From NCBI GenBank assembly GCA_032986305.1, contig GCA_032986305.1_3672.1: a stretch of 64,000 bases of DNA. One strand, written 5' to 3'. Shown piece after piece: positions 1 through 64,000 of the stretch; position 1 is the first letter of the stretch; the number at the start of each line of letters is the position of its first letter. The translations under genes were made by a program, and so were the position numbers. Source of the DNA: a phage. The notes under the pieces were generated by a model. The model had not been told where the DNA came from, made no database searches, and worked only from the letters and a program-made list of their open reading frames with translations.

Positions 1-1163
1 CTAAACTCTTCACCAAACTCTTTTACAATCTTCATCAGGTTCGGGTATGCCTTGATCAGCCGAGCAACAATCTTGTCACGCCCTTTACCGATAAGCAAGG
101 CATTTCCTAAGGCATTAGGTTTCATCATCGCCATAAAGACTGAGAATACAAAATCTCGGTTCTCGTCCTTGAAGTTTTCCCAAAGGAAATCGAGGAAGTT
201 TGCCACACAGCTAACAAGATCTTCGTCGGAGATACTTGCATTTTCCATCATATTACGAATAGCGATACAACCTTCAGATCCAAGAATCCACAAGATGTCT
301 GGCTGTTTAGGGCCTACGTATTCTTTGCAACCTCCTGCCATAATCCGACCGATTTCCGGTAAGTTGCGTTTCTTGGTGTGGTAAGTCCAGATCTCTACCG
401 CTGCAGTGTGACCAATAGCACCTTGCAGAAGAACACGGGCCATAGCGTCAGAAATAATACCGCTGTCAAAATCGTGCAAGATATCAGATGCAGCAACCCA
501 AGATCGCGGTGTGGCAAAAGATGGACAATTAATCTCAGCCATAGCCTCATAATTATCGATAGCTGATGGAACTCTTTTCAGATATCCAATTACAGAGGAG
601 TGCACCCCATTAAGGAATGCGTAGTCCTCAATAAACACCTCTGCATTACTTGTAACTTCTACAATGATAAAGCGGTTAGCCAGAGGGGCTTCAAGCGCCG
701 AAAGAACAGCACCATCTGTAGAACGGTTACCTGCAGCTACAAAAACAGAGCCCTTAGGGAATGCATAGGTGCCGCACTTGTGGTCGAGCATAATCTGCAT
801 TGCAACCTTTTGCAGATAGTTATCTGCATGAGTAAGCTCATCCAGAAAGATAATCCCGCTCCAGTCCGGATCTGCAGGCCAAAATTCTGGAATTGCAAAC
901 ACTGTACGTGTAGTTCCATCCGCTTCTACAGGGATAGGTAGCCCAGATAAGTCGGCAGGATCTTTATCCGACAGTCGCACGTCAACCAGGTTGTCATCTC
1001 GCTCACCGAACATATTATCGGCGATCTGCTTCATCACCTGGCTCTTCCCCACACCTATTGGTCCTAAAATCAGGACAGATCGGTTATGACGCTGGGCAAA
1101 CTGAATGATAGCTGGCAACTCACGGACAGTGATTTGACCACTTTCAAATACGTTTCTTGACAT
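1..1163 (-). CDS. MoxR-like AAA+ ATPase (AAA_5-type), partial: start at 1161-1163, 3' end runs off the window
   Basis: Hand translation of the minus strand from ATG 1163-1161 gives MSRNVFESGQITVRELPAIIQFAQRHNRSVLILGPIGVGKS (Walker A GPIGVGKS) and later IIFLDELTHAD (Walker B); no stop before position 1. Start overlaps the upstream stop (TAATG). Not in the ORF track because it has no in-window stop; plus ORFs 52-941 are its antisense shadows. Confidence 0.75.
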   Translation of the reverse strand, partial: MSRNVFESGQITVRELPAIIQFAQRHNRSVLILGPIGVGKSQVMKQIADNMFGERDDNLVDVRLSDKDPADLSGLPIPVEADGTTRTVFAIPEFWPADPDWSGIIFLDELTHADNYLQKVAMQIMLDHKCGTYAFPKGSVFVAAGNRSTDGAVLSALEAPLANRFIIVEVTSNAEVFIEDYAFLNGVHSSVIGYLKRVPSAIDNYEAMAEINCPSFATPRSWVAASDILHDFDSGIISDAMARVLLQGAIGHTAAVEIWTYHTKKRNLPEIGRIMAGGCKEYVGPKQPDILWILGSEGCIAIRNMMENASISDEDLVSCVANFLDFLWENFKDENRDFVFSVFMAMMKPNALGNALLIGKGRDKIVARLIKAYPNLMKIVKEFGEEF

Positions 1164-1468
1164 TAGTAAAAGTCCTCTACTTGTGTGTAAGTGTTTTCAA
1201 AGTTTTCCAAAACAGATGTCACATCGGATCTGTCAATATCGTACACAACTTCCCAGTTGTATGCAACCCTTTCTGCTGTCGCCTCTTCAGGACTTAGCCG
1301 CCTGCTGGGGTGAAAGAATGCTGGAGTGCACCTTCTTAGTTGTCTTCCGGTTTTCCCATAACAATATCTGTGGATAACTTTGTCAAAATTTAACTCTTTT
1401 TCTGCACAAAGTTCGTGTTTCTGGTATAACATGTTTATTACTCTTCTAAGCGGCATCCCTGCCCCCAT
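1163..1468 (-). CDS. hypothetical protein (101 aa)
   Basis: ORF in a compact co-oriented minus-strand array; its stop overlaps the ATPase start. Confidence 0.5.
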   Translation of the reverse strand: MGAGMPLRRVINMLYQKHELCAEKELNFDKVIHRYCYGKTGRQLRRCTPAFFHPSRRLSPEEATAERVAYNWEVVYDIDRSDVTSVLENFENTYTQVEDFY

Positions 1469-1471
1469 CTG

Positions 1472-1852
1472 CTAGAATGCAGTTCGAATCCAGACAAGGT
1501 TCTTATCTGCCCAATCATAGAGGCAAGTCATTGCGCTATTGAATTGCTCACACGGAGGATAATCTTCTTCCATCTGGCGCATAGCAGAGCCTTGCGGGTA
1601 AAGATCCCGTGCTGCAAGCCACGCATCGTAGTCATCCACGGTATCGAAGTAGTATACAACATCCTCCAGCTCAGGATCGAACTTTGAATTATCAGGATCC
1701 AGTTGTTCAGGGAACTTGGAGCGTAACTTGCCAGCCACAATGCTTGCCAACTCGCTAACATGCTTATTGTCCCACTCCACTAGTTTCCCGTCTTCAGTGA
1801 TGCGTCCTAACCACTGATCATGCAGGTCAACTGTTGTCTTCCACTGGGCCAT
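1472..1852 (-). CDS. hypothetical acidic protein (126 aa)
   Basis: ORF, D/E-rich, tightly packed with neighbours. Confidence 0.5.
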   Translation of the reverse strand: MAQWKTTVDLHDQWLGRITEDGKLVEWDNKHVSELASIVAGKLRSKFPEQLDPDNSKFDPELEDVVYYFDTVDDYDAWLAARDLYPQGSAMRQMEEDYPPCEQFNSAMTCLYDWADKNLVWIRTAF

Positions 1853-1854
1853 TA

Positions 1855-2112
1855 TCAGTTCACCTCTTCTTCTCGTTGTAGTTCAAGATACCCGTAGGTC
1901 TGGATATCTTGAAGGGTGTGGAACTCTCCATCTGCCGCTAAGGCACGAACAACTTGACACAAAACCTTATGAGGAACTTCATCCAGACCCAGATTCAGTG
2001 CAGGAAACACCTTATCTAAGTCAACAAAATAAACAAACTGTAGCTCACCAGCTTCAAAAGGTGTATCTTCAATAAACATCTTCTCGGCATTAGTCAAGAT
2101 CTGTACTTTCAT
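1855..2112 (-). CDS. hypothetical protein (85 aa)
   Basis: ORF, start abuts the stop of the upstream gene. Confidence 0.45.
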   Translation of the reverse strand: MKVQILTNAEKMFIEDTPFEAGELQFVYFVDLDKVFPALNLGLDEVPHKVLCQVVRALAADGEFHTLQDIQTYGYLELQREEEVN

Positions 2113-2468
2113 TATTCTACCTCCTCTTCTTTTTCTTCGGCATTAGTTTCAGTGCTACCCCACTCTGGAGTTTCCACCTCGATAGTAAACTCCCGCACTA
2201 CACGGTAATTACCCATGAAGCGCTCCACTTCGTCAAGGCTTACGGAGAGGCCATTGGCAACCAGGTCTGCAGCACCCTCTTCTACCAGGTAGTCCAGATT
2301 GGCTTCCAGAGCTTCAGGCTCAAACCCTGTCAATGCAATCAGATAACCTTCCCCTTCATCAGGGAGGACAATACAGCCCAACTGATTTTCTTTAAAAAGG
2401 CAGTGACCGTCATTATTGATTGGCTGTTCATTGCAGTAAATAGCTGCACGATAAGTAACTTTAGACAT
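2112..2468 (-). CDS. hypothetical highly acidic protein (118 aa)
   Basis: ORF with glutamate-rich C-terminus (EEKEEEVE). Confidence 0.5.
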   Translation of the reverse strand: MSKVTYRAAIYCNEQPINNDGHCLFKENQLGCIVLPDEGEGYLIALTGFEPEALEANLDYLVEEGAADLVANGLSVSLDEVERFMGNYRVVREFTIEVETPEWGSTETNAEEKEEEVE

Positions 2469-2480
2469 TGGTAGGCCTCC

Positions 2481-2759
2481 TTAGGCAACTGTCATTTTAC
2501 ATTCTTGAAATTTTAACACAAGACGGTGATTGTGTCTAGTGTCTAAAAAGATTTTTTCAACCATCAGGCACACGGTATAACCGTCCGTCTTGTTGACAAC
2601 AAAATCCCCAGGGTGAGGGAGAATGTCTCCGGGATTGGGGAAACATAACCCGCTCAAGAAGGCATCATAGGTGGTGGACTTAATGGATTTCCACACACTA
2701 TCTGCCTGAACACTCTCACCAACATAATATACACTACCACATGACTTCATCATAGTCAA
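2481..2759 (-). CDS. hypothetical protein (92 aa)
   Basis: ORF in the same array. Confidence 0.45.
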   Translation of the reverse strand: MTMMKSCGSVYYVGESVQADSVWKSIKSTTYDAFLSGLCFPNPGDILPHPGDFVVNKTDGYTVCLMVEKIFLDTRHNHRLVLKFQECKMTVA

Positions 2760-3655
2760 ATCTCCGCGTAAATTAAACTGGAATCAGTGTACTTCTTTAA
2801 CGGGTAAATATCCTGTCCATAGATGCCGTCATTAAACACCTCATCTACCCAAAGGCTACACTTATATCCCATCATCTCTAAAACACCCATCTCTTCTTCG
2901 GTAAACTTATCACCGCTCTTGCAAGATGTCAACACCTCATTCTGTACTCTTGATACCTCGAAGCGGTTATTGGCAATATCACTATTGGCAATCAAATACT
3001 CACCTAAAGGGTGTGCAGCATTAAAGATGCACAGTGGACGGTTGACGTAATAGTCTCCCGGTGTATAAAAATTGTTGAGATCCTTCACCAGAACATTCTT
3101 ATCAGTCACTTCATTTATAACATCATGCATATCACACATCTTTATATGTTTGAGGATTCCATCCCCCATCACAAAATAAAAACTTGCTGAGACACTCTCG
3201 GCATAGATCTTACTAGATCCGTTGTAGTTGTATTTTACGCGAATGCTTACAGGGGTTTTGCCTGTCGCGTTAGCCATCATCCAAAGGAACGGAAGTTCAA
3301 ACTTCTCCTCTGAGGAAACAAAAGGTGAAGTTGCCAGAGATCGGAAACCACCAGAGAAGTTGAAAGTTACAGAGCCGCTCCGGCGATATGATACCGCATA
3401 TTCTACTTTTATATCGACATAGCCGTTGGAGTAAGTGTGGCCTCCATTATCCAGATATGTCCACTTATCAGATCCGGATACCAGCCTACGCTCAATAACC
3501 TTCATTACTATAGGAATTAGCGGGTTGGTACAAACCGATTTTGAAGTAGCTTTATCATCCAAAGCCTCGTAAATTGCAGAAAGGATATCACCTGCTGAGA
3601 GATTGGTTGTGATATCTTGTTTCCACCGAGTGCTAAAGCTGTTAAGATTTGCCAT
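2756..3655 (-). CDS. hypothetical protein (299 aa)
   Basis: ORF track 2756..3697 trimmed to the Met (MANLNSF) that is preceded by AGGAG. Confidence 0.55.
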   Translation of the reverse strand: MANLNSFSTRWKQDITTNLSAGDILSAIYEALDDKATSKSVCTNPLIPIVMKVIERRLVSGSDKWTYLDNGGHTYSNGYVDIKVEYAVSYRRSGSVTFNFSGGFRSLATSPFVSSEEKFELPFLWMMANATGKTPVSIRVKYNYNGSSKIYAESVSASFYFVMGDGILKHIKMCDMHDVINEVTDKNVLVKDLNNFYTPGDYYVNRPLCIFNAAHPLGEYLIANSDIANNRFEVSRVQNEVLTSCKSGDKFTEEEMGVLEMMGYKCSLWVDEVFNDGIYGQDIYPLKKYTDSSLIYAEI

Positions 3656-3737
3656 GATTAAGTGCTCCTGTGTTCGTTTTCTTTCGAATGGGTGCACTAT
3701 ATCGTGGATTTATAGTAAAGTCAACACGTTTTTGAGG

Positions 3738-3766
3738 TTGACATCTGCCGAGGCACTTGATAAGAT
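3738..3766 (+). promoter_or_regulatory. sigma70-like promoter for the rightward early-like operon
   Basis: TTGACA (3738-3743), 17-nt spacer, TAAGAT (3761-3766); lies in the divergent intergenic region upstream of the 3798 start. Confidence 0.5.
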
Positions 3767-3797
3767 TTCTTCACCTACAGGGCACAAGAGACAACTT

Positions 3798-4787
3798 ATG
3801 AATCTTGAAAAATATTATACACCAGAAGAGTTAGAGCGCCTGCTCAAAAAATACAGACGCAAACAAAATAATGCACGGAAACGAGATATAGAGTTCAACC
3901 TGTCATGGGAAGAATACCTCCTATTTGGTAAAAAACTTTTAGGAGAGGGGGTATGCGACTATACCCTTATACCTTTCGACATGCACACAGATGAAAACGG
4001 GCTGGGGAATCCTTTCTACCCATCTCTGGAGCGGATAGATGATGAAGGTCCTTACGCAATTGATAACTGTTGTGTGGTAGGATTGAGGTGTAACTCTCTG
4101 AAAGACTGCCTGGTAGATAAAAAGACCGCAATCTTGATTAAAGACAAAACTGATCGAAAAATTGTCCAGCAGATGATGCTCCACCTGAGCGAAGAGCGCA
4201 TGGAGAAATTGAAAGGTGATTACACTTTTGAAGATTTCATCTTGCAATATGGGACGGAAGAGGATAAACTGGCACTCTTTGACGAAGAATGGGAGGAAGA
4301 TATGTCACCAATGCAGGATTTTAAAAACTTCATGGCTAACCGTGGAGCCAACAAGCACATTTCTGACATTGTAAACGAGCCTGCAGTAGAGGAGATTAAA
4401 GAAGTGGCGCAACAGGCTTACGAAGAGGAAAAAGAGCCTCAAGGGGACGAAGAAGAGCTCACAGAAGAGGTTCCTGCACTGCCTGACGATGTTGAGATTG
4501 CCAAAGCTTACACTTTCTATTGTCAGACGTTCTACGATGCAGGTATGAAAGTTGATCTGTCATTCAGTCAATTTAAGAGCACGTACATTCGAAAATGTTG
4601 TGCTTTAACTGGTGAGCGTCTCGGGGTCGGACTTAAACCACTATTAGTGACCGACTGGAATAAAGGTTTCACCAAGGGTAACTTTATGGTAGTATCTCCA
4701 ATTATGGAGAAAGCTATGACAGATCTTATGAAGACCACCCGCATGACAATGACCGAGTTGGCAGGTATTTTCAAGCACGTTAAATAA
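3798..4787 (+). CDS. protein with two tandem HNH_3-like modules separated by an acidic linker
   Basis: N-terminal ARKRDIEFNLSWEEY ... CDYTLIP ... PSLERIDDEGPYAIDNCCVV and C-terminal VDLSFSQF ... CALTGERL ... LVTDWNKGFTKGNFMVV repeat the same pattern. Start moved from 3603 to ATG 3798 (MNLEKYY), downstream of the promoter and clear of the leftward gene. Confidence 0.55.
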   Translation: MNLEKYYTPEELERLLKKYRRKQNNARKRDIEFNLSWEEYLLFGKKLLGEGVCDYTLIPFDMHTDENGLGNPFYPSLERIDDEGPYAIDNCCVVGLRCNSLKDCLVDKKTAILIKDKTDRKIVQQMMLHLSEERMEKLKGDYTFEDFILQYGTEEDKLALFDEEWEEDMSPMQDFKNFMANRGANKHISDIVNEPAVEEIKEVAQQAYEEEKEPQGDEEELTEEVPALPDDVEIAKAYTFYCQTFYDAGMKVDLSFSQFKSTYIRKCCALTGERLGVGLKPLLVTDWNKGFTKGNFMVVSPIMEKAMTDLMKTTRMTMTELAGIFKHVK

Positions 4788-4800
4788 TGACAGGGGGCCA

Positions 4801-6282
4801 ATGGCCCCTTCTGGAGTTTTAATGGATAGCAGAAGTTCAGAAATCATTGCCTCACAGAAAGATGATGCCCTGAGAATGTTGCAGGCTGCACGTATGTATC
4901 TCCTTGAAAAGCTGCCGTTTTATGGCACACTATTGTCAGGGTTGCAGTTCGTAGAAAACCACACATGGTGCTCCACCATGGCAACCGACCATAAACGCAT
5001 TTATTACAGTCCCGAGTTCATTATGGGGTTGGCTGATGAACGCAAGGCTATTCTTAAGGCTTCTCTAACTGACGAGCAGTTTGAGATGGCTGAGGTTTTC
5101 TATTCCCCAAAATCTGTGAAAGAGGTGGCCTTTCTTCTGTCGCATGAGGTGGGGCATATTATCTGTGATCACCTGGTCCGTGGTAAAAGCTTTGAGCCGG
5201 AACTGTTCAATATTGCTTGTGATCACGTTATCAACACAGGACTTGTGGTTGACTTTAGCAAACCTCCCTGTGTTTTCTTCCCGAAGGGGAAAAGCACTAC
5301 GTTCGTAAAAGGTAAGCCTTTTGGTTTCTTAGCCAGCTGCTACTGCGACATGAGGTTTCATGGATGGATTGCTGAGAACGTCTATGCAGTTCTTGATAAG
5401 CAAAGAGATCAGAATAACGGTAAAAATAAGAGCGGTAAAGGTGAGAACTCTCAAGGAGATAAGCGACAAACAGATGATCACATGAGTGGGAACGGTGGTA
5501 CCAGTGATGATCTTGGAAAGGCTATGGGGTATGATCAGCCACAACCTGTAATCAGCCAATCTGATAAAGATCAGGCCATGCAGGACTCTGGTGATATGCT
5601 GGAGGCAGCAATGCAAGCGTCCGGAGGCCGTTGCCCTGAGGCTGTGCGTGAGTTTGTCAAGAACAGGGGTAAGCCTGTAATCAACTATATAGACATCATT
5701 AAGCAACGCATGTTGTCTAAAAGAAAGGCCGAACTGACCTACAGAAAACCTGGTCGCCGATCTGGGTCTTTGACCAGCACAATGCGAAAAGTTGGGGCTA
5801 TAAACAAGAACCAGCACGTTATTGTTCCTGGTCGTAACCCGGAAAACACCATAGATATTGTGGTAGCTTTAGACGTTTCTGGCTCGATCTCTCAAAGAAC
5901 TTTAAAGAAAATGTTCAATGAAATCACCGGATTGTGCAATCTGTATAAAGAGTTTAAGGTTACAATGTTCTGTTGGTCAACTGAAGTCGGAGAGGTTAAA
6001 GTATATACTCGCGGCAACATAGACGAAATGATCAACTATGAGGTCCACTCAACATGGGGCACAACAGCTGCTTGCGTGTTCGAGTATCTGGATGCCAACA
6101 TACCGAATGCAAAAGATGTCATCGTCCTGACCGACCTATACTTTGAGCATAACTTTGAACAAAAGGCTGTTGACAACAAGTGGAAAAAGTACGATACTTT
6201 ATGGGTTCTCACTGAAGGGTATAATAAAAATTATATCCCGAGCTTTGGGAAAACTGTGGAATTAATCGAGTACGCTAAGTAA
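4801..6282 (+). CDS. metallopeptidase-like (HExxH) plus von Willebrand factor A domain protein, MoxR-partner type
   Basis: HEVGHIICDH motif in the N-terminal half, low-complexity linker, C-terminal IVVALDVSGSIS (DxSGS MIDAS motif). True start may be 4801 or the Met at about 4822. Confidence 0.75.
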   Translation: MAPSGVLMDSRSSEIIASQKDDALRMLQAARMYLLEKLPFYGTLLSGLQFVENHTWCSTMATDHKRIYYSPEFIMGLADERKAILKASLTDEQFEMAEVFYSPKSVKEVAFLLSHEVGHIICDHLVRGKSFEPELFNIACDHVINTGLVVDFSKPPCVFFPKGKSTTFVKGKPFGFLASCYCDMRFHGWIAENVYAVLDKQRDQNNGKNKSGKGENSQGDKRQTDDHMSGNGGTSDDLGKAMGYDQPQPVISQSDKDQAMQDSGDMLEAAMQASGGRCPEAVREFVKNRGKPVINYIDIIKQRMLSKRKAELTYRKPGRRSGSLTSTMRKVGAINKNQHVIVPGRNPENTIDIVVALDVSGSISQRTLKKMFNEITGLCNLYKEFKVTMFCWSTEVGEVKVYTRGNIDEMINYEVHSTWGTTAACVFEYLDANIPNAKDVIVLTDLYFEHNFEQKAVDNKWKKYDTLWVLTEGYNKNYIPSFGKTVELIEYAK

Positions 6283-6288
6283 GAGAGG

Positions 6289-6555
6289 ATGTTATTTATG
6301 GCAACAGAGGTAGTGATCAAAGCTGAACGCCCAGTTAAAAAAGCTATCAACACATTCCCTGTAGGAACAATTGTGAGCATGATCACAGAGTCAGGTCGTG
6401 TATCTACGCTACTGATTGTGAAATCTGCATGTTCTTCTTGTGTGTGGGCTTACGATCTGGACGAGAAAGAACTAAAAGATTTTGTTGGGGAGCTGAAAGC
6501 AACCGAGCTTGATGCTCGTATCGAAGTATTTGGTGAAACTATGGAGGAAGAGTAA
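6289..6555 (+). CDS. hypothetical protein (88 aa)
   Basis: ORF in a tightly packed plus-strand array. Confidence 0.4.
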   Translation: MLFMATEVVIKAERPVKKAINTFPVGTIVSMITESGRVSTLLIVKSACSSCVWAYDLDEKELKDFVGELKATELDARIEVFGETMEEE

Positions 6556-6818
6556 TGACCACAAAAATCACCATCGCAGAACCGAAAGCTAACACTCAAC
6601 CTATCGAAAAGTTTAAGTGCGGTGAGGTGGTAACATTCACACCAGATAATGAAGATGCTAAGATTTTCGCAATGGTCACAGCTGAGTGGATGTGTGACAA
6701 CACCACACAGGTACTACGTTTCGATACCTACCTCACAGATGAGATCCGAAACGATAAGATCGTGACAGGTGTGGACACTGAAATTATTTTCTACAAGAGC
6801 TTTTTAGAGGGTTTCTGA
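6555..6818 (+). CDS. hypothetical protein (87 aa)
   Basis: ORF, start overlaps upstream stop. Confidence 0.4.
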   Translation: MTTKITIAEPKANTQPIEKFKCGEVVTFTPDNEDAKIFAMVTAEWMCDNTTQVLRFDTYLTDEIRNDKIVTGVDTEIIFYKSFLEGF

Positions 6819-6819
6819 T

Positions 6820-7053
6820 ATGGCAAAAATTCGTAAATTATCCAGCAATCAGGTTGTGAAAGACTTTGAATCTGGAGAGATTCTGTATGTTCGTGATGCA
6901 GATGACGAAGGTGAAGATCTTGTTATGTTGGTGGGGCACGCTGAGGACGGATGCATCCAAGCTGTTTTTCTTGAAACAGCTATGGTGCACTGGATAGAGC
7001 TGGACTTGAAAGCACGAAAACCTAAAGCAGAAATCCTGATTTACGAAGATTAA
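6820..7053 (+). CDS. hypothetical protein (77 aa)
   Basis: ORF in array. Confidence 0.4.
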   Translation: MAKIRKLSSNQVVKDFESGEILYVRDADDEGEDLVMLVGHAEDGCIQAVFLETAMVHWIELDLKARKPKAEILIYED

Positions 7054-7069
7054 CAAAAAGGAGATAGCC

Positions 7070-7519
7070 GTGTTGAGCAAGCGTGAATGCGACAGCATTA
7101 GCCTGAATTCTTATAAGAAACAATGGTTTGGGGTAGAAGTTTGCCGACTGCGGCTAGGCTCCTACCTGAACTTCGTTTATTATGAGAGCGATAGTCGTAT
7201 CGTTTCTTATGAAGTGTTCTACACTAAGAACACCTTCGAACTGCGCCGTAAAGTGGATGGTGGGAGAACTACCACCCAGAATAATTGGGAAACTATCCTA
7301 CCTACAGATGTTATAGGAAGTCCCCTGAATGTATCTGAAGATGAAAATCTTATGGTTCATGCTATGATGGGACTTGACAGCTTAGAGCTGGCGATCTATG
7401 ATATGTCCATCGAAGCAGTTAAGCTGGACTACATCGAAAACACTTTAGAGGAAGGTATCAAGAAGTTTCTCAGTGAGAAATTAAAAGACCACTTTCATAA
7501 GGAGCTATATCTGTTATGA
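7070..7519 (+). CDS. hypothetical protein (149 aa, GTG start)
   Basis: AAGGAG precedes GTG at 7070. Confidence 0.45.
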   Translation: MLSKRECDSISLNSYKKQWFGVEVCRLRLGSYLNFVYYESDSRIVSYEVFYTKNTFELRRKVDGGRTTTQNNWETILPTDVIGSPLNVSEDENLMVHAMMGLDSLELAIYDMSIEAVKLDYIENTLEEGIKKFLSEKLKDHFHKELYLL

Positions 7520-7761
7520 AGACCCGTAAAGAACGTAACAAAATTTTACCTGGAGCTCTCGAACACCTGATGAAGTGCAGATCTATTTGGCACTCTGCCA
7601 AGGAAGGGCAGAAGGTGGTTGTGGTCAGTGACAATACCAACCCGTTTGGAGATTATACCACCATGATGGCCCCATATGTCTGTGATGGTGTTGTAGAAGT
7701 GGTGCCTTACAACGGTTTGCATGAACGGCACTTTGAAAGCACTTTGCTGGTGGAGCTATAG
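7516..7761 (+). CDS. hypothetical protein (81 aa)
   Basis: ORF, 4-nt overlap with upstream gene. Confidence 0.4.
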   Translation: MKTRKERNKILPGALEHLMKCRSIWHSAKEGQKVVVVSDNTNPFGDYTTMMAPYVCDGVVEVVPYNGLHERHFESTLLVEL

Positions 7762-7763
7762 TC

Positions 7764-8330
7764 ATGGCTGTCAATGTGGCTTACAACACAGGAAAGCTTG
7801 ACAGAGACATTGGGTGTCTTGTCCTTTCAGATACAGAAGAGTATTGGGGTTATGGGTTGCTGTCAGACCCACACCCGAGCAACCTTGTATCAACAGTGCT
7901 ATACCGCTACGACCCTGTGCCAACGGTACACGACAAAGACATTCACGACCTTCGGATCAAGTGTCTGGAAGATCTGCTGAACAATGGTTGCAATGATCTG
8001 CGGGTAGCCAAAGAGAAGCTTACAAACATTCACAAAGAGGAAGTGATGAGCACCCTCAGTAAGAGATCAGTGCACAAAAAGATGATGCTGAACTTTGCAA
8101 TGGGTATCTACATGGACGGGTATAAGGGAGGTGATCCGATTCTCAAGCTTCGCTGCCCAACACTGTGGGAAAGGGTGGTTGACAGTAAGGACGGCACTGC
8201 CCTGCTTGAGCTTCACACTGCAGGTTGGATATGGCGGTATGTTGATGGATACCCTCTATGGGCATGTGGGCCTGGGGAATTTGTTGACAGGCCTAGTGCG
8301 GTGGTGGACTTGCTATTGCAGTTTGAATAA
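7764..8330 (+). CDS. hypothetical protein (188 aa)
   Basis: ORF in array. Confidence 0.45.
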   Translation: MAVNVAYNTGKLDRDIGCLVLSDTEEYWGYGLLSDPHPSNLVSTVLYRYDPVPTVHDKDIHDLRIKCLEDLLNNGCNDLRVAKEKLTNIHKEEVMSTLSKRSVHKKMMLNFAMGIYMDGYKGGDPILKLRCPTLWERVVDSKDGTALLELHTAGWIWRYVDGYPLWACGPGEFVDRPSAVVDLLLQFE

Positions 8331-8385
8331 AAGTGAGATATAAGGTGTTCATGCACCTACTAACAATACAACAAGAGAGACTGAG

Positions 8386-8661
8386 ATGACGAAAGAAGAA
8401 GCTGACGTATTAGACTTTGCACTGGAGGCTACGCAAGAGGCTCTGGTGTTAGCTTGGAAAATGAACCAGCGTGCTGCAGAATGCAACCGCCGAATCAATG
8501 AGATCCTAAGTATGTCTATGTATGATTTCACCATGCATGCCGGAGAGATTCCTGAATTAACTGCTGAGATGAATGATCTTGACGATAAAATTAATATCAT
8601 TCTGAAGACAGCAGAAACAACTCACCAAACCGCCCGTAAATTTATCAACGAGAAGGTGTGA
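8386..8661 (+). CDS. hypothetical protein (91 aa)
   Basis: ORF in array. Confidence 0.4.
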   Translation: MTKEEADVLDFALEATQEALVLAWKMNQRAAECNRRINEILSMSMYDFTMHAGEIPELTAEMNDLDDKINIILKTAETTHQTARKFINEKV

Positions 8662-9128
8662 ATATGGACTACAGCTACTGCGGGGAAGAGGTCCCTTTTA
8701 ACTACAGCAATCTTACCACAAGCAATCCATATGAGACTCGCCACGGAACACACATCATTGCCATTGACTTTGATGGAACTTTTAATGCGAGCCCTTTCAT
8801 CTTCTCCCGCCTGATCAGGGATCTGAAGAAGGAGGGGTGGACAGTCTACCTTGTGACTTTCCGATTCATTACTCAAGACAATGTAGACATTGAGTATTGG
8901 CGCAAGGAGCTCGATGTTGGTGTGTTTTATACTGGTGGTGTTCAGAAGGCAGCCTATCTGGCGCAGTTTGATATATACCCAGATATCTGGATTGATGATT
9001 CTCCGGCATGTATTCCGGCTAAGAATCAGTTAGAGTTTGCAATGAAGGAGATCGAGTATAAGTCTGAGGCTAAGAGGAACGGATGGCCCTTTATTATTGA
9101 AGATTACCCAGATCCTGAACCGGAGTAA
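8658..9128 (+). CDS. HAD-superfamily hydrolase-like protein (possible nucleotidase)
   Basis: HIIAIDFDGTF matches HAD motif I (DxDGT); IWIDDSP resembles motif IV. Confidence 0.55.
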   Translation: MNMDYSYCGEEVPFNYSNLTTSNPYETRHGTHIIAIDFDGTFNASPFIFSRLIRDLKKEGWTVYLVTFRFITQDNVDIEYWRKELDVGVFYTGGVQKAAYLAQFDIYPDIWIDDSPACIPAKNQLEFAMKEIEYKSEAKRNGWPFIIEDYPDPEPE

Positions 9129-9133
9129 GAGCC

Positions 9134-9304
9134 ATGGGGCGAAGATATCATTACCTGATGTGGAAGTTATATCATGGTGCTGCTAAAGCTTACCGCACCG
9201 TGTTTAGTAATGACAATCACTGCATTATGTTACGCCTTGCCGCCATTGAACATCACAATGAGTGGATTCGTGCAATCGTAATAGGTGACAAAGATTTTAA
9301 GTAA
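9134..9304 (+). CDS. possible small protein (56 aa), below the ORF-track cutoff
   Basis: ATG 9134 preceded by GGAG; reads MGRRYHYLMWKLYHGAAKAYRTVFSNDNHCIMLRLAAIEHHNEWIRAIVIGDKDFK; fills an otherwise empty gap. Confidence 0.3.
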   Translation: MGRRYHYLMWKLYHGAAKAYRTVFSNDNHCIMLRLAAIEHHNEWIRAIVIGDKDFK

Positions 9305-9334
9305 AGTATTGCTTTCTAGATGGAGACTGATTAA

Positions 9335-9715
9335 ATGTGCAAGTGTAAATCCTATAATTGGAAAGTGAAAGGTGCCAAGCATCAAAATGTTATAGTTGAT
9401 GTGCCTAAAAAGCTCCGTGACGGCAAAAAACGTGTGTGCCTTGATAAGTGCATGGCTAAGCCTATCATGAGTCTATGGGCGGCAGGATTGAAAACTCTAA
9501 ACTGCTGCTGTGGTCATAACAAAGATGTTCCAAGTATCATTATCCCAGAAGATGCAGACCCTAAAGCTTATGCCAAAATACTGACCCGCTACCCCAGCAC
9601 CTTCCTGATCGGAAAATGGTGTCACGATGAACTTCAATGGTGGGTAGCATACGGTAGTATAGGTACTGCTTTTGGCTTTCCAGCTCTGTCAGAGCGCTAC
9701 GTCAAAGTGTCATAA
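9335..9715 (+). CDS. hypothetical cysteine-rich protein (126 aa)
   Basis: ORF with clustered Cys (CKCK, CLDKC, NCCCGH), possibly metal-binding. Confidence 0.45.
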   Translation: MCKCKSYNWKVKGAKHQNVIVDVPKKLRDGKKRVCLDKCMAKPIMSLWAAGLKTLNCCCGHNKDVPSIIIPEDADPKAYAKILTRYPSTFLIGKWCHDELQWWVAYGSIGTAFGFPALSERYVKVS

Positions 9716-9819
9716 TCGATTTTAAGGCCTCAAAAGAGGCCTGTGCCTTCATAAATTGCCCCACCATGTGCGATTACCCCCCTGAATAAAATACCCTCTC
9801 AGATCTCTTAAAATTAAGC

Positions 9820-9848
9820 TTGACACCAACACCAGATTTGTATAGGAT
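9820..9848 (+). promoter_or_regulatory. sigma70-like promoter
   Basis: TTGACA (9820-9825), 17-nt spacer, TAGGAT (9843-9848); AGGAG then ATG at 9879. Confidence 0.4.
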
Positions 9849-9878
9849 TATCTCACCAACAAAACAGAGGAGACTGCC

Positions 9879-10286
9879 ATGGAGAATCTTGCAAGTGTGA
9901 ATGTCGAAATTGTTAAACTAAAGTTCTTGGGCTTTCGAGACCCTTATTCTTTAACAGCTATACTAATGGACACTCACTTCACACCAGGTAAAGAGTACAC
10001 AGCCTTCCGTTATATTTGTGGAGATCACGAATCAGCTTATAGTGTGAATACAAACCTCGGCGAGGGATATTTCATCAGAGATATCACAGATCACTTATGG
10101 GGAATGTGGGAGTTGGTGGAAGAAGAGAATAAATCCCTTCCTAAAGAGATTTGGGTGCACACCTTCCACACAGGTAAGTTTGGAGGTACGGAACATAAGT
10201 CTATCCACTATGATGAAGAAAGTGCCATCAAACAACAAGCTGTGCTTGGTGGATCTGTAGAAAAATTTGTTAAATGCGAGGACTGA
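9879..10286 (+). CDS. hypothetical protein (135 aa)
   Basis: ORF with good RBS. Confidence 0.45.
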   Translation: MENLASVNVEIVKLKFLGFRDPYSLTAILMDTHFTPGKEYTAFRYICGDHESAYSVNTNLGEGYFIRDITDHLWGMWELVEEENKSLPKEIWVHTFHTGKFGGTEHKSIHYDEESAIKQQAVLGGSVEKFVKCED

Positions 10287-10289
10287 GAA

Positions 10290-10490
10290 ATGGCTGATTT
10301 TTGTAAAGATTGCTCTGAAGAGTTGTTTGGCTTTGACTGCAAAGATTTGGAAGGTCTGATCACTGAGGATCAGTGGAAGGAAGGCTATGCAGCACCTGTT
10401 ATTTGTGAAGGTTGTGGCTATACCTATGTTGACCATAAAGGTAAGCGCGTCAAGCCGTCTGAAGATGGGTCATGTTGGGAGTATTACTAA
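10290..10490 (+). CDS. small zinc-ribbon-like protein (66 aa)
   Basis: CKDC ... CEGC spacing typical of a zinc ribbon. Confidence 0.45.
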   Translation: MADFCKDCSEELFGFDCKDLEGLITEDQWKEGYAAPVICEGCGYTYVDHKGKRVKPSEDGSCWEYY

Positions 10491-10500
10491 CTATAAAAAG

Positions 10501-10530
10501 AAAGGGGCCAAACGGCCCCTTTTTATTTAC
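10501..10530. terminator. bidirectional rho-independent terminator at the convergent junction
   Basis: aaaggggcc-aaac-ggccccttt hairpin flanked by T-runs on both strands, between the plus array (ends 10490) and the minus giant gene (ends 10538). Confidence 0.65.
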
Positions 10531-10537
10531 CCCCTTG

Positions 10538-13500
10538 TTAACGAGAAAAGGTTGCGTAGGCTTCTAGACGATACTGCTGGTCACCAGGGAACATAACACC
10601 TATAGAGGCTGTCCCTAGAATCCTGCCTTCCTTTCCAGACTCCATTCTGAACCCTACCCATCCTGAACTCCTTGCAGCCTCGATGTTGTCGCTATACCCG
10701 AAAGTGGCAAGATCGTCAACACCAGCCCCAAACAGCAACTGAAGCTGACTTCTCGGAAGCCCTATAATTTCAGGAATATACGCACCAAAGTACACCATCT
10801 GCCCTACCTTAGGACCGCTGCCGTACTCCATCGGTTTGCTTGTAGAGAAAGTCTTCATACCAGAAGTACCTGCCGGACTAGGGTATGCCCCGTTTGTTGC
10901 TGTACCTATCCACATTCTCCACTGTGGTGCCATCTGTTTGACAGTAAAAGATGTTGAAGACGTTTTGCGCCCTGCATCATCAGTAACTACAAACTTTATG
11001 GTGACATTCCCAGTAGCTTTAAATGTTACCAGTCCTGTGGTGGCATCCACTGTTGCAATGTTGGTATTACTACTTTCCCAAGTCTTTCTAATCCCGGATA
11101 CGTTGGAAGGGGTAATAGAAGGTTCCTGCATCTGCAGTTTACCACCCACAATCCCTATGCCGTTGCCCGGATTATACAGCACACCAACCTCGTCTATAAT
11201 ATTCCCTGCTTTGAGACTATACTTCCTTGAGAAGTTGTAGGTTCCGTTATAAGTGTGTGTCCCTGAGAAGGTGACATCTGCCTTCCCGTAAGAGATGCAA
11301 ACCAAAGCATACTTCCTGTCAGGCAACGTTGCTCCAGTCTCCGGGTGAGTTTTACCCACCTGAAACACACTCGGGTCAGTGGAGTTGTGGCTATCACTAA
11401 CGGAGCTTGGACCACCCATCAGTTGTGACAAGCAATTCCTTACCCATGTCCAGTTATTATCACTGGAGAAGTCCACAGTCAAATCAAACACAACCCACTC
11501 ATTTGGCTTCCACACAGGTGTTGTAATGGACTTGCCTACACCACCCCCTTGGAGTGTTGCCGACTGTTCAGTGATCAGGGCCGCATAGGCCAGAGTTCCT
11601 AAACTCAGGGTCTGGCTTGCTGTCCTCACTACCTTAGAATCAGCATCTGTGAAGTTGTTGATAATCTGGAATGTGCCATAAGTGTTTTTACAGGTAATTC
11701 TGGCGTTCAGTGTGTCAATCTTCCTCACATCTGCCATAGCAGTGTTAGACACAGAGAAGTCAGAAGCTTTAGCTGAGTTTGCCGCAACAGCAGGATCAAC
11801 GTTAAGAGTTGCGTTGAACTGACAAGCTGGGGTAACCAGCAGCTTGTTATCACCTATTTGCTTCCATGCAACACTTTGAACAGGAAGATTCCATTTGATA
11901 CCTGAGAAAACTTTAGCAACCCTTGGCCCCAAAGCTCCAGTCCTGTTGTCTTTACAGCACATGGACATGGTGATCGTTGACGGGGTAGCCTGACCGAACA
12001 GTTGCTGTGCTTTTGCAGAGGACATGGTGTAGAAGTTGTCCTTAACAAACTCATCAGCAGCTAAAGATCCGTCAGCCCTCCACCACTGCACCTGGTACCC
12101 GGTCTTATCCCAGCCACCGACCTGCTTCAGGTCTTCCCAAGAGATTTCCAGATCCCCGGTGGTAGGATTGATTGCAGCAGTTCCTGGTGTTCCAGATGAC
12201 CATATTGGAATATCGAACCACGCTGGTTTAACAGATTGTACTGCGTTCGGTCCTATTGCAGCAGCAAGTTGCCGACCCATCAACACACGAGCATCTTTTA
12301 CCAAGCCCCATTCAATCATGGACCCGGAGTAGCCTTCTTTCTTGTAGGCTAAAGATCCGTTCAAATGGATAAGCCTACTGCAGTCGAAACCATACGCCCC
12401 GCCACCGTTAGGATCTGCAAAGTTAGTTATGATTCTATCCCTTATATTTTTCCATGCCCTGCCTCCAATCTCATAGTCATGGTCATAACATCTCTGCAGC
12501 GTTGTCCAGCAAATGATTGCCATTCTTCTGCCACCAGTAAACCCGAAAGCGCCGTCATTCAACTCTTTCCACAGATAGCAGTTAGTTGCCCACATAGCTC
12601 TGTGGATATTGAACCAGTTTATAGACTTAGCAGAATTGTCCCACTGAGTTCCAGGTAATTCAGGCCACACCGCATTCACCAGCATGTCCTCTGTGCCAGC
12701 ATCTACCAGGAAGCCCCTTACCTTCCTACCCATCCCTTCTCTGTCTTTAGCAATCCAATTGCCAAACAGCCTCAGTTTTGGACCATAAACAACATCTTCA
12801 GGGTGCTCAAAAGAGACATACTTCAAGTATACCGTAGGATCACCGTAGGTGCCATCACAAACACTTTTATGCATGTTCTCACCCAGGTCTAGACGAAGTC
12901 CTGTCACCACTTTAGATGTGTCGGTGAATTTGTCTGTTAAATCAAATTCATACCACCACCATCCGCCACCAAGCATAAATTTCTTGCACCGCGCAGTGTC
13001 TGTATCTGATATTCTCTTATCCCCTGCAAAAGGTGAGTCAGCAAACTGATAGTGCAGAGCAGTCTCAAATAGATGTGTTGAGGTTCCGTTTTCTGCAAGA
13101 ACTTGCCTACCTATTAAGTCACACTTAATGATCATCACAACACGCTTGTAGCCGTTTGTTATCGGAACCTGCATGGATATTGGTGTTCCGTCCATGTTCG
13201 ATCTTAGTGTGTTCATGATGATGTAAGGATCAACAGCATTGCCCAAAGTTTCAGGTCCTGGAATTATCTTGTACTTCTTGACCTGCCCCATGAATCTGTC
13301 ACTGGCGTAAGTTGCAGCCTCGAAGCAAGACCCACCACCAGGTAGTTCCCCTGGGCCCCAGAAAAATGCGCCATAACAGTTATAAAACCACTTGTTAGGG
13401 TCATATTTGTTCTTGAAGGTCTGAACCTCGTTAGCCTGTTTTGTCAAGAAAACCTGAGTATCTGTGAAGATTGCAGGGTTCACTCTTGCCTGTCGATCAG

Positions 13501-16174
13501 CATATCCAGGTTGGTTAAACCACTGATTGCAAGAATAGTCCCGCATATAGTCATAATCAGAGTATTTGTTGTTTGCATCCTCGTTCCAACACAAGTTCAG
13601 GTTGGTGCCTCCCATGCACACAATATACTCTTCAACATATTTATCGCTTCGGGCAGGAATTCCTATGAACCATCTGTTAACAGGCTCGTCCCAAGCGGTT
13701 CGTTCATCTTTAACGCAGATAGCAATCCAGTCATGTGTTCCTGTTTTCTTGCACACATCTCGTTTCATACCGTAGTAGAATTCTTTAGTATTTGGCTCAG
13801 GTGCGCTTATCAGGTAACTCCACGCCTGGTCTGCATAGGTTCCGTTGGTGCGAGGGTCATGATCAAAGGCATACATGATGATCCTTTCCCCACCAAGATG
13901 TTCGCCAAGAGTAACTTTGACATTCACATCGCCGTAACCGTTGCGAACAACATCCATATTGTCAATAGAGATGCCTCTAGGGGTGTAGGCAATTTTCAGC
14001 GAGCTATCCTCACTAGTGCCCCCAAGTGTGATCCCTATGTTGTTTGTTGTCCCATCGGCATACCTTACTGTAGCTTCCCAGCGTATTCCGAAATACCCTG
14101 CATCATGGCTGACAATTTTCAGTGTACGAGCACCAGAGTTAGGTTTTCCAGGATCAGGCCAAGGATCTGGATGTTCATGGACAGTCAACGATGTTCCGTT
14201 TTGCTCGTTGACCTGCAACATTTTACCGCCTCTGCCGTTAGGGTTGAACTCCCACAAGGCTTGTGTTTTCACAACATTGTCATACGTAGTACGTCTCTGA
14301 TCGTAGATCTCTTGAGTCACATCGTAGGTTACAGACCCGGCATCCATTCTATGGAGTCGTACCATATACGATGTATCGCCTTCTACAACAGGTTGAGCTG
14401 CGTTAAGCCCGAAGTATGCAGTATCGTTGACATGGAACTGTTTGTTTCTACCGACAGTATGCCACTTGCCGTTGGACGGATACGCAGGAACTATAGTGTT
14501 CCAGTTCAAAGTTCTTGTCGTATGGGTTCTGCCTGTGCCATGCTTGTCATGATAGGTTATTTTTACAGAGTACAGGCCACGTCTGTTAACATTTCTGTTA
14601 TATTGGGTAACAACAACTTCGTTGGCTCCACCGTGGTTCCAGTTGGTGGAGAATTGGTAATTTGCATCTGTAACAACCGTACCTGCAGCATTTACCAGTT
14701 CAATCTTGTCAATAATGAACGTAGCCCCCTCTGGCTGAGGCTTCAATTTCATCTTGACCGTGTCACCAATGTAAATATTGCTAACGCTGCTAACACCGTT
14801 AACGTCGAAAATATCATCAACACCCCAACTGTCTACCGGGACATTTTTATACCAATTCTCAGGAACCTCTGTGAACCCCTGACTATTAAGTCTGCCGCCA
14901 AACAGGTTATTAGATCCTGCAAAACTTCCCCTTGGGATGCCTGACCACCAAAGTTTGCCATTAACAACAGTAAAGGTTCCTAAAAAACCTTCTCTGTGAA
15001 TGCCTTGGAAATAAACACTTTCTGTCCAGCTAACTGGGAGGCGTTGCTCAACGTATTTGGCTGTGGCAAGAGCTTGATAGTGGATAAAATTGGCCCTAGG
15101 GCTATTGTTTGCAGATTGTGCGCCAATATCATTGCAAAGGTTGCGAGAGAATCCACGGTACTGCTTAGTACCATTGTTGAAGAAAATGCCACTTGTGCCG
15201 TACCCACGAGCCATTATTACCTCATGGGTGTAGGTGATATTCAAGGCACGCCATGTATCATCTCCCCAGACGTCTTGCCCGTAGAATACGTTAACAAGTT
15301 GCTGGTCATCAGGTCTGTGCATTCTTTGTGTTACAACCACTGCCCCGTTCGGACCGCACATGAACCCTTTCCACTCCTCATCTGTAGGAATGCCCCTCAA
15401 ATCGTCACGGGTAATCTGAGCAGGGGGCCAAACGAGAGTGTTTCTACTATTGTTTCTCAGAAAGTCATATCCAGCAATCCAGAAACCTCTAGGACCACCG
15501 AAAATAACAGAGTTATCATGCACCTCACAGTTAATGCTTGGGTTTTTCCAAGGACCTGTTTCAGGATTTTCCGATGTTTCACCAATCTTTACAGGGGTTG
15601 CATGCTGGTTTTTATCCACATGCAAAGATCCGTAGGTGTTGTTGCCAGATCCGTACAGGTGTAAAATGCCAGTGCCTTCTGCCTCTGCCATAACCCAGAC
15701 GGTGTTGTTAATACCGCCCATCACCTCAACAAGGCGCTCTGGGTGGGTGTCAAGGTGCAATCCTTTAACGATTTGTTCAGGAAGAGGTGTCCACTCCCTC
15801 ACACAAACATCATTACCGCCTGCAGCATCAGACCCAATAAGCCCTGCAGTACAGCCGATGTAGAAAAACTGATTATCAAAAGTTCGGATCACAAACGCAC
15901 GGTCTGCTCTCCACACATGATCAACGTTCCAGGCAGCCTCATTAGGGTAGTTTATCGTGTCAAGATCCCCAGTCCTACACTCCCCGAACCTGTTGTACCC
16001 TGTAATATTAAGCTGACCATTGTCAAAAAGTATAGCTAAGCTATTTACATAGGCTACTGTAGTGCTTGTACCGTCACTGTTGTCTATTGGGTATGACAGA
16101 ACAGCAAGTTCCTTAACTCCACCCCTCTTATCGAGGAAATGACGACCAAGTTTTAGCAAAGGGATTGGAAGCAT
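10538..16174 (-). CDS. giant tail fiber/virion protein (1878 aa) with RCC1-like repeats and a C-terminal Big_2 Ig-like domain
   Basis: N-terminal GYNRFGECRTGD and LYGSGNNTYGSLHVD resemble RCC1 propeller repeats; C-terminal NVSGIRKTWESSNTNIATVDATTGLVTFKATGNVTIKFVVTDDAGRKTSSTSFTVK is Big_2-like; RBS GGAG before ATG. Confidence 0.65.
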   Translation of the reverse strand: MLPIPLLKLGRHFLDKRGGVKELAVLSYPIDNSDGTSTTVAYVNSLAILFDNGQLNITGYNRFGECRTGDLDTINYPNEAAWNVDHVWRADRAFVIRTFDNQFFYIGCTAGLIGSDAAGGNDVCVREWTPLPEQIVKGLHLDTHPERLVEVMGGINNTVWVMAEAEGTGILHLYGSGNNTYGSLHVDKNQHATPVKIGETSENPETGPWKNPSINCEVHDNSVIFGGPRGFWIAGYDFLRNNSRNTLVWPPAQITRDDLRGIPTDEEWKGFMCGPNGAVVVTQRMHRPDDQQLVNVFYGQDVWGDDTWRALNITYTHEVIMARGYGTSGIFFNNGTKQYRGFSRNLCNDIGAQSANNSPRANFIHYQALATAKYVEQRLPVSWTESVYFQGIHREGFLGTFTVVNGKLWWSGIPRGSFAGSNNLFGGRLNSQGFTEVPENWYKNVPVDSWGVDDIFDVNGVSSVSNIYIGDTVKMKLKPQPEGATFIIDKIELVNAAGTVVTDANYQFSTNWNHGGANEVVVTQYNRNVNRRGLYSVKITYHDKHGTGRTHTTRTLNWNTIVPAYPSNGKWHTVGRNKQFHVNDTAYFGLNAAQPVVEGDTSYMVRLHRMDAGSVTYDVTQEIYDQRRTTYDNVVKTQALWEFNPNGRGGKMLQVNEQNGTSLTVHEHPDPWPDPGKPNSGARTLKIVSHDAGYFGIRWEATVRYADGTTNNIGITLGGTSEDSSLKIAYTPRGISIDNMDVVRNGYGDVNVKVTLGEHLGGERIIMYAFDHDPRTNGTYADQAWSYLISAPEPNTKEFYYGMKRDVCKKTGTHDWIAICVKDERTAWDEPVNRWFIGIPARSDKYVEEYIVCMGGTNLNLCWNEDANNKYSDYDYMRDYSCNQWFNQPGYADRQARVNPAIFTDTQVFLTKQANEVQTFKNKYDPNKWFYNCYGAFFWGPGELPGGGSCFEAATYASDRFMGQVKKYKIIPGPETLGNAVDPYIIMNTLRSNMDGTPISMQVPITNGYKRVVMIIKCDLIGRQVLAENGTSTHLFETALHYQFADSPFAGDKRISDTDTARCKKFMLGGGWWWYEFDLTDKFTDTSKVVTGLRLDLGENMHKSVCDGTYGDPTVYLKYVSFEHPEDVVYGPKLRLFGNWIAKDREGMGRKVRGFLVDAGTEDMLVNAVWPELPGTQWDNSAKSINWFNIHRAMWATNCYLWKELNDGAFGFTGGRRMAIICWTTLQRCYDHDYEIGGRAWKNIRDRIITNFADPNGGGAYGFDCSRLIHLNGSLAYKKEGYSGSMIEWGLVKDARVLMGRQLAAAIGPNAVQSVKPAWFDIPIWSSGTPGTAAINPTTGDLEISWEDLKQVGGWDKTGYQVQWWRADGSLAADEFVKDNFYTMSSAKAQQLFGQATPSTITMSMCCKDNRTGALGPRVAKVFSGIKWNLPVQSVAWKQIGDNKLLVTPACQFNATLNVDPAVAANSAKASDFSVSNTAMADVRKIDTLNARITCKNTYGTFQIINNFTDADSKVVRTASQTLSLGTLAYAALITEQSATLQGGGVGKSITTPVWKPNEWVVFDLTVDFSSDNNWTWVRNCLSQLMGGPSSVSDSHNSTDPSVFQVGKTHPETGATLPDRKYALVCISYGKADVTFSGTHTYNGTYNFSRKYSLKAGNIIDEVGVLYNPGNGIGIVGGKLQMQEPSITPSNVSGIRKTWESSNTNIATVDATTGLVTFKATGNVTIKFVVTDDAGRKTSSTSFTVKQMAPQWRMWIGTATNGAYPSPAGTSGMKTFSTSKPMEYGSGPKVGQMVYFGAYIPEIIGLPRSQLQLLFGAGVDDLATFGYSDNIEAARSSGWVGFRMESGKEGRILGTASIGVMFPGDQQYRLEAYATFSR

Positions 16175-16179
16175 TGTGT

Positions 16180-16214
16180 TCTCCAGATAAGAAAACCGCC
16201 CCGTCAGGAGCGGT
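16180..16214 (-). terminator. putative rho-independent terminator
   Basis: Minus-strand hairpin accgctcc-tgac-ggggcggt followed by TTTCTTATCTGG. Confidence 0.4.
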
Positions 16215-16222
16215 CAGATATA

Positions 16223-17968
16223 TTAACGTTGTGCAATAACCACATCCACAATATCACCAACACCACAATATGTCAATTGTAGCAAGGTAACGCTGTTGGC
16301 TTTGTTGTTAATGACAGGGGTAGCCGACAGTATGGCATATTTATCGTGCAAAGTCACGTTGTGGCCTACAGCATCTTGAATGACATAGATGATTGCAGTA
16401 AACGGGTAAGGTTTATCTTCAGCCGATGTTCCAGGCCATTGGCCTATTGTAAAATCCCCTTTCGCGTGGACAACATACATGCTGGCCTGCCCGTTAGGTG
16501 TCCATGTCCCACTAGATGCGTCAACCTCCTCTAAATCAAAATCTACCTTCCCTGCGTGGAAAGTAGGGGCAGTAATGGTTTTACCCGCCTCAATTTCTTG
16601 AGAGGTGGTTATCTTACCGCTGGAGTTAATGCCATTACAGACAAAGTTGACATTAGAGAAGTCTGGCAGCCACCCGGTCACTGTGCCGGATATTTCAAGG
16701 TTGTGAAGGTAGGTGGTGCCAGTCCCTGCTGCGTTTAAACTAACATCTCCATTTACCTGCAAGTTTCGGGTAACGTTGCAGTTTTCAGAGTTTGCAGTTG
16801 TTGCAGTTAAAGTGGTGGTGGTCAGCTCGGTAATTGTACCTTTATTGGCTGTAAGCCCTTCTCCTTCAAAAGTTGCACGCTCATTGACTCTTAGAGTATT
16901 CAGAGCTATATTTTGGATAGAGGCTGTACCTCGAATAACTACAGACCCGCCAACCTCCAAATCTCCATTTATCAATGCGTCACCCGTGCTTTCAATATAG
17001 CTAGGGTAGATCATGGTGCCATCGACAGAGTAGGTTATCCCTGTAACAGTACCTGTCACCTCAAGGTTCTTAACCCTGGTGGTCCCATCGACCTGCAATG
17101 TCGGTTCGGTTGCTGCCTTCATGGCATTACCACGAATGTACACGTAGTCAAAAAAGTTATTGCCTAAACCATCAAAATGCACATCGTTATTATTAGCCAC
17201 GGGTTTCCCAGAAGTTATAGTGTCAGCTATAATCCTGTGGGTGGACACTTCATGAGGTTGCAGCTCTGTGCTTCTCCAGTCTGCATGCTTAGGATCGCTC
17301 CACGCAAAAGTAAGTGTAGAAGTATTTGCCGTAAGGATTAGATTCCTGAAGCGTGCAGTAGAATCTGCTCCATTAACAGGTCCATGTAAGGTAAGGGTGC
17401 CCCCAACTATGGTGTTGGCGAGTTCTGTAAGACCTTTTACCACCAAAGACCCTACAGTAACTTTCATCCCCTCCATGGCTTCAAATATGCTATCAACATA
17501 GTCAACAACAAACTCTGTGTTTGCTATGGACTCTGACTTATCGTCCATTGGAGGTGTAGGTACTCGCGGGTCACCTTCGAACCTTGGGCTGTTAAGTTTT
17601 GCGTAGTATTTTGCCATTACTGCAGAGTCGGTATATAATCTCCAGTTTGGAGATTGTGAAGGATCTGCTGGCATTCTAACCGGGTTAGATTTTGATGCTG
17701 CGGGAGCGTACCACCACTGAGGGCCTGTGTCCCCTTTAAACTCATATAACTGGTTAAAAACTGTTGTGGATGCACCATACGCCCAAGGGATCGGCGGCGT
17801 TTTAAAATAAAGGGTGTCAAGCATGGCTTTTCGTACCGTAGGGATGGTGGTACCATCCTCTACGACAACTTCATCCACAGCGTTACCGTTGACAATCAGG
17901 TGCAAACGTTCAGAATCAACAATTACTTGATCTACCGCCTGCTCAAAGCTTGTCATGTCTTGCGCCAT
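16223..17968 (-). CDS. tail fiber protein (581 aa)
   Basis: Repetitive Gly/Thr/Asn-rich beta-type sequence; position within the fiber cluster. Confidence 0.55.
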   Translation of the reverse strand: MAQDMTSFEQAVDQVIVDSERLHLIVNGNAVDEVVVEDGTTIPTVRKAMLDTLYFKTPPIPWAYGASTTVFNQLYEFKGDTGPQWWYAPAASKSNPVRMPADPSQSPNWRLYTDSAVMAKYYAKLNSPRFEGDPRVPTPPMDDKSESIANTEFVVDYVDSIFEAMEGMKVTVGSLVVKGLTELANTIVGGTLTLHGPVNGADSTARFRNLILTANTSTLTFAWSDPKHADWRSTELQPHEVSTHRIIADTITSGKPVANNNDVHFDGLGNNFFDYVYIRGNAMKAATEPTLQVDGTTRVKNLEVTGTVTGITYSVDGTMIYPSYIESTGDALINGDLEVGGSVVIRGTASIQNIALNTLRVNERATFEGEGLTANKGTITELTTTTLTATTANSENCNVTRNLQVNGDVSLNAAGTGTTYLHNLEISGTVTGWLPDFSNVNFVCNGINSSGKITTSQEIEAGKTITAPTFHAGKVDFDLEEVDASSGTWTPNGQASMYVVHAKGDFTIGQWPGTSAEDKPYPFTAIIYVIQDAVGHNVTLHDKYAILSATPVINNKANSVTLLQLTYCGVGDIVDVVIAQR

Positions 17969-17977
17969 GATTTCTCC

Positions 17978-18244
17978 TTAAGCTTTTTGCTCTTCGTTTT
18001 TAACGTGGTCAGGGTGCTGGCAACCCCACCGGAGCGAGATGAATTTGCTAATAAGCTGGGGGCAGGCTACTGAAGGTGCGTATATCCACGCATACCATTC
18101 AGGAAGCGTATCATTGTACCCCATATGAATAAAAACCCCAGTCATCACTGCCATGCCTATGTTTGACCATAGCTTAGATTGGGACACTTTTGTAGGGTCA
18201 TCAGATGCTGCAACCAGTCCCCATAAAAACTGAGTTAATTTCAT
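17978..18244 (-). CDS. small predicted membrane protein (88 aa)
   Basis: Two hydrophobic segments (LWSNIGMAVMTGVFIHMGY; WYAWIYAPSVACPQLI) and a charged C-terminus. Confidence 0.4.
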   Translation of the reverse strand: MKLTQFLWGLVAASDDPTKVSQSKLWSNIGMAVMTGVFIHMGYNDTLPEWYAWIYAPSVACPQLISKFISLRWGCQHPDHVKNEEQKA

Positions 18245-18253
18245 TTACCCTCT

Positions 18254-19297
18254 TTAAGCATAAGATATGGTGATCCATTGACCGTTTACAAATTTTTGAA
18301 TAGCTCCAGTCCAATAGTCGCCCTGATACGGGTGTTTATAGGCGTAATTGCCGGAGCACATTACATGCCCAGGGTATACTCTTGATTCTCTGTAGGTGGT
18401 TCTGAAACGGTTTGCTATCCTTACATCTTCAACACCCCTACTAGGCATAGGAATAGTAAGGTTACCACTACTGTCTGCGCTACTACCATTTACCCTGCGG
18501 ACCACGTTTCTTCCACCAACTGTTGCATATTGACCTCTGGCGGTTTTATCGTTACAATCTACTCTTCCACCTATTTGAGCGCTTCCGCAGGATTGTTGTC
18601 CGTTAACAGCGGCTCTTGGTATTGTGACCGCATTGGCATTTGCAGAGGAACTTTTTGCATCGTTGCATTCAAGATTCCCTTGGATAGCCAGTCTTGCACG
18701 GTTGGCAGTTATAGCATTGAGCTTCATAGCCGAAAACACAGGCTGCCCACCAGAAGGTTGAAATCTCCAACGGAACCCGTCTATTTGGTGAGAAGGATCA
18801 TCAAGATCTGTGCCGTCAGCACCACCGATGTTGTCCATAATCCAGAAATCCATTGTCGTCTTGTCTGGAGTTATGGTGGTGTATATCGCCGCATTGTCTG
18901 TTGACGCGGATGCAAACTCGATTCTTTGAAGACCTAAAGTTTGAGTCTGGATCATTGTGTCTCCAGCCTTGTCAACATAAAGGTCATCCATTTCTTCAGG
19001 TGAGTATACATTGAGAACTTGACGTGCAGCAGCTTTGTCTGGAACGTCTGCCAGATTATTAGTGACCCTTAAGAATCTATTATCCCATCCTGGGACAACA
19101 TCTTCTGTTAAATGCTTTAACCACGCAGAAAGCATGTGAAGTTCAAAGTTAACAACTTCACATGCCACTCTTTGTGTCATATCCCAACCTTTCAATCTCT
19201 CTTCTTTTTTTGGTTGGGACTTATTCAATTCTCCCGTATTTTCAAGCACAACATCCTGATTGGCCCAAATATCAAGAGGGATAACTGGTTTAGTCAT
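18254..19297 (-). CDS. tail fiber protein, paralog A (347 aa)
   Basis: N-terminus PLDIWA and C-terminus QKFVNGQWITISYA shared with the 20312..21352 product; GDTM motif typical of fiber shafts; divergent central part. Confidence 0.6.
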   Translation of the reverse strand: MTKPVIPLDIWANQDVVLENTGELNKSQPKKEERLKGWDMTQRVACEVVNFELHMLSAWLKHLTEDVVPGWDNRFLRVTNNLADVPDKAAARQVLNVYSPEEMDDLYVDKAGDTMIQTQTLGLQRIEFASASTDNAAIYTTITPDKTTMDFWIMDNIGGADGTDLDDPSHQIDGFRWRFQPSGGQPVFSAMKLNAITANRARLAIQGNLECNDAKSSSANANAVTIPRAAVNGQQSCGSAQIGGRVDCNDKTARGQYATVGGRNVVRRVNGSSADSSGNLTIPMPSRGVEDVRIANRFRTTYRESRVYPGHVMCSGNYAYKHPYQGDYWTGAIQKFVNGQWITISYA

Positions 19298-19386
19298 CGC
19301 GTTCTCCTGAGAAAATTCCTTAGGACTATTTTAACACTTTAGAGAACAAAATGCAAGAACGGAGTCCTTTCCGTTCTGACCTTTGT

Positions 19387-19701
19387 TTACCTTTTACTAT
19401 GCTCTACAAGCATGTGCAAAATCTTTTGTACATCAGCTCGGATACCGGAGACATCTGTCCTGACATCCTGCTTAAGGTCGTTAATATCGGCCTCTAGCTT
19501 GCTTAACCGGGTCTCGATAACGGAATCAAGTTTATCTTTTGTAACCATACTGTTTTTCACTAAGATGAGGTCTTTCTCCAGTTCATCCAACCTCTTGGAA
19601 ATGCCTTTCCATTTGGTGTGCCACTGGTTGAAAGCCCATACACAGATCGGGACAACGGTACCCATGCAGATACCGTACAATGCCGCCAAATCCAACTCCA
19701 C
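19387..19701 (-). CDS. membrane-anchored coiled-coil protein (104 aa)
   Basis: N-terminal hydrophobic helix (LYGICMGTVVPICVWAF) then heptad-rich region. Confidence 0.4.
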   Translation of the reverse strand: MELDLAALYGICMGTVVPICVWAFNQWHTKWKGISKRLDELEKDLILVKNSMVTKDKLDSVIETRLSKLEADINDLKQDVRTDVSGIRADVQKILHMLVEHSKR

Positions 19702-19712
19702 AACACCTCCTC

Positions 19713-20297
19713 TTAGAGGGTAGGTCGCTCCGGGAAGAAAATGTCAGGGGCTTTAGATGTATCTATTTCAAGAAGTTTTACCCTGTACATTTTCAAATCT
19801 CTGATGTTACGTTTCTGGTCATCAGTAAGATCATATTCAAGGTCAATCATGTCTTGATAGGCACCAATTCTAGCAGTAGCCCAAGCAAGTTCTGTCTCTA
19901 TGACACCCTCTGCCTGTTGAACAAAGAATTCATTATCTGTGACAAATTCATCACCAACTAAACGCAAAGCGTCGTGGTGAAGCATAATGTTTTCTGGTAC
20001 CTCTTCTTTTTTGGCGATAACCACACGAAGACCTGGAGCAGGCCATAAGGCATCAGGTTCTTCTGTAGATGTCTTAAGAATTCCCTTCTCGTCAACAAGT
20101 AGGAAGATACAACCCGGATTTTCTTGTCGTAATGTTCGTGACTGCACATACCAATCGCCATCATCATTACGTAAAAAATACCCGGTGTATGCAGTGTAAT
20201 CCTCAACCTCTTGAGGGGTCAGCTCCTTGGTTTCCTTGTTGGCGTGGTATTCGCCAGATCCCGGTTGGTAAAGTTTAAACTCTTGAAGTATTTTCAT
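19713..20297 (-). CDS. tail fiber assembly chaperone (Tfa-like)
   Basis: C-terminal KMYRVKLLEIDTSKAPDIFFPERP resembles the Caudo_TAP signature; immediately follows a fiber gene. Confidence 0.6.
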   Translation of the reverse strand: MKILQEFKLYQPGSGEYHANKETKELTPQEVEDYTAYTGYFLRNDDGDWYVQSRTLRQENPGCIFLLVDEKGILKTSTEEPDALWPAPGLRVVIAKKEEVPENIMLHHDALRLVGDEFVTDNEFFVQQAEGVIETELAWATARIGAYQDMIDLEYDLTDDQKRNIRDLKMYRVKLLEIDTSKAPDIFFPERPTL

Positions 20298-20311
20298 GCT
20301 AGTCCTCCGAT

Positions 20312-21352
20312 CTATGCATAATTAACAGTGATCCATTGACCATTTACAAGTTTTTGTAAAGGTCCTGCCCAGTAGGTTGAACCACGCATCTCTTTTTTGT
20401 CACCGAAATGCCAGCCTGTGACAACGTAGCCGTTGCGGATGGGAGATTCAGAAACGCCGTCCACAAGTCTTGCACCGATTCTGATGTCTTGCACACCTGT
20501 CTGAGGGATAGTGATCGTTACATCACCGTTACCGTTAGCCGTCACTCCATTCACGGAGCGCACCACATTTCTGTTACCGACAACACAGTGCTGGCTTCTT
20601 ACAACCATACTGTCACAACTTGCACCACCATTAATATATACTGATCCAGCCGTCAACTGACTAGCCACATTACAGTTGGTGAATGTTGCTGTATTGCTGA
20701 TAGTAAGGTTATTGCACCTCATGTTATCGACAACTTCAACATTGCCGACCACTTTCAACAACGCACGGTTAGCCGTGATCGCGTTAAGGTACATCAAAGT
20801 GAACTCTGGATTAATATCCGGCTGAGTTGGCTGGAATCTCCAACGAAACGCATCTACTGTAGATGTACCACCATCATCAAACGACCCAATATTATCACTT
20901 AACCCGAAGTCGAGAGTTGTCTTATCTGGGCCAATAGTTGTCTCTATCCAAGCCTTATCTGTCTCGGCAGCTTTAAAGTTGATACGTTGCAAACCCAATG
21001 GGCCTGTCATTGTATCACCTGTAACTTTTACATACCTGGCGTCTGCCTCTTCCTTAGTAATAATCCCAAGGTTTCTACGGGCAACAGGAATGTTCAAAAG
21101 ATCACTCAAGTTATTATCACGTACCAGATAACGGCCTTCTTGAGCGGGGATCTGCTCGTCAGCAATGTATTTTGCCCAAGTTCCGAGCATATTGAAAATA
21201 TAGTTAAGTTCTTCACATGAGGGCTTTTGACCAAGATCCCAACCTTTTCTCCACAAATCATCAATCGGGCGTAGCCTGTTCTGTCTGTGGGTGTTAGGCA
21301 GAACCTGATCCTCCTCTGCCCAAATCTCTAATGGAAAACTAGGTTTTGACAT
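20312..21352 (-). CDS. tail fiber protein, paralog B (346 aa)
   Basis: Shares PLEIWA N-terminus, GDTMTG motif and QKLVNGQWITVNYA C-terminus with paralog A. Confidence 0.6.
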   Translation of the reverse strand: MSKPSFPLEIWAEEDQVLPNTHRQNRLRPIDDLWRKGWDLGQKPSCEELNYIFNMLGTWAKYIADEQIPAQEGRYLVRDNNLSDLLNIPVARRNLGIITKEEADARYVKVTGDTMTGPLGLQRINFKAAETDKAWIETTIGPDKTTLDFGLSDNIGSFDDGGTSTVDAFRWRFQPTQPDINPEFTLMYLNAITANRALLKVVGNVEVVDNMRCNNLTISNTATFTNCNVASQLTAGSVYINGGASCDSMVVRSQHCVVGNRNVVRSVNGVTANGNGDVTITIPQTGVQDIRIGARLVDGVSESPIRNGYVVTGWHFGDKKEMRGSTYWAGPLQKLVNGQWITVNYA

Positions 21353-21364
21353 TTTATCTCCTGA

Positions 21365-23437
21365 TTATGAGAAGTCTGGCGGGACAACATCTTCTACATA
21401 CCCTTTCAGAGCAACCTGCCCCATATGAAGCACGGTAGAATCTCTAGCGGTAACAGTGATGCTGTCAGACATTACTTGCGGGTATGCCCACACATACTGT
21501 TTTACCTCAGGGTATCTATACTCTATAGTTGCCATGTTTCCGCAAATACATCTCCATAAAAATTCTTGGTAATTCCTAGTTGGGTCGTATCCATATACCG
21601 GAGCAAGCTCTTTACTAGGAACGAACCCTGCAAGGTATTGTATTTCAGACGGTTGCCAACCTAACTTAACGATAGGTATGTTTACAGACTCTTTTGCCTT
21701 TTCAATACCTCCCTGCATCACCCAATCGTAGCACTCAGTGCAGAAGAAATCAAGAGCACCTGCTTCTTTTTTATATTGGTCAGCAAGGTTCAGCTTTTGC
21801 GTAAGCTCGGTTTCCATAATGGTTGGGAAAAACAGCAGAGCTGTCATCTGAGCTGATGCAGCGTGTGCCTTTATTGCCTTTGAAATGGCCGCAATACGAG
21901 CGCCAAGCTTACCACGACAAAATGCTACATACTTGTCGTAAACACCGCCTGTTTTAGGATCGTCAATAGTCCCAATATCTAAGGCATACTCGCCTGTCTC
22001 ATCATAAAACGCCTGTTTTGTAGGGTAATCATAAATACAAGGTCTACGAGTATCGGTATTGAACCACCACCACGGTTCACCAACCTGCATAATCACTGGC
22101 AGGTTGTTTCTCATAGCGGCTGATGCAAAATTCTTAAATACTGCAGTAAGGAAATTCATACCCTCTTCAATGGTTGGAGACAGGAGGTAGCTACAAGGTG
22201 TATATCCTGTTTTAGCGTAGTTATCATTCCAGTCTCTTTGTGTCCATTCCAACGGGCAGGCATCGCTGTAAAGCTCAAAACTTACAGACTGCATAACGTC
22301 GAAGTTATGTCGTTTGGCATTGTACATAAAATCATCATGCCATTTATAAGCTGCAGCGTTTAGCGCCCCTGTTCTGTTTATATACCATTGGGTTCCTGAC
22401 CATGTGTAGTCATAATAATGACTCATACCAACATAATGGTTTATGGTTCCAGTATAGCCCAGACGCTTGATATTGTTCAACACCCTTAAAGGAGATACGT
22501 TCCACATATCGTCATATGCGGTGCAGATCCCAACGTCGTGCTCTTTAACCTGAATATTGTTAAGTTGCATCATTTTCCAGCCCGTGTCTGGCTGAAGCAG
22601 ATCTAGGCGCAACTCACACTCTACATTTTCCGTTCTTGGGTCTGTGCTATTACTTACCCAGTCTTTAGGCATAAGCGGTATTAAAATCCTTCTCACCTGT
22701 CGAGGATCAACACCCATCATGTTGTTGTTCTGATCCATCCCGACGCAGTCCTCGAAATCAATATGAATCTCTGCAACATTCTTATCCTCTGAGATGCTGA
22801 CAGCATATTGAGCTAAAGGAACATAGATGATTGTGCCATCAACAAGGTCTACAGTCATAATCATCTTTTCAGGAGTGGAGAAGTTGCTGGCATTGGTTAT
22901 TGACATTCTGAACCAAAGCTTGGTGTTTCTCATCTCATAGTGATCATCAAACCCAATACCGAAATGGTCATACTTGTCAACTGTTTCCCAAATGCACCCA
23001 GCCATACCTCCATATGTTCTTGACACTAAACGGTTAATACAACAGTTGTCATCTGCAACAATACAGGTACTTTCAGTCTGCTGAGTGGTTGTAACCCAAT
23101 ATCTTGGGTGAAACATTCTCTCCTCAACAGTATCCCAGGATATCCTGTCAAGATTCTCATCTGAAACTATTGTACATTTCGCCCTTTGTGTCCCAATCAT
23201 TACCCCTTGAGATTTTGATGAAAACTCCATAAAGAAGCTTCTTGGCAACCTGTTGGGTAATTTGTCAACAATTTCCACTGGGATCTCAATACTGGTTGCC
23301 CCAACTGGGATAGTTACATCGCCCTCAACATGATTATAATCCCTACCAGGAACGGCAGTATCCTGAACTGTTCGGTAATGAAACTGTGCAGCCATTGTAG
23401 AGTAATCACGGTAAGGTTTAAAAACAGCTGTTGCCAT
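21365..23437 (-). CDS. large structural protein (690 aa), possible fiber or spike with enzymatic domain
   Basis: Long ORF in the fiber cluster; Trp/Tyr-rich C-terminal half; function not resolved. Confidence 0.45.
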   Translation of the reverse strand: MATAVFKPYRDYSTMAAQFHYRTVQDTAVPGRDYNHVEGDVTIPVGATSIEIPVEIVDKLPNRLPRSFFMEFSSKSQGVMIGTQRAKCTIVSDENLDRISWDTVEERMFHPRYWVTTTQQTESTCIVADDNCCINRLVSRTYGGMAGCIWETVDKYDHFGIGFDDHYEMRNTKLWFRMSITNASNFSTPEKMIMTVDLVDGTIIYVPLAQYAVSISEDKNVAEIHIDFEDCVGMDQNNNMMGVDPRQVRRILIPLMPKDWVSNSTDPRTENVECELRLDLLQPDTGWKMMQLNNIQVKEHDVGICTAYDDMWNVSPLRVLNNIKRLGYTGTINHYVGMSHYYDYTWSGTQWYINRTGALNAAAYKWHDDFMYNAKRHNFDVMQSVSFELYSDACPLEWTQRDWNDNYAKTGYTPCSYLLSPTIEEGMNFLTAVFKNFASAAMRNNLPVIMQVGEPWWWFNTDTRRPCIYDYPTKQAFYDETGEYALDIGTIDDPKTGGVYDKYVAFCRGKLGARIAAISKAIKAHAASAQMTALLFFPTIMETELTQKLNLADQYKKEAGALDFFCTECYDWVMQGGIEKAKESVNIPIVKLGWQPSEIQYLAGFVPSKELAPVYGYDPTRNYQEFLWRCICGNMATIEYRYPEVKQYVWAYPQVMSDSITVTARDSTVLHMGQVALKGYVEDVVPPDFS

Positions 23438-24123
23438 TAACCCTCCTGTCTAGTTGCGTTTACTGTAATACTTTCACAATAAATGGTTGTGGTGTCCCAA
23501 TCAGGTCTTACGTCAGGAACATATAGCAAAGTAGCCAGCCCACCAACTCCGAATTGGTTTTCTTCCCACACTGATCCGAAGCCAAGAGCTGTAGAGTCTC
23601 CTTCAAAACCAAAAGCTTGCCCTTGCGATTCTGTAAGACGCAAATGACAAGGCAATGGCAGCATATCTAAGATCTGATCGATAGACTGCAATATGTCAAA
23701 GCAAGTTTTTCTAATATTTATGTCAAACCTGAAGTTGTCTCCTTTCCACGTATCGAAATTGTCTCTTCCGAACAATTGTCGCAAGGTGGAGATGACATCT
23801 TCGCGAGTCCCGCCCCTTGATGCTGCGGCCTGCTGAATAATTAGTGTGGCACGAAAATCAGCATCTGAAAGTCCATTCCTAAGAATACCAAGTTGATTAC
23901 CAACTTCGTCAAGGTATCTTCCGCTGGCATTGTTAAGCAATCTTCCTTCAGCCAAACCTACCAGCATCTTATCAACATCCTCCAACCTTTTAAGGTATAC
24001 GGTTAAGAATGTAACTAAATTAACCTTCTCAGCCAGAAAATCTCCAGGCAGGTAGTCAAGACCTCCCTGAACAAAATCTGGCAGAGTGTGGATGTGATTA
24101 ACATCCGACTTAATCTCTGCCAT
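23437..24123 (-). CDS. hypothetical structural protein (228 aa), possibly baseplate-associated
   Basis: Start overlaps the stop of the putative baseplate J-like gene. Confidence 0.4.
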   Translation of the reverse strand: MAEIKSDVNHIHTLPDFVQGGLDYLPGDFLAEKVNLVTFLTVYLKRLEDVDKMLVGLAEGRLLNNASGRYLDEVGNQLGILRNGLSDADFRATLIIQQAAASRGGTREDVISTLRQLFGRDNFDTWKGDNFRFDINIRKTCFDILQSIDQILDMLPLPCHLRLTESQGQAFGFEGDSTALGFGSVWEENQFGVGGLATLLYVPDVRPDWDTTTIYCESITVNATRQEG

Positions 24124-24134
24124 ATCTCGCCGCC

Positions 24135-25625
24135 TTAAATAGTTTGTTGGAAAGTTATATTACTTTCGTCGAGGTCAAACACCTCGGTCATGTTCGCAAC
24201 GATATCGTTTGTCGTGTAAGCTTCATCAGAAGCTCCTACTGGTTTAACTTGAATTACCAGTCTATTAAATCTACCTATCGACACAGCAGCGGATGCAGCA
24301 CCGACCAATTGGATATTGTACAACGTATCTGCAACATCAAGTCCGTTAACAACCTGCAAAAGAGCCTCTACAATGGCATCTTTTTCGGTTGTGGAAAGCG
24401 CAGCGCCGGAATAGGTAATTCTTACATCTAGGCGGTAGGTATTTGCCCTGGAGTAATAAATTCTTTCAGTTTGACCGTCAGATGTAGTGATATCGTAGAA
24501 AATATTACCATAAGTCCTGTTCGTACAGGCTATAGTTTGGTAAAGTGCTTGGCAAATGTCCTCCGTTGCACCACCAAACACAACCACTTGGAACTTGTAA
24601 GGAGGTATACCTTTAGCATCAGTTTTATCGGTGTTGTTGGAGAACACTCTCACTTTCTCAACACCTTTTACCTCGCTTACAGCGCTAAGGATTGCAGGAC
24701 GGGTAGCCTTCGATGTTAACTGTTTTGTGCTGGAAGCTCTTAAGCGATACTCTGAGTCTTTTTCAACATCCCTTCCCTCATTGAATCTTTCTCGGTTGGT
24801 AAGCTTGATAAATCCACTGGGAGTAGGTGACATTGTTGTCACGGTTTCTGCCTCTCTTGACAGCTCACCAGCCTCGTTGGCGATAACATCTAGGGTGATA
24901 GTTCTTTCCCCTACAATCGGGGATACTCTGAAATCTACCCTACTATTAAGTCCAACTTGATCAAGATTCGAATTGTACCCTATCCACAACGTTCCTGTCA
25001 ACATATCGATCTGAATCAAATCGTCGTTCAACAGGGTTGTATTATCGACAATGAATTGCTTAATCTCTCCGTAAAAGCTTGGCAGATCAGAAGAGTCCAG
25101 AGCCTTATCTGTTAAAACCAGACTTTTTGTTTTGATACTTCCATCTGTCTGGTTGGTAATTTGAAAGTTGTATTTCCCAATTCTTAGATCTGGAGCGTTT
25201 ATCCTGTGAGCAATAAGATTCCCTGCTACCTGCACGTCATTGCTAAGAACAAAGTTCCCACTGTCTAATGTGTAAGTTTTGGAATCGTAAATCATGTTGT
25301 ACGGCACAGTTGTGTTGATCGTCAACTGGCAGGTACCTGATGATTTAGAACGGCCTCTTCGGTAAATACCCTGTCTTCCAAGAAGTTCATCTAGGTAAAT
25401 ACCTTCTGCCCCATACAGCGTCTGCGATGCGTATACAGATGCTGCCATAAGAATAAGTTGATACTCTCGCTCGTTGAAGATAGTGGTTAGCTTATCTGCA
25501 ACGGAGTTACTCTGTACGTTGAAGTTTTCGCCAAAAGCACGGATCAGGCTTTGCTTAGTTTCAACGATTAGGTCATTTAGGGTTGGTATAACGAAACCAG
25601 CCTCTGTCAATCCATACTTAGCCAC
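24135..25625 (-). CDS. baseplate J-like protein (putative)
   Basis: N-terminus MAKYGLTEAGFVIPTLNDLIVETKQSLIRAFGEN resembles the conserved start of gpJ/gp6/XkdT baseplate proteins. Confidence 0.5.
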   Translation of the reverse strand: MAKYGLTEAGFVIPTLNDLIVETKQSLIRAFGENFNVQSNSVADKLTTIFNEREYQLILMAASVYASQTLYGAEGIYLDELLGRQGIYRRGRSKSSGTCQLTINTTVPYNMIYDSKTYTLDSGNFVLSNDVQVAGNLIAHRINAPDLRIGKYNFQITNQTDGSIKTKSLVLTDKALDSSDLPSFYGEIKQFIVDNTTLLNDDLIQIDMLTGTLWIGYNSNLDQVGLNSRVDFRVSPIVGERTITLDVIANEAGELSREAETVTTMSPTPSGFIKLTNRERFNEGRDVEKDSEYRLRASSTKQLTSKATRPAILSAVSEVKGVEKVRVFSNNTDKTDAKGIPPYKFQVVVFGGATEDICQALYQTIACTNRTYGNIFYDITTSDGQTERIYYSRANTYRLDVRITYSGAALSTTEKDAIVEALLQVVNGLDVADTLYNIQLVGAASAAVSIGRFNRLVIQVKPVGASDEAYTTNDIVANMTEVFDLDESNITFQQTI

Positions 25626-25693
25626 GTCACTCCTCCGGTATGAAAATCTCTACAAGGTATTTTACCAAATTTTGTAACAATAGTCAATCTGAG

Positions 25694-25722
25694 CATAAAA
25701 ATAAACCCCGCCGAAGCGGGGC
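25694..25722 (-). terminator. rho-independent terminator
   Basis: Minus-strand hairpin gccccgc-ttcg-gcgggg followed by TTTATTTTTAT, directly after the 1279-aa gene. Confidence 0.65.
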
Positions 25723-25730
25723 TTTAAAGG

Positions 25731-28700
25731 TTAGTCGTGAGACTCGTTCCAAGGTCCTTGGAAGCTTGAGTTAGAACGGCTTACCACAACAGTAGGGCAG
25801 GATATTGCGACCCCTGTTACAGAAGACGTTGACCATGGTGTGTAGATTTCAACAACAATATCTATGGTTTGTTCACCAAGACCTGTTATCCCTACCGCAC
25901 ACATGCCGTTGTTGTCGTTTCCGTACTTCTTACCTGCAAGGATTTGATGTCCGGCTATCCAAACGTTGAGCTGGGAGCTGGCAAGAGTACCATTCAGTTT
26001 AAAGAAGAATGTTACGTTCTTACCCTGACCTGAAACGTTATCTACGTATCTCCACCTCCAACGGCAAACCCTTTGCTGGGAGTTATATACTGGAGCACAA
26101 TCCCCGTAAGTCCTGTGTGCAACAATTGCACCTTCGAACTGGTTAGCACGGATAACAGAAGCTTCTACACGACCACGGAAGGTACCTCCGGTTGCATCTA
26201 TGGTGCCCCTAAAGCTACCATTATTGGCATAAACATCCCCACGGAAGGTACCACTAGTGGCGTTAACTGCCCCTGTGAAGTTACCAGAACTAGCGTTGAT
26301 GTTGCCTTTCACCCACACATCCATAAATTGGGCGTGCCCGTTCTTGTTAATATACCAACCGTATTTATGGTACCCGTTGCCATCGTAGTTGTTTGACGAG
26401 ATTTCTTGTGCGATCTTGGCAGAGGAGATCGTGCCATTCTCTATAAAAGCGTCTTTCAAGAACGCTTGGTTGTTCTTGATTGCGAAAGCAAGGGTTGCTG
26501 TTCCATTTCCTGGGTTGTATACCGCAAAATTGTTTGCACTAACCATGAAGTAGGATTGAACTTGGCCTCCAGACCCTTCCATCCCCAACTGAATACCTGC
26601 AACATATTTATTCCCTGCGGAGTCTACCTGTATTTTTGTGCCCCATTGAGCATTTACTTTACCCTCTAAGTCGGTTACAGCCTTAGATGTTGTAGCTACT
26701 GCAGCCCTGATCTCAGACACATCCCCAACATCATCCATGATCTCCTGCTTAGCAACAGCAAGTTCTTGACGAATAGCTGACGCTGTGCCGTTGATAAGGT
26801 CCACAGTGGCTTTGTTGGTATCGGAAATTGTAGCATCCAGCGCTGTTTTTGTGGAGGTCAGTTTTCCATCCAAAGCATCAATCGCTTGCTTGTTGGTAGA
26901 AATCTCCCCACGTGCAGAAGTTATCTGCTCTGACAGTGCAGATGTTTTCTGATTCAGCAGGTCAGTGGTGGCCTTGTTGGTATTGGCAATCAAGGTGTTG
27001 AGGTCAGTTTTTGCGGTAGTTATCTTTCCGTCAAGGGTGGTATAGTTTTTAGATACCGTCGCGTTTGTCTGACTAATCTTTTGATCCAGAGTTTCAGATG
27101 TCCTGTTCAGAAGATCTACAGTGGCTTGGTTAGTGCTCAAGATGCTTGCGTCAAGTTCTGTTCTCTGAGTATTGATCTTACCATCCAGAGTTTTATCTCC
27201 GGCTAAATACCCGCTCTCAACTCCATCTATCTGCTCTACCAGCTCACCTTTGGCGGCAACCAATTTCTCATCTAAAGCCTCTGTCTTTTTGTTCAGAAGA
27301 TCAGTAGTTGCTTTATTGGTTGTCTCAATCAGAGATGCCAATCTTCCACTTTCAGTGTTCAGATCGTTGGTGAACTTGTTCTGTGCAGCAACAAGTTTCC
27401 TATCCAGCGCTGTGATATTGCCATTGACATCCTCAAACTTCTGAGTTGTCTCTGTAACTACCGCACCTATTCTGTCTCCAAGTTGCTGGAATGCCTCATC
27501 TACCCTACCATCCATGTATTTATTAAGCTCTGTGACACGATTTTCAACCCCTTCAATAGAGGAATCCAAAGTGCTCATCAACTCTTTATAAGTTTCTGTC
27601 TTTTTGAATTCAGCATCTATCTGAGGCATCAAATCCTCGATAGAGGTGTAGCAGCGTGCAGCGCATTCTACAAACTGAGAGCTACCAAAAGCGTTTGTGG
27701 TTCGAATATACCAATAATAAACCTTATCGTTCTGCAGGCCTTCAGATGTCCAAGTTGAACCAACACCCATACGGGTGGCGTTTGAAGTAATGGTTGCATC
27801 ACTGGTATCTGGCAATCTTGTCATCCCAGATGTCCAAAAGTCATACTGGGTGCTTACACTAGCCAAGTCTCTGCTGTGCGGGATCAAGGTGATAGCAAAG
27901 TATCCCTGCTTAACCTCTACAGAAACCGGAGCTTCAGGTGCCTGAATGTTAAACTCGCAGTACGCTTCTGGAGATACACCGCCTTTATAAGATGTTGCAA
28001 CCACGGTTGCTGTGTATGACCCTTTGGTCAATCCTTCTACGCGGACAAACTGCTCGACTGTTTGTGCTGTCCAAATAATCTCTCCGTTCTTTCTTACCTG
28101 CACAATGTTTTGAGCATAAGTCCCAACGTTGTCCCAAGCCAAAACACCGTGCGTCACTTCCCCAGCTTGAAGAACAGAGTATCTGAAGTTTTGCGGTTGA
28201 GCTACACCAGATGGAGATATCGGAATATTTACATCTCCAGAGTCTGGAAGTTGCCCTGTGGCATCATTCCACTCTTTAGCATCTTGACGGAGTTTTACCT
28301 TGACACCGCCCTTTTTGGTGAACTCCCATTCAAGAACCCTCATTTCTTGGCCTACTATACCAATACTTGGAAGGTCCATCGTAACGTAACGCCCAGGTTT
28401 AAATTTAAAACCTCGCATATTGCAGGTTACTTCAATAATCCTGCCAGCTCTGGCACGTCTTAAGAATATTGCAGAAACACGTTGAGCCTGATAAGGACTG
28501 GTAACAAAACGATAATCTATATCAATTATCTTTCTTTCTCCGTCCTTCTCCACCCACTCAGGAACGAACACTGATGGGAAGTCTGTTTCAGAATACCCTT
28601 TGGTTGGACTGGTGAATCTGCCAGTTATTGTGTTGGATCTTTTGTCAAATGAGGCTTCCGGATAGATCTTAACCTCACCACAGACACAGTCCTCACTAAG

Positions 28701-29570
28701 TGTCATTGTTGCCGGACCATAGTATGCACCAACTAGTAAACCATACTTACCAGCAACATAACTAAGATCTGCACCGCAAGCTTTCAGCATTTCTGCCATA
28801 ATACTTGCTGGGGCCTCATCCATGTCAAACTCACCATTAATGGTGTAACGACGCTCACTGGTTCCGTCTGCGTTTCTTACAGCCTCGTCACATATGTTGG
28901 CAGCTTCCTTGAAGGACTCCCAGTTGATAGTTTCGTCGGGACATTTGAGGTACGTTCTTAGATAGTCCAGAATCACCAAGGCAGCGTTATTGGTATACAC
29001 CTCCTTACTGATACGAGGATCATAACATTTTTTACCAACCTTGACGAGTGTAACGTTTGGCAACCCAAAAGGAAACTTGTTAGGGTCAAACTTGAAGCTG
29101 GCACGTAGCCAACTGATCCCTCTGCCTATCATGTCTGGTGACCATGAAGGGCAGTGTGTGCCCATGAAAGGATCAGAGGTTTTCCTGTCGTTATGTAACT
29201 CCCACGATACCAAATCGCCATACGAAGAAATAGGATTACCGTCGATAAGTATATCTTCTATGCCTTCCAAGGGATGATTAGCAAGAACAATAGCACAATG
29301 AAGGGTTCTGTCCCTGTCCTGCTCCAAAAACGCAAGCAATCCAGATGTGCGTGTCTTTCCATATACTACAGAGCAAGGTGCAGCAGAAGATCTGAGAAGC
29401 TTTTGTCTATCTTGCTGACTTCTGTAAGATTTGTTGCCCTCGAAAATCTTATCCAGAGTTCTGGTGGTAACAGTGTTCAGGCTGTCAGCCAGAGCTGCCT
29501 TGGATGCGTTCCAGTCATAACTTGAAGATCTTGCAGAAGCAACGATGTTATCAATCATTGCAATTGGCAT
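25731..29570 (-). CDS. lambda gpJ-like central tail fiber / tip attachment protein (1279 aa)
   Basis: Segments recalled as gpJ-like: YRFVTSPYQAQRVSAIFLRRARAGRIIEV, FN3-like YDFWTSG ... VYYWYIRTTNAFGSSQFVECAA, and KYVAGIQLGMEGSGGQVQSYFMVSANNFAVYNPGNGTATLAFAIKNNQAFLKDAFIENGTISSAKI; long coiled-coil in the middle. Confidence 0.65.
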   Translation of the reverse strand: MPIAMIDNIVASARSSSYDWNASKAALADSLNTVTTRTLDKIFEGNKSYRSQQDRQKLLRSSAAPCSVVYGKTRTSGLLAFLEQDRDRTLHCAIVLANHPLEGIEDILIDGNPISSYGDLVSWELHNDRKTSDPFMGTHCPSWSPDMIGRGISWLRASFKFDPNKFPFGLPNVTLVKVGKKCYDPRISKEVYTNNAALVILDYLRTYLKCPDETINWESFKEAANICDEAVRNADGTSERRYTINGEFDMDEAPASIMAEMLKACGADLSYVAGKYGLLVGAYYGPATMTLSEDCVCGEVKIYPEASFDKRSNTITGRFTSPTKGYSETDFPSVFVPEWVEKDGERKIIDIDYRFVTSPYQAQRVSAIFLRRARAGRIIEVTCNMRGFKFKPGRYVTMDLPSIGIVGQEMRVLEWEFTKKGGVKVKLRQDAKEWNDATGQLPDSGDVNIPISPSGVAQPQNFRYSVLQAGEVTHGVLAWDNVGTYAQNIVQVRKNGEIIWTAQTVEQFVRVEGLTKGSYTATVVATSYKGGVSPEAYCEFNIQAPEAPVSVEVKQGYFAITLIPHSRDLASVSTQYDFWTSGMTRLPDTSDATITSNATRMGVGSTWTSEGLQNDKVYYWYIRTTNAFGSSQFVECAARCYTSIEDLMPQIDAEFKKTETYKELMSTLDSSIEGVENRVTELNKYMDGRVDEAFQQLGDRIGAVVTETTQKFEDVNGNITALDRKLVAAQNKFTNDLNTESGRLASLIETTNKATTDLLNKKTEALDEKLVAAKGELVEQIDGVESGYLAGDKTLDGKINTQRTELDASILSTNQATVDLLNRTSETLDQKISQTNATVSKNYTTLDGKITTAKTDLNTLIANTNKATTDLLNQKTSALSEQITSARGEISTNKQAIDALDGKLTSTKTALDATISDTNKATVDLINGTASAIRQELAVAKQEIMDDVGDVSEIRAAVATTSKAVTDLEGKVNAQWGTKIQVDSAGNKYVAGIQLGMEGSGGQVQSYFMVSANNFAVYNPGNGTATLAFAIKNNQAFLKDAFIENGTISSAKIAQEISSNNYDGNGYHKYGWYINKNGHAQFMDVWVKGNINASSGNFTGAVNATSGTFRGDVYANNGSFRGTIDATGGTFRGRVEASVIRANQFEGAIVAHRTYGDCAPVYNSQQRVCRWRWRYVDNVSGQGKNVTFFFKLNGTLASSQLNVWIAGHQILAGKKYGNDNNGMCAVGITGLGEQTIDIVVEIYTPWSTSSVTGVAISCPTVVVSRSNSSFQGPWNESHD

Positions 29571-30007
29571 TAATACCTCCAGACATCAACAACGATAGAA
29601 TCTTTCATATCGAACGTAAAGATCCCTTTATCACCTTTCGCCCAAATCTGGTTGTTCCAAAACACACCAGCGGTGAGGCCGTTCAGACCTTCGAAAATAA
29701 CAATATCACCACGCTGGACCTGTTTAGGAGTATCCAGTCGAGTCAAAAAGAGATCAAAAACAGTAGGTAGGTGTGTGGTTTTGAAACGAAGCATGCACCA
29801 TCTCTTGCTTTCCAACTCTGTTTTATACGTTCCTTCAAAGTTAGAAAGAAAATCTGTTCCGTATTGGGCATCAACACACTTAGCAGCAAAAGTGCAACAA
29901 TCGTGGAATCCCCATTCAAACGGGACGGTGGCTTCTTCGTCAAATACTTTCCACAACCTTTCTTGCCAGTCTACTAAACGAGGATGTGTGCTCATTAAAC
30001 CTCCCAA
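29570..30007 (-). CDS. hypothetical protein (145 aa), possible peptidase-like tail-tip protein
   Basis: WGFHDCCTFAA and RGDIVIF are weakly NlpC/P60-like; no clear catalytic His. Confidence 0.35.
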   Translation of the reverse strand: MGGLMSTHPRLVDWQERLWKVFDEEATVPFEWGFHDCCTFAAKCVDAQYGTDFLSNFEGTYKTELESKRWCMLRFKTTHLPTVFDLFLTRLDTPKQVQRGDIVIFEGLNGLTAGVFWNNQIWAKGDKGIFTFDMKDSIVVDVWRY

Positions 30008-30561
30008 ATGATCGGGCGGCTCGCCACCTGATCTACATATTTAAAAAATCTGTCATTATCGTTTCTTGAACTATGGCTTTCCTCTGTGTATCGATAAGGA
30101 AAACCTCTTAACCAACTGTTGAAGATGGAAGAGATGGATATGGACAGAGCACTATTCTCCCCTGTCTGAATAGCCATGTCTGTTATAAGGCCGTCAAACA
30201 AGCCATTAGTTGTGACAGGTAAACCATTCTCCATAGCGGTGATATATAACGTGGCACGGCAACCAGAGTACTCCGTCTTCAGTAGATCGCCAACATATTT
30301 AGGATCAAACCCGTTCAATGTTGCTACCACAGATCCGAAGTTGGTGGCATCTTTCTCAGACACAGCAGTCAATGTTGCTGATCCACCTATCCCTATAAAA
30401 TGTTGCCCCTCAATAACCACAACACCAGTTCCTGAGCACACCCTGACAGTCCCTGTTGGCAGCTCTAGCTTTGCAGCAATTAAGATCTCAACACCATCAA
30501 GCTCTAGCTTTTCAAGAAATAAATTATCTAATGGCGCTCTTATCATCTTAGAAATCCTCAA
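29995..30561 (-). CDS. hypothetical protein (188 aa)
   Basis: ORF overlapping neighbours in the same orientation. Confidence 0.4.
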   Translation of the reverse strand: MRISKMIRAPLDNLFLEKLELDGVEILIAAKLELPTGTVRVCSGTGVVVIEGQHFIGIGGSATLTAVSEKDATNFGSVVATLNGFDPKYVGDLLKTEYSGCRATLYITAMENGLPVTTNGLFDGLITDMAIQTGENSALSISISSIFNSWLRGFPYRYTEESHSSRNDNDRFFKYVDQVASRPIIWEV

Positions 30562-31138
30562 AGAAGTTGATAACTATATTATCACCTTTCTGCATAGCAT
30601 CAACCTTTTGCTTAATTTTATAAAGATCTCGGATATGAAATCTACCCTTCGGAGATTGAGTTATTATTTTCATGGTATCCCCTGCGGCAATAGGTTTCCT
30701 AAGTCTTGGGGATATGTTTATAACAGCGGCCCCAACACCATCACTTCGTACTGAGGCTGTCACCACTTTCAACTCATCATTGACAGATATTTTATCCCCA
30801 GCTCTGGCTATATCCCTGTTAGGCTCCCAACCAACCGTCTTCAAAAAATCGTCGTTACCAGTTGGTCCAAGAGCGATTGGCTCGTTGGAGGTCACTGAAT
30901 GCCCATAAGCCTTGATAAGAAAAATATTTCCATCTTTGTAAACCTGATCAACAAAACTTTTAAGCTCCAACAACTGAGACTCGCTGATATTGGAAACCGT
31001 CAAAGTGCCTTTCCAGTTAGGCGTGGCATAGGTGACTTTTTGCGTCTTACCTGTAAACGGGCTTTTAAATGTAACGATGTCTGCCAGTAGCTCCAGTCTA
31101 ATATCTGGAAGGTATCTAGGCCTTTCCCATAAAAACAT
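30548..31138 (-). CDS. hypothetical protein (196 aa), possible minor tail protein
   Basis: ORF; weak resemblance to lambda gpM-like minor tail proteins, from memory only. Confidence 0.35.
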   Translation of the reverse strand: MFLWERPRYLPDIRLELLADIVTFKSPFTGKTQKVTYATPNWKGTLTVSNISESQLLELKSFVDQVYKDGNIFLIKAYGHSVTSNEPIALGPTGNDDFLKTVGWEPNRDIARAGDKISVNDELKVVTASVRSDGVGAAVINISPRLRKPIAAGDTMKIITQSPKGRFHIRDLYKIKQKVDAMQKGDNIVINFFEDF

Positions 31139-31200
31139 TGTGCCTCCCGGTTAACAATTATGATAGTTATTTTACCAGATTTTAAGTTAATACGCAATAC

Positions 31201-31226
31201 AAACAAAAAGCCCCCGCCGAAGCGAG
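31201..31226 (-). terminator. rho-independent terminator
   Basis: Minus-strand hairpin gccctcgc-ttcg-gcggggg followed by CTTTTTGTTT; loop and stem closely resemble the 25694-25722 terminator. Confidence 0.6.
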
Positions 31227-31235
31227 GGCAATACT

Positions 31236-31568
31236 TTAAAGTGCTTCCAAGGTAGATACTGATTGGTCGAACATGTTCAACCTTATCGGATCTACAACTT
31301 TTCCGCTTTTCGAGACGATGTTTTCTGCATCCTCGTCTAGAGCCAGAACGTTGACATAAAACAATTTACTTTTCTCGCAAACTGGGTAGACAACCATGTT
31401 GCCAAACTCGTCCTCGGCCTCATAAGTGTCTTCAGTTTCTGTGTAAATGAGCCCGACAACCTCTACAAGAAGGGTGTTTTGCAACACCTCATTCTCGTAA
31501 AAGCCGATTTCGTCCATGAAACCATTAAAATCCTCCCTGTCAGTAAACCCAAGGGTAAAAGTATTCAT
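31236..31568 (-). CDS. hypothetical acidic protein (110 aa)
   Basis: ORF, start overlaps the stop of the 1479-aa fiber gene. Confidence 0.4.
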   Translation of the reverse strand: MNTFTLGFTDREDFNGFMDEIGFYENEVLQNTLLVEVVGLIYTETEDTYEAEDEFGNMVVYPVCEKSKLFYVNVLALDEDAENIVSKSGKVVDPIRLNMFDQSVSTLEAL

Positions 31569-34500
31569 TATTCAACACTCTCCATCATAAGCTGGGTGTC
31601 TGTCAATGCAGAGTTCCAAACTCTTACATCTTTAATATGACCAAACAAATGTCTTTCTCCTGTCGCTGTTTGACCGCCGAGACGGATGAGAGCGCCTCCT
31701 GCCAGGAATTCCCAAGAAGATTGTGTTTCCGTGCTCACCAGACCGTTGGCAAAAGAGCAGGTTTTACCATCTTCTTTTATCCTGAACCCCATCTTCAACT
31801 TACGTGCTTTAGCCATCTCATAAACACGTCTGTTTGAACCACCAATATCGCAATATGGATAACCATCTTCTGCAATATTCGCTGCAGAGCCAAACCCCAT
31901 GATAAATGCAGCGCCGGATTGATGACCCTCTGTATCAATAACCCTAGGAGCTGCGTTAGGAGCTTTTCCCCAACCTCTCCAGTTGGCATCCACAGTAGCG
32001 GCGATGGTGAACGGTCTAGGTGCTAAATTATCAGTCATTGGGAATTTACAAAGGTCTGCTGCCCTAGTCACTGGTGAAGACCCTGTAGGGATAAACGAGG
32101 ACTCACAAGATCCTAACTCAAACTGAGGTATTGCGACGTCAATCCAATCCCCTGCGGCGTGTTGAGAACCCTCCGGCGGGGCAATCTGGAACTGGCACCC
32201 AATATTCATGTCAGAGGCCACTGCCTCAAACGTAGCAACAACCCTTATCCAAGCAGGTCCGGCTGTTTGCCATCTCTCAGCTTTTACTTTAATTCTCCCG
32301 GCTGCACCACCTGTTGTTTTAACTTCAAGTGTTGACAGGTTAACATAGGCATCACCCTGGAATACTGTGGTGGATCCGTTATACATGTCGAATCTTACAC
32401 GCAGTCTCTGGTGAGCTTTACCACCTCTTGCAATAATAGATCCAGTACAAAATTTCTCAGCACCTGTTACATCTGCACCTCGGGTGGCTGGAACTGTAGC
32501 CAGGTTTAACGCCGTTGTTTCTACACCGGATACGTTGCTTACTGTAAATCTTGCACCTTTTGTGCCGTTGGTGTTTGTTACAGTGTTGCCGACCGTAATC
32601 TGTGACTGGGCTCCCCATTTGCTCGGGTCTTCACTGTTAAGCATCAGATTTGTCCTTTGACCTTCAATGAGCAGACCATCTCTTTCGAAACGTGGTTGGT
32701 TTGCCTGTGCAACAGCCATGACACCGCGCTTAGTGAAATATGTTGCTGTAGAAGGTCTGGAGAACACCATCTCACCTTCACCTAGTACAGGTTTTAGATT
32801 AGAGGTTAAAGGCAACCACAGGTCAGGCATGACTGGGGCAGTTGTACTTTCTGGGAAGCTCGTTCTCTTCCAAGGGCTCCAGTTCATTCCGCTGCCAGTG
32901 TTATTATAGTACCTTTCCCACGTTCCCCCAAGATACATTTTATATATCTGGACACAACCTGTACCTTCGTTGGCAGAGTTTCTAAGCACGATCAGCGTAC
33001 CAGCCATCTGCTGCCCTGGTGGGTAGTGTCTTTCCGCTGTGGCGTTGGCATTTGCCTCTTGATGGTAAATACCTTCGCGATCCGCTTTGTAATCGTTAAG
33101 GTCACTAGTCCCCAACCCTTGACCACGGTGCTGAATAACTTTGTTCCACGCTCTGTGGTTACCCTGCTCTATGGAACGGGTGTACAGCTGATCTAAACGA
33201 CCTGCCATCTGGAAAGCATAGTTTCCAGAAAACGCCACAGACAGACCGCCAACAACCATCGAACCTTCTGGCCCGTTGACGTTGCCAGCCATTATTTTGG
33301 ACGGATTATTATTTCCGAACTGGTTGTTCCAGTCTGCACCTGTGTGGCATACAAAACCACCAGGGGCCGAGAAAGTACCGTCTTTGTTGAAATTGTAGAA
33401 TCTGTGAGCGGAACCTACAACATCACGAACAATAACTTGACCAGCTTCTGGAGTAGACCTGAACTCTGCTTGGCCTTGGAGGCCAGCACCATTGCCGCAT
33501 TTAGAGGTAAACGTACCGTTAGTCAGGTCATCTGTCCCATCCGATGCGCACTGGAATCCTGCATTAGAGAATAACGCCTTTCTAGGACTGCCGTAGCACA
33601 AATAATCAATACCGTCTGCCCATAGCTCGACTTTTGGCATGTTCATTTTGCTCATCACCGCATAGCGTTCAGCAGTGCCTATATAGTGCCACTGTGTGCC
33701 GCCACCAGTGTAGAACCCAGAGGTACCTTTGAAGTCAACAATAGGTCTGGTGTTGGTATTGTTATCTCCAAGAACAGCCAGATTTAAATCTGCTGACTGG
33801 AGAGGTGCAACGAACTTAACACCGTCCTGATTGTTTGTTACAGAGCCAACTTGATAATCTTGCTCTCTGGTAAACACTTCGACAACATTTCTACTTGCGT
33901 ATATGCTGACAGGGAAAGCACGAGCCTCTGCATAGAAAGCAACATACTCTTGTTTACCCCTTGTCGGAGCAACCATCCCAAGAAGTGCTTTTTCATTTTG
34001 ATAGAAATTCACTACCCCGTAGAAAGAGTCCCCTCTATCTGTCCAACCGCCAGTTCTATAGTGGCACTGTAAGGTGGCGCAGTTCATAGGGTCACCGCCA
34101 GATGACGATCTGGTGACTAAGGTAATATCAGTGCCAGTTGCTGGAGCATAATACGGATCTGTTCTAACGATGATTGGGTAATATTTCCCATCTTCCATCC
34201 CTGCAGTTCTTGGCAGTGTTAAGAAATCTTTGACACCCGCAGCTATAGGAACTTTGAACAGATTCTGAGCATCTGCCAGGGTTGTAGCCCCTGTACCACC
34301 TGCAGCTTGAGGTAAAGGCTCCCACTTGGCCTTCCGGTTGTTATAAACACCCCACTCAAGCGTTCCTTCACCTTGCTCGTCCATACCGCCATCCCAGATG
34401 ACCATCTTGGCGGCTTTCTTAGATCCCCAGAAACCTCTTTCTGCTCCTGAACTGCGGATCCATTCTCCAAGTCCCCAGTTTGCCATCTGACCGTTCAGAT

Positions 34501-36007
34501 CACCAACCTGCATATATTTAGGACAATCTAAGACCCCATCCTCACGGAAACCTAAATATCTATGAGTTTCAGATCCTTTTGCACCTTTGTGCAGGTGGAT
34601 TGTTAACCACGCCCTATTGTCGTTTCTTACCTCGGAGTAGATCCTATAACCATGTTCAAGAACACCATCGGTGTTATATTTATCCCCATGGAGAATACCT
34701 GAAGCAGATTTAACATCTCCTGAGTATTGAGCTAAGTAAAGGTGCCCGAAAGCAGGGGAGTTGTTTTTACCAAGGCCGATATGAGATCTGAAGGTGTCAT
34801 CATTCCGAGGTCTGACCATCGGCTGCCATGCAGTCCACTGGTTTGTGTTGGCCTGATAGGTTCTCAAATACCAAACATCCACGTTAGAGAATGGATAGTA
34901 TTCCTGACGACAGCCTGTGCCACCGTTAGCATTGTTCTGCCAAACAATCAGGTGACCAGCACCAGAACCTGCAGGATAACCATTTGCCTCAGTTGCATTA
35001 GCAGTCATCGGCTGGTAGTATATGCCGTCCTGATTACCAGTCAAGTTATTGATATTGAAATTTTCCTCAAGGGCTGCACGTTGCTTATAGAAAGCACCGA
35101 TATTGATACGGACTCCAGCAGCATCTCTGGCTCCTGTACCGCCTTGCTCTATAGCAAGAGGTTGCCACGAGGCTGTTTGTTGGTTCCACATACCCCAACG
35201 ACCTGCTGCATCAAGCTGCAAGTACCCTGCCGTGTTTAAATCATCTCCGGCACGGATAACTGTTCTTGTTGGGTTGTTTGCCTCCAGGCGTTTAAATTCA
35301 TCACGAAGTGCTATTCTTTTTGTTGTTGCTACACCGTTGGTTACTGCAATGGTATACATGGCTCCAGAGGTAGCGCCACGGAAAACACCATCAACAGTCG
35401 TAGTATCACGACGAGATACCACACCGTTCAGAAATTTTTCACCAGCTGCTTCAGAAGGGTAGTTAGTAGTTCTTCCCTCTTCAATAACTGCAGGACCAAC
35501 AAAGTTGACAAGGTGAATAACATCACCTACAGTATGCACTGTACCAAAATCTACCCGCTGTGCAAGCGCTTTAGCATCGTTGGCTGTCTGAACCGTAACA
35601 TCCATTACATCCTGTACAGACTGCCCCTCGGCTGTCATGATCATAGATGCGCCAATGGTAGACTCCAGCTCCTCCCTTAAGGACGGGTCTGTATACACCA
35701 TCCATGCAGCGTCGGTGATCCCACCGTCAGAGTATGGTGAAGACAGTGCAGGAACAGTATGTGGAAATTCGCCTTTCCAACGCAGGTAGAGGTCTTCCTC
35801 TTCGAAGTAGGCAAAATCCATTGGGCCGTTTAACTTACCACCTTCCTTAAAGGAGATTACATGAGAAACAGTCCCATCCACATGGACAACATCGCCAATT
35901 TTTACACGACGGGTCAGGTCTGGTTGTTGAACAACCAGGTAATCATCCTCTGTCACTGCGGTAGTGGCAGGAAGAGATTCAATTCTGACAACTTTAATAT
36001 CAGCCAT
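31568..36007 (-). CDS. long tail fiber protein (1479 aa) with shared N-terminal attachment domain
   Basis: N-terminal about 100 aa homologous to the 38642..39310 product (DDYLVVQQPD..TRRVKIGDVV / FKEGGKL..DFAY); internal GGTGATTLADAQNLFKV and QGGTGARDAAGVRINIG fiber-type repeats; AGGAG before ATG. Confidence 0.65.
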   Translation of the reverse strand: MADIKVVRIESLPATTAVTEDDYLVVQQPDLTRRVKIGDVVHVDGTVSHVISFKEGGKLNGPMDFAYFEEEDLYLRWKGEFPHTVPALSSPYSDGGITDAAWMVYTDPSLREELESTIGASMIMTAEGQSVQDVMDVTVQTANDAKALAQRVDFGTVHTVGDVIHLVNFVGPAVIEEGRTTNYPSEAAGEKFLNGVVSRRDTTTVDGVFRGATSGAMYTIAVTNGVATTKRIALRDEFKRLEANNPTRTVIRAGDDLNTAGYLQLDAAGRWGMWNQQTASWQPLAIEQGGTGARDAAGVRINIGAFYKQRAALEENFNINNLTGNQDGIYYQPMTANATEANGYPAGSGAGHLIVWQNNANGGTGCRQEYYPFSNVDVWYLRTYQANTNQWTAWQPMVRPRNDDTFRSHIGLGKNNSPAFGHLYLAQYSGDVKSASGILHGDKYNTDGVLEHGYRIYSEVRNDNRAWLTIHLHKGAKGSETHRYLGFREDGVLDCPKYMQVGDLNGQMANWGLGEWIRSSGAERGFWGSKKAAKMVIWDGGMDEQGEGTLEWGVYNNRKAKWEPLPQAAGGTGATTLADAQNLFKVPIAAGVKDFLTLPRTAGMEDGKYYPIIVRTDPYYAPATGTDITLVTRSSSGGDPMNCATLQCHYRTGGWTDRGDSFYGVVNFYQNEKALLGMVAPTRGKQEYVAFYAEARAFPVSIYASRNVVEVFTREQDYQVGSVTNNQDGVKFVAPLQSADLNLAVLGDNNTNTRPIVDFKGTSGFYTGGGTQWHYIGTAERYAVMSKMNMPKVELWADGIDYLCYGSPRKALFSNAGFQCASDGTDDLTNGTFTSKCGNGAGLQGQAEFRSTPEAGQVIVRDVVGSAHRFYNFNKDGTFSAPGGFVCHTGADWNNQFGNNNPSKIMAGNVNGPEGSMVVGGLSVAFSGNYAFQMAGRLDQLYTRSIEQGNHRAWNKVIQHRGQGLGTSDLNDYKADREGIYHQEANANATAERHYPPGQQMAGTLIVLRNSANEGTGCVQIYKMYLGGTWERYYNNTGSGMNWSPWKRTSFPESTTAPVMPDLWLPLTSNLKPVLGEGEMVFSRPSTATYFTKRGVMAVAQANQPRFERDGLLIEGQRTNLMLNSEDPSKWGAQSQITVGNTVTNTNGTKGARFTVSNVSGVETTALNLATVPATRGADVTGAEKFCTGSIIARGGKAHQRLRVRFDMYNGSTTVFQGDAYVNLSTLEVKTTGGAAGRIKVKAERWQTAGPAWIRVVATFEAVASDMNIGCQFQIAPPEGSQHAAGDWIDVAIPQFELGSCESSFIPTGSSPVTRAADLCKFPMTDNLAPRPFTIAATVDANWRGWGKAPNAAPRVIDTEGHQSGAAFIMGFGSAANIAEDGYPYCDIGGSNRRVYEMAKARKLKMGFRIKEDGKTCSFANGLVSTETQSSWEFLAGGALIRLGGQTATGERHLFGHIKDVRVWNSALTDTQLMMESVE

Positions 36008-36042
36008 TCTTTCTCCTGAAAGGGGGCAAACAGCCCCCTATG

Positions 36043-38640
36043 TTAAAGGTACAATCCACGGTATTGAGCATAAAGTCCCAGACCGCGAAGGATTTCGCCA
36101 GAGTGATAGCCTACCGGATCAGAAACTGCCCAGCAGCCGTTTAAAACATTATCCCCGTTAATGAAGTGGTGCTTTTGCAGTAACTTCACACAGGCTTCTA
36201 CAACAATATCTATTTGAGGTATTGTCTCTGAATACCCGCACAGACCTAGCCAGCAGCAACCTGCAAGCCATTCACCTACCACCCACATCCTGTCCCCTCT
36301 GTCTTGATAAGAATATCCACCAGAGGTGTTAAAGTCTGTAGGTAGATTTCCTGAGTGAGAGGACTGGAATCTGTTGAGGAACCATGCCCATTTCTGGCAG
36401 AACAGGAACAGTCTTTCATCAACAGGTTCTTTATGTTTCTTAAGCTCATATAGTGTGCGACACGCAGCAACAAAGGCTCTTGATTGGAGTTTAGAGTTAT
36501 CTACCATCTCCCACCAACCAGTCAACCCCTCATTACCTCTCTGCCATACGTAGCGGGATGCAACTGGTCCTTCTGTTTTAAATGTGTTATTATACCAAAC
36601 TTGGGAGTCGTACATAAATCCAATCGTATTTGCCAATCTTTGACGATCTATGTTTTCCGCACCCATACAGTAGACTACCGGATATTGCATTCCGGGGTAG
36701 GGCCAATTTGGCCTTTCCTCTAGAAGATAATTTTCCTTATCTATCACCTTTCCGGCAGGGAACACACCTGGAGTGTGTCTGTATGCGCCTTGCTTGTAGT
36801 TTCTGACATAGCAATCACCAACCTTGGCTGTTGATTCTGTCTTGCTTGCCATCCATACACTAAACCAGATCAGATAAGCATCCCTATCTGCAACATAAAA
36901 TTGTGGCAGCGTGTTGACGCAATACAGATCGAACAAGCCATTGCCTATCTGCCTGTCGCTCAGATTGAAATCTACAGAGGTAATTCCTTTAGGGTTAGCA
37001 AAGAAAGGTTTAATCTCATCTTCTGTGTGATGAGGTTGTGTTGGGTCTAGTTTAAAATCACCTAGGGTAAGAGTTTCTGTTATCCATTGTCCATTAGTGG
37101 CATATAGATCAGCATACCATAACCAACGGTCTTTGTCAAGAAATTTGACCCTTATCATCTCATCATCTGATCGATAAGTTACTGAGTTTAAAGAAATCTC
37201 TCTTCCAAAATTGAAAGTTACCTTGCCTCTTGCTATGTTGCAACGGGTGAAGTTGTCGGAGTGGTTATAAATGTCGGTATCATACTGCATACTAACACTA
37301 GCGCCACCGCTTACGACAATGTTTTCCTCTTTTGGTAAGAGATACGGGTTACCATCTTTACCAACCACCTCTACGAAATCAGTAACCTTGGCAACTGTCT
37401 CTGTTACCTCTGCCCCTCCAAAAGGGACACCTATCCTATACTGTTTTTTGTTATTGTTGCCATCGTTAAGGATGAAGTGTGGCTGGAACAGAACCCCTTC
37501 TCCTCCGAAATTCATAACAATTTCAGCATCTCTGCCTATCTTGTATGTAGTCCCTTTTTGAATTATTTCGCAAGGCTGACGTGCGTTCATTCTAAAATTG
37601 ATATACCCGTCGCTGTCCCTGCTCATGACAGGAACTGTTCCTGCGACTAGACAAGTACCATCTGTGAACGGTGCCTTAATTAACGTGGTCTTTCTAAACA
37701 GTTTGTCGTAGGCATTTATATCGCTGAAATTAAGCAGCTTATTATAAGACTGCTTAAACGCGGTGTAATACTTTTCCTCACCTGTCAAGGTGTAGAGTTG
37801 ATAACAAGCGTCACACCACATTTCTTCCCCGTCCAACTCTGGGGCTTGATTGTCTGCAACCACGTTTATAGGATTTACAATTACAGGGGATCCAGCAGGT
37901 ATCACTGATCCACCCTGCTCTTGTGGCAATCTCACACAGTAGGTTACCTTGTGGCTGCCTGTAACACCCTTATCCTGCAGTTGGATTGTGCCGAACTCTA
38001 CAGACGTATGACCGCTGTCGGCTATGCTACCGTTAGCCCAATAGCGATTACCATCCCATGCTATATACCACTCAACCCACCAACTTAACCCAGATGTTGT
38101 CCAATTTGGGTTAGCATCTGTGCCGCCGTAAACATCAGAGTCTACAGTGTTTCTTCCTAGCACACCGTTATACGCTTGGAATGCCTTATCTAGGTATTCA
38201 CCCCATGTCGGAGATCCGGCTGGGATTTTTCCTCTACCATTGGTAAAAGACACCACTACATCTTTAAACCCGCCATGTGATGGAACCCCATCTGTGGATA
38301 ATGGGTAGTGGGACAATCTTTGCATTTTACTTTCTACTGCATAGGCACCCAGAAGATGACTGTTGTAGGCTTCCCAAGCTTCTTTGGCCCTATCTAGGTA
38401 AAAATCGCTTTTTGATGCCCTGTATGCCTCAATGTACCCCAGAATCAACACAGCCTGAGCTTCATGCATTGCCCAATCATTATTTATCTTACTTCCTGAC
38501 CAACCTGACGCTATAAGTCCATCCTGGTTTACCAGTTTGTTCTGCGTGGGGAGATTGGTAATGCCTGTGTTGTTATCGAGGCACTTCCTGTGCCCCTCAA
38601 TCATCTGAAATACGTTATCAATGTTGTGTTGAATACGCAT
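36043..38640 (-). CDS. tailspike-like protein (865 aa), possible glycan depolymerase module
   Basis: No N-terminal attachment domain; Trp/Tyr-rich, possible glycoside-hydrolase-like regions (speculative); start overlaps the stop of the attachment-domain gene. Confidence 0.45.
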   Translation of the reverse strand: MRIQHNIDNVFQMIEGHRKCLDNNTGITNLPTQNKLVNQDGLIASGWSGSKINNDWAMHEAQAVLILGYIEAYRASKSDFYLDRAKEAWEAYNSHLLGAYAVESKMQRLSHYPLSTDGVPSHGGFKDVVVSFTNGRGKIPAGSPTWGEYLDKAFQAYNGVLGRNTVDSDVYGGTDANPNWTTSGLSWWVEWYIAWDGNRYWANGSIADSGHTSVEFGTIQLQDKGVTGSHKVTYCVRLPQEQGGSVIPAGSPVIVNPINVVADNQAPELDGEEMWCDACYQLYTLTGEEKYYTAFKQSYNKLLNFSDINAYDKLFRKTTLIKAPFTDGTCLVAGTVPVMSRDSDGYINFRMNARQPCEIIQKGTTYKIGRDAEIVMNFGGEGVLFQPHFILNDGNNNKKQYRIGVPFGGAEVTETVAKVTDFVEVVGKDGNPYLLPKEENIVVSGGASVSMQYDTDIYNHSDNFTRCNIARGKVTFNFGREISLNSVTYRSDDEMIRVKFLDKDRWLWYADLYATNGQWITETLTLGDFKLDPTQPHHTEDEIKPFFANPKGITSVDFNLSDRQIGNGLFDLYCVNTLPQFYVADRDAYLIWFSVWMASKTESTAKVGDCYVRNYKQGAYRHTPGVFPAGKVIDKENYLLEERPNWPYPGMQYPVVYCMGAENIDRQRLANTIGFMYDSQVWYNNTFKTEGPVASRYVWQRGNEGLTGWWEMVDNSKLQSRAFVAACRTLYELKKHKEPVDERLFLFCQKWAWFLNRFQSSHSGNLPTDFNTSGGYSYQDRGDRMWVVGEWLAGCCWLGLCGYSETIPQIDIVVEACVKLLQKHHFINGDNVLNGCWAVSDPVGYHSGEILRGLGLYAQYRGLYL

Positions 38641-38641
38641 C

Positions 38642-39310
38642 TTAGATAGCTCCTGCTATAATCAGTGCCCCGTACCAAGTTAGCCCGTTGTCGTAGGTTT
38701 CTAACTTGAAAATATCTGTTGCACCAGCTGTAAATGTTAGGATAGGATCTCTTCCGTATGCCCATTTAACATTATCAGGCCAATAGACTTTGTTGCCTCC
38801 AGAGGTCTGAGTAATGCATACGGTTATAGTTCTCGCCACCCCTTCAAGGCCTTCTGTTTGATTTTCAAAAGAGATTGTGGTATTTGAAGTTAGTCGAACT
38901 TTAAAAGTGTCCGCAACTTCAAGATCCATATCAAGCTGACCACCAATAGATCCGTAATCAACTATTCTGCCAGAAGAAGTTGCAGCAAGCTCCCCAAAAA
39001 CAGACCAGGCTTTTGCAGACACACCCCCAGCACCCTCTACAGTAGAGTCTGGAAGGATTATTTTAGGATAATCCCCGTTCCACGTGTAGTAGCGCTTGGT
39101 CTCTGGGTCATAAGCAAAGTCCTTCTTGCTCTTAAGATAACCACCCTCTGTGAAATAGACTATTTTGGTAATGCTGAGATCGTTGACAACATCGTCAATC
39201 TTAGCCTTTCTTGTCCCATCAGTCTGATTGACAACCAAGAAGTCATCACTCAGGACTGTTTCTGCATCTTCAAGATCTGGAATTGGTATTGTAGGATAAG
39301 CTACAGCCAT
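38642..39310 (-). CDS. fiber attachment-domain protein (222 aa)
   Basis: Homologous to the N-terminus of the 1479-aa fiber; directly upstream of the 865-aa gene. Confidence 0.5.
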   Translation of the reverse strand: MAVAYPTIPIPDLEDAETVLSDDFLVVNQTDGTRKAKIDDVVNDLSITKIVYFTEGGYLKSKKDFAYDPETKRYYTWNGDYPKIILPDSTVEGAGGVSAKAWSVFGELAATSSGRIVDYGSIGGQLDMDLEVADTFKVRLTSNTTISFENQTEGLEGVARTITVCITQTSGGNKVYWPDNVKWAYGRDPILTFTAGATDIFKLETYDNGLTWYGALIIAGAI

Positions 39311-39319
39311 GATTTCTCC

Positions 39320-40036
39320 TTAGTTAACATCAATAGCACGACCAGACTGGTTGGCAATAGCCTCATCATTAGAGGTAGCAATAACACCAGAGTATTCGCG
39401 CTCATCTGGAGCAAGCGTCCAGGTATTGCGGTTAATGGTTTGTTCTGCCTCGGTCATCAGCAGATCTTTATCCTGAGTCAACAGAGAGCCGACAGGGATC
39501 GGGTTTTCCATCTCAGGACCAGCATACTGGTTCCACCATGTGGCATCTCCGGTTCTAGGCAACCTGAAGTTGATCAGGTAATACAGTTTATTAGCCCACT
39601 TAATCCAACCTTCATCATCACATAGAGAGGTTGTCCCAGAATCAGGTTGTGGATAGGTAAACTGATCAAGACCTACGAAAGCAAGTCTTACAATCTCGTT
39701 CTCCTTGGTAACAACCTCAAAGAACGCTTGATATGTTCTCGATCTTCGATCCATGGTAGATTGGAAGTTTATGATGTTTAGCACATCCGGCTCTTGTCTT
39801 GCCACTTCCATAATCTTGTTATCAAGAACAGTCTTCATGACTTTCTTGCTAAGAAAGTCCATATAAGGGAAGCCAAACAATTCGTCAAAGTACCAGCTCC
39901 CTTTCCAGGTATTAAACCTCATCCACAGGCGCTGGCGCAGACTTACTTGGTTCGAGTCTATCAACTTAAGACCTTTGTCTATCGCCAAATCGCCTGTCTG
40001 TGGGTCCATCAATATATCACTATAAAGCGTAGCCAT
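39320..40036 (-). CDS. gp25/gpW-like baseplate wedge protein with C-terminal extension
   Basis: MATLYSDI ... SLRQRLWMRFNTWKGSWYFDELFGFPY ... ARQEPDV fits the gp25 family pattern (T4 gp25 also begins LYSDI; EPRI-like motif). Confidence 0.55.
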   Translation of the reverse strand: MATLYSDILMDPQTGDLAIDKGLKLIDSNQVSLRQRLWMRFNTWKGSWYFDELFGFPYMDFLSKKVMKTVLDNKIMEVARQEPDVLNIINFQSTMDRRSRTYQAFFEVVTKENEIVRLAFVGLDQFTYPQPDSGTTSLCDDEGWIKWANKLYYLINFRLPRTGDATWWNQYAGPEMENPIPVGSLLTQDKDLLMTEAEQTINRNTWTLAPDEREYSGVIATSNDEAIANQSGRAIDVN

Positions 40037-40048
40037 GCAAGCCCTCTA

Positions 40049-40726
40049 TTAGTGCGGTCCACTTGTCTCACCATCAGGGCAAGAGTGGGTATGACCTTTA
40101 TATTCTGCATAGAATGAGTCCAAATCCACACCAGCAGCAGTTATGATTCTGCCCGATGGGTCTATTGTGGCACCATTCATTCTAATATTTCCGTCCACAG
40201 CAGCTCGTAAATTGGCAGCTCCGTTGGTGAAAGAAAACTCCCCGCTGCTGTCGCACCGTAATGTCCCACCGGGTGTTTGAAGCTCAAAATCACCAGAAGG
40301 TGTAAGCTTAAAATAAACCCTATCATTCCATAACTCTACATTATCAGGATCGATCTGCAGAGCGTTAGAGTCTGAATGAACAGAGGTTATTGCCCACCCT
40401 GGAAACAGGCCGTGAGTTTGTTGATCATCATTATTGTTTTCATTTCTCTCTGAAAACTGCAATCCTACAACATCTCCAGCCTTAATAGGAAGTGTTAACC
40501 TTGCCTTCCCACTGTTTGCAGACATCACCTGGATTGGCACATCATAGATAAGAGGGTATCTCTCAACATCTCCGTCATCAAACGTGGTTTCAGCTATTGG
40601 CTGCACTGCTGCGGAGGGGATACTGTAATCTACACTGACAACTCTGGCCCTGATACTGGTGTGGTAGTCCCTCATTATTTTTTCTATAAAGGATCTTACA
40701 GCAGCATCTTTCCTATTTATTGCCAT
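40049..40726 (-). CDS. baseplate central spike protein (P2 gpV-like)
   Basis: C-terminal YKGHTHSCPDGETSGPH matches the gpV apex HxH motif (P2 gpV ends HTHKHPGDSGGTTGSP); N-terminal OB-fold-like region. Confidence 0.65.
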   Translation of the reverse strand: MAINRKDAAVRSFIEKIMRDYHTSIRARVVSVDYSIPSAAVQPIAETTFDDGDVERYPLIYDVPIQVMSANSGKARLTLPIKAGDVVGLQFSERNENNNDDQQTHGLFPGWAITSVHSDSNALQIDPDNVELWNDRVYFKLTPSGDFELQTPGGTLRCDSSGEFSFTNGAANLRAAVDGNIRMNGATIDPSGRIITAAGVDLDSFYAEYKGHTHSCPDGETSGPH

Positions 40727-41724
40727 TATACCTCCTCAGTTTTGTCAACAACTCCACCCACTGTTTCCCCAAGGCCAAGCTCTGTAGTGTAATCACCACC
40801 TTCTATGGTGCCCTTATGATGCACTGTGATCACCTTATAGAAGCCTGTGTACTGCCTGCTTTTAAGATAAATGGTGGACTCTGGGAGGATAGCTCCGTTG
40901 AGACATGTGGTTACAGTAAGACCAACATCCTCTCTCGGGTTTTTCTTTTTCTTACTTGTGCCACCTTTCGCAGCAGCTTTAGCTTTTCGTTTTTTAGCAG
41001 GTTCTGGGTTTTTAGGAGTAGGTGATCCGTGCATCCCAGATTCTGCACTTATTTCAAACACAGAATCCTTGAACCTTTTTCCAACCTTGGTCCAATACAA
41101 AGCCCCATCCTGAACGCTAAACGTCGAGTTGGTCAGCCTTGCAAACCTGCGGAGGTTCTCTGCAGTGTTTCCAGAGAAAGCCATAGAGTATTGCAAAGTC
41201 TGGTTTCCAAAACCAACAACCCTACCTTTTGGCAAGTTCATATCCTTCAGTAGGTCATTAAGCACAGAGTTCAGAGGTGTACCTTTCTGATAAGATCTTG
41301 TGCTTTGGCACTTAATGATGTTCTCAGTGCCATCCCCAAAGATGAACTTAGTTTTTCTGGTCGGGCCTTCCCATCTGTCCTCAACAAACTCTACAGTTCC
41401 AGAGAATATCAACTGGTTCTCATTATCATAGCCAGCCTCAAACATAACTGCAAGAGCATCAGCTTGATGCATATCTAGATAGTTAACTGTATCGTCAGAC
41501 AGGTTGTAAACTGTCACATAGCCTTTGTTTGGCTCTTTGGTATTGTCCTTTTGTATGTCAAACTCTATATTGGCAGCACCAGTGTCCGAACTAATCTCAT
41601 AAACTCCGGAATCACTCTCTCCTTTCTTTTCAACAGATTTTGGGATATTGGTTTTTGATTTACCGCCATGTTCTACAGGACGACCAAACAATAATCGCCA
41701 TGTTCTACGTCTGTACTCTGCCAT
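40726..41724 (-). CDS. putative baseplate hub protein (332 aa)
   Basis: Position between tape measure and spike; lysine-rich internal tract; assignment by gene order only. Confidence 0.4.
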   Translation of the reverse strand: MAEYRRRTWRLLFGRPVEHGGKSKTNIPKSVEKKGESDSGVYEISSDTGAANIEFDIQKDNTKEPNKGYVTVYNLSDDTVNYLDMHQADALAVMFEAGYDNENQLIFSGTVEFVEDRWEGPTRKTKFIFGDGTENIIKCQSTRSYQKGTPLNSVLNDLLKDMNLPKGRVVGFGNQTLQYSMAFSGNTAENLRRFARLTNSTFSVQDGALYWTKVGKRFKDSVFEISAESGMHGSPTPKNPEPAKKRKAKAAAKGGTSKKKKNPREDVGLTVTTCLNGAILPESTIYLKSRQYTGFYKVITVHHKGTIEGGDYTTELGLGETVGGVVDKTEEV

Positions 41725-42104
41725 TATTCTAACCCTTGCTGTTCCTTGTAAAGATCAACTGGGGTACCGTATACAAGTTGCAGCTCAGACCTTGCTCCAA
41801 GGTTGTATCTTCCAACCCTTCCCCAATATTGATCGTCTTTAAACGACAGCACCATCAATCTACCTTTCGGTAAATCGTCTCTGTAATGCAGTCCGTCTAG
41901 AATATCTTGACAAGCTGTTACTTTTCTAGTTACTAAAGGGCTGTCACCTACCGGACCAAGAGATAACCACCAGGACTCATCCCTCTCATTCCATTGCATA
42001 CGCATTTCATACGTCTCATTGTCTAAAACAACACGCATGGTTTGATCAGGAAAGCCGTCAATGTCCCACACAAAGGTGATTATGCACCAATCTTTAAGTT
42101 CCAT
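41724..42104 (-). CDS. hypothetical tail protein (126 aa)
   Basis: ORF with start/stop overlap to neighbours. Confidence 0.4.
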   Translation of the reverse strand: MELKDWCIITFVWDIDGFPDQTMRVVLDNETYEMRMQWNERDESWWLSLGPVGDSPLVTRKVTACQDILDGLHYRDDLPKGRLMVLSFKDDQYWGRVGRYNLGARSELQLVYGTPVDLYKEQQGLE

Positions 42105-42117
42105 TACACGCTCCCCC

Positions 42118-43029
42118 TTATTTTCCGTTAACTTTGTTGTAGTTTCCCTGCTCAGATGGGACTATGGTAGAAGGTCTTCCATATTCCTGATAATACCAAT
42201 CAGCAGCAGATTGGGTAACACCGTTTTCATCCGTCCACATCATAGATTTGTATGGCTGCCACTCTTCTGCGGCATTTGTGGATGCAGTGTCTGCAAATGC
42301 CCCTGTGTCCCTCTTGTTACCTACGTTACTGCCATTCTTACAGTCGTTGACAGCACCTTTTTGCTGGGTCTTGCCTACTTTCTTAGGGTTGCTGTATACA
42401 GTTGCATTAACAACCTTGTTCAAGTAGAATGTGCGGAACTCTGTAAGTTCTACATCAAACACCATCGCAGCACCTTCACCAACAGACTTGTTGGCAGAAA
42501 GGCTGGTTATGATGTAGTTCTCAAGGAGTCTTTCCTCGGTAACCAAAGAAACCAACTGGCGCTTATTAATGATCTCAGTCAAAGCCTCCAGTGCAGCGCC
42601 CGGTCGCATAGATGCTGCAGGGTTTTTAGAGTCAGTATTCCTGTCAATGTAGTTTTGCTCATAGATTATATGTGGTGATGTATTTACCCTGCCAGTAAAA
42701 GAAAATACACCATCTTTAATTACAGCGTGGTCTGACAGGGTAGATTTATCTTCCACCGCAAAATCAGTCTTATCAACAGTATGTTTGAAAGAGTAGTTCT
42801 CAATCTGATCGAAGATGATGGCAAGATCGTTAGTAAAGTTTTTACCCTTCATCTCCGTATTGCGACCACCATAGTTAAGACCGCTGACAAACATAGTGTA
42901 CTTTACATCGCTTTCAGTTTGCTGTTCTGCCTTTTCAGCCTTTGGAGATTTAACCTCTTGAGGCTTGTACAGGTCTTTTTCATCAACTATATTGCTTGGC
43001 ATAACCTCTCCAGGACACTCCGATACCAT
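42118..43029 (-). CDS. hypothetical tail protein (303 aa)
   Basis: First ORF downstream of the tape measure gene; start may be the internal Met (MPSNIV). Confidence 0.4.
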   Translation of the reverse strand: MVSECPGEVMPSNIVDEKDLYKPQEVKSPKAEKAEQQTESDVKYTMFVSGLNYGGRNTEMKGKNFTNDLAIIFDQIENYSFKHTVDKTDFAVEDKSTLSDHAVIKDGVFSFTGRVNTSPHIIYEQNYIDRNTDSKNPAASMRPGAALEALTEIINKRQLVSLVTEERLLENYIITSLSANKSVGEGAAMVFDVELTEFRTFYLNKVVNATVYSNPKKVGKTQQKGAVNDCKNGSNVGNKRDTGAFADTASTNAAEEWQPYKSMMWTDENGVTQSAADWYYQEYGRPSTIVPSEQGNYNKVNGK

Positions 43030-43035
43030 CTAAAT

Positions 43036-43064
43036 ATTGTATCATAAAATAGCCGTTTTTACAA
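43036..43064 (-). promoter_or_regulatory. sigma70-like promoter (minus strand)
   Basis: Minus strand TTGTAA, 17-nt spacer, TACAAT; lies between the tape-measure terminator and the next gene. Confidence 0.4.
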
Positions 43065-43067
43065 CAC

Positions 43068-43097
43068 CGATAAAATAAAGGGGGCCGGAGCCCCCCT
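43068..43097 (-). terminator. rho-independent terminator after tape measure gene
   Basis: Minus-strand GC hairpin (ggggggc-tcc-ggccccc) followed by TTTATTTTAT. Confidence 0.55.
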
Positions 43098-43109
43098 GTG
43101 TGCTGTTTA

Positions 43110-45452
43110 TTACCAAAGATCTGTTGACATAAAGTTAATATCTTTGTTATTCTCCCACTCAAGTTTTGCATCAAGTATTTTGCTAAACTCCCCCTCATCT
43201 ATTGAAATCGTGATTTTGCCATCACTGATCTCTAAAGGTAGCATTTCCATAGTTCTTAATTGAGAAGCAAAACCAGGACCACCCGGCAACGGAAGAGTCC
43301 CTCCCGGTAAGGTGTCCAAAGGATCAACAAACCCGTTACCTCCCGATATGATATCTTTGCGAATCATATCGCTGATAGTATCCAGTTGCTGATTTCTCTC
43401 ACTCAGCGGGTTGAAACGGTCATTAAATAACTCCCCGGCACTTAATATTGTACCGATAATACCAAGCTTCCCAAGCAGGCCAACTTTACCGCCAGGTGTC
43501 TTGAGGCCACCTCCCCCTTTTCCTGCCGCACCACCACCACCAGATCCTTCTGTGGTAGCTGCACCTGCACCTGCTGCTCCAGCTGCGCCTCTTATAGAAC
43601 TAAGGAATTTGAAGGTTTTTACAAGCATAGATGCCATGACAAAACCTTTTGTCAGGGCGTTCACTACCAGCATGATGGCAGCAGCAAACCCTGCCCATTT
43701 AGCATAGCTAAAGGTGTCATTAAGCTCTTCAGAATATTCCTTCGTCTTAGCTGTTATGAATCCCCATTTAATCCCCCATTCAAGGAAAAACATGCGGATC
43801 TTGACTATGGTATTGTTTAGTTCACCAACTACCCAGTTGAGGCCTCTCATAAACCCGCTAACAAAATCACCAGAGGCATCCCACACAAATTGCAAAGTCT
43901 CACCTGTGCGAATCAGTGTATAATAGAACTCTGTTAATTCATCAGCCCAACGGGTGAACAGCTTCTGACGAGATAGTTCGATGAAGGTTTTCAGCCTGTT
44001 TTCTGCCAGTACGTTAGACTTCTGCATTCTTTCATAACCAGCTGCAGATGCCTCGTTCATGTACTTAGCCACATACTTCATGATCTTGGCTGTTTTAACC
44101 TCACCTTTCTTCATCATGTCCATGAACTGATCCATGGATAGTTCAGAAAGACCAAAAGCCTCTTTGGTGGCTTTGATAAAAGGTTCGTATGCACCAGGCA
44201 ATGCTTCAGCAAGTTGTTGCTTCAGTTCTTCGGACATTACCTGTCCTTTACCGAGCATTTGCTGGATTGCCATGATGCCACGCTGGTATTTTACCTCATC
44301 GGCACCGTAAGCAGCAGCATACTGTGAGTATGCAGAGAATAGCTCATGCACCTCTTGATTTGTCATCTGGTTTTTGGCGTTTACCGCCATCTGGGCGTAA
44401 CCTTGAAGACCAGATTTGAGATCAAAACCAAGACGCATAGCCTCTTGCTGGACAAACGCAACCTCACTGTTGGCTTTGTTTGGATCTCCAGTAACAGCAG
44501 TAAGAGCAGCACTTGCCCCCTCCATCATGTGACCAGATCTGTTCACAGCAGTAAATCCAGAGAAAGCCGTATACGCAGCTGTTGCATTAATAACAGATCT
44601 ACGTAAGTCTCTCATGGCATCGCCTAGTGTAAGCGTTTGGCTGGTGGCGCTTTTAAATCCAGACTGCAGCGCTGACAGGTGGGCGTTAAAGGTTGACTTT
44701 TTCATCTCCCCGCGAGCAAACCTGGACTCTAACTCTGAGTATCCTGGCAAGCTTCCACGGAATCCGGCTCCATACTTGGCAGAAAGTCTTATCGCAGAGT
44801 TGTAGAGGTGGGTTCTCCTTGCCTCACGATCCGACATAAGCCTATTATCCATACCAGCTTTACTGTCTCTTCTTAGCTGTCTATGATAACGATTCATAGC
44901 GGCTGTTTGAGCTTTCACAAGGTTAGGGTCGGAAGCCACACCACCCATATTAGGGTTACCTGGGATATACTTGAAAGATTTGGCATTAGCCAGAACTCTT
45001 GCCTTGGGTGCCTTATAACCGCCGTAAGACACTGGTGTAGATTTGGCAGCCTTTTTGGCCTCTTTAGCTTGCTGCTGGTAGAACTTACGCATCCTAGCCA
45101 TTTCTGGATTTTTAGCGGTAAGATTACCCACAGCTTGTTTGCGTCTCGCGTTCTCCCTACGTTCTATTGCAGCCCTTACTGCAGCCTCTTTCTTGGCTTG
45201 TGCTACGCTCTCCCTGTGCAGTTTAGCATTTGCCTGAGATTGCTGTCTGGCAACCCGTTGCATTGTTTGCTGGGTTTTAACAGCCACTGCCTGCCATCTA
45301 CTCATTGGGTTGGCTGAGTTAAAATCCTCGCCAAGTTTCCTGAACTCCCTCCCAATACTGCGAATTTTCTCTACAGCTTTTTTGTAGGAGGAGTTCTCTA
45401 TCTCAAAGCCAATCTTGTTGACTGTTGTGGCAACTATTTTGTTTGTAGCCAT
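43110..45452 (-). CDS. tail tape measure protein (780 aa)
   Basis: Alpha-helical/coiled-coil N-terminal two thirds, Gly-rich hydrophobic segments near the C-terminus (GGGGAAGKGGGGLKTPGGKVGLLGKLGIIGTILSAG); follows the chaperone genes. Confidence 0.7.
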   Translation of the reverse strand: MATNKIVATTVNKIGFEIENSSYKKAVEKIRSIGREFRKLGEDFNSANPMSRWQAVAVKTQQTMQRVARQQSQANAKLHRESVAQAKKEAAVRAAIERRENARRKQAVGNLTAKNPEMARMRKFYQQQAKEAKKAAKSTPVSYGGYKAPKARVLANAKSFKYIPGNPNMGGVASDPNLVKAQTAAMNRYHRQLRRDSKAGMDNRLMSDREARRTHLYNSAIRLSAKYGAGFRGSLPGYSELESRFARGEMKKSTFNAHLSALQSGFKSATSQTLTLGDAMRDLRRSVINATAAYTAFSGFTAVNRSGHMMEGASAALTAVTGDPNKANSEVAFVQQEAMRLGFDLKSGLQGYAQMAVNAKNQMTNQEVHELFSAYSQYAAAYGADEVKYQRGIMAIQQMLGKGQVMSEELKQQLAEALPGAYEPFIKATKEAFGLSELSMDQFMDMMKKGEVKTAKIMKYVAKYMNEASAAGYERMQKSNVLAENRLKTFIELSRQKLFTRWADELTEFYYTLIRTGETLQFVWDASGDFVSGFMRGLNWVVGELNNTIVKIRMFFLEWGIKWGFITAKTKEYSEELNDTFSYAKWAGFAAAIMLVVNALTKGFVMASMLVKTFKFLSSIRGAAGAAGAGAATTEGSGGGGAAGKGGGGLKTPGGKVGLLGKLGIIGTILSAGELFNDRFNPLSERNQQLDTISDMIRKDIISGGNGFVDPLDTLPGGTLPLPGGPGFASQLRTMEMLPLEISDGKITISIDEGEFSKILDAKLEWENNKDINFMSTDLW

Positions 45453-45506
45453 GCTTTCCTCATAATAAAAAGGGCCAGATCCCAGAAAAGGAATCCGGCC
45501 CTTAGA

Positions 45507-45755
45507 TTATCCTCTCCTGCGTTTAGCTTTCGCAGCAGCTGCGGCAGCCTTCTGCTCCCGCTCCATTTCCCTGTTTTGGACGGTATCTAGGAATTCTTCG
45601 ATATCAAGATACTCACAGAGCTTCAGGAAATACGCCATATCTGCAAGATTTAGCGATTCAAAATTTTCCCCTTTGAAATTCTTGAGCACCCTGCACCAAA
45701 GAAAGTCGAACCAGTTAAGTGAACTGTTCTTGGCTGCCCACTCACTGGCCCTCAC
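45507..45755 (-). CDS. hypothetical protein (82 aa), possible chaperone extension
   Basis: ORF in the -1 frame relative to the upstream chaperone ORF and open across its stop; no convincing slippery heptamer found. Confidence 0.35.
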   Translation of the reverse strand: MRASEWAAKNSSLNWFDFLWCRVLKNFKGENFESLNLADMAYFLKLCEYLDIEEFLDTVQNREMEREQKAAAAAAKAKRRRG

Positions 45756-45766
45756 AACAACCTTGC

Positions 45767-46240
45767 TTATTCCTGCTCTTCCGGAGTCTGATCCAGATTG
45801 TTCACCTGCTGGATCATACCCATCTGCTGTAACATCTCCAGAAGGCTTCCTAAACCGTCTTGTGTGAAAAAACAGCCGTAGTTAACCTCCAGAACCTTAC
45901 CTGCCAGCTTAATCATCTCTAGCAGATGCCCTGCAAACACAACATCAGGGTTAAGCTTATCCACACCATCCACGGTAATATCTTCGAACAAGATTTTAAA
46001 TAACTCTTCAATAGAGTTGTCATCAAGTTCTTGGAACAGGTAAGCCAGGGCTGTAGGAAGGACCTCTGCCATATTCTGACCGCCTGAGAGAATAGATCCA
46101 CCGATAGCACCTAGCGGGACAGCCACAATCTTACCGATTTTAGGCATGTTTTTCATTGCTTTCATCGGTCCCCAGTGGGTGATCACAAAGTTGTGCCCTG
46201 CTAAATCAATCTCTGTTGTAGGTCTAAAATTTATAGCCAT
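45767..46240 (-). CDS. tail assembly chaperone (putative)
   Basis: 157-aa protein with acidic C-terminus, between tube and tape measure genes. Confidence 0.5.
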   Translation of the reverse strand: MAINFRPTTEIDLAGHNFVITHWGPMKAMKNMPKIGKIVAVPLGAIGGSILSGGQNMAEVLPTALAYLFQELDDNSIEELFKILFEDITVDGVDKLNPDVVFAGHLLEMIKLAGKVLEVNYGCFFTQDGLGSLLEMLQQMGMIQQVNNLDQTPEEQE

Positions 46241-46283
46241 TTTATAGCATCCTTATTAGTCATGTTGTGCACCATATTTGTGT

Positions 46284-46312
46284 ATTTTACCATGATTATG
46301 GTGCATTGTCAA
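46284..46312 (-). promoter_or_regulatory. sigma70-like promoter overlapped by an inverted repeat
   Basis: Minus strand TTGACA, 17-nt spacer, TAAAAT; the spacer and -10 are embedded in the inverted repeat tgcaccata (46268-46276) / tatggtgca (46297-46305). Confidence 0.5.
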
Positions 46313-46351
46313 TTTAACCTTTCAAGCAATTCAAGAACGTGTGTCAAAACC

Positions 46352-46384
46352 ATAAAAGCAAAAAGCCCCACCCGAAGGTGAGGC
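46352..46384 (-). terminator. rho-independent terminator after tube gene
   Basis: Minus-strand hairpin gcctcacc-ttcg-ggtggggc followed by TTTTTGCTTTT. Confidence 0.6.
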
Positions 46385-46402
46385 TTATGCTAAAGTGTGC
46401 CC

Positions 46403-46876
46403 TTAGATAATACCTGCAAGACCTGCGAGGCCAGTAAGAGCACCAGTGATGTTATCACGGTTGAGCCATGCATCCAGAATACCGATATCCCAGTCCAATT
46501 GACCTACTTCGGTTCCGTAAGTCAGGTCAGGCTGTTTCTGGATCCAACCAATTGTGGAAATACCAGGACCCTGGCTACCTTCCAGCAGAACCGGGAAGAA
46601 TACCAGGCCAGTAATCGATGCCTGTTTCTGCCAGTCAGAAAGGTAAGCGTTCCATACAGAAGTGTTCTGCAAAGATACAGTCATAACACCAGATTGGTTA
46701 CGAGACAGGGCCGCAGACATTTCGCCATCCACACCAACGTGAGGGTAGATGTTATCTTCATTTCTTGAAACAACGATCTTGGTGTCAGCAGCGAAGCCAG
46801 TGACACGCTGCTGCATCAGGTACAGTTTGACCTTTTTAGGGTCATAAGCATAAGGAGTTAAAATTTGAGTTTCCAT
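46403..46876 (-). CDS. tail tube protein (putative)
   Basis: 157-aa protein immediately after the putative sheath gene and before a strong terminator; assignment by synteny. Confidence 0.5.
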   Translation of the reverse strand: METQILTPYAYDPKKVKLYLMQQRVTGFAADTKIVVSRNEDNIYPHVGVDGEMSAALSRNQSGVMTVSLQNTSVWNAYLSDWQKQASITGLVFFPVLLEGSQGPGISTIGWIQKQPDLTYGTEVGQLDWDIGILDAWLNRDNITGALTGLAGLAGII

Positions 46877-46886
46877 CTAGTCTTCC

Positions 46887-48263
46887 TTATTCAGTCATTG
46901 CAACAGCATTGGTGGATTTAGAACCAACTTTGTCCAGAAGGACGTTGATCCGGATACGAACGAAGTGCAGGGCGTTGTTATACACCAGTTCTACTTTCAC
47001 ACCTTCCAGAACACGAGCAGCCAACTGATTGGTTGGGATCTCTGCACGTTTAGGAACTGTGATGATCGGGTCGTAGAACACATTGTTGTCTTCGTCAAAA
47101 CCTGTCAGGATCGCGCCATTCTTAATGCCAGTATTGATCGGGTTGTTCATCAGAACAGACTTGATAACCGGAAGATCATCATCAGACATCTTCATGCTTA
47201 AACCCATATTAGAGCGACGATGCATGTACCCAAACATAGATTCTTCAGATCTGAACTTGATCCAGTGTGCAAAACGAATAGCGTCTGCATACTGACCTGA
47301 AGCACACTTGCCTTCCCAGAAAGCGCCAACACCGTTAATCATTCTGTAGAAGTTAACGTGGTTTTCCCAAATCGCCATACGCTGAGTTAAAGTCAGAGAT
47401 GGTGCAATCACACCAGGCATCTGTTTTAAATGCAAGCTGTCGCCATAGGACGGATCGTTAGATGCCATAGCGCCTATGATACCACCCTCTGGAAAATCTT
47501 TATCAGCACGAGGATCGTACATGCCAACACTGTCATATTGTGCAGCCATCAGTTTGGTGGCGATGTTATTATCTTTACCCGTCACATCTTCTGCAGTAGA
47601 GTAGACATGCAGCTTGTAGTTAGCCTGAGCCCACTTAGCACATGCTTCAATGTCGGTGTGGTCTTCATGGCACAGGAAGTACCAATTGTCACGCTCAGCA
47701 TTGATCTTATCAACTACTGTAGAAGGTTTTTCAGCATTGGCGATATTTTTGATTGTATAGTTACCAGTATGGTAACCAACAGTACAGTCACCAGTGATGG
47801 TGATAACACCATCGGCAGCCTCTACAGTGATATCGTCCAAGTTATCATCTGCTTCGATCTTAGTCTTCATTGACTCTGCAATCTGAGTTGCACCTGTTCC
47901 ACCAGAGATAGGTACTATCAAAGAAGTATTGTAGCTACCTTTTGCAATAGTCATTACGACATCGGTATCAGCTGCGGCAGCAATACCTTTAAAATCTACA
48001 GTGGTCTTTTCTTTGGCCTGTCTGCCGATCATAACGTATTGTGGAGGGAATACACCACCAAAAGCTTTTGCTGCAAACTCATACGCTGCAGAGCCTTGTG
48101 CGAAACCATCTTCCACCATCTGATCCAGCTCTGCATATACGCGAGCTCGCTCAGTAAAGTTGTTGTGGATAGCGATGAACAGGGGAGTTTCGAAACCTAC
48201 AGTGTCAATAGGCTGGGTTCCGAGGTTAACTGTAACATCTACCACTTTATCTAAATATGGCAT
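46887..48263 (-). CDS. tail sheath protein (putative)
   Basis: 458-aa protein with strongly biased codon usage, located between neck genes and tube gene; contractile tail supported by gpV-like spike and gp25-like protein; no direct motif confirmation. Confidence 0.5.
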   Translation of the reverse strand: MPYLDKVVDVTVNLGTQPIDTVGFETPLFIAIHNNFTERARVYAELDQMVEDGFAQGSAAYEFAAKAFGGVFPPQYVMIGRQAKEKTTVDFKGIAAAADTDVVMTIAKGSYNTSLIVPISGGTGATQIAESMKTKIEADDNLDDITVEAADGVITITGDCTVGYHTGNYTIKNIANAEKPSTVVDKINAERDNWYFLCHEDHTDIEACAKWAQANYKLHVYSTAEDVTGKDNNIATKLMAAQYDSVGMYDPRADKDFPEGGIIGAMASNDPSYGDSLHLKQMPGVIAPSLTLTQRMAIWENHVNFYRMINGVGAFWEGKCASGQYADAIRFAHWIKFRSEESMFGYMHRRSNMGLSMKMSDDDLPVIKSVLMNNPINTGIKNGAILTGFDEDNNVFYDPIITVPKRAEIPTNQLAARVLEGVKVELVYNNALHFVRIRINVLLDKVGSKSTNAVAMTE

Positions 48264-48335
48264 TTGTTTCCTCTTAATATCTGTGCACGGATATCAAACA
48301 CGCAGTGTAATCATTACACTACACAATTATAACGA

Positions 48336-48887
48336 TTACTGACCACTGTCTGTAACCGCTTTACCAGAATTGGGTGAAGGGAAGTGTGTGGTTATTTCAG
48401 CCTTAATTCCCTGAAGATCCTCAAAAGCCCCAATGTCTGTTTCAACAAACCTTACGTTAAATGTCAGCATCACAGTGGCTCTATTTTCATACGTCTGCTT
48501 ATTCAACGGCACTCTTTGAGGTGAGATTGTTGAATTGTTAGAGTAGGCAAAGCACGATCCCAGAGGGAAATACTTGTCATAAAACATTGGAAGGTTTATT
48601 GCTTGCAATACTCTGCTAAGTGCAGCATATGCCCTGCCACGATAAGCTGTTAGCAGATAGGTAACAGTGTAGCTGTGGGTGACATAAGCATTACCCTCTG
48701 CATCTTGAAACTCATTATCTTCCCAAGTGGTAGGATTGATCGCCAAGGTTTGTAAAAGTACAAACTCACCTTCCGGCTTCGGTATGGTAGAGCTTTCTGC
48801 CAGAACTACAGTTCTTCCTGTGGCAACCTTGACAAGCTTAGCAATGGTTGTTTCAAGATCAGAAAAAACTTTTTCGAAAGCTTCCAT
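48336..48887 (-). CDS. hypothetical neck / head-tail joining protein (183 aa)
   Basis: ORF between head and tail modules. Confidence 0.4.
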   Translation of the reverse strand: MEAFEKVFSDLETTIAKLVKVATGRTVVLAESSTIPKPEGEFVLLQTLAINPTTWEDNEFQDAEGNAYVTHSYTVTYLLTAYRGRAYAALSRVLQAINLPMFYDKYFPLGSCFAYSNNSTISPQRVPLNKQTYENRATVMLTFNVRFVETDIGAFEDLQGIKAEITTHFPSPNSGKAVTDSGQ

Positions 48888-49312
48888 CAGTTTTCTCCTT
48901 CAGGCTCTTCTACCACAAAAAATCTATATCTCCCACCACCAGAGGTAACATATGCATCGCATTTTAAAACGGTAAACCATTTCAAGTCACCACGGATGTC
49001 AGGAAGTTGAATTTGATCAGCCATTGCATATGTTCCTTCATCTGGACTATACAACTTGGTTGAGGAGTAAACTGTAAAAGCCTCGTACTGTCTGTCACCT
49101 TCAGGGTTTATTTGAGAGGAGTAATCTTTGGCTGCCCTTCCTGTCAACGGCTGCACAACACACTCTAAGACATCAAACTCTTCATACTCAAGTTCTAACC
49201 CCTCGTTGGCAAAAGGGCCACCAACTGTTTTGTTATACACTCTGTGGCGACCTTTGAATGTTTTACGAGGTATTAGTCTGTTCTTTCCTATCAGCTTATA
49301 ACCTGCTGCCAC
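48887..49312 (-). CDS. hypothetical neck protein (141 aa)
   Basis: ORF, overlapping start/stop with neighbour. Confidence 0.4.
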   Translation of the reverse strand: MAAGYKLIGKNRLIPRKTFKGRHRVYNKTVGGPFANEGLELEYEEFDVLECVVQPLTGRAAKDYSSQINPEGDRQYEAFTVYSSTKLYSPDEGTYAMADQIQLPDIRGDLKWFTVLKCDAYVTSGGGRYRFFVVEEPEGEN

Positions 49313-49328
49313 TCAACCCCCTTATTTT

Positions 49329-49799
49329 TTACTGTCCGATTTTAAAGGTTGCAGATTCAAGCAGCACATCGTAATGCCGCATAGCCTCGTTGAAGCCTTT
49401 CTCTTGTGCCCACTGCTCGCTAACAGTAGGATTACTAAACTGCCCAGCCTCAATAACAAACTGGATAGCTTTGGCCCCTGTGTCCCCCATCTGCTTAAGA
49501 ATAGCCTCTGCACTTGATCCTCTAGCCATAGCTCTCAACAATTTTTCTGTCAAGGTCTGTAGTTGAGTGCTGTGAAATGCAAAGGCTGTCTCCATGAAAT
49601 TGCGAACAGGCAGCCCGTTCCAACCGAAGTTGTGAATGGCTGCCAATGTTGCCATATTTAAGCCTGACGGGTGAGGTTCGTCATAAAAGCCGTAGGTTAT
49701 TGTTTTACTTTCAAGTCTCACAAGTTCTTTGTAGAAGCGATCTAAACGCTTTAGGTTGAACCTTGTTTGACATCTAACCTTTAGCATTATATCCCTCAC
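49329..49799 (-). CDS. hypothetical neck protein (156 aa)
   Basis: ORF between head and tail modules. Confidence 0.4.
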   Translation of the reverse strand: MRDIMLKVRCQTRFNLKRLDRFYKELVRLESKTITYGFYDEPHPSGLNMATLAAIHNFGWNGLPVRNFMETAFAFHSTQLQTLTEKLLRAMARGSSAEAILKQMGDTGAKAIQFVIEAGQFSNPTVSEQWAQEKGFNEAMRHYDVLLESATFKIGQ

Positions 49800-49840
49800 T
49801 AATGTATTTTACCACAAAGATACATCAAAAGCAACAATTT

Positions 49841-50461
49841 TTAAAAACTGCGTTTGCGTCTTGGGTGGCGAGGAGGTTGGTTATTTAGACCACTGATAGG
49901 TGTAATACCCTGGACATCGAACGGCCCGTTGCTGTTTTCATTAAATTTAACCCGAATTCCTTCATCTACACGAACACCACCAATGATAATCATTCTGCTG
50001 TAAGCATCTAGCTCAGAATCTACATAGTCTGGGTGTGCCAGCAGCCAATCAAGGAAATCTTTCCATTGAGCGTAGGAAGATCCGCCACGAATCTCTATGG
50101 TCTCATCACCTATTTTTTCCAGACGGGAAGTTATACTTGCATTACCGCTGGACACTTCCTGCATCATCAGCCACCGCACAAGTTGCACAAGCACATTGTA
50201 CTTAAGCAGAGGTAGCTTATCAGGATCTGCCGGATAATTTAGTTTCAACTTCTCCATGTCAAGGAATGTTTTAATTACCTCATCAGGGAGAGTTTCCTCA
50301 TCAACATTGCCGAGCAACAACCTCATAATATTAATAAGAGGTTGGTCTGGATCAGGTTCCGGAAGTACAGGATCTTCTTTTGGTGGTTCTTCTGGGGTAT
50401 CGACTACACCATTATGGTTAGGCGGGGACGGGATAATCTCTTCATCTTCATACCATGCCAT
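49841..50461 (-). CDS. hypothetical head completion protein (206 aa)
   Basis: ORF track 49841..50518 trimmed to Met (MAWYEDEE) preceded by GAGG and located after the upstream terminator. Confidence 0.45.
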   Translation of the reverse strand: MAWYEDEEIIPSPPNHNGVVDTPEEPPKEDPVLPEPDPDQPLINIMRLLLGNVDEETLPDEVIKTFLDMEKLKLNYPADPDKLPLLKYNVLVQLVRWLMMQEVSSGNASITSRLEKIGDETIEIRGGSSYAQWKDFLDWLLAHPDYVDSELDAYSRMIIIGGVRVDEGIRVKFNENSNGPFDVQGITPISGLNNQPPRHPRRKRSF

Positions 50462-50474
50462 TTGAAAATACCTC

Positions 50475-50510
50475 GTAAAAATAAAGCCCCATTCCTGATT
50501 TGGAAGGGGC
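50475..50510 (-). terminator. putative rho-independent terminator
   Basis: Minus-strand imperfect hairpin gccccttcc..ggaatgggg followed by CTTTATTTTTAC. Confidence 0.45.
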
Positions 50511-50520
50511 CTTAACAAAA

Positions 50521-51360
50521 TTATGCCAGTGCAGCCTCAAAATCTTTCATCATATTTTGGAAAGTTTTTGCCTTACTTAAGGTAACACCGTGCTCTTTGG
50601 CGAAGGTTTGGAGTGCATCTTTTGAACCACTTTTGTCATCTTCGTTGTTAAGAGCTGCAGCCTGCTGCAGTATGGCATCAATATCATTGTGAGAAGATCT
50701 TGATTCTTGTGCCTGTTCAGGCTCCTGCTCAGCACCTCCTGGTGCAGCCGGATCTGGAGATTCCTCACCACCAGGTTCAGTAGGACCTACAGGCGGCTCC
50801 GGCTCTGGTTCAGGCGGTGGAGCTATCGTAGAGACAAGTCCAAGATTTACAACCTGAGAACGTTTCTTAGGCCACTCAATGGTGAAAGTTTGGGTATCTT
50901 CTTCATAAACAACGTTGCATTGCTCATCGTTTATGGTCACTTTTTTGGGCATCCCTTCAGGGTCCCACAGATGACCTTCTGCTACGGAAACCTTGAAAGC
51001 AGCATCTACCTCTTTAAACACCGAAGGAGTGAGTGTAATATTGACATCACCGCTTTGAAGTGTTAAAGTGCTTTCATCAAGATTTTCTGTGAAGAACAGA
51101 AGAATAACACCCATACGGATGGTTGAAATGCCTGTATCAATTGGCAGGCCTGTGTGTTTTGCAATCTTCTCGAAGAAGTCTACAATCGTTCTGCATGGAT
51201 AGTGAACACTTCCAATAACGAACTCTGTTGGTGGAAGCAGGGCTGATAAACCAACATTGATTTCTGGATTGTATTGTGCTAAAAATTGATAAAAACTTAA
51301 CTGATTGTTGAAAACTCTTAATAGAGGATCATACTCGACTGGATATACGGCTCTCTTCAC
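50521..51360 (-). CDS. hypothetical head-associated protein (279 aa, GTG start) with Pro/Glu-rich linker
   Basis: ORF following the capsid terminator; AGGAG before GTG; PPPEPEPEPP linker. Confidence 0.45.
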   Translation of the reverse strand: MKRAVYPVEYDPLLRVFNNQLSFYQFLAQYNPEINVGLSALLPPTEFVIGSVHYPCRTIVDFFEKIAKHTGLPIDTGISTIRMGVILLFFTENLDESTLTLQSGDVNITLTPSVFKEVDAAFKVSVAEGHLWDPEGMPKKVTINDEQCNVVYEEDTQTFTIEWPKKRSQVVNLGLVSTIAPPPEPEPEPPVGPTEPGGEESPDPAAPGGAEQEPEQAQESRSSHNDIDAILQQAAALNNEDDKSGSKDALQTFAKEHGVTLSKAKTFQNMMKDFEAALA

Positions 51361-51381
51361 GGGACACTCCTGTTAAACCCT

Positions 51382-51417
51382 AATAAATAAAAAAGGGGAG
51401 GGGAGAACCCCCTCCCC
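51382..51417 (-). terminator. strong rho-independent terminator after major capsid gene
   Basis: Minus-strand hairpin ggggaggggg-ttct-cccctcccc followed by TTTTTTATTTATT. Confidence 0.7.
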
Positions 51418-51441
51418 ATATGGGATGAATCACATTAGTGA

Positions 51442-52452
51442 TTATTCACTTTTCAGAGTTACTTTAACAACCAGCTCTGGGCGGGTGTTAACTGCCAGCA
51501 TGGAAGTTTCAGATTCGATTTTCTGTTCTCTCAGGTAGGCAGAGTGTTTATACCACATATACAGCTCTTGAGCTGGGGTATTTGCATCTTCCAGAGTGTC
51601 AGCCGGAGCAAAGTGCAGCTGGAACATCTGATCGATACCCATAGGCATCAGACGAGCCTCACCGTCCGGAATGTTGCCAGAGATGTCTTCGATGAAGGTC
51701 ATACCCTTGTGTTCAAACACACGGTAAATGCTCTGTTCACCACCTGCACCCAGACGACGACGCAGCGGTTCCTGAGAAGAGCTGTAGTAGGTGTAAGCCA
51801 GCTCTACCAGCGGGTGATGAACCAGTGCTGAGAAGAATTTCGGAGAGCACAGCGCGATGATGTTATAAGCACCAGCGTTGTCACCAGCCTGCAGAGCAAT
51901 GTGCAGACGTGCATCTTCGATTACTTCCATCGGGTCCTGTGCTGCATTTTTAGGATCGATTTCGATAGATTTCTGGGAAACGCCCCACAGTTTGTAATAG
52001 TCATACTGACAGGTGGTGTCGCCAGGGGCATATGATTTACCCAGAACTGCAGCAAACAGCGCTTTTTCACGCAGAGTTTCGTGGGTCAGACGGATACGAC
52101 GAACCACACGGGTAACTACGTCCTGAACAGTTTTCGGTGCATCAGGGGTGAAGTAGCGACGGAAGTTCTGAACATCTGCAGCGGTGATGCCTTTATCCAG
52201 CGGGAAGAACGGGATGTTCAGGTTTTTGATCTGAGCACGTTCGCTACCAACGTAGTTACGTTCACCACCACGGCGACGTGCAGCAATATCACCAACCACT
52301 TCATCTGCACGTTCAATCTGTGCGATTGTTGAGGTGCCTAGATGAGTTTCAAACAGATCCATACCAGTGATCAGTCGGAATTGGCGCGGAACCAGTTCAA
52401 GAGTAGCACCTAAATCAACAATACCAAAATCATCTTTACGGGTGTTAGCCAT
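51442..52452 (-). CDS. major capsid protein, lambda gpE-like
   Basis: Segments ARRRGGERNYVGS and TRVVRRIRLTHETLREKALFAAVLGKSY align by eye with lambda gpE (RSRGGSTSEF; RRRRIIMQNMRDEELAIAQVEEMQAVSAVLKGKY); highly biased codon usage; start trimmed to MANTRK with GGAGA RBS. Confidence 0.8.
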   Translation of the reverse strand: MANTRKDDFGIVDLGATLELVPRQFRLITGMDLFETHLGTSTIAQIERADEVVGDIAARRRGGERNYVGSERAQIKNLNIPFFPLDKGITAADVQNFRRYFTPDAPKTVQDVVTRVVRRIRLTHETLREKALFAAVLGKSYAPGDTTCQYDYYKLWGVSQKSIEIDPKNAAQDPMEVIEDARLHIALQAGDNAGAYNIIALCSPKFFSALVHHPLVELAYTYYSSSQEPLRRRLGAGGEQSIYRVFEHKGMTFIEDISGNIPDGEARLMPMGIDQMFQLHFAPADTLEDANTPAQELYMWYKHSAYLREQKIESETSMLAVNTRPELVVKVTLKSE

Positions 52453-52498
52453 TATTTTCTCCAAATAACTTTAAAATTTATTTCCCAAAGATCTAGGA

Positions 52499-52873
52499 TT
52501 ATTCCTGAACTTTGTTGCCTTTGGCTTCAAGCGCTGCCAGAACTGCTTCAGCTGCCGCTGTGCCGCCAGCAACTTTCAAATGAGCTTTAGCGAAGGTTAC
52601 ACCGCGAACAGCAACAACCAGCTTGTACTTCTCGCCAACTTTCAGCGGTTCTGCAAGATTTACACGACCAGCAGAGTCGGGCAGAAGCGCACGGTCAACC
52701 AGCACACCAAAGGTGTCTGAACCATCTTGATTAGCCAGAGTACCGGTTTTGGTAACTACTGCGCCAGCAACGTGATCAGCAGTGAGAGTGATTTCAATTT
52801 CTTTAAAGTTGAAACCTGCATCGCTAGAATCAACTTTGCCGAGCACGATATCAGAATATTGAGTGGTGATCAT
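52499..52873 (-). CDS. head decoration protein (putative, gpD position)
   Basis: 124-aa protein between scaffold and major capsid genes; assignment by synteny only. Confidence 0.45.
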   Translation of the reverse strand: MITTQYSDIVLGKVDSSDAGFNFKEIEITLTADHVAGAVVTKTGTLANQDGSDTFGVLVDRALLPDSAGRVNLAEPLKVGEKYKLVVAVRGVTFAKAHLKVAGGTAAAEAVLAALEAKGNKVQE

Positions 52874-52894
52874 TATTTTCCCCTATTAAACAAA

Positions 52895-53875
52895 TTATTT
52901 ATTGGATTCTTTACGTGCGCGAGCCAGAGCTTTAGCGACGTTTTCAGCAATAATGTCTTCAGCAGATTTAGCAATGTCGTCCACCACGACATCACCATCT
53001 TTACCTTGCTCTGTGGTTGCGAACTCTTCTTTAGCTTTTTCAACTTTAGCTTCCAGTTCAGCAATACGAGCTTGAGCTTTTTCCAGCAATTCAACAACAG
53101 GGGCGTTAGCTTTATCCAGCATGAATTCGACCAGAGGTGCGTGGTCTTCTTCAGTGGTGAAGCTTAACGCCTGAGCTTTTTCCAGCATTTTAGCTTTTTC
53201 AACTTCTACCTGAGCCTTGATGATTTCTTCAGCTTTTTCATTGGTAGCTTTCAGTTCTTCGAACTGTTTCAGCAGGTCCAGGTACTCTTGAGACTTGGTT
53301 ACGTCTTCCACCGGATTCTCCTCGGTATTTGCGGATTTATCAACATTGTCCACAGCGTCTGTAACAACTTCTTCTGTGGTTTCCTGTGCCGCTTTAATAA
53401 GTTTCCCTTCTTCATCGAAGAGATCAGCGGTCATCTGCTCAAAAACTTGTTGGGTTTTCAACAGAGTGTATTGGTCAACAATACTTAAATCTTTACCTTC
53501 TTTAGCAGCTTTGTGAATGGTTACGTTATCACAACGTTCTTCTAACCACTGCACACAAGCCTCTGCATCAGCCTGTGCCCACTCCCAATCTGGGTGTTCT
53601 TTTGCCCAAGCTTCTTCCTCAATCTCGAACCCAAGCAGGTGAGCCAGTGCCTTAGCATCGTCATACCACATATCGAAAAAACGACGCAGGTATTCTTCAA
53701 AGCTAAGTTCAACAGTAACTTGGCGAAGAGCCTTAACGATATCCTCTGTTAACTGCTCGGGCTTAAGATCGCTCTTCATTAAAAGAGATACAGGCCTATT
53801 GTTAGCGCTATAGCCTTGCGCCTTGTGGCACAGGGCAATCCCTTTCTCTTTAATAGTGATTGTTTTTTCAGACAT
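52895..53875 (-). CDS. scaffolding protein (putative)
   Basis: Acidic, highly alpha-helical/coiled-coil (EEL, KEL, AEL repeats); located between XkdF-like and capsid genes. Confidence 0.5.
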   Translation of the reverse strand: MSEKTITIKEKGIALCHKAQGYSANNRPVSLLMKSDLKPEQLTEDIVKALRQVTVELSFEEYLRRFFDMWYDDAKALAHLLGFEIEEEAWAKEHPDWEWAQADAEACVQWLEERCDNVTIHKAAKEGKDLSIVDQYTLLKTQQVFEQMTADLFDEEGKLIKAAQETTEEVVTDAVDNVDKSANTEENPVEDVTKSQEYLDLLKQFEELKATNEKAEEIIKAQVEVEKAKMLEKAQALSFTTEEDHAPLVEFMLDKANAPVVELLEKAQARIAELEAKVEKAKEEFATTEQGKDGDVVVDDIAKSAEDIIAENVAKALARARKESNK

Positions 53876-54294
53876 TACTCATTGCCCTCTTCTACAACAC
53901 TGATCCCGAAGTTTACGTTGGTGATCTCGCCAGTTTCTTCATCAACATTGCCAGTTGCCTGAATGCTTAGTCCACCAACAATGCCAGCCTTCTTAGCTTC
54001 CCATAATTCAGGATTGTTGTATTTAACTTTAGCAACCCAAGAGCCAGCCTTGATGACCTGCTCAGTACCAATTACCACAACATCAAACTCTTCTTGAATC
54101 CACGTCTTTTCAATAGTGAATGCATCTGTGGAGGTCAAGTGGAAAAGGTTTTCAGAAACTAGGCCTGCGGCGTATGCTGCGTCCCAATTATCTTTAGCCT
54201 TTTTGATGGTGTCTTTACTCATCCACTCACCGTGAGCGTCTTTAGTGTCCGGTTCGTAGATGATTTCGTAGGAAATCATTTCTTCCTGTGGCAT
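53875..54294 (-). CDS. XkdF-like putative prohead serine protease domain protein
   Basis: EIIYEPDTKDAHGEWMSKDTIKKAKDNW and KAGSWVAKVKYNNPELWEAKKAGIVGGLSIQATG match the XkdF family pattern as recalled; ORF track start 54447 trimmed to Met 54294 (alternative 54306) to avoid overlap with portal. Confidence 0.55.
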   Translation of the reverse strand: MPQEEMISYEIIYEPDTKDAHGEWMSKDTIKKAKDNWDAAYAAGLVSENLFHLTSTDAFTIEKTWIQEEFDVVVIGTEQVIKAGSWVAKVKYNNPELWEAKKAGIVGGLSIQATGNVDEETGEITNVNFGISVVEEGNE

Positions 54295-54361
54295 CTTATT
54301 CCCCATGTGGATTATTTTATCACGCCAAAGGAGGTTTTGCAACCCCCTGTGTTGATAATTT

Positions 54362-55918
54362 TTAATTTTCCATGTTGGATATGGAATTATCTCTGGTTGA
54401 TGACATCTTAGAAGTGCCGTTGCCAGTGGATCCTGCAGCCATTCCATCGCCAGCCCTACTGATGTCCTGGCCCAAGAGCTTCATTAGCTCTTCCTGATCC
54501 ATGTCCTCGTCAAATCTTTCATCAAACCCACCTACTTCAAGAATCTTATTAATTACTGCAGGAGTTTTTGGCAAGTAACCTACAGCACCGATCCTCTGGA
54601 CAAACTTGGAGAAGCTCTCCATGTCCACCTCTTCAATCAGGCCAGGTTTCAGTTTAGGCATATCATCATCTTCAAGGATGATACCATTCAATGCCAGAAG
54701 CTGTGGAATAAGATCTTTATTGAAGGCCTCAGTGATAATATCTATATCACGCTGAACAAAATGACCATGGATAGACTGTTTTGACTCAGACAGAGAGAAG
54801 GATCCGACGTTATCGTTACCGAGGTTAATAAAGCCAGCACCGAAACGGTCAAGAATCGCCTTCTTACGGGCATCAATCAAATCTTTAGTTGAATACTGCT
54901 TGCCCATACCGTCAACCCCCTTCAGGGTCATGGAGTAAAGCTCTTTACCAGACTTATCTCTATCAGACGGAAGTATAAAGAAACTTTGCTCCCCACTATG
55001 GGCGTTTGCTGCGTCAAGCATAAGATCTGCAACCATTCTCCCTTCCATTGAATTCGGGTCAATACTGGCCTTGTTCAAAATATTGGAAGGAATTTTCAGC
55101 TCAAGCACACCACCAAGGTCTTTGGAACAGCCAACAACCTCAAGGTTTTCAATCAAAACTTTCTCACGGAAAGATCTGTAGCAACCTATCATCGGTGACA
55201 CACCTGCAGGGTTAGATTCTGTTCCTGACAGAGTCATGAGCATAAGCTTTTTAGCAGGGATGAAAATTTCAGGCTCATTAAAGCCTTTTGAAGGCATTGC
55301 AGCAAGAGGTCCAGCCCAGCGTGCATTCTGAGTGTTTAGAAATGCATTAGGTGACTGATAAATACCTGTCAGTGTTCTACTATTCTTGTCAAAGACAAAC
55401 GGCTCTGATCTGGACAGACTGGCCTGAGGTCGGAATGCAATTTTATCAATAAGGAGCATCCCGGCATATTTACCTTCTTTCTCTCTGCGGTATACTTTCT
55501 CAAACAGTGAAAAACCATACTCGTTAAAGGTAGCTGCGCTTCTTGCAATATCCCGAAGGGTTTGTTGGTTTGCTAAATTACGCAAAGAATACTCTATAAG
55601 CTCGGCAGCTTTCTTAGAGTCTTCACTTTTAACATTATAAAGGATCTTAAAATCATTGAATGCTTTCGTGATGAAAACATATTTTGTATCTAAGGCAGTA
55701 GCAACTGTGGAATCACATTTCATAGTCTCCACTGTGGCAATCAGCTGAGGCCAACGCAATTCCTCAACCATCATAGATTGCGATTCTGCCATGATTTGGG
55801 AAAGTGCGCCAGAACCGATCTCACTCATACGAACATTATGAGTTGGTGCGCCTGCGTTCCCAGATTTATTCACAGTTTTGGCTGTGGCGTTGTGTTTCCT
55901 GCGGTTCTTTTTGGACAC
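54362..55918 (-). CDS. portal protein
   Basis: 518-aa protein immediately downstream of terminase, with acidic C-terminus; size, position and composition typical of portal. Confidence 0.7.
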   Translation of the reverse strand: MSKKNRRKHNATAKTVNKSGNAGAPTHNVRMSEIGSGALSQIMAESQSMMVEELRWPQLIATVETMKCDSTVATALDTKYVFITKAFNDFKILYNVKSEDSKKAAELIEYSLRNLANQQTLRDIARSAATFNEYGFSLFEKVYRREKEGKYAGMLLIDKIAFRPQASLSRSEPFVFDKNSRTLTGIYQSPNAFLNTQNARWAGPLAAMPSKGFNEPEIFIPAKKLMLMTLSGTESNPAGVSPMIGCYRSFREKVLIENLEVVGCSKDLGGVLELKIPSNILNKASIDPNSMEGRMVADLMLDAANAHSGEQSFFILPSDRDKSGKELYSMTLKGVDGMGKQYSTKDLIDARKKAILDRFGAGFINLGNDNVGSFSLSESKQSIHGHFVQRDIDIITEAFNKDLIPQLLALNGIILEDDDMPKLKPGLIEEVDMESFSKFVQRIGAVGYLPKTPAVINKILEVGGFDERFDEDMDQEELMKLLGQDISRAGDGMAAGSTGNGTSKMSSTRDNSISNMEN

Positions 55919-55939
55919 AAGCTTTACCCCTCAAAACAG

Positions 55940-55971
55940 TATAACAAAATAGCCCTCGTGTTAGAGGGCTA
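55940..55971 (-). terminator. putative terminator/attenuator between terminase and portal
   Basis: Minus-strand hairpin agccctc-taacac-gagggct followed by ATTTTGTTAT. Confidence 0.4.
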
Positions 55972-56020
55972 GTATCTCCGATTACTCTATTCTACCACAT
56001 CTAATTAAGATTGGCAACAC

Positions 56021-56801
56021 TTAGATAAAACGCTTGAACATAGAAGGTGATGAGATTGATGGAATCACACAAGGAAGTGCTACCTCCTCTTTCTCCAGGA
56101 AATTAATTGCAGAAGCTACACAGTCAGCCCAGTCGTCTTTTCTGTTAAATGTTGATCTTTCCCCGTTGAATTTTTCAAGTTCAGTCAGAAATGCTTCCAG
56201 AGTATCAGGATGGAAACTGGATTTTACAATCCTAACCATTCCTTGTTGGGCAAGATTGGCAAAAGGTGAGAACCTTGTCAGTTTAGATTTGTTGGAAGGC
56301 ATTGGGTCTTCTTCAACCCTAAACCCTTCGGCGAGCAAGGATCTGGAGGATGTTAAGAACTCACTCTTACCTGCCTGACCGGGGTCCACAGAGAATACGA
56401 TTATACAATCATCACCATCAAACTGCGCCTGTTTCCTGATGATCACATCTCGTTCACCAGCCTTTTTACAGAACTTGCCTTCCAGACCTGTGGAATACCT
56501 CCCGTCATCCACGTTTTCAGGACAATAATCCCCTGACAGGTAATAAAAGCCGTCGCTATCTTTACTTACCTTAACACTGGCGGTAAAGTCAGGAAATTTA
56601 TTACCGGAAGTTCTGTCGGTTCCTGCCTTATCCCATGCCCTGCAAGATACTGATCCAAGGGGTACTCTATCGGCATCACGAAGGAAAGATCTTTGAAAAT
56701 AGTTTGCACCCTCAGGCTTTGCAAACCAGTTGCCATGAAGAAGCTGGGCTTTTTCAAGCTCGGGCAGACCTTCAAGAAAAGCAAGGTATTCTGGGTTGTC
56801 T
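56021..56801 (-). CDS. terL: terminase large subunit, exon 2 (nuclease domain)
   Basis: Begins with the conserved DNPEYLAFLEG ... LLHGNW region that in contiguous TerL proteins follows the ATPase domain; reading frame is open upstream into the intron with no ATG (ORF-track start 56806 is TTG). Splice junction predicted, uncertain by 1-3 nt. Confidence 0.7.
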
Positions 56802-57804
56802 CTCAAGCAGACAGGATTATCGAATCCTTATATTCAAAGGTGGTCGCAACACCACCTTCCGCACCTTTACGTGCTGCTGCATGTTACCATGCAGAGTAGA
56901 CTATATCACCACCCATTTCAGGGTGCTTCGCTTTTCGAGCGCCATAAGCTTGCGCCCTACTCCCTCTCGGGATAGTCGTTGAACTACATTACCAATCGTA
57001 ATTGTTTGAAATATAGGTGTAAGTCTTACGGTCTTTTATTCCTTTAACAACACTAAAACTTACTCCCCACTTCTTAGCTATTTTATTTACACACAAGACC
57101 TTATCACTAAGATCCTCGCAGATACCTATTATCTTGTGCTCACTTATCCGATTAGAGGTTGGCACTTTTCTAAAGTTAAACTCTTTAGAAATATCTGGGT
57201 ATACTGAGCCATTCTTTATACCACTTACAAGTGGTTGATTGACACCAAACATTTCACAAATGTCTTTTACCCTTGCGCCTTGCTCTAACAGCCTACATAT
57301 TTCAAGAGCAGTGGCATCATCCAGGGACCTGTATTTATTGACATAGTCCTTTTTAAGTCCCATTTCATGAGCGTGATGTGTGTTTTCCTCAGGCGTTGTC
57401 CACTCAAGGTTCCATGCGGCGTTATTCAACTTATTACCATCTAGGTGGTTTACTTGAGTTTTCACGCTGGGATTGTCATTATCAACAAAAGTCATAGCAA
57501 TCACTCTGTGAACGAGCACTTGGAACTTTTTACCGTCCTCGCACAAAGTTACCATAGCATAGCCAGTCTTTTTCTGCACATTAGGATGGAGGAATTTATT
57601 AGAATACAGACTGTAAATTCTGCCATCGTATGTAGCACAATAATGATTGTAGCCTAAAAAGCCTAAATTTTTCATTTCAAACATCTCCCTACTACAGGTT
57701 CGGAAGGGTAATTATAGCTGCTGATTGTCCGTTTAGCAATCGGATTTCCCAGCAATTAACGAAGTTATTCGACGTGCATTTCTGCACGAAGCCACTATCA
57801 TTTA
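56802..57804 (-). mobile_element. group I intron (about 1.0 kb) with HNH homing endonuclease ORF in a peripheral loop
   Basis: Minus-strand core elements: P-like AATTGCTGGGAAA (plus 57745-57757), Q-like AATCAGCAGC (57717-57726), R-like GTTCAACGACTATC (56974-56987), S-like GATATAGTC (about 56893-56905); P/Q and R/S are mutually complementary. Predicted P1: exon CCAU pairs with intron GUGG; intron ends in G. Confidence 0.7.
56989..57684 (-). CDS. HNH homing endonuclease (intron-encoded)
   Basis: QVNHLDGNKLNNAAWNLEWTTPEENTHH is an HNH motif; own RBS (GGGAG) and stop; lies between intron Q and R elements. Confidence 0.8.
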   Translation of the reverse strand: MFEMKNLGFLGYNHYCATYDGRIYSLYSNKFLHPNVQKKTGYAMVTLCEDGKKFQVLVHRVIAMTFVDNDNPSVKTQVNHLDGNKLNNAAWNLEWTTPEENTHHAHEMGLKKDYVNKYRSLDDATALEICRLLEQGARVKDICEMFGVNQPLVSGIKNGSVYPDISKEFNFRKVPTSNRISEHKIIGICEDLSDKVLCVNKIAKKWGVSFSVVKGIKDRKTYTYISNNYDW

Positions 57805-58547
57805 ATGGTTGCGCCTATAAACGAGAATGACAACGGTCTTGGCTTGATCTCCACACCCAGTCCGTTAACCGTGGTGTATTTCTCTATCAACTCTTCTTTA
57901 GAGTCTCCCCAAATAAATTCACCGTCGCGTCGGATAAAATATCTTTTCTTACCGCATTTCTCCGGATCTGGATACCCTTCATCGTCCAACCACCATCTAA
58001 CCAGTTTGGCAAGCATGTGTTCTGAATCGGGGTTACAGCTGATAACCATTCTTGATGGATACTTTGACTGAGATCGCAGACGAGACATCAGATAGTCTAT
58101 CTGCTCCCATTCGAACTGCGTTCCCTCATCGAAGCAAACCATGGTGTACTCAAGCCCTTGATGGTTAAGCTTATCTTGTACATACTCCATGTGGCAGTAT
58201 TTTACAACAGCTCCCTTTTTGCTCCTATCCCACTTGCCAGTGTTCGGATCAAACCGTGGAAAAATGAACTTATGATCCTTCTCTCTGAACTTTGGCTTAA
58301 TGTTTTCAGGCAGATCACTATAAATAGCTACTGCTTTAGGCCATAGTCCACCCTCACCTTCCAACTGTGGGGTTGTTCTTCGGAACATAACCACAGAGCT
58401 GTGGGGGTCATCAATAATTTTAAGCGGCATCAACTGCAAGAGGAACGACTTGCCAGACCCTGCGGCACCGCCGATTACCAAAATATCTGCATCATTTTCG
58501 AGGATCATCTTCTGCTTTTCAGAACACGGTCCGTAAATCTTAGACAT
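57805..58547 (-). CDS. terL: terminase large subunit, exon 1 (ATPase domain)
   Basis: Walker A VIGGAAGSGKS, Walker B MVCFDEGTQFEW; AAGGAGAG RBS; in-frame TGA at 57798-57800 lies in the intron. Joined exons give a 507-aa product. Confidence 0.8.
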
Positions 58548-58834
58548 TAACCTCTCTCCTTTGGAAAAAGTGTTCTAATATAGTCTTGCAAAATGATCAA
58601 TTTAGCTCTATCATTGCTACAAGACAGATTATTATCCCTCATAATGCCAGAGTTCACTGCATCTGGCGCACCTTTCTTCAAAGGCATAGCTTTAGCAGGT
58701 GGTTTCATGGCACCTTCCGGGGGCTTAACAATCAACCTTCCTACATCTGGAGGGTCAATCTTGTATTCTTTCTCAACACTGGTTGCACACCCACATAATA
58801 ACAAGCACGCAATAAACAGTGTAGCAACTCTCAT
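58547..58834 (-). CDS. o-spanin (Rz1-like outer membrane lipoprotein)
   Basis: Signal peptide with lipobox-like LLCGC, proline-rich mature region; start overlaps i-spanin stop. Confidence 0.6.
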   Translation of the reverse strand: MRVATLFIACLLLCGCATSVEKEYKIDPPDVGRLIVKPPEGAMKPPAKAMPLKKGAPDAVNSGIMRDNNLSCSNDRAKLIILQDYIRTLFPKERG

Positions 58835-59229
58835 CGATCCTCCTGATTGATACTCTCATTATAAATATCTATAAGCTGATCAGGAAGTGTTGACTTCTTA
58901 CCTTCAGGTGATTGGAGGTAGATAATCTGCTTTTCTCTACCTTCCCTCTCAGCCATATTTAATTTATCCTGCAGATCAGAAAGAGATTTTTCAAGGTTTT
59001 TAACCTCCTCTGCGTGGCCCATTTTAATTTTGTCGGCCTGCTTTTGTTGCTGATCAAGGATCCGTTCCCACTTTAACTCTGTTGCTGACACACCCTCTTG
59101 GTAGGCATCATTAAGCTTAGAGTTAAACCAATACACGGCCCCAAGATAAGCTGCACCTATAGCCGCTGCAAAAACTAAACCTTTTATGATCCCTCTATAC
59201 CTACTCAGCCATGTTAAACCTGAAATCAT
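58831..59229 (-). CDS. i-spanin (Rz-like inner membrane protein)
   Basis: N-terminal transmembrane helix (IKGLVFAAAIGAAYLGAVYWF) followed by coiled-coil periplasmic domain; gene overlaps o-spanin. Confidence 0.6.
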   Translation of the reverse strand: MISGLTWLSRYRGIIKGLVFAAAIGAAYLGAVYWFNSKLNDAYQEGVSATELKWERILDQQQKQADKIKMGHAEEVKNLEKSLSDLQDKLNMAEREGREKQIIYLQSPEGKKSTLPDQLIDIYNESINQEDR

Positions 59230-59242
59230 TTTAAGGCTCCAG

Positions 59243-59282
59243 AAACGAAAAAACCCCGCAGCTATACAGCTAACGGGGCGGG
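59243..59282 (-). terminator. putative terminator
   Basis: Minus-strand hairpin ccccg..cgggg followed by TTTTTTCGTTT. Confidence 0.4.
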
Positions 59283-59334
59283 TTAAAATTGAGTAACCTA
59301 AATAGATCGAAACTAACTAAAAGGAGACTAATAC

Positions 59335-59604
59335 TTATCGAGGCACTCGGTGGATGATTCTAACAGTAACTGCATTTTCATTCATCAAGTATGCATCTAC
59401 ATCTCTGTAAATATAAAACTTCTGCTCACTATCAACAACACAAGCTACCGCCCCTTCAGAGTTGTCTTCAAAAAAGACCACCACTGCATCGCAGCTGAGT
59501 TCATGATATGACTCTCGAAGATTTACAGCCAGAGGATTGAAATCGTCACGAAAATCTACAGTATTTGTTGGATTTACACGCTCTACAATTTTAAGTGTAT
59601 ACAT
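59335..59604 (-). CDS. hypothetical protein (89 aa)
   Basis: ORF track 59335..59694 trimmed to Met (MYTLKIV) because the upstream part overlaps tRNA-Pro. Confidence 0.35.
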   Translation of the reverse strand: MYTLKIVERVNPTNTVDFRDDFNPLAVNLRESYHELSCDAVVVFFEDNSEGAVACVVDSEQKFYIYRDVDAYLMNENAVTVRIIHRVPR

Positions 59605-59650
59605 TTTAAAGGTTCCTTTTGTGTGTATATGTTTAAAGTATAACTGAAAG

Positions 59651-59727
59651 TGGTCTCCACGGAGTGATTCGAACACTCGACCTCCTGATCCCAAATCAGG
59701 CGCTCTACCAAGCTGAGCTACGCGGAG
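59651..59727 (-). tRNA. tRNA-Pro (anticodon TGG)
   Basis: Manual fold: acceptor CTCCGCG/CGTGGAG, D-arm TAGCTCAGCTTGGTAGAGC, anticodon loop TTTGGGA, T-arm GAGTGTTCGAATCACTC, encoded CCA. Confidence 0.75.
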
Positions 59728-59738
59728 TATTTACTATT

Positions 59739-59813
59739 TGGTGGCCCTGGGTGGAATTGAACCACCGTCTGGCGATTATGAGTCGCTTGCTTGAACCTTC
59801 CAGCTACAGGGCC
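59739..59813 (-). tRNA. tRNA-Met (anticodon CAT; Ile-lysidine type not excluded)
   Basis: Manual fold: acceptor GGCCCTG/CAGGGCC, anticodon loop CTCATAA, T-loop GGTTCAATTCC, encoded CCA. Confidence 0.7.
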
Positions 59814-59814
59814 T

Positions 59815-59890
59815 TGGTGCTGATGGCAGGACTTGAACCTGCAACCTATTGATTACAAATCAATTGCACTACCAATTGTGCTACATCAGC
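59815..59890 (-). tRNA. tRNA-Thr (anticodon TGT)
   Basis: Manual fold: acceptor GCTGATG/CATCAGC, D-arm GCACAATTGGTAGTGC, anticodon arm ATTGA-TTTGTAA-TCAAT, T-arm GCAGGTTCAAGTCCTGC, CCA. Confidence 0.8.
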
Positions 59891-59895
59891 AAAAA

Positions 59896-59994
59896 GGTGC
59901 TAGGCGGTGGAATCGAACCACCTATGTATTCAACGACTACCTCGTCTATTTTCAGGATTAAAAATCCTCGCCCTTGCCAAAGGGCTTACCTAGC
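59896..59994 (-). tRNA. atypical tRNA-like gene (about 99 nt; canonical reading of the loop would give anticodon TTT)
   Basis: Good acceptor (GCTAGGT/GCCTAGC), D-arm (GCCC-TTTGGCAA-GGGC) and T-arm (GGTGG-TTCGATT-CCACC), but about 30 nt separate the anticodon stem from the T-arm; CCA not encoded. Confidence 0.45.
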
Positions 59995-60092
59995 TCAGTA
60001 TGTTGACCATGTTGCTAGTCGGCGATGACGACTGTAACATTTGATAATCCGGTTCTGCTTCCGGCTTTCGCTTAATTACAAGGTCAACAATG

Positions 60093-60183
60093 TGGCGGAG
60101 AGTAATGGAATCGAACCATCATCGAGTCATCCTCAATGGGACGGTTTTCAAGACCGCTTGAGCACCATTGCTCCCTACCCTCC
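60093..60183 (-). tRNA. tRNA-Ser (anticodon TGA), long variable arm
   Basis: Manual fold: acceptor GGAGGGT/ACTCTCC, anticodon arm GCGGT-CTTGAAA-ACCGT, long variable arm, T-loop TTCGATT, CCA. Confidence 0.65.
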
Positions 60184-60297
60184 TTTATAAATTATACTGA
60201 TAATGACACTGATTTTCGAGCAGTTAGTGACTAGTATAAACGACGATAAATATCAATGCCATTATCTGTATTATTTACGCATCTAAAAATATAAATT

Positions 60298-60384
60298 TGG
60301 TGGGGAGTGGTGGAGTCGAACCACCCGAGTCGCAATGACAATAGATTTACAGTCTACACCGCTACCTCTACGGGATAACTCCCC
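60298..60384 (-). tRNA. tRNA-Tyr (anticodon GTA), long variable arm
   Basis: Manual fold: acceptor GGGGAGT/ACTCCCC, anticodon arm GTAGA-CTGTAAA-TCTAT, variable arm, T-arm GGTGGTTCGACTCCACC, CCA. Confidence 0.7.
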
Positions 60385-60388
60385 AATT

Positions 60389-60463
60389 TGGCACCCCGTA
60401 CTGGACTCGAACCAGTGTCAACGGCTTAGAAGGCCGCTGCTTTATCCACTAAGCTAACAGGGC
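60389..60463 (-). tRNA. tRNA-Arg (anticodon TCT)
   Basis: Manual fold: acceptor GCCCTGT/ACGGGGT, D-arm GCTT-AGTGGATA-AAGC, anticodon arm GCGGC-CTTCTAA-GCCGT, T-arm ACTGGTTCGAGTCCAGT, CCA. Confidence 0.75.
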
Positions 60464-60559
60464 ACTGGGTGGCTTTCTTTTACACCTTAGCCGCCAGAAA
60501 AGGTGGGAGACCATGTTTACAATATTACACTGTTAAGCAAAGTTTGTCAAGAAAATATT

Positions 60560-60898
60560 TTAGCTATTGCTAACAGGCTGTATTTCTGTAGTAAATGGCA
60601 TAAAAGGTGCTGGTTTTTCAGCCTCTTCCACTACCATCTCTTCCTCTTCACCAAACATCTCATCATATTCTTCCTGCATTCGGTCTGCCTTATCAAGAAC
60701 ATACTCTGCAATGCTTTGACGAATATTTTGTTTGGTTTTCGGGTCCAACATCAGCTCTCTTAAAACTTTGTGAGCTTCTGGAACCATCGCTATAAAAGAT
60801 TCCTTCATATCAAGGATGTTCTTCTCTAGCTGAATGGCGTTGGACTCCTCTTTCAGAGGTCTGCCTCTACGGCGACGCTTTTTAGTTGTATCCGCCAT
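60560..60898 (-). CDS. hypothetical basic/acidic protein (112 aa)
   Basis: ORF track 60560..61018 trimmed to Met (MADTTKKRRRRGRP) preceded by GGAGG and the promoter at 60927-60955. Confidence 0.45.
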   Translation of the reverse strand: MADTTKKRRRRGRPLKEESNAIQLEKNILDMKESFIAMVPEAHKVLRELMLDPKTKQNIRQSIAEYVLDKADRMQEEYDEMFGEEEEMVVEEAEKPAPFMPFTTEIQPVSNS

Positions 60899-60926
60899 GT
60901 TTCCTCCATTATCACGTGATAGGTGG

Positions 60927-60955
60927 ATTTTATCATAGCAAATACTGATTGTCAA
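60927..60955 (-). promoter_or_regulatory. sigma70-like promoter
   Basis: Minus strand TTGACA (60950-60955), 17-nt spacer, TAAAAT (60927-60932). Confidence 0.55.
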
Positions 60956-60960
60956 GTTCG

Positions 60961-61200
60961 CCGCAGGGTGGTATTCCCTGCGACTTGTCCAGCGTCCTGG
61001 ACCAGCAAGACCCAACAAGTGGGTTACCAGAGGCCTATTACCCGCGCTTCGGCTCGACCTTGTTACAGGTTGGCTGGGGTCACATCGTCATGTGCTGGCT
61101 GCCCCTACCATTTTAAGTGTGGTGCACTATCAAGCCCTCTAAGGGGAACTCAGCCTTCTCCGAACCCTGTTTCAAAGCATCCAGAGATAAAGCCATCAAA
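60961..61200. other. GC-rich structured island A (candidate structured RNA or foreign insert)
   Basis: About 240 bp of high GC in an AT-rich context with consecutive hairpins (cgcaggg-tggtatt-ccctgcg; gtccag-cgtc-ctggac; gcgc-ttcg-gc); no convincing coding potential. Confidence 0.3.
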
Positions 61201-61244
61201 TTCATCTTTAAATTGGATATTCATCATGATACACGAAAACAACC

Positions 61245-61487
61245 TCATTGTAAAGCACAAATAAATAAAACATACTTAATTTGTTTGTTATCAGGCTCAG
61301 GGTAGAAGTAGAAGATCTTGCTATCACCGATCTGAACACCACCATCCCAACAACATAGCCCATAACCTGTATTCATACAAGCTAAGTCGTTGGCAAAATC
61401 TATTGCATCATCCAGTGCACGAAATTCACCTTCATCTTCTAAATAATCCTCATTCATGGAACGAAAAACGAGCTTAACCTTAAACAT
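61245..61487 (-). CDS. hypothetical protein (80 aa)
   Basis: ORF in minus-strand array. Confidence 0.4.
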   Translation of the reverse strand: MFKVKLVFRSMNEDYLEDEGEFRALDDAIDFANDLACMNTGYGLCCWDGGVQIGDSKIFYFYPEPDNKQIKYVLFICALQ

Positions 61488-61563
61488 AGCATTACCTGTA
61501 GACCTCGTAAGTTAAAATTGCATCACATCATATTGCAGATCTTATCAGGTAACACTATTTTTG

Positions 61564-61773
61564 TCAACAGATTCCGGCCTTATCCTTCCTGTCTGCGTAT
61601 TCTTTAATCGCAACCTCATCTGCATTAGTGACCAGGTCTTCAAAGTAACTCTCAAGCTCCTCGTCAATGTCAGGAGACCAGCCCTTTTTCCTGTCAGTGT
61701 GAATCGCAGACTTGTTAAACTTAGTACAGTTCTTTGCTACCGGATTGTTCATTAAGCACCCCTCAGCGTTCAT
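61564..61773 (-). CDS. hypothetical protein (69 aa)
   Basis: ORF overlapping upstream gene stop. Confidence 0.35.
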   Translation of the reverse strand: MNAEGCLMNNPVAKNCTKFNKSAIHTDRKKGWSPDIDEELESYFEDLVTNADEVAIKEYADRKDKAGIC

Positions 61774-62341
61774 AGTAAATCTTATTTAACATTACCTCAT
61801 CCTTTGCAGAAAGGATATCTAGATATGCATCACCGAATCTACCTGCAACAACCTCTGCATGATACATCACTTCGTTAATATCGTCAAGAGGGATAACTGG
61901 ATGACCGTATCTCTCTGAGTATTGTCTCAGAGTGCGATGTAGGGAGTCATCATCATAGGCAGACTTTTTAATATCGCAAACACGACGAATAGCCTTGATG
62001 TCGAAAAACCCTGTACGATACCAACCAAGAAAAAGGTTTCGTGCAGTGTCAACATCTACATCAATACCATTAAGAACCTTATCTACAAGATAGCTGTCAT
62101 CCTTTGGACCAGCTTCCTTAGTGCGAATGTAGTTGCCATCTTTTCCAGGTGACATCTCCTTCTCATCACCAACCTGCATGCCATCATTTGGCGGTGTTAG
62201 CCACTTATCCGGATGCTTACGATCACGAGCGTTAGAATGATTACGCTGGAAACCAGGCTTCCACTTGAAAGTTTTCTCCATCTGTTCTTCATTCTGATAA
62301 CGTTTTGCAATCTTTTCACGGTCATCTTTGCGTGAACCCAT
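61763..62341 (-). CDS. hypothetical protein (192 aa)
   Basis: ORF with AGGAGG RBS. Confidence 0.45.
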   Translation of the reverse strand: MGSRKDDREKIAKRYQNEEQMEKTFKWKPGFQRNHSNARDRKHPDKWLTPPNDGMQVGDEKEMSPGKDGNYIRTKEAGPKDDSYLVDKVLNGIDVDVDTARNLFLGWYRTGFFDIKAIRRVCDIKKSAYDDDSLHRTLRQYSERYGHPVIPLDDINEVMYHAEVVAGRFGDAYLDILSAKDEVMLNKIYYER

Positions 62342-62460
62342 AGCTGCCTCCTCTTCAAGTTATAGAAAAACTCACTGTATCACTTTGTAACGAGCTTTTC
62401 TATCAAACTGGTGCGATTGCATTACCTGGTATAGTTTATATAGCTGTGGAGCGATTTAGG

Positions 62461-62700
62461 GGCCTTCTTGTCAGTTTCCACACATAAACTTCATCCAAGC
62501 TCGCGCGGGAGGCTCTCAACCGACTCCTTACGGCGCTGGCAAGCTTTCGTCGGTGGTCCACATCAGTGCTCGGCCTTTGGCCTGCGCTATCGCTTCGCTC
62601 CCACACATGTTAACAGACCTGCATGTATGCACTTCTGTTATTGTGTGCACCAAGGAGGCCCGGCATCTCGCCCCTCGTAGGCGAGTGCCAATGAAGGGCC
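62461..62700. other. GC-rich structured island B (candidate structured RNA or foreign insert)
   Basis: About 240 bp of high GC directly upstream (minus sense) of the 61763..62341 gene; multiple potential stems; only an implausible 70-aa plus ORF. Confidence 0.3.
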
Positions 62701-62844
62701 GACACTACCTATAGTAAGTAATAATTTTAAAACATGGTACTTAGGATCTAGTATATTCTACATAAGTTAAGTATATGTACTTAGTACCATAAGTACTAGA
62801 TCTTTTATTTTTTATTATTTAGTTATTTTAGTTATATTCTTTAT
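62701..62844. other. AT-rich tract with short inverted repeats (candidate DNA-unwinding or regulatory region)
   Basis: Very AT-rich 140 bp containing gtacttag / tactag-type inverted repeats, adjacent to the palindrome array. Confidence 0.35.
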
Positions 62845-62928
62845 GTGTCCGTATCACGGACAGTTAGTGTCCGTATTACGGACAGATGTGTCCGCGTGAC
62901 GGACAGTAGTGTCCGTATCACGGACAGT
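62845..62928. repeat. array of four 18-bp palindromic sites (TGTCCG-N6-CGGACA) at 21-22 bp spacing
   Basis: tgtccgtatcacggacag (x2), tgtccgtattacggacag, tgtccgcgtgacggacag; perfect half-site symmetry; spacing of about two helical turns. Confidence 0.8.
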
Positions 62929-63001
62929 TACTGACCTCTGTTCCAGAGCGAACATAAAACATACGAATCCTTATAGTACAGATATTTAAGTTTTTACTGG
63001 T

Positions 63002-63352
63002 CTAACCAGTTGTTGACATTCGAATAACCTCTTCTGGTGGCAAAACTTTGGAAAATGTACATCTTTTACCTCTCCCTTGTGTGGATATTTCAACCACTCC
63101 TGCACATTCTAAAGTTTTAACACACGCTGCTGCTTTTGTTTTCTTTATCCCAACATCTGCTGCAATTTTCCTTGTGCTGGGTGTGAAGCGTGAATTTCCT
63201 CCAAGCTTATACCAGTTGTGCAGGTAGCAGTATACGATCTTGTCATATAAGTCAAGAACAACAACCTCCCCAGTTGTGTCATTCAAAACTTTTGACATAG
63301 ACAGTATTTCAAGGGGGACTTTAAGATATAGCAGCTTATCCCCATCTTTCAT
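63002..63352 (-). CDS. putative winged-helix DNA-binding protein (116 aa)
   Basis: Segment TRKIAADVGIKKTKAAACVKTLECAGVVEI has HTH-like character; gene lies directly beside the palindrome array. Confidence 0.4.
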   Translation of the reverse strand: MKDGDKLLYLKVPLEILSMSKVLNDTTGEVVVLDLYDKIVYCYLHNWYKLGGNSRFTPSTRKIAADVGIKKTKAAACVKTLECAGVVEISTQGRGKRCTFSKVLPPEEVIRMSTTG

Positions 63353-63399
63353 ATCTCCTGATTCTCCTTGTGTGGCAATTTTCTTTAAAATAGCAGGGA

Positions 63400-63954
63400 T
63401 TACTCCCCGCTGTCAATAGCAAGACTCATTGCAATACGGTATGCCTCTTCTAATGGTAAGAGTCTCCCCCACACATCCCAACCGACATCAAACTGCCTGC
63501 CAAACAACTGCTGTGTGGTTCCGTGAGCATGACCGAACAGTTGGACTGATCCGTGAGGCTTTCTGTTCCACTTTGCAAACTGGTAATGGCTCATACAGAT
63601 CAAATTCTTGTTGTGGCGAAGCTCGTAATAATCTACAACCTCATGACCGAACTCTTTCATAATTCTGACAGTCGTCCTTGTGTCATGGTTACCACGAACA
63701 AGAATAATATGTCCGTTCAACATATTTAGAACATCTGGGAGCAATTTGTTGATATTCTTATCATTAGTGCACGCAATATCTCCCAAGTGAAACACAGTGT
63801 CTGCAGGTGACACAACAGAGTTCCACTTGGTGATGATTCCCGCATTCATACTGTCAAGATTGTGATCATACTGAGATCTGTGTTTTTGACATGAATCGAA
63901 CTCCATGACCCGCTGGTGGAGAAAGTGTGTGTCGCTTGTTACAAAGTATTTCAT
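63400..63954 (-). CDS. calcineurin-like metallophosphoesterase (Ser/Thr phosphatase-like)
   Basis: Motifs SDTHF (DxH), GDIACTND (GDxxD), VRGNHD (GNHD/E), GHAHG. Confidence 0.7.
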   Translation of the reverse strand: MKYFVTSDTHFLHQRVMEFDSCQKHRSQYDHNLDSMNAGIITKWNSVVSPADTVFHLGDIACTNDKNINKLLPDVLNMLNGHIILVRGNHDTRTTVRIMKEFGHEVVDYYELRHNKNLICMSHYQFAKWNRKPHGSVQLFGHAHGTTQQLFGRQFDVGWDVWGRLLPLEEAYRIAMSLAIDSGE

Positions 63955-64000
63955 ACATTCCTCATTTAAGTTTAATGCAGTTTTTAAGCTGGCGTTCCAT

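Follow-up and report, generated by a model that had tools for sequence, protein, structure and literature searches.

The GC-rich island and its neighbours

The stretch of DNA analysed here (the window, 64 kb) comes from an rV5-like Escherichia phage (Vequintavirus), and the element that concerns us lies on the minus strand. The tRNA cluster (59651-60463) and every gene nearby have that orientation too. An earlier note on the sequence had pointed to a GC-rich island packed with short hairpins closed by stable loops. The high GC content was borne out, being 0.56-0.61 in 120-nt segments across 60960-61140 as compared to about 0.29-0.45 in the flanks. The hairpins are likewise present, on the minus strand (CACAU-GACG-AUGUG, ACCCA-CUUG-UUGGGU, GUCCAG-GACG-CUGGAC and GCAGGG-AAUACCA-CCCUGC), but their stability is not above chance: the predicted folding energy gave z values against dinucleotide shuffles of -1.39 (261 nt, minus strand), -0.67 (plus strand) and -0.81 (194 nt). 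The evidence for structure is comparative.

The suggestion that the island holds no credible ORF stood for 60958-61149, where 1-nt and other non-triplet indels separate even close relatives, but not for 61150-61200, where a conserved 32-aa ORF (MRLFSCIMMNIQFKDEFDGFISGCFETGFGEG; 61150-61248, minus strand) has its 3' end. The peptide is kept in eight Vequintavirus variants with nearly all substitutions synonymous (GAA/GAG, TTT/TTC, TCT/TCC, TGC/TGT, GGG/GGA, TTC/TTT), its start codon and the stop codon of the 80-aa ORF upstream overlap in ATGA, and a 99-nt CDS is annotated for it in some GenBank records. This ORF is outside the RNA described below; it fills the upper approximately 50 bp of the island and marks the 5' boundary of the RNA. 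A 43-nt hairpin at 61152-61194 was considered as a further 5' part of the RNA and rejected, as its apparent structure-preserving changes are the synonymous third-codon changes of this ORF. Two other ORFs over the island, one of 113 aa on the plus strand and one of 30 aa on the minus strand, were discarded because of frame-breaking indels and non-synonymous drift. At the other end, the sigma70-like promoter that had been noticed just downstream in the minus sense was recovered at 60955-60927 (TTGACA-17-TAAAAT, 11 of 12 matches, with TG); it belongs to the next gene, a 112-aa ORF at 60560-60898, and marks the 3' limit of the RNA.

Between these limits, from 61149 to approximately 60958 on the minus strand, lies what is very probably a structured non-coding RNA of about 190 nt belonging to a phage-restricted family that occurs in many virulent phages, T4 among them, mostly within the tRNA gene clusters, and we hold both the family and its fold to be real with high confidence. 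The stable non-coding RNA that the earlier note had listed among its candidates is thus supported by conservation across unrelated phage families and by base-pair covariation.

Predicted fold of the RNA

The 5' domain (61106-61149, all features on the minus strand) consists of the hairpin CCCC-UUAG-AGGG (61135-61146), followed by CUUGAUAGUGC and the hairpin ACCA-CACUUAAAA-UGGU (61107-61123). It is invariant within Vequintavirus and hence gives no covariation support; similarity between the window RNA and the more distant locus L116 starts exactly at GUUCCCCUUAGAGGG. The next part (61072-61105) is built on helix P1, in which GGGG at 61102-61105 pairs with CCCC at 61076-61079 and which shows compensatory changes in L116. 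The internal loop of P1, CAGCCAG, holds the 5' strand of a pseudoknot (GCCAG, 61095-61099), and P1 with its loop encloses hairpin P2 (CACAU-GACG-AUGUG, 61081-61094).

The conserved core of 49 nt (61029-61077), matched by our covariance model R1, is framed by the closing helix Pc, in which GCC at 61072-61074 pairs with GGC at 61033-61035. From one strand of this helix to the other the order is CCUGUAAnAAGG, a mini-hairpin and CGGUAA. The core hairpin CC-UGUAACAA-GG (61058-61069) holds the T-loop-like UGUAA; the mini-hairpin occupies 61043-61057, and the second T-loop-like element, CGG(G)UAAU, lies at 61037-61044. The 3' strand of the pseudoknot, CUGGU at 61026-61030, pairs back to GCCAG. The 3' domain (60958-61024) has three hairpins, ACCCA-CUUG-UUGGGU (61010-61024), CUUG..GUCCAG-GACG-CUGGAC..AAG (60984-61009) and UCGCAGGG-AAUACCA-CCCUGCGGCGA (60958-60983); it shows compensatory changes in L098 and is swapped for a different domain in L116.

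Across the family the strands follow in the order P1 5' strand, internal or hairpin loop with the pseudoknot 5' strand, optional P2 and P1 3' strand, and then Pc 5' strand with one or two A, the CC-UGUAAnAA-GG hairpin, a 2-bp mini-hairpin, CGGUAA(N), Pc 3' strand, a short linker and the pseudoknot 3' strand. This order makes the RNA a nested double pseudoknot.

Covariation and distribution of the family

In the core alignment (A1, 42 sequences), 83% of cells were paired compared to 69% in shuffles, and 55 double-sided changes were counted against 19 in shuffles, a value reached by none of the 500 shuffles; when the partner columns were slid, pairing collapsed to 21-47%. Pc pairs 5-44 and 6-43 reach 100% pairing in the 42 distinct members with the combinations CG, AU, GC and UA, and the mini-hairpin pair 26-33 varies between CG, UA and GC. 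The invariance of the core is partly imposed by the search patterns with which members were collected. Since a whole-element MAFFT alignment across subfamilies yielded no usable consensus fold, subfamily and core alignments were used. The subfamily alignment of 16 T4-like sequences (A2) shows covariation in both P1 and the pseudoknot: the P1 pair 13-60 turns from GC to CG in five of the 16, and the pseudoknot pairs 19-115 (CG/AU/UA, 100% paired), 20-114 (GC/CG) and 17-117 (AU/GU/CG) all vary. Equivalent pseudoknot pairings elsewhere are GAGG/CCUC (L116), ACCG/CGGU (L106) and CGGA/UCCG (the L005 group), and in slur16 (L148) the pairing has moved to CCAGC/GCUGG. L116 further carries compensated versions of P1 (GGAAC/GUUCC) and P2 (CUACG/CGUAG) with the GACG loop unchanged, and in L098 two helices of the 3' domain have changed on both sides (ACCCA/UGGGU to UCCCA/UGGGA; GUCCAG/CUGGAC to GCUCAG/CUGAGC). 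The other variants in the 3' domain are A to G changes yielding G-U pairs, or changes confined to loops. The frequent G-U pairs identify the minus strand as the folded strand.

R1 has a single match in the window, at 61029-61077 (52.8 bits, E = 7e-17), within the range of true members (45-66 bits). The whole island is found in 119 Vequintavirus records, and a 44-nt core matches the denV/vs.8 spacer of T4 and approximately 460 T4-like records at 86-88% identity. In T4, R1 hits this spacer only (L009 2856-2903) and not rnaC or rnaD (L009 8909-9172). Pattern scans added distinct members in T4-like contigs of 160-177 kb, rV5-like contigs, contigs of 46-49 kb, Klebsiella phages KpCHEMY26 and Pylas, phAPEC8-like phages, Vibrio phages and a 360-kb jumbo phage. 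The 185,579 bacterial and archaeal species genomes gave no true member (14 pattern matches, all low-scoring and chance-like), and blastn with the island returned no match in 5,426 E. coli genomes, so that a host-derived or otherwise foreign remnant, also raised in the earlier note, is not supported. GC island B was considered as a relative or second copy and set aside; R1 gives one match in the window, and island B is confined to Vequintavirus, lacks any cross-family match and gave only tRNAs or noise with Rfam, at the gathering threshold and at E up to 10. A class with 29-nt spacing (L017, L024, L025 and others), with ...AAGGUGGGAAUGUUGCGGUAA and a terminator, scored only 17-20 bits and was excluded as a different or very distant RNA.

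None of the 4,227 models of Rfam 15 other than tRNA matched the window at the gathering threshold; in 60850-61350, at E up to 10, there were four weak matches only (three snoRNA families and a toxic small RNA, 13-17 bits), and the related loci L002 and L004-L008 gave tRNAs only. Our literature search returned no described T4 or rV5 RNA at this site and no phage T-loop RNA. From IMG/VR, Fremin et al. 2023 (PMC10690425) catalogued 8,495 predicted structured RNA candidates of DNA phages, among which this RNA may stand as an unnamed candidate; the paper itself mentions neither a T4 motif nor a tRNA-island motif with this core. The element looks like an uncurated RNA family.

The earlier note had named a missing Rfam match and missing conservation among the outcomes that would together speak for a random GC fluctuation. 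The Rfam match is indeed absent; the conservation is strong. That the island has no function, being a chance fluctuation, a host or foreign fragment or a DNA-level site (origin, packaging site or mobile repeat), would agree with the unremarkable folding energy and with the Rfam result. We nevertheless find it extremely improbable in the face of a core conserved across families with compensatory changes and strand-specific G-U pairs, the lack of E. coli matches, the single copy in the window and an orientation to tRNA genes that is fixed in 18 of 18 cases.

Transcription and a possible regulatory role

Two other members point to a discrete RNA. The conserved 5' end in L116 is preceded at a distance of 7 nt by a promoter (TTGACA-17-TATACT), with a second promoter behind the RNA at the position equivalent to 60927-60955 of the window, and L120 has a terminator of 13 bp behind the RNA. 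In the window itself there is no promoter immediately ahead of 61149 and no terminator behind the RNA, and a discrete transcript would have to arise by processing. No minus-strand terminator-like site was found in 60400-62900, and the idea that the island is only an intrinsic terminator or 3' end structure was dropped.

The possibility that the island is the leader of the downstream gene, also proposed in the earlier note, is unlikely in the window, as a strong promoter stands between the RNA and that gene and in relatives the RNA has a promoter (L116) or terminator (L120) of its own. More generally, the RNA could be a cis-regulatory element, a riboswitch or translational operator sensing a small molecule, an ion or tRNA and controlling the gene behind it. 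Aptamers typically have a compact fold with a pseudoknot and invariant nucleotides at the junctions, and among T4-like phages the distance from the element to the vs.8 start downstream is invariably 45-70 nt, whether the gene before it is denV or another; a cis-regulatory role would suit this position directly upstream of vs.8. The T4 reference genome annotates the RNA as the N-terminus of the hypothetical protein vs.8, but 17 of the 20 T4-like loci have an in-frame stop between the motif and the start codon of vs.8, which speaks for a non-coding element. Against regulation in cis stand the intervening promoters of the window and L116, the terminator in L120, and L014 and L106, where the RNA follows a tRNA. 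In addition, the downstream genes are unrelated between groups, no Rfam riboswitch matched the window or the related loci, and no alternative terminator or SD-sequestering fold was found, which together leave this role rather unlikely. Nor does the RNA qualify as a T-box riboswitch: there was no Rfam match for one, no terminator after the RNA in the window and a promoter before the next gene. T-boxes are not known from E. coli or its phages.

Association with tRNA genes

A tRNA gene lies within 1 kb, always on the same strand, in 18 of the 27 non-T4-like members (17 of 26 viral loci and the window), compared to none of 69 chance pattern matches (0/46 and 0/23). Distances among these members span 46-576 nt, most members being 140-580 nt away; the window RNA is 566 nt from a tRNA-Arg gene. 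In L106 and L014 the motif lies 46-53 nt after a tRNA, and as read from the sequence only about 6-20 nt separate the end of the tRNA from the first helix of the RNA. In T4-like members the tRNA cluster is some 6 kb away. No protein gene recurs between the contexts of the RNA, apart from the terminase, which a few loci have in common through synteny, and Pfam was uninformative on the flanking ORFs and T4 vs.8.

The RNA itself is not a tRNA: ARAGORN (seven) and Rfam RF00005 (five) find the neighbouring tRNAs and nothing in 60958-61149. It might instead be a degenerate tRNA-like relic, or a processing signal in polycistronic tRNA transcripts (a substrate of RNase P, E or III) with no function as a free RNA. 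This would fit its place in tRNA clusters on the same strand, the T-loop-like pentamers, and the precedent of T4, where two stable RNAs whose function is unassigned (rnaC and rnaD) are processed from the tRNA cluster. The RNA has no cloverleaf or acceptor end, however, and is missed by both tRNA searches; its core is conserved far above what is expected of a relic, R1 finds nothing in rnaC or rnaD, and the T4-like copies lie outside the tRNA cluster. We therefore find this explanation very doubtful.

Resemblance to double T-loop modules and a possible tRNA-docking role

In the core, two conserved pentamers, UGUAA (pattern U-G-Y-R-A) and CGGUA, flank a hairpin. The earlier note's statement that there is no tRNA T-loop is correct for the canonical GTTCGAATC arm, but these two T-loop-like pentamers had been overlooked. 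By analogy, this arrangement recalls the J11/12-P12-J12/13 double T-loop module of RNase P. In RNase P, T-box stem I and the ribosomal L1 stalk, two interlocked T-loops provide a flat stacking platform for the G19:C56 pair at the tRNA elbow, and the published signature is UGNNA...AGNNA, in which the U/A, G and A residues are most conserved (PMC3664808). Bacterial RNase P RNA has the order GGGUGAAAGG, P12 and (A/C)GG(U/C)AAAC (Rfam consensus GGGUGAAAaGG...uagGcAAaCCCC; E. coli CACGGUAAACUCC); the phage pattern UGUAA...hairpin...CGGUAA parallels GGGUGAAA...P12...(A/C)GG(U/C)AAA. When the first T-loop was left free in the search, true members had UGUAA, UGUGA, UGCAA, UAUAA or UGUAG, the last position being G in three members. 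Some features depart from the signature: all five pentamer positions are about equally conserved, unlike U-G-N-N-A with its free middle (the second pentamer being fixed by the search patterns), the second pentamer starts with C where the signature has A, as it does in E. coli RNase P, and the first hairpin has 3 nt after the pentamer rather than 2.

The likeness to bacterial RNase P thus comprises a U-G-N-R-A pentamer, a hairpin and an (A/C)-G-G-Y-A pentamer with A-rich residues, all enclosed by a helix (PMC3664808), with CGGUA-A identical to that of E. coli RNase P, and a functional tie to tRNA which for the phage RNA is only proposed. In contrast, the phage RNA is about 110-190 nt and not about 380 nt, it lacks the P4 catalytic core and the other conserved regions, a 2-bp mini-hairpin stands in place of P12, its first pentamer sits in a hairpin loop of its own, and it contains a pseudoknot. 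R1 has no statistical similarity to E. coli rnpB (5.8 bits, E = 0.7), RF00010 and RF00011 had no match in 60850-61350 even at E up to 10, and the catalytic-domain sequences of RNase P (P4, GAGGAAAGUCC and ACAGAAnCCGGCUUA) are absent on reading. Apart from RNase P, the RNAs known to dock the tRNA elbow by two interlocked T-loops are the T-box stem I distal region and the L1 stalk of 23S rRNA (PMC3664808, PMC4810234). The T-box has its AGNNA bulge ahead of the UGNNA apical loop, the reverse of the order in the phage RNA, and the phage RNA has no specifier loop, T-box sequence or antiterminator.

From this analogy, the mechanism we tentatively favour is that the RNA works by docking tRNA. It would be produced together with the phage tRNAs and would dock tRNA elbows via the two T-loop-like pentamers, regardless of the anticodon, as the neighbouring tRNAs are of many kinds. 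Once bound, it could aid the processing or folding of precursors, shield tRNAs from host tRNA-cleaving defences, or sense tRNA, and it might itself be catalytic. In this form it might perhaps join RNase P, T-box leaders and the L1 stalk as a fourth natural class of RNA gripping the tRNA elbow by an RNase P-like double T-loop platform: a small phage RNA, present even in T4 and made alongside phage tRNAs to handle them. When the reality of the RNA family and the docking mechanism are blended into one estimate, we put the chances at about even; docking taken alone we hold to be less likely than not.

Alternatively, the core might be recognised by a protein of phage or host origin, for instance an RNA-processing enzyme, a ribosomal protein (L1 or another) or a defence nuclease that is sequestered, and the RNA would then act as a protein-binding or decoy RNA with no direct contact to tRNA. 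A macromolecular binding site would account for the some 20 nucleotides that hardly vary between very different phages, the L1 stalk with the same kind of double T-loop module binds protein L1 (PMC3664808), and conservation of all pentamer positions, beyond U-G..A, fits sequence-specific protein contacts. Yet from one phage group to the next the RNA is accompanied by no common protein gene, tRNA genes being its only consistent neighbours, and no candidate partner was found; we regard protein binding as unlikely.

The topology of the fold also brings to mind a ribozyme, either self-cleaving or tRNA-processing and of a new class. The strand order P1-5', pseudoknot-5', hairpin, P1-3', Pc domain, pseudoknot-3' is that of HDV-like P1, P2, P3, P1', P4, P2', a nested double pseudoknot which here is supported by covariation, and theta ribozymes of gut phages occur, like this RNA, beside phage tRNA genes, and trim the tRNAs (PMC10879173); in the members L106 and L014 the motif lies 46-53 nt after a tRNA. 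In HDV-like ribozymes the catalytic cytosine is the first position of J4/2, and theta ribozymes lie at most 5 nt from the tRNA (PMC10879173). The phage RNAs are instead tens to hundreds of nucleotides away, mostly 140-580 nt, and the cytosine is not conserved: most members have U or A as the first linker base, among them L098, L088, T4 and the second T4-like subgroup, while the L106 linker, UUUAAUU, is devoid of C. Nor is there a 3-bp P3 with an L3 loop for P1.1, and the invariant core is in the domain equivalent to P4, which is dispensable in HDV-like ribozymes. The HDV-like ribozyme was rejected: its topology fits, but the catalytic C is lacking. A hammerhead-like CUGAGUGA/GAAC in the second T4-like subgroup was discarded too, having no Rfam match and being missing from rV5. 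The Rfam HDV, hammerhead, twister, pistol and hatchet models were also without matches. On all these points together, a new ribozyme class seems quite improbable to us.

Implications for phage biology

If the RNA has indeed gone without description, as seems to be the case, then T4, the best-studied phage, harbours a strongly conserved RNA with a pseudoknot that has been overlooked. It would be a small and tractable addition to the phage RNAs of tRNA islands, namely the T4 species 1 and 2 RNAs (rnaC, rnaD), ROOL and GOLLD, which are likewise phage-encoded, structured, of unassigned function and located in or near tRNA islands (bioRxiv 10.1101/2024.12.08.627333). None of these has sequence or model similarity to the RNA described here, and ROOL and GOLLD, at 500-800 nt, form multimeric cages, whereas this RNA has 110-190 nt. 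Unlike them, it comes with a concrete idea that can be tested, the docking of tRNA. R1 and the alignments allow the RNA to be annotated in hundreds of phage genomes and miscalled ORFs over it to be corrected. Cleavage of tRNA is recognised as a major anti-phage strategy of bacteria, to which phage tRNA clusters are a counter-measure; if the RNA binds tRNA elbows, it could belong to this arms race.

Results

The Rfam scan that an earlier note had proposed for island A, the GC-rich stretch at 60961-61200, came back empty: Rfam 15 gave no match at the gathering threshold nor at E up to 10, and no Rfam family covers the RNA of the island. The idea of a host-derived fragment also failed, similar DNA being absent from E. 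coli genomes. In a sensitive blastn search against phages, 44 nt of the island (61034-61077) matched, with 86-88% identity, the unannotated denV/vs.8 spacer of T4 and of about 460 T4-like phages. Outside this 44-nt core the T4 and rV5 sequences diverge; the upstream architecture is common to both, reading GGGG-cagccag-CACAU-gacg-AUGUG-a-CCCC in rV5 and GGGAA-caaccugga-CCUCAU-gauuau-AUGAGG-ga-UUCCC in T4. Exact-pattern scans of IMG/VR yielded several dozen distinct family members, namely T4-like contigs (160-177 kb), rV5-like contigs (handles L088, L098, L116, L156, L160 and L188), a group of 46-49 kb contigs (L005, L007, L019 and L038), the 70.7-kb Klebsiella phage KpCHEMY26 (L079), a 360-kb jumbo phage (L014) and others, while further members from GenBank were the Klebsiella phages KpCHEMY26 and Pylas, phAPEC8-like phages (146-151 kb) and Vibrio phages. 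In pattern matches with 11-13 nt from AAGG to CGGUAA the flanks covary; more widely spaced matches have the look of coding sequence or chance hits.

The covariation check across related phages was borne out, with compensatory changes in the helix closing the 49-nt core (Pc), the upstream helix and hairpin (P1 and P2), a pseudoknot and the 3' hairpins. In an alignment of 42 distinct cores, two pairs of Pc are intact in 42/42 and use CG, AU, GC and UA, and one pair of the mini-hairpin occurs as CG, UA and GC. Overall, 83% of the cells are paired vs 69% in shuffles, and double-sided changes number 55 vs 19, a value attained by 0/500 shuffles; when partner columns were slid, pairing fell to 21-47%. 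The search patterns themselves account for part of the near-invariance of the core residues, but not for the flank covariation. R1, the covariance model made from this alignment, has one hit in the whole 64-kb window, with a score of 52.8 bits (E = 7e-17), at 61029-61077 (minus). Among 16 aligned T4-like sequences, P1 has a GC to CG switch and the pseudoknot, formed by the 5' internal loop with the tail after Pc, has three covarying pairs (CG/AU/UA, GC/CG and AU/GU/CG). Elsewhere it can be drawn with other sequences: GCCAG/CUGGU in rV5, GAGG/CCUC in L116, ACCG/CGGU in locus L106, CGGA/UCCG in the L005 group and CGGU/GCCG in L014. Between the rV5 type and L116, P1 goes from GGGG/CCCC to GGAAC/GUUCC and P2 from CACAU/AUGUG to CUACG/CGUAG, and in L098 compensatory pairs alter two 3' hairpins. 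The many G-U pairs mark the minus strand as the folded one. That the family and its fold exist we regard as very probable.

Over the 401 bases around island A, identity is 100% to Escherichia phages nom and PDX and 90-100% to 119 rV5-like (Vequintavirus) records. Eighteen GenBank records of "Campylobacter phage" (MG0656xx; host Campylobacter or C. jejuni) have 99-100% identity to rV5-like coliphages over this region, which suggests mislabelling or contamination. Genes around the island lie without exception on the minus strand, and a cluster of seven tRNA genes is found at 59651-60463 (minus). The earlier note was right about the higher GC (0.56-0.61 over 60960-61140 vs ~0.29-0.45 either side) and about a strong sigma70-like promoter that comes directly after the island in the minus sense (TTGACA-17-TAAAAT, a consensus match of 11/12 at 60955..60927). 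Its abundance of stable hairpins stood in part: several perfect ones lie on the minus strand, but against shuffles that preserve dinucleotides the minimum free energy is not clearly lower (for 60950-61210, z = -1.39 on the minus and -0.67 on the plus strand; for 60957-61150, z = -0.81), and thus "packed with stable hairpins" is not above chance by itself. Similarly, the absence of a credible ORF holds below 61150, where relatives have 1-nt and other non-triplet indels and therefore no conserved reading frame, but the upper 50 bp of the interval are coding. The 32-aa small ORF there (MRLFSCIMMNIQFKDEFDGFISGCFETGFGEG, 61150-61248, minus) is annotated in some GenBank records only and is coupled by an ATGA overlap to the 80-aa ORF before it. 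Its peptide is kept in eight Vequintavirus variants with almost all substitutions synonymous, and it is under purifying selection. A hairpin at 61152-61194 with structure-preserving variation was ruled out, its changes being third-codon drift, and was excluded from the RNA.

Similarity of the window to the distant relative L116 begins exactly at GUUCCCCUUAGAGGG (window 61149), a point 7 nt past a TTGACA-17-TATACT promoter in L116, where a second promoter comes after the RNA, about 170 nt on; in locus L120 a 13-bp terminator follows the RNA. In the window, the RNA follows directly on the 32-aa ORF and its stop codon and ends just short of the next promoter, and no terminator was found after it. 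Transcription would come from one of two upstream candidate promoters (61254..61226 and 61567..61539), each no more than a consensus match, and a discrete RNA would require processing.

Tandem double copies of the element occur in some T4-like phages and in locus L074. The copies are ~110 nt apart (L004 5092-5250, L077 9021-9180 and L074 830-962), the mini-hairpin of the second differs from that of the first, and in L077 and L074 the first pentamer of one copy is a variant form (UGUGA, UGCAA). A separate conserved class (L017, L024, L025, L028, L039, L040 and similar loci) reads ...CGAG CCUGUAA(A/U)AAGG UGGGAAUGUUG CGGUAA UAACUCAAG, with an intrinsic terminator directly after; both conserved pentamers of the core are present, yet R1 scores only 17-20 bits, and the class may be either distantly related or an unrelated small RNA.

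Several other elements were seen. Island B (62440-62720, minus), a second GC-rich island (GC 0.57) without an ORF or the core motif of island A, is conserved across the 119 Vequintavirus records named above, other phage groups lacking it; its best Rfam match, rli43, is not convincing (21 bits vs a gathering score of 100). Just upstream, at 62845-62935 (minus), are four copies of a ~19-nt unit, CTGTCCGT(G/C/A)A(T/C)(A/G)CGGACAC. Every copy is an inverted repeat (GTCCGT..ACGGAC), and the arrangement suggests an array of operators for a DNA-binding protein. The adjoining ORF (63002-63352) has weak HTH_36/DUF6945 matches just under the Pfam gathering scores. A tRNA-like gene at 59896-59994 (minus) is oversized, with 99 nt. 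ARAGORN assigns it the four-base anticodon "atcc" without an amino-acid identity, and it falls below the threshold of the Rfam tRNA model. The gene is conserved in L088 and L098, and its homologue in phage Gotham is annotated as a 97-nt tRNA-Lys-TTT; it could be a tRNA with an intron or one that is unusual in another way. Repeated long, ~85-nt hairpins (CACAACAGGUAAGAGCA...UGCUCUUAUCGUUGUG) flank the RNA with the T-loop-like pentamers in L005 (1900-2300), L007, L019, L038 and L079, and a single copy, 94% identical, lies in an unannotated region of the temperate phages HK620 (AF335538 15976-16103) and HK633. This hairpin may be another uncharacterised RNA element.

Discussion

No protein family common to the neighbourhoods of different phage groups was found; the common feature is tRNA genes. 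A tRNA, always on the same strand, lies within 1 kb of the RNA at 17/26 non-T4 viral loci and in the window itself (tRNA-Arg, 566 nt), vs 0/46 and 0/23 for chance-type pattern matches. In L014 and L106 the RNA comes ~50 nt after a tRNA, and the neighbouring tRNAs have many specificities. The T4-like phages are the exception, with the tRNA cluster ~6 kb away and the element always just upstream of vs.8. The T4 reference annotation (also OL964735) extends the vs.8 CDS about 40 codons further upstream, over the element (2791-2913 in L009, T4 NC_000866; T4 record 64790-64912), but this is probably an annotation artefact, since in 17/20 T4-like loci a stop codon located after the motif and before the conserved vs.8 start interrupts the frame. 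A riboswitch or leader agrees with the arrangement in T4, but the window, L116, L120, L014 and L106 disagree with it. HDV-like ribozymes have the identical helix order, and the theta ribozymes among them flank phage tRNAs; however, the defining catalytic cytosine is not conserved in the RNA and the distances to the tRNAs differ. A new ribozyme class is possible, at a low probability. A protein-binding or decoy RNA is likewise possible though not likely. A degenerate tRNA, a terminator, a host remnant and random GC fluctuation are contradicted by the searches, the covariation and the tRNA context.

The core has the order CC-UGUAAnAA-GG, a 2-bp hairpin, CGGUA-A-N and then back into Pc. In bacterial RNase P the order is GGGUGAAAaGG, P12, uAGGcAAaCC (E. 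coli form CACGGUAAAC), and its two T-loops interlock into a platform stacked on the tRNA elbow, a module also found in the L1 stalk and in stem I of T-boxes (Lehmann et al., PMC3664808). The element order is thus the same and CGGUA-A is identical in the E. coli form, although R1 scores rnpB at a non-significant 5.8 bits (E = 0.7). The RNA resembles both the double T-loop module RNAs and the phage RNAs of tRNA islands (T4 species 1 and 2, ROOL and GOLLD) but belongs to neither kind. With the first pentamer left free in the search, genuine members have UGUAA (44), UGUGA (3), UGCAA (1), UAUAA (2) and UGUAG (3); the set as a whole fits U-G-Y-R-A, but with about equal conservation at all positions and sometimes G at position 5. 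Because of the element order, the shared CGGUA-A and the tRNA setting, we prefer, tentatively and with considerable doubt, a mechanism in which the core would dock the tRNA elbow through its two T-loop-like pentamers.

Our literature searches found no paper describing this phage RNA; it may be anonymously among the 10,006 candidate viral RNAs of a 2023 survey. Across 185,579 bacterial and archaeal species, each represented by a single genome, 14 pattern matches were obtained, all scoring 17-33 bits with R1 vs 45-66 bits in the phage members. The closing helix is missing from them, a tRNA gene was present in the retrieved sequence for just one (~3 kb off), and they are at chance level. Therefore, the family appears to be confined to phages, mostly virulent ones.

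Follow-up and report, generated by a model that had tools for sequence, protein, structure and literature searches.

The window analysed is a stretch of 64,000 nucleotides of phage DNA, and the region under study matches 119 records of Vequintavirus, the rV5-like myoviruses of E. coli, at 89–99.6% identity; by sequence match the window is a Vequintavirus (rV5-like) genome. Some of these records carry Campylobacter phage labels. Record CP057073.1, listed as an E. coli plasmid but with 137,565 bp about the size of an rV5-like genome, matches modules M1 and M8 described below and may represent a phage that its host harboured or that was assembled together with host DNA. The local gene order, all on the minus strand, is phosphoesterase (63954–63400), HTH protein (63352–63002), a gap of 660 bp, a 192-aa protein (62341–61763), small genes and a tRNA cluster (59651–60463). 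On the same strand, 59896–59994 is a 99-nt tRNA-like gene with a four-base anticodon according to ARAGORN, to which Rfam gives no score and which other records annotate as tRNA-OTHER or tRNA-Lys. The gene of the terminase large subunit, also on the minus strand, is split into an N-terminal part (58547–57801) and a C-terminal part (56806–56024), with an HNH homing-endonuclease gene (57684–56992) between the two.

The initial annotation had described a GC-rich block at 62461–62700, lying between the 192-aa gene and an AT-rich, palindromic tract. Both the block, hereafter island B, and its location are confirmed: the GC content of 62500–62699 is 0.60 and that of 62400–62599 is 0.53, as compared to a window mean of 0.444, and the segment of 200 nt with the highest GC content in the whole 64 kb begins at 62501. 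Only three regions of the window reach a GC content of at least 0.55, namely 8111–8310, 60941–61180 (island A) and 62461–62720 (island B). The conserved core of island B spans about 62496–62712 and is shifted slightly to the right of the block first described. Island A is a run of GC-rich hairpins (GCAGGG..CCCTGC, GTCCAG..CTGGAC, ACCCA..TGGGT), which overlaps a strong sigma-70-like promoter (60955→60927) ahead of the gene for a 113-aa protein (60563–60901) whose N-terminus is basic and whose C-terminus is acidic. A repeat search found no repeat joining the two islands, in agreement with the absence of similarity noted earlier by eye.

To the right of island B lies the AT-rich tract (62713–62844, no strand), which contains an imperfect palindrome and is a candidate DNA-unwinding element, with a GC content of 0.305 in 62700–62899. 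It is followed by four 19-bp dyad-symmetric iterons GTGTCCGTATCACGGACAG (62845–62927, no strand), which were located by repeat and motif search and are spaced by 22, 21 and 21 bp; four matches are recorded against zero expected, and none occurs elsewhere in the 64-kb window. The 116-aa HTH protein encoded next to them (63352–63002, minus strand) is a candidate origin-binding initiator, as judged by its PHROG and Pfam matches. It matches phrog_12838, 'replication initiation protein', at 2.5e-80, phrog_8102 at 7.5e-6 and also phrog_428, while HTH_36 of Pfam reaches 24.5 bits against a cut-off of 25, and DUF6945 also falls just under its cut-off. The Murica and HMD-6 records annotate the same protein as a replication initiation protein.

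Read on the minus strand, the layout is initiator gene, four iterons, AT-rich tract and island B, an order which by analogy matches a lambda-like origin arrangement. Ori-lambda comprises O-bound iterons with dyad symmetry, an adjacent AT-rich region, a flanking palindrome and a linked initiator. The likeness lies in the four ∼19-bp dyad iterons placed at about two helical turns, the AT-rich tract, the HTH initiator and the swapping of cassettes described below. The differences are that the iterons lie outside the initiator gene, that the initiator has only 116 aa, that the replisome is encoded by the phage itself, which is virulent, and that the GC-rich hairpin array of 220 nt is without a described lambda counterpart. 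DnaA boxes were not found near the candidate origin. The nearest skew change lies ∼1.7 kb from island B in rV5 coordinates; in the rV5 genome paper the genome is reported to be circularly permuted, and the origin could not be defined.

On the plus strand, island B is made up of four to five GC-rich hairpin modules, each with CCACA(CA) at its end. The leftmost module (62442–62484) is poorly conserved, ends in TTCCACACA and contains GCGATTTAGGGGCC, with the motif at 62478; GCGATTTAGGGGCC also adjoins the plasmid arrays discussed below. The flank 62342–62495, which includes this module, is 76% identical in the divergent phage L071. Module M1 (62503–62563) consists of a 6-bp helix, in which ACCGAC (62519–62524) pairs with GTCGGT (62549–62554), a 24-nt loop (62525–62548, TCCTTACGGCGCTGGCAAGCTTTC) and the end GGTCCACA. 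The next hairpin module (62564–62607) carries AGTGC-GGCC TTT GGCC-GCGCT at 62565–62588 and ends in CTCCCACACA; nothing in the plasmids corresponds to it in sequence, its place there being taken by other modules. A variable module (62610–62650) follows, with the hairpin AACAGA..TGCA gta TGCA..TCTGTT and then TGTGTGCAC; about 18 nt of it are deleted in rV5 and Murica, as evident from the alignment, and the segment 62564–62652 is 77% identical in L071 and rV5. The last module, M8 (62654–62703), is a 15-bp hairpin at 62657–62700 preceded by GGAGG, whose stems are GGCCC/GGGCC, GGCA/TGCC and, beside a bulged T, CTCGCC/GGCGAG. None of the five modules is assigned to a strand.

The initial annotation had allowed that the segment might turn out to belong to a protein-coding gene, and ORFs of 56, 31 and 70 aa are indeed present across island B, some of them annotated in other records. 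Variable columns in these ORFs are distributed over the three codon positions as 14/18/15, 8/7/6 and 16/13/18, with no third-position bias; the frame is interrupted at codon 3 by an in-frame stop in phage B9-1 and by a premature stop in L071. Differences between phage and plasmids, as shown below, are compensatory in stems rather than synonymous. A small protein, either rV5 ORF 78 (62606–62436, minus strand) or the product of the 70-aa ORF on the plus strand, is hence scarcely credible in spite of the annotated frames, and island B is non-coding.

Extensive potential secondary structure had been noted for the whole block, and only part of it exceeds chance. The fold of 281 nt covering island B is better than dinucleotide shuffles (z = −2.15 for the minus strand and −2.91 for the plus strand), and the M8 hairpin (62657–62700) folded alone is significant with DNA parameters (z −2.5/−2.0). 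The left half, M1+M2, folded alone is not better than its shuffles (z +1.05/+0.37). The strand of island B is not assignable because both strands fold equally well, and neither G-U asymmetry nor folding energy assigns it to one. The Infernal scan suggested in the initial annotation was run against Rfam 15; at the gathering cut-off only tRNAs of the window pass and island B matches no family, and at E≤10 nothing relevant is found in the window or in the plasmid-like elements. The best sub-threshold match, rli43, reaches 22.8 bits against the 100 needed and runs across the AT-rich tract.

A host-derived origin, which the initial annotation had proposed to examine by BLASTN, is not borne out. In a blastn search of complete E. 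coli genomes, the only matches of island B fall in small circular plasmids of 13.2–13.7 kb, in non-coding DNA without annotation; derivation from the host was rejected, there being no chromosomal match in these genomes. One matching record of 39.6 kb is a trimer of such a plasmid-like element. An 18-mer scan of genome contigs gave 59 matches in unrelated GC-rich bacteria, a number estimated to lie at about the chance range, and was uninformative.

After metagenome and protein-based look-ups, the plasmid-like elements number 13 in total (L005, which is NZ_CP020521.1, L067–L070, L079, L081 and L086–L091), with contigs mostly of ∼13.4–14.3 kb; the contig of L079 has a terminal overlap of 55 nt, as expected for a circular assembly. 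The elements encode a major capsid protein, a Dit-like protein, a Neck1/tail-completion protein, a tape measure protein and an O-like HTH initiator; terminase and portal genes are absent from them. Their Dit-like protein shows 55% amino acid identity to the product of window 42316–42873 and the Neck1-like protein 48% to that of 49359–49700, and one capsid-protein cluster of the elements comprises 441 member sequences. The initiators are O-like proteins of ∼300 aa, matching initiator families. Window 62496–62563 is 82% identical to L005 12381–12448, and window 62653–62712 is 85% identical to L005 12634–12694, as compared to only ∼50% for the proteins of phage and plasmids.

In the non-coding region of the elements, hairpin modules rich in GC, with CCCACACA at the end of each, are followed by ∼115 nt (C-rich, then AT-rich) and then by iterons. 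M1 is found in nine of the 13 elements and is identical in all nine, beside at least four iteron types, and M8 is present in L005 and L091. The remaining four elements have a different first module, M1b, which resembles M1 in design with a stem, a large loop and a CCACA end; its version in L088 has the same GCGCGGGAGACTC lead-in, and M1b has no phage match. Most of the elements end the array with M6 and lack M8. No single module is therefore indispensable to the plasmids, and the pair M1/M1b suggests alternative specificities. The modules of the plasmids vary in number, order and even orientation, one plasmid having an inverted module. When the search was reversed, with the array of L079 as the query, M1 was the sole part to match a phage, and the matches lay in 119 Vequintavirus records only. 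Phage and plasmids agree in order and orientation, with M1, then M8 or M6, then a spacer of 115–130 nt, then iterons, but place the initiator gene differently, past the iterons in the phage and before the array in the plasmids.

These 13–14 kb elements are probably undescribed satellites of rV5-like phages. In the literature, no paper describing the elements was found, and nothing specific on rV5 satellites, origin or transcriptome. Several further observations concern the elements. In L091 (NTNY01000053.1, a contig of 30.1 kb), inserted DNA brings in two APH (aminoglycoside phosphotransferase) genes as well as a DDE transposase and regulators of the TetR type; with the APH genes, a putative phage satellite would carry resistance genes. 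Window 62410–62429 is a 20-nt GGTGCGATTGCATTACCTGG, which occurs in the opposite orientation (CAGGTAATGCAATTGCACC) beside the plasmid arrays, and a related GCATTACCTG lies at 61486–61498. A further match of 35 nt (94%) joins window 50671–50705 to L005 2594–2628, where the plasmid side is non-coding and just past a TTGACA-17-TATAAT promoter; its interpretation as a site in a terminase gene was rejected, 50671–50705 being inside a 279-aa head-related gene.

Comparison of phage and plasmid versions reveals how the modules change. In M1, 10 of 61 positions differ, of which six make up three compensatory pairs in the one 6-bp helix, ACCGAC/GTCGGT in the phage and GCTGCC/GGCAGC in the plasmids; every other stem position stays paired. 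The 24-nt loop is invariant except for one A/C site, which is also polymorphic among phages. The covariation score of M1 was reached by none of 500 shuffles, and slid controls fail. In M8, the window and L005 disagree in seven columns; four of these account for two compensatory changes from G-C to T-A, and no pair is broken. M8 of L091, as read from its sequence, is a third version with an extra compensatory change from C-G to T-A in the outer stem. The plasmid modules with three hairpins share one architecture with unrelated stem sequences, which are always Watson-Crick paired and have loops mostly of 3–4 nt.

Duplex-DNA protein sites are not expected to evolve by stem compensation, and a single-stranded form, DNA or RNA, is hence implied; stems kept by compensation together with loop sequence kept as such point to the same form. 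The three pairs of M1 and the two to three of M8, with their conserved loops, come from only two to three independent versions, and M1+M2 folds like its shuffles. With no more than two distinct versions of M1, its three pairs could also represent a single event, and paired changes can arise without selection through template switching in quasi-palindromes. A covariation test among the phages alone fails because the phage core is too conserved.

Another possibility is that island B is a non-coding RNA gene or structured leader; its RNA might be regulatory or antisense, serve as a leader for processive antitermination or as a pre-primer resembling RNA II, or be a protein sponge exposing CCCACACA / UGUGUGGG in its linkers. 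The compensated hairpins, the conserved loop and the overall fold (z −2.2 and −2.9) are compatible with this. So are a weak promoter-like TTGTCA-16-AATTAT on the plasmid plus strand upstream of the array, a terminator-like last plasmid module in which an 11-bp stem precedes TTTCATTT, and an extended −10 TGGTATAGT at 62427–62435 on the phage plus strand. However, no Rfam family matches even at E≤10, no promoter or terminator was scored within 62400–63000, and the candidate −10 is lost in L071 while the island is kept. Both strands fold equally, one plasmid module is inverted, and the plasmid hairpins, Watson-Crick paired with loops mostly of 3–4 nt, are unusual for RNA; a literature search found no transcript data. 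The primers of ColE1 (RNA II) and T4 (R-loop) likewise have a structured region ahead of the point where DNA synthesis begins, and in the plasmids the distance from the promoter-like site to the array end is ∼600 nt, but the iterons and initiator here imply another mode of initiation. An RNA of this kind is considered unlikely. The earlier proposal of an origin or a non-coding RNA locus is supported in its first half, the link to an origin, by the iterons, the AT-rich tract, the initiator families and the recurring layout. Its second half, with no Rfam family, no conserved promoter or terminator beside the island in the phages and equal folding of both strands, is possible but not supported.

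The relation of island B to the initiator is evident from L071, a divergent rV5-like contig of 137 kb, IMG/VR having yielded only one rV5-like contig. At the same locus (1819–2378), L071 carries an unrelated initiator/iteron cassette, consisting of a 143-aa initiator-like protein (phrog_8102) and five palindromic GATACATATTTGCATCAGAT iterons. M1 of L071 is 89.7% identical to that of the window and the M8 segment 85%, as compared to 34% for the iteron and AT-rich segments, which are non-homologous, the AT-rich tract being also partly deleted. Origin-specificity modules are therefore exchanged at this locus, as in lambdoid phages. The synteny of island B with iterons is thus observed in three initiator/iteron contexts, and the constancy of M1/M8 beside differing iterons and initiators indicates that initiator/iteron cassettes vary while island B remains their constant partner. 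Kept in L071 and beside at least four plasmid iteron types, it is apparently independent of initiator specificity. Among the close Vequintavirus relatives, island B is conserved no more than its flanks. The 192-aa gene in the flank and the 116-aa initiator did not carry the comparison to more distant taxa, because both are confined to Vequintavirus.

The motif at the module ends also shows a strand polarity centred on the iterons. Six of the 22 copies of TGTGTGG/CCACACA in the window lie within 62478–63518 (1.04 kb), a clustering reached by random placement in 9 of 20000 trials. CCACACA is on the plus strand to the left of the iterons and TGTGTGG on the plus strand to their right, with one exception at 63469; the polarity flips at the phage iterons although all the genes there are on the minus strand, and it also flips at the iterons of three plasmids (L005, L079 and L081). 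In a 13.7-kb plasmid, the heptamer occurs 17 times against 1.35 expected, a 12-fold over-representation. An iteron-centred polarity fits a replication-related signal, the sites being few and with exceptions (63469 and the L071 sites).

A strand polarity tied to replication is likewise characteristic of the single-strand transposition of IS200/IS605 and REP/RAYT. The modules might be hairpin cassettes of a selfish or recombinogenic nature (REP/BIME- or MITE-like), collecting where a non-coding gap tolerates them and moving between phage and plasmid, with no dedicated function for the phage. The variable number, order and orientation of the plasmid modules, each bounded by the same motif of 7–8 nt, would be accounted for, as would the common architecture and differing sequence of the three-hairpin modules and the abundance of the motif in the plasmid. 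Nevertheless, the phage array has kept its make-up in 119 genomes, the one 18-nt deletion excepted, and island B is single-copy in each phage genome and not dispersed. Among the genes of the elements as a family there was no transposase and nothing RAYT-like, and the M1 loop has kept its sequence in both phage and plasmid. These properties make mobile cassettes quite an unlikely explanation.

The absence of terminase and portal genes from the elements brings in packaging. According to the literature, Vequintaviruses are circularly permuted headful packagers for which no pac site has been mapped, and M1, with or without M8, could be such a pac site, copied by the terminase-less elements in order to be packaged. 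M1 is the sole phage-matching part of the L079 array, with its matches restricted to Vequintavirus; the terminase and portal genes lie 4–8 kb downstream of island B on the same strand, and the two first modules, M1 and M1b, resemble alternative specificities. Pac sites are read as duplex DNA, however, for which covariation preserving the stems is unexpected; packaging leaves the fixed position and orientation beside the iterons unexplained, no public record starts at island B, and four plasmids lack M1. The situation resembles that of P4 with P2 cos and of cos-type SaPIs in that terminase-less elements have copied a short non-coding helper sequence, but differs from cos/pac mimicry in that the shared piece lies at the origin, varies by stem compensation and is missing from some elements. 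A pac site at M1 is on this evidence improbable.

The best explanation, which we hold tentatively, is that island B is a cis-acting origin accessory that folds as single-stranded DNA, for example a priming or helicase-primase entry signal. The initiator would bind the iterons and open the AT-rich tract of a presumably active origin; island B, next to the opened tract, would then turn single-stranded and fold into hairpins. These hairpins, with their conserved loops and linkers, may mark an ssi-like entry or priming site for the phage helicase-primase and replisome, the likely readers of the island, in the form of DNA rather than RNA. A primer made on the minus strand at island B would be extended rightwards across the origin. 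Plasmid-like elements with the same modules beside their own iterons could use the same trans-acting factor.

The oriV of IncQ plasmids (RSF1010) offers a precedent, where iterons and an AT-rich segment are accompanied by the ssiA/ssiB hairpins, which are active only when single-stranded and are read by an element-encoded primase, with strand-specific signals on both sides. In island B, hairpins are kept by covariation and the polarity of the motif flips at the iterons; it shows no sequence similarity to ssiA/ssiB or the ssi of G4 type and has four to five different modules rather than two related hairpins of 40 nt. Island B may thus be analogous to IncQ ssiA/ssiB or G4 ssi in mechanism, not in family membership. 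In the oriV of RK2, an iteron origin, a GC-rich block abuts the AT-rich 13-mers, much as island B adjoins the candidate unwinding element. The block of RK2 is smaller and not known to require hairpins, and it belongs to an origin with DnaA boxes, which are absent here. Against an origin accessory count the fold of M1+M2, which equals shuffles, the conservation of the island at the level of its flanks, the replaceability of modules in the plasmids and the lack of DnaA boxes.

In a bolder reading, possible but somewhat doubtful, island B would be the phage copy of an undescribed cis element, a modular hairpin array punctuated by CCACACA and flanking iteron origins, with alternative specificities (M1, M1b; M8, M6), that lets 13–14 kb satellites plug into the replication or packaging machinery of rV5-like phages.

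The rV5-like phages are widely used in therapy and biocontrol, and the locus provides a concrete and testable candidate origin with an unusual structured accessory. Through the modules of island B, a strictly virulent myovirus is tied directly, by sequence, to small satellite-like plasmids of E. coli, one of which carries aminoglycoside-resistance genes and a tetracycline-type repressor. If the link is functional, it would define a new satellite family and the cis site by which a satellite exploits its helper, and would bear on phage therapy, through satellite-mediated interference and gene transfer, as well as on the recruitment of replisomes by origins.

Follow-up and report, generated by a model that had tools for sequence, protein, structure and literature searches.

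In plasmid iteron origins of the pSC101, R6K, F and P1 type, repeats placed about 21-22 bp apart are accompanied by an AT-rich tract and by the gene of a winged-helix initiator, and the iterons are asymmetric direct repeats that are bound by Rep monomers. Palindromic iterons are found in phage lambda, whose RefSeq record shows four 18-bp units inside gene O, starting from codon 116, spaced 20, 24 and 23 bp and followed by an A-rich tract. Dimers of the O protein bind these iterons to form the O-some, and unwinding takes place in the AT-rich tract; the two iterons nearest to that tract are enough in vitro, and the origin is activated when the region is transcribed (PMC7466680). For rV5, the genome paper published in 2013 described a gp4/DnaB-like helicase-primase and a skew analysis for the origin that revealed only changes linked to the direction of transcription, leaving the origin undefined (PMC3606486). 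A literature search on the motif described here, on iterons or on the origin in Vequintavirus found nothing relevant.

The DNA analysed here (the window) is a stretch of 64,000 nucleotides (contig GCA_032986305.1_3672.1 of GenBank assembly GCA_032986305.1) that belongs to an rV5-like Vequintavirus. A search with the 1.15 kb that surround the palindrome array described below matched 119 phage records; the match covers at least 80% of the query in 118 of these, and the identity is nearly always 95-99.7%. The genome of phage D1 (137,167 bp, 99.7% identical), assembled from three fetched pieces, was used for whole-genome checks. All genes in this part of the window are located on the minus strand, and the features are listed in the gene direction:

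63400-63954, minus strand: metallophosphoesterase gene, the first in the minus-strand gene order
63387..63416, minus strand: sigma-70-type promoter-like site (TTGACA-18-TATTTT with TG), from a consensus scan
63002..63352, minus strand: winged-helix gene of 116 aa, candidate origin-binding initiator (rV5 ORF79/gp075)
62927..63001: spacer from the stop codon to site 1, the most variable portion of the intergenic region
62910..62926: site 1 (gene orientation), TGTCCGTATCACGGACA, exact match to TGTCCG-N5-CGGACA
62889..62905: site 2 (gene orientation), TGTCCGCGTGACGGACA, exact match
62868..62884: site 3 (gene orientation), TGTCCGTATTACGGACA, exact match
62846..62862: site 4, adjoining the AT tract, TGTCCGTATCACGGACA, exact match
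62701..62845: AT-rich tract, candidate DNA-unwinding element, from composition and duplex stability
62420..62700, minus strand: GC-rich (55-64%) conserved non-coding block of about 280 bp, directly after the AT tract
61763-62341, minus strand: ORF of 192 aa annotated without a function, after the GC-rich block and followed by small ORFs and a tRNA cluster

The stop codon of the 116-aa gene is found at 63002-63004 and site 1 begins 76 bp downstream, with stop codons in between, so that a candidate origin at this place would lie outside the coding sequence. The promoter-like site sits 35-64 nt upstream of the gene, and its equivalent is annotated as P76 in the rV5 record NC_011041. In the phage records, the gene carries the label 'putative transcriptional regulator', or that of 'replication initiation protein' in RefSeq, and in phages naam and pangalan the array is recorded merely as a 'repeat_region'. 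The global minimum of the cumulative GC skew of phage D1 is located 1.5 kb from the array; this agrees with an origin here but is not independent evidence, because the minimum coincides with the switch in transcription direction. As a separate observation on the annotation of these genomes, ARAGORN identified, at 59896-59994 on the minus strand, a tRNA-like gene of 99 nt whose anticodon has four bases (atcc) and which appears as tRNA-OTHER or tRNA-Lys in related records, and the neighbouring tRNA with a CAT anticodon is assigned to Met in some records and to Ile in others. Also, 18 UNVERIFIED records of 'Campylobacter phage' (MG065646 etc., host C. jejuni) are at least 99% identical to E. coli Vequintavirus, and the C. 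jejuni host label of those records looks doubtful.

The array contains four exact matches to TGTCCG-N5-CGGACA, with start-to-start distances of 22, 21 and 21 bp. A preliminary description of this DNA had reported four palindromes of 18 bp with a centre of six nucleotides, spaced at 21-22 bp; the number of copies and the spacing agree with the measurements, and the unit had to be corrected to a length of 17 bp with a centre of 5 bp. Its statement that this is not a CRISPR array is borne out by the distance between units, which is only 4-5 bp, compared with the unique spacers of about 26-40 bp of a CRISPR. The half-sites TGTCCG/CGGACA lie 11 bp apart, centre to centre, which is approximately one helical turn, and the units recur every 21-22 bp (about two turns), a geometry that would place bound proteins on one face of the helix. 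Same-face phasing together with the binding of a dimer is a reasonable reading of the array. The pattern is not expected by chance: no exact match occurred in 100 dinucleotide-preserving shuffles of the window, and no further site was present in the 64 kb with two mismatches allowed. Searching for the palindrome elsewhere in the genome had been proposed as a check, and in phage D1 no site with at most one mismatch was found outside the array, which is also the strongest tandem repeat of that genome (TRF score 110-126; all others 46 or less). Around the array, neither a convincing DnaA box cluster or IHF consensus nor an enrichment of GATC was detected. As for sequence assembly, three rV5-like metagenome contigs, L021 (ending at 1839), L022 (3519) and L028 (3505), stop inside or just past the array, an indication that short-read assemblies break at the four 21-bp repeats.

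The way in which the region varies among relatives provided information about what may be recognised. The intergenic region was aligned for 12 Vequintavirus loci, among which the 116-aa protein is 86-100% identical. Only 2 of the 48 half-site columns and none of the 13 linker columns between sites were variable, compared with 7 of 20 columns in the central N5 and 25 of 75 in the spacer between the stop codon and the array. Most of the sampled relatives carry one half-site change in site 3 (TGTCCG to TGCCCG, gene orientation), and the changes of this kind, which affect two columns, have no compensation on the other arm. Such a pattern agrees with half-sites that are recognised by their sequence in a fixed register, and agrees poorly with a function as hairpins. 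In the alignment, it is on the half-sites that selection acts.

The very AT-rich segment with inverted repeats that had been noticed beside the array was recovered at 62701-62845, with a GC content of approximately 0.19-0.21 against 0.444 for the window. Within the window, this tract provides the 100- and 140-bp segments with the lowest GC content and the least stable duplex, and in the complete 137-kb genome of phage D1 no duplex of 100 bp or 140 bp is less stable; there its 100-bp duplex energy is -102.6 kcal/mol, the next value is -108.7 and the mean is -133.5 (sd 5.7). Next to the array, the gene strand of the tract is rich in A and carries, directly by the last site, the 9-mer ATAACTAAA in about 3.4 tandem copies, and inverted repeats are present further away (e.g. 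62734-62744 / 62780-62790). In the alignment, 90% of the columns of the tract are invariant. The distal part displays other features: at 62734-62806 the inverted repeats ATCTAGTA...TACTAGAT and ATGGTACTAAG...CTAAGTACCAT are interleaved and non-nested, and they are found together with several short GTAC-containing palindromes and two GATC sites (62745, 62799), all of which could be binding sites for a second factor. A resemblance to a T7-like promoter, ACTTACTATAGGTAG, at 62704-62718 on the minus strand, was considered and dismissed, as the divergent lineage does not preserve it.

In the GC-rich block (62420-62700) that adjoins the AT tract, 87% of the columns are invariant across Vequintavirus loci, and some records annotate small hypothetical ORFs there (rV5 ORF78). 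A scan of the window against Rfam at the gathering threshold and an E-value scan of 60450-63000 returned tRNAs and chance-level matches only. The fold of the block has a z-score of -2.2, with one compensatory pair among 7 little-diverged sequences. The idea that the block is a coding relic was rejected: it has no codon periodicity, and tblastn and phmmer gave no similarity to initiator C-terminal domains. The block could be a structured RNA or a part of the origin. A second GC-rich (about 58%) non-coding patch, unrelated in sequence and weakly structured (z-score -1.3 to -1.7), is located at 60950-61150 between two small ORFs.

The locus follows the lambda plan in several respects. A lambda-type origin is characterised by at least three dyad-symmetric repeats about two helical turns apart, and the array has four such repeats, at 22, 21 and 21 bp against the 20, 24 and 23 bp of lambda. 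In both cases, about 116 codons of a DNA-binding domain are followed by the sites and then by an A-rich, easily melted tract, which in the window is also found on the far side from the sequence coding for that domain, and an upstream promoter, predicted in the window, reads through the region. The two loci differ in the half-site, which is TGTCCG with a 5-bp centre in the window and TCCCTC with a 6-bp centre in lambda, and in the location of the repeats, since the lambda origin is inside the O gene whereas the window gene ends 76 bp before the iterons. The remaining element of the lambda plan, a C-terminal domain or a neighbouring gene that recruits the helicase or its loader, is absent: unlike lambda, the window has neither the C-terminal domain nor an adjacent P-like helicase-loader gene. 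With the plasmid iteron origins the locus shares the spacing of the repeats, the AT-rich tract and the winged-helix gene, but its units are palindromic and suited to a dimer.

With respect to the protein, the helix-turn-helix character that had been attributed to the product of 63002..63352 is supported by winged-helix matches to two Pfam families, DUF6945 (PF22182; 27.1 bits, E 4.7e-6, about 1 bit under the gathering threshold of 28 bits) and HTH_36 (PF13730; 24.5 bits, E 2.3e-5, just under the threshold of 25 bits), which together span residues 19-91. PF13730 is also present in the precomputed Pfam matches of the close relatives P0001 and P0003, and the family profile matches PDB 4ro3, the solved structure of a hypothetical protein, with an E-value of 1.8e-6. 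The AlphaFold2 model was poor (shallow alignment, pLDDT 47), and its secondary structure is the expected one, helices and then a beta-hairpin. Among the PHROGs, the protein defines phrog_12838, 'replication initiation protein' (2.5e-80), and it also matches the N-terminal 75-100 residues of larger initiator families (phrog_8102, 7.5e-6; phrog_428; phrog_270). Alignment of the 116-aa family with the N-domains of 11 array-carrying initiators by hhalign gave a probability of 96% and an E-value of 4e-9, figures that are uncalibrated against unrelated winged-helix families. No similarity to lambda O and no Rep_3-type Pfam match were detected for the 116-aa protein, and it consists of the winged helix only, with no helicase-recruiting domain. 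The 192-aa downstream ORF matches only a PHROG of unknown function and has no similarity to initiator proteins or to their C-terminal domains. Judged by these profiles, the 116-aa protein is probably a winged-helix domain with a likely relationship to the N-domains of phage replication initiators. Its own distribution is narrow. A tblastn search against phages returned 119 records, every one of them Vequintavirus; a word-indexed search of 5.8 billion proteins gave 5 clusters; an exhaustive HMMER search of 1.84 billion representatives gave 15 weak matches, two of them below 1e-10; and a protein-based locus search of IMG/VR with the 116-aa protein gave none.

The palindrome itself turned out to be much more widespread. 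IMG/VR was scanned for the exact pattern, requiring two adjacent TGTCCG-N5-CGGACA sites, and 17 viral contigs (L004-L020) unrelated to rV5, with a GC content of 49-70%, were found to carry arrays of 2-7 sites, usually at a spacing of 21-23 bp. An ORF that contains or spans the array is present in 15 of the 17; it begins with a winged-helix domain, and the first site comes right behind this domain. This count includes L005, with a weak IclR-type match and no PHROG match, and L010, with neither. The other two are L018, which is cut at the array, and L017, in which the spanning ORF was outside the family scan. The array-spanning viral ORFs represent six protein families. In Pfam, most of the ORFs have matches among the winged helices of HTH_36 or of the MarR/IclR type, and most match PHROGs named 'replication initiation protein' or 'replication initiation O-like'. 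An equivalent scan of bacteria, with one genome per species, identified 37 contigs (L030-L066) from many phyla; over the viral and bacterial contigs together, the sites are mostly spaced 20-23 bp. Four of the bacterial contigs are clear cases (Actinoplanes liguriensis and MAGs of Treponema, Kiritimatiellae and Parachlamydiaceae), with 2-6 sites; counted along the winged-helix protein concerned, the array starts at residue 113-135. The PHROGs matched by the four proteins are those of O-like initiators, DnaD-like helicase loaders and replisome organizers, with E-values down to 1e-26. Many other bacterial matches have two sites only, 20 bp apart, in GC-rich genomes, and were left out of the count; the two-site contigs include many Myxococcota and Burkholderiales, and in some of them an ORF of about 620-640 aa has the sites right at its beginning. 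Taking viral contigs and bacterial genomes together, palindrome arrays are present inside at least 10 unrelated initiator gene families. In most of the elements that carry the array, it is followed in the gene direction by an A-rich tract of 40-50 bp and low GC, with the same polarity as in the window (for example, a GC of 0.32-0.34 where the contigs themselves have 61-66%). In a cyanophage relative of one of the initiators, this position is occupied by other repeats, and an A-rich tract comes after them as well.

When the elements L004-L020, L034, L036, L037 and L041 are compared with the window, the half-sites are identical, the centre is 5 bp long and the spacing is similar, and the order and polarity, from the winged-helix domain to the array and, in most of them, to the A-rich tract, are shared. 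The differences concern the coding sequence. In the O-like and DnaD-like initiators of those elements the array is translated within the protein, whereas in the window it lies outside the gene, and the initiators are mostly 275-420 aa long with a C-terminal domain, whereas the window protein has 116 aa and no such domain. The L006-type initiators, with 133 aa, are nearly as short as the window protein and hold the array within their C-terminal tail; one of them is colinear in an alignment with the rV5-like gene plus its array. In their organisation these initiators are an intermediate form. By phmmer, no link was established between the initiators of those elements and the rV5-like protein.

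These observations make the locus the strongest candidate for an origin of replication in rV5-like phages: it is probably their origin, or one of their origins, of the iteron type, built on the lambda plan and served by an initiator that consists of a winged helix only. The recurrence of the array in initiator genes is, as comparative evidence from sequence, the decisive argument for this reading. The preliminary description had considered an iteron origin, a parS-like site and an operator; the first is favoured by the arrays in initiator genes, by the profile links of the protein and by the easiest-melting tract beside the sites, and little speaks for the other two. The process would begin with the early transcription of the 116-aa gene by the host RNA polymerase from its own sigma-70-type promoter, which is predicted from sequence. 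By homology and architecture, dimers of the protein would then bind the four 17-bp palindromes, all on one face, and assemble a wrapped complex like the lambda O-some, and the strain of this complex would open the adjoining AT tract of 145 bp. Because the protein does not have the loader-recruiting C-terminal domain of lambda O, the loading of the helicase must go another way; it might occur, speculatively, through another partner, directly through the gp4/DnaB-like helicase-primase or through a transcription R-loop. Compared with known iteron origins, the candidate origin would thus be a variant in two features, an initiator formed by the DNA-binding domain only and iterons located outside the gene.

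A different possibility is that the protein acts as a transcriptional operator-binding factor or roadblock, which on its four sites would stop or tune the read-through from the early promoter into the GC-rich block, the 192-aa ORF, the small ORFs and the tRNA cluster. The label 'putative transcriptional regulator' in several phage records agrees with this, as do weak matches of the protein to the CodY, LexA and TrmB/MarR winged-helix families and the position of the array inside a single transcription unit, in which no terminator-like site was found from the promoter at 63387..63416 through the 116-aa gene to the array. However, on neither strand did a scan of 62700-62930 reveal a promoter-like site overlapping with the array or the AT tract, and none is annotated at that place in rV5. 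An autoregulatory operator is not what the array would be, since it is located downstream of the gene for the protein itself. Further, regulation of read-through leaves the least stable duplex of the genome, right beside the array, unexplained, and it does not account for the presence of the same array within the replication-initiator coding sequences of unrelated elements. We therefore regard an operator as unlikely.

The locus might also be the domesticated remnant of an acquired origin module, that is, a truncated initiator that no longer fires replication and has taken another role, such as blocking competing phages or prophages by occupying their TGTCCG-N5-CGGACA origins. The distribution of the module within the related genera is in line with an acquisition. 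Seunavirus (L067) and Phapecoctavirus (L068) keep the phosphoesterase and RNA-ligase genes in a different annotated gene order, and no winged-helix counterpart is annotated at the syntenic place in either of them; from these annotated loci, the module appears to be specific to Vequintavirus, it was probably gained or swapped as a unit, and replication initiation in the two other genera must differ, a point that counts against the origin reading. A DNA-binding domain alone is the form expected of a dominant-negative protein, many other mobile elements use the same iteron, and the GC-rich block after the AT tract looks foreign. Against this, the sites, the linkers and the AT tract are tightly conserved in the 12 relatives compared, and such strict conservation speaks for a role in cis; an inhibitor acting purely in trans would not need cis elements. 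In addition, neither the IMG/VR nor the bacterial scan revealed an enterobacterial element with this iteron, and the GC-rich block bears no similarity to initiator C-terminal domains. A remnant that has ceased to fire is, on balance, quite improbable.

There is also a small chance that the palindromes function as RNA. In this case, four hairpins with a 6-bp stem and a 5-nt loop in the 3' UTR would stabilise or terminate the winged-helix mRNA in a REP-like manner. The array would indeed be transcribed as the 3' end of that mRNA if there is no terminator, and its single strand folds strongly (z-score -6.9), but no U-tract or terminator-like signature was found, the TGTCCG to TGCCCG changes are uncompensated, the linkers are invariant although the hairpin model does not require it, and the same sites are found in the coding regions of initiators. 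Finally, a parS-like partition centromere bound by a ParB-type protein has nothing in its favour except the general look of clustered palindromes and is extremely improbable, as no ParA/ParB-type match was obtained among the six neighbouring ORFs scanned (60560-63954), the phage group is called lytic in the literature and the neighbouring protein groups with replication initiators.

A broader proposal is that TGTCCG-N5-CGGACA is a deeply conserved origin 'word' that is read by winged-helix initiators, diverged too far to be recognised by ordinary means, in phages and prophages of at least five bacterial phyla, including Actinomycetota, Spirochaetota, Chlamydiota, Kiritimatiellota and Proteobacteria-type viral contigs, and of which the rV5-like phages would have the minimal version, with an initiator cut down to its DNA-binding domain and the iterons moved out of the gene. 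This proposal is put forward tentatively, and at present we lean against it. If it were true, strand opening and helicase loading would be possible without the C-terminal domain of the initiator.

In conclusion, the rV5-like phages, which belong to the E. coli myoviruses isolated most frequently and have uses in typing, biocontrol and therapy, have had an undefined origin so far, and a concrete candidate of about 450 bp, comprising the gene, the four sites and the AT tract, makes the question of their origin directly testable. For phage engineering, such a segment could be of use in the construction of replication-competent amplicons and in conditional replication. The presence of one palindrome across many unrelated initiator genes provides a simple signature for finding origins of this kind in metagenomes. 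An initiator formed by a winged helix only would represent a minimal case in which to ask what an iteron-binding initiator must add beyond the binding of DNA.
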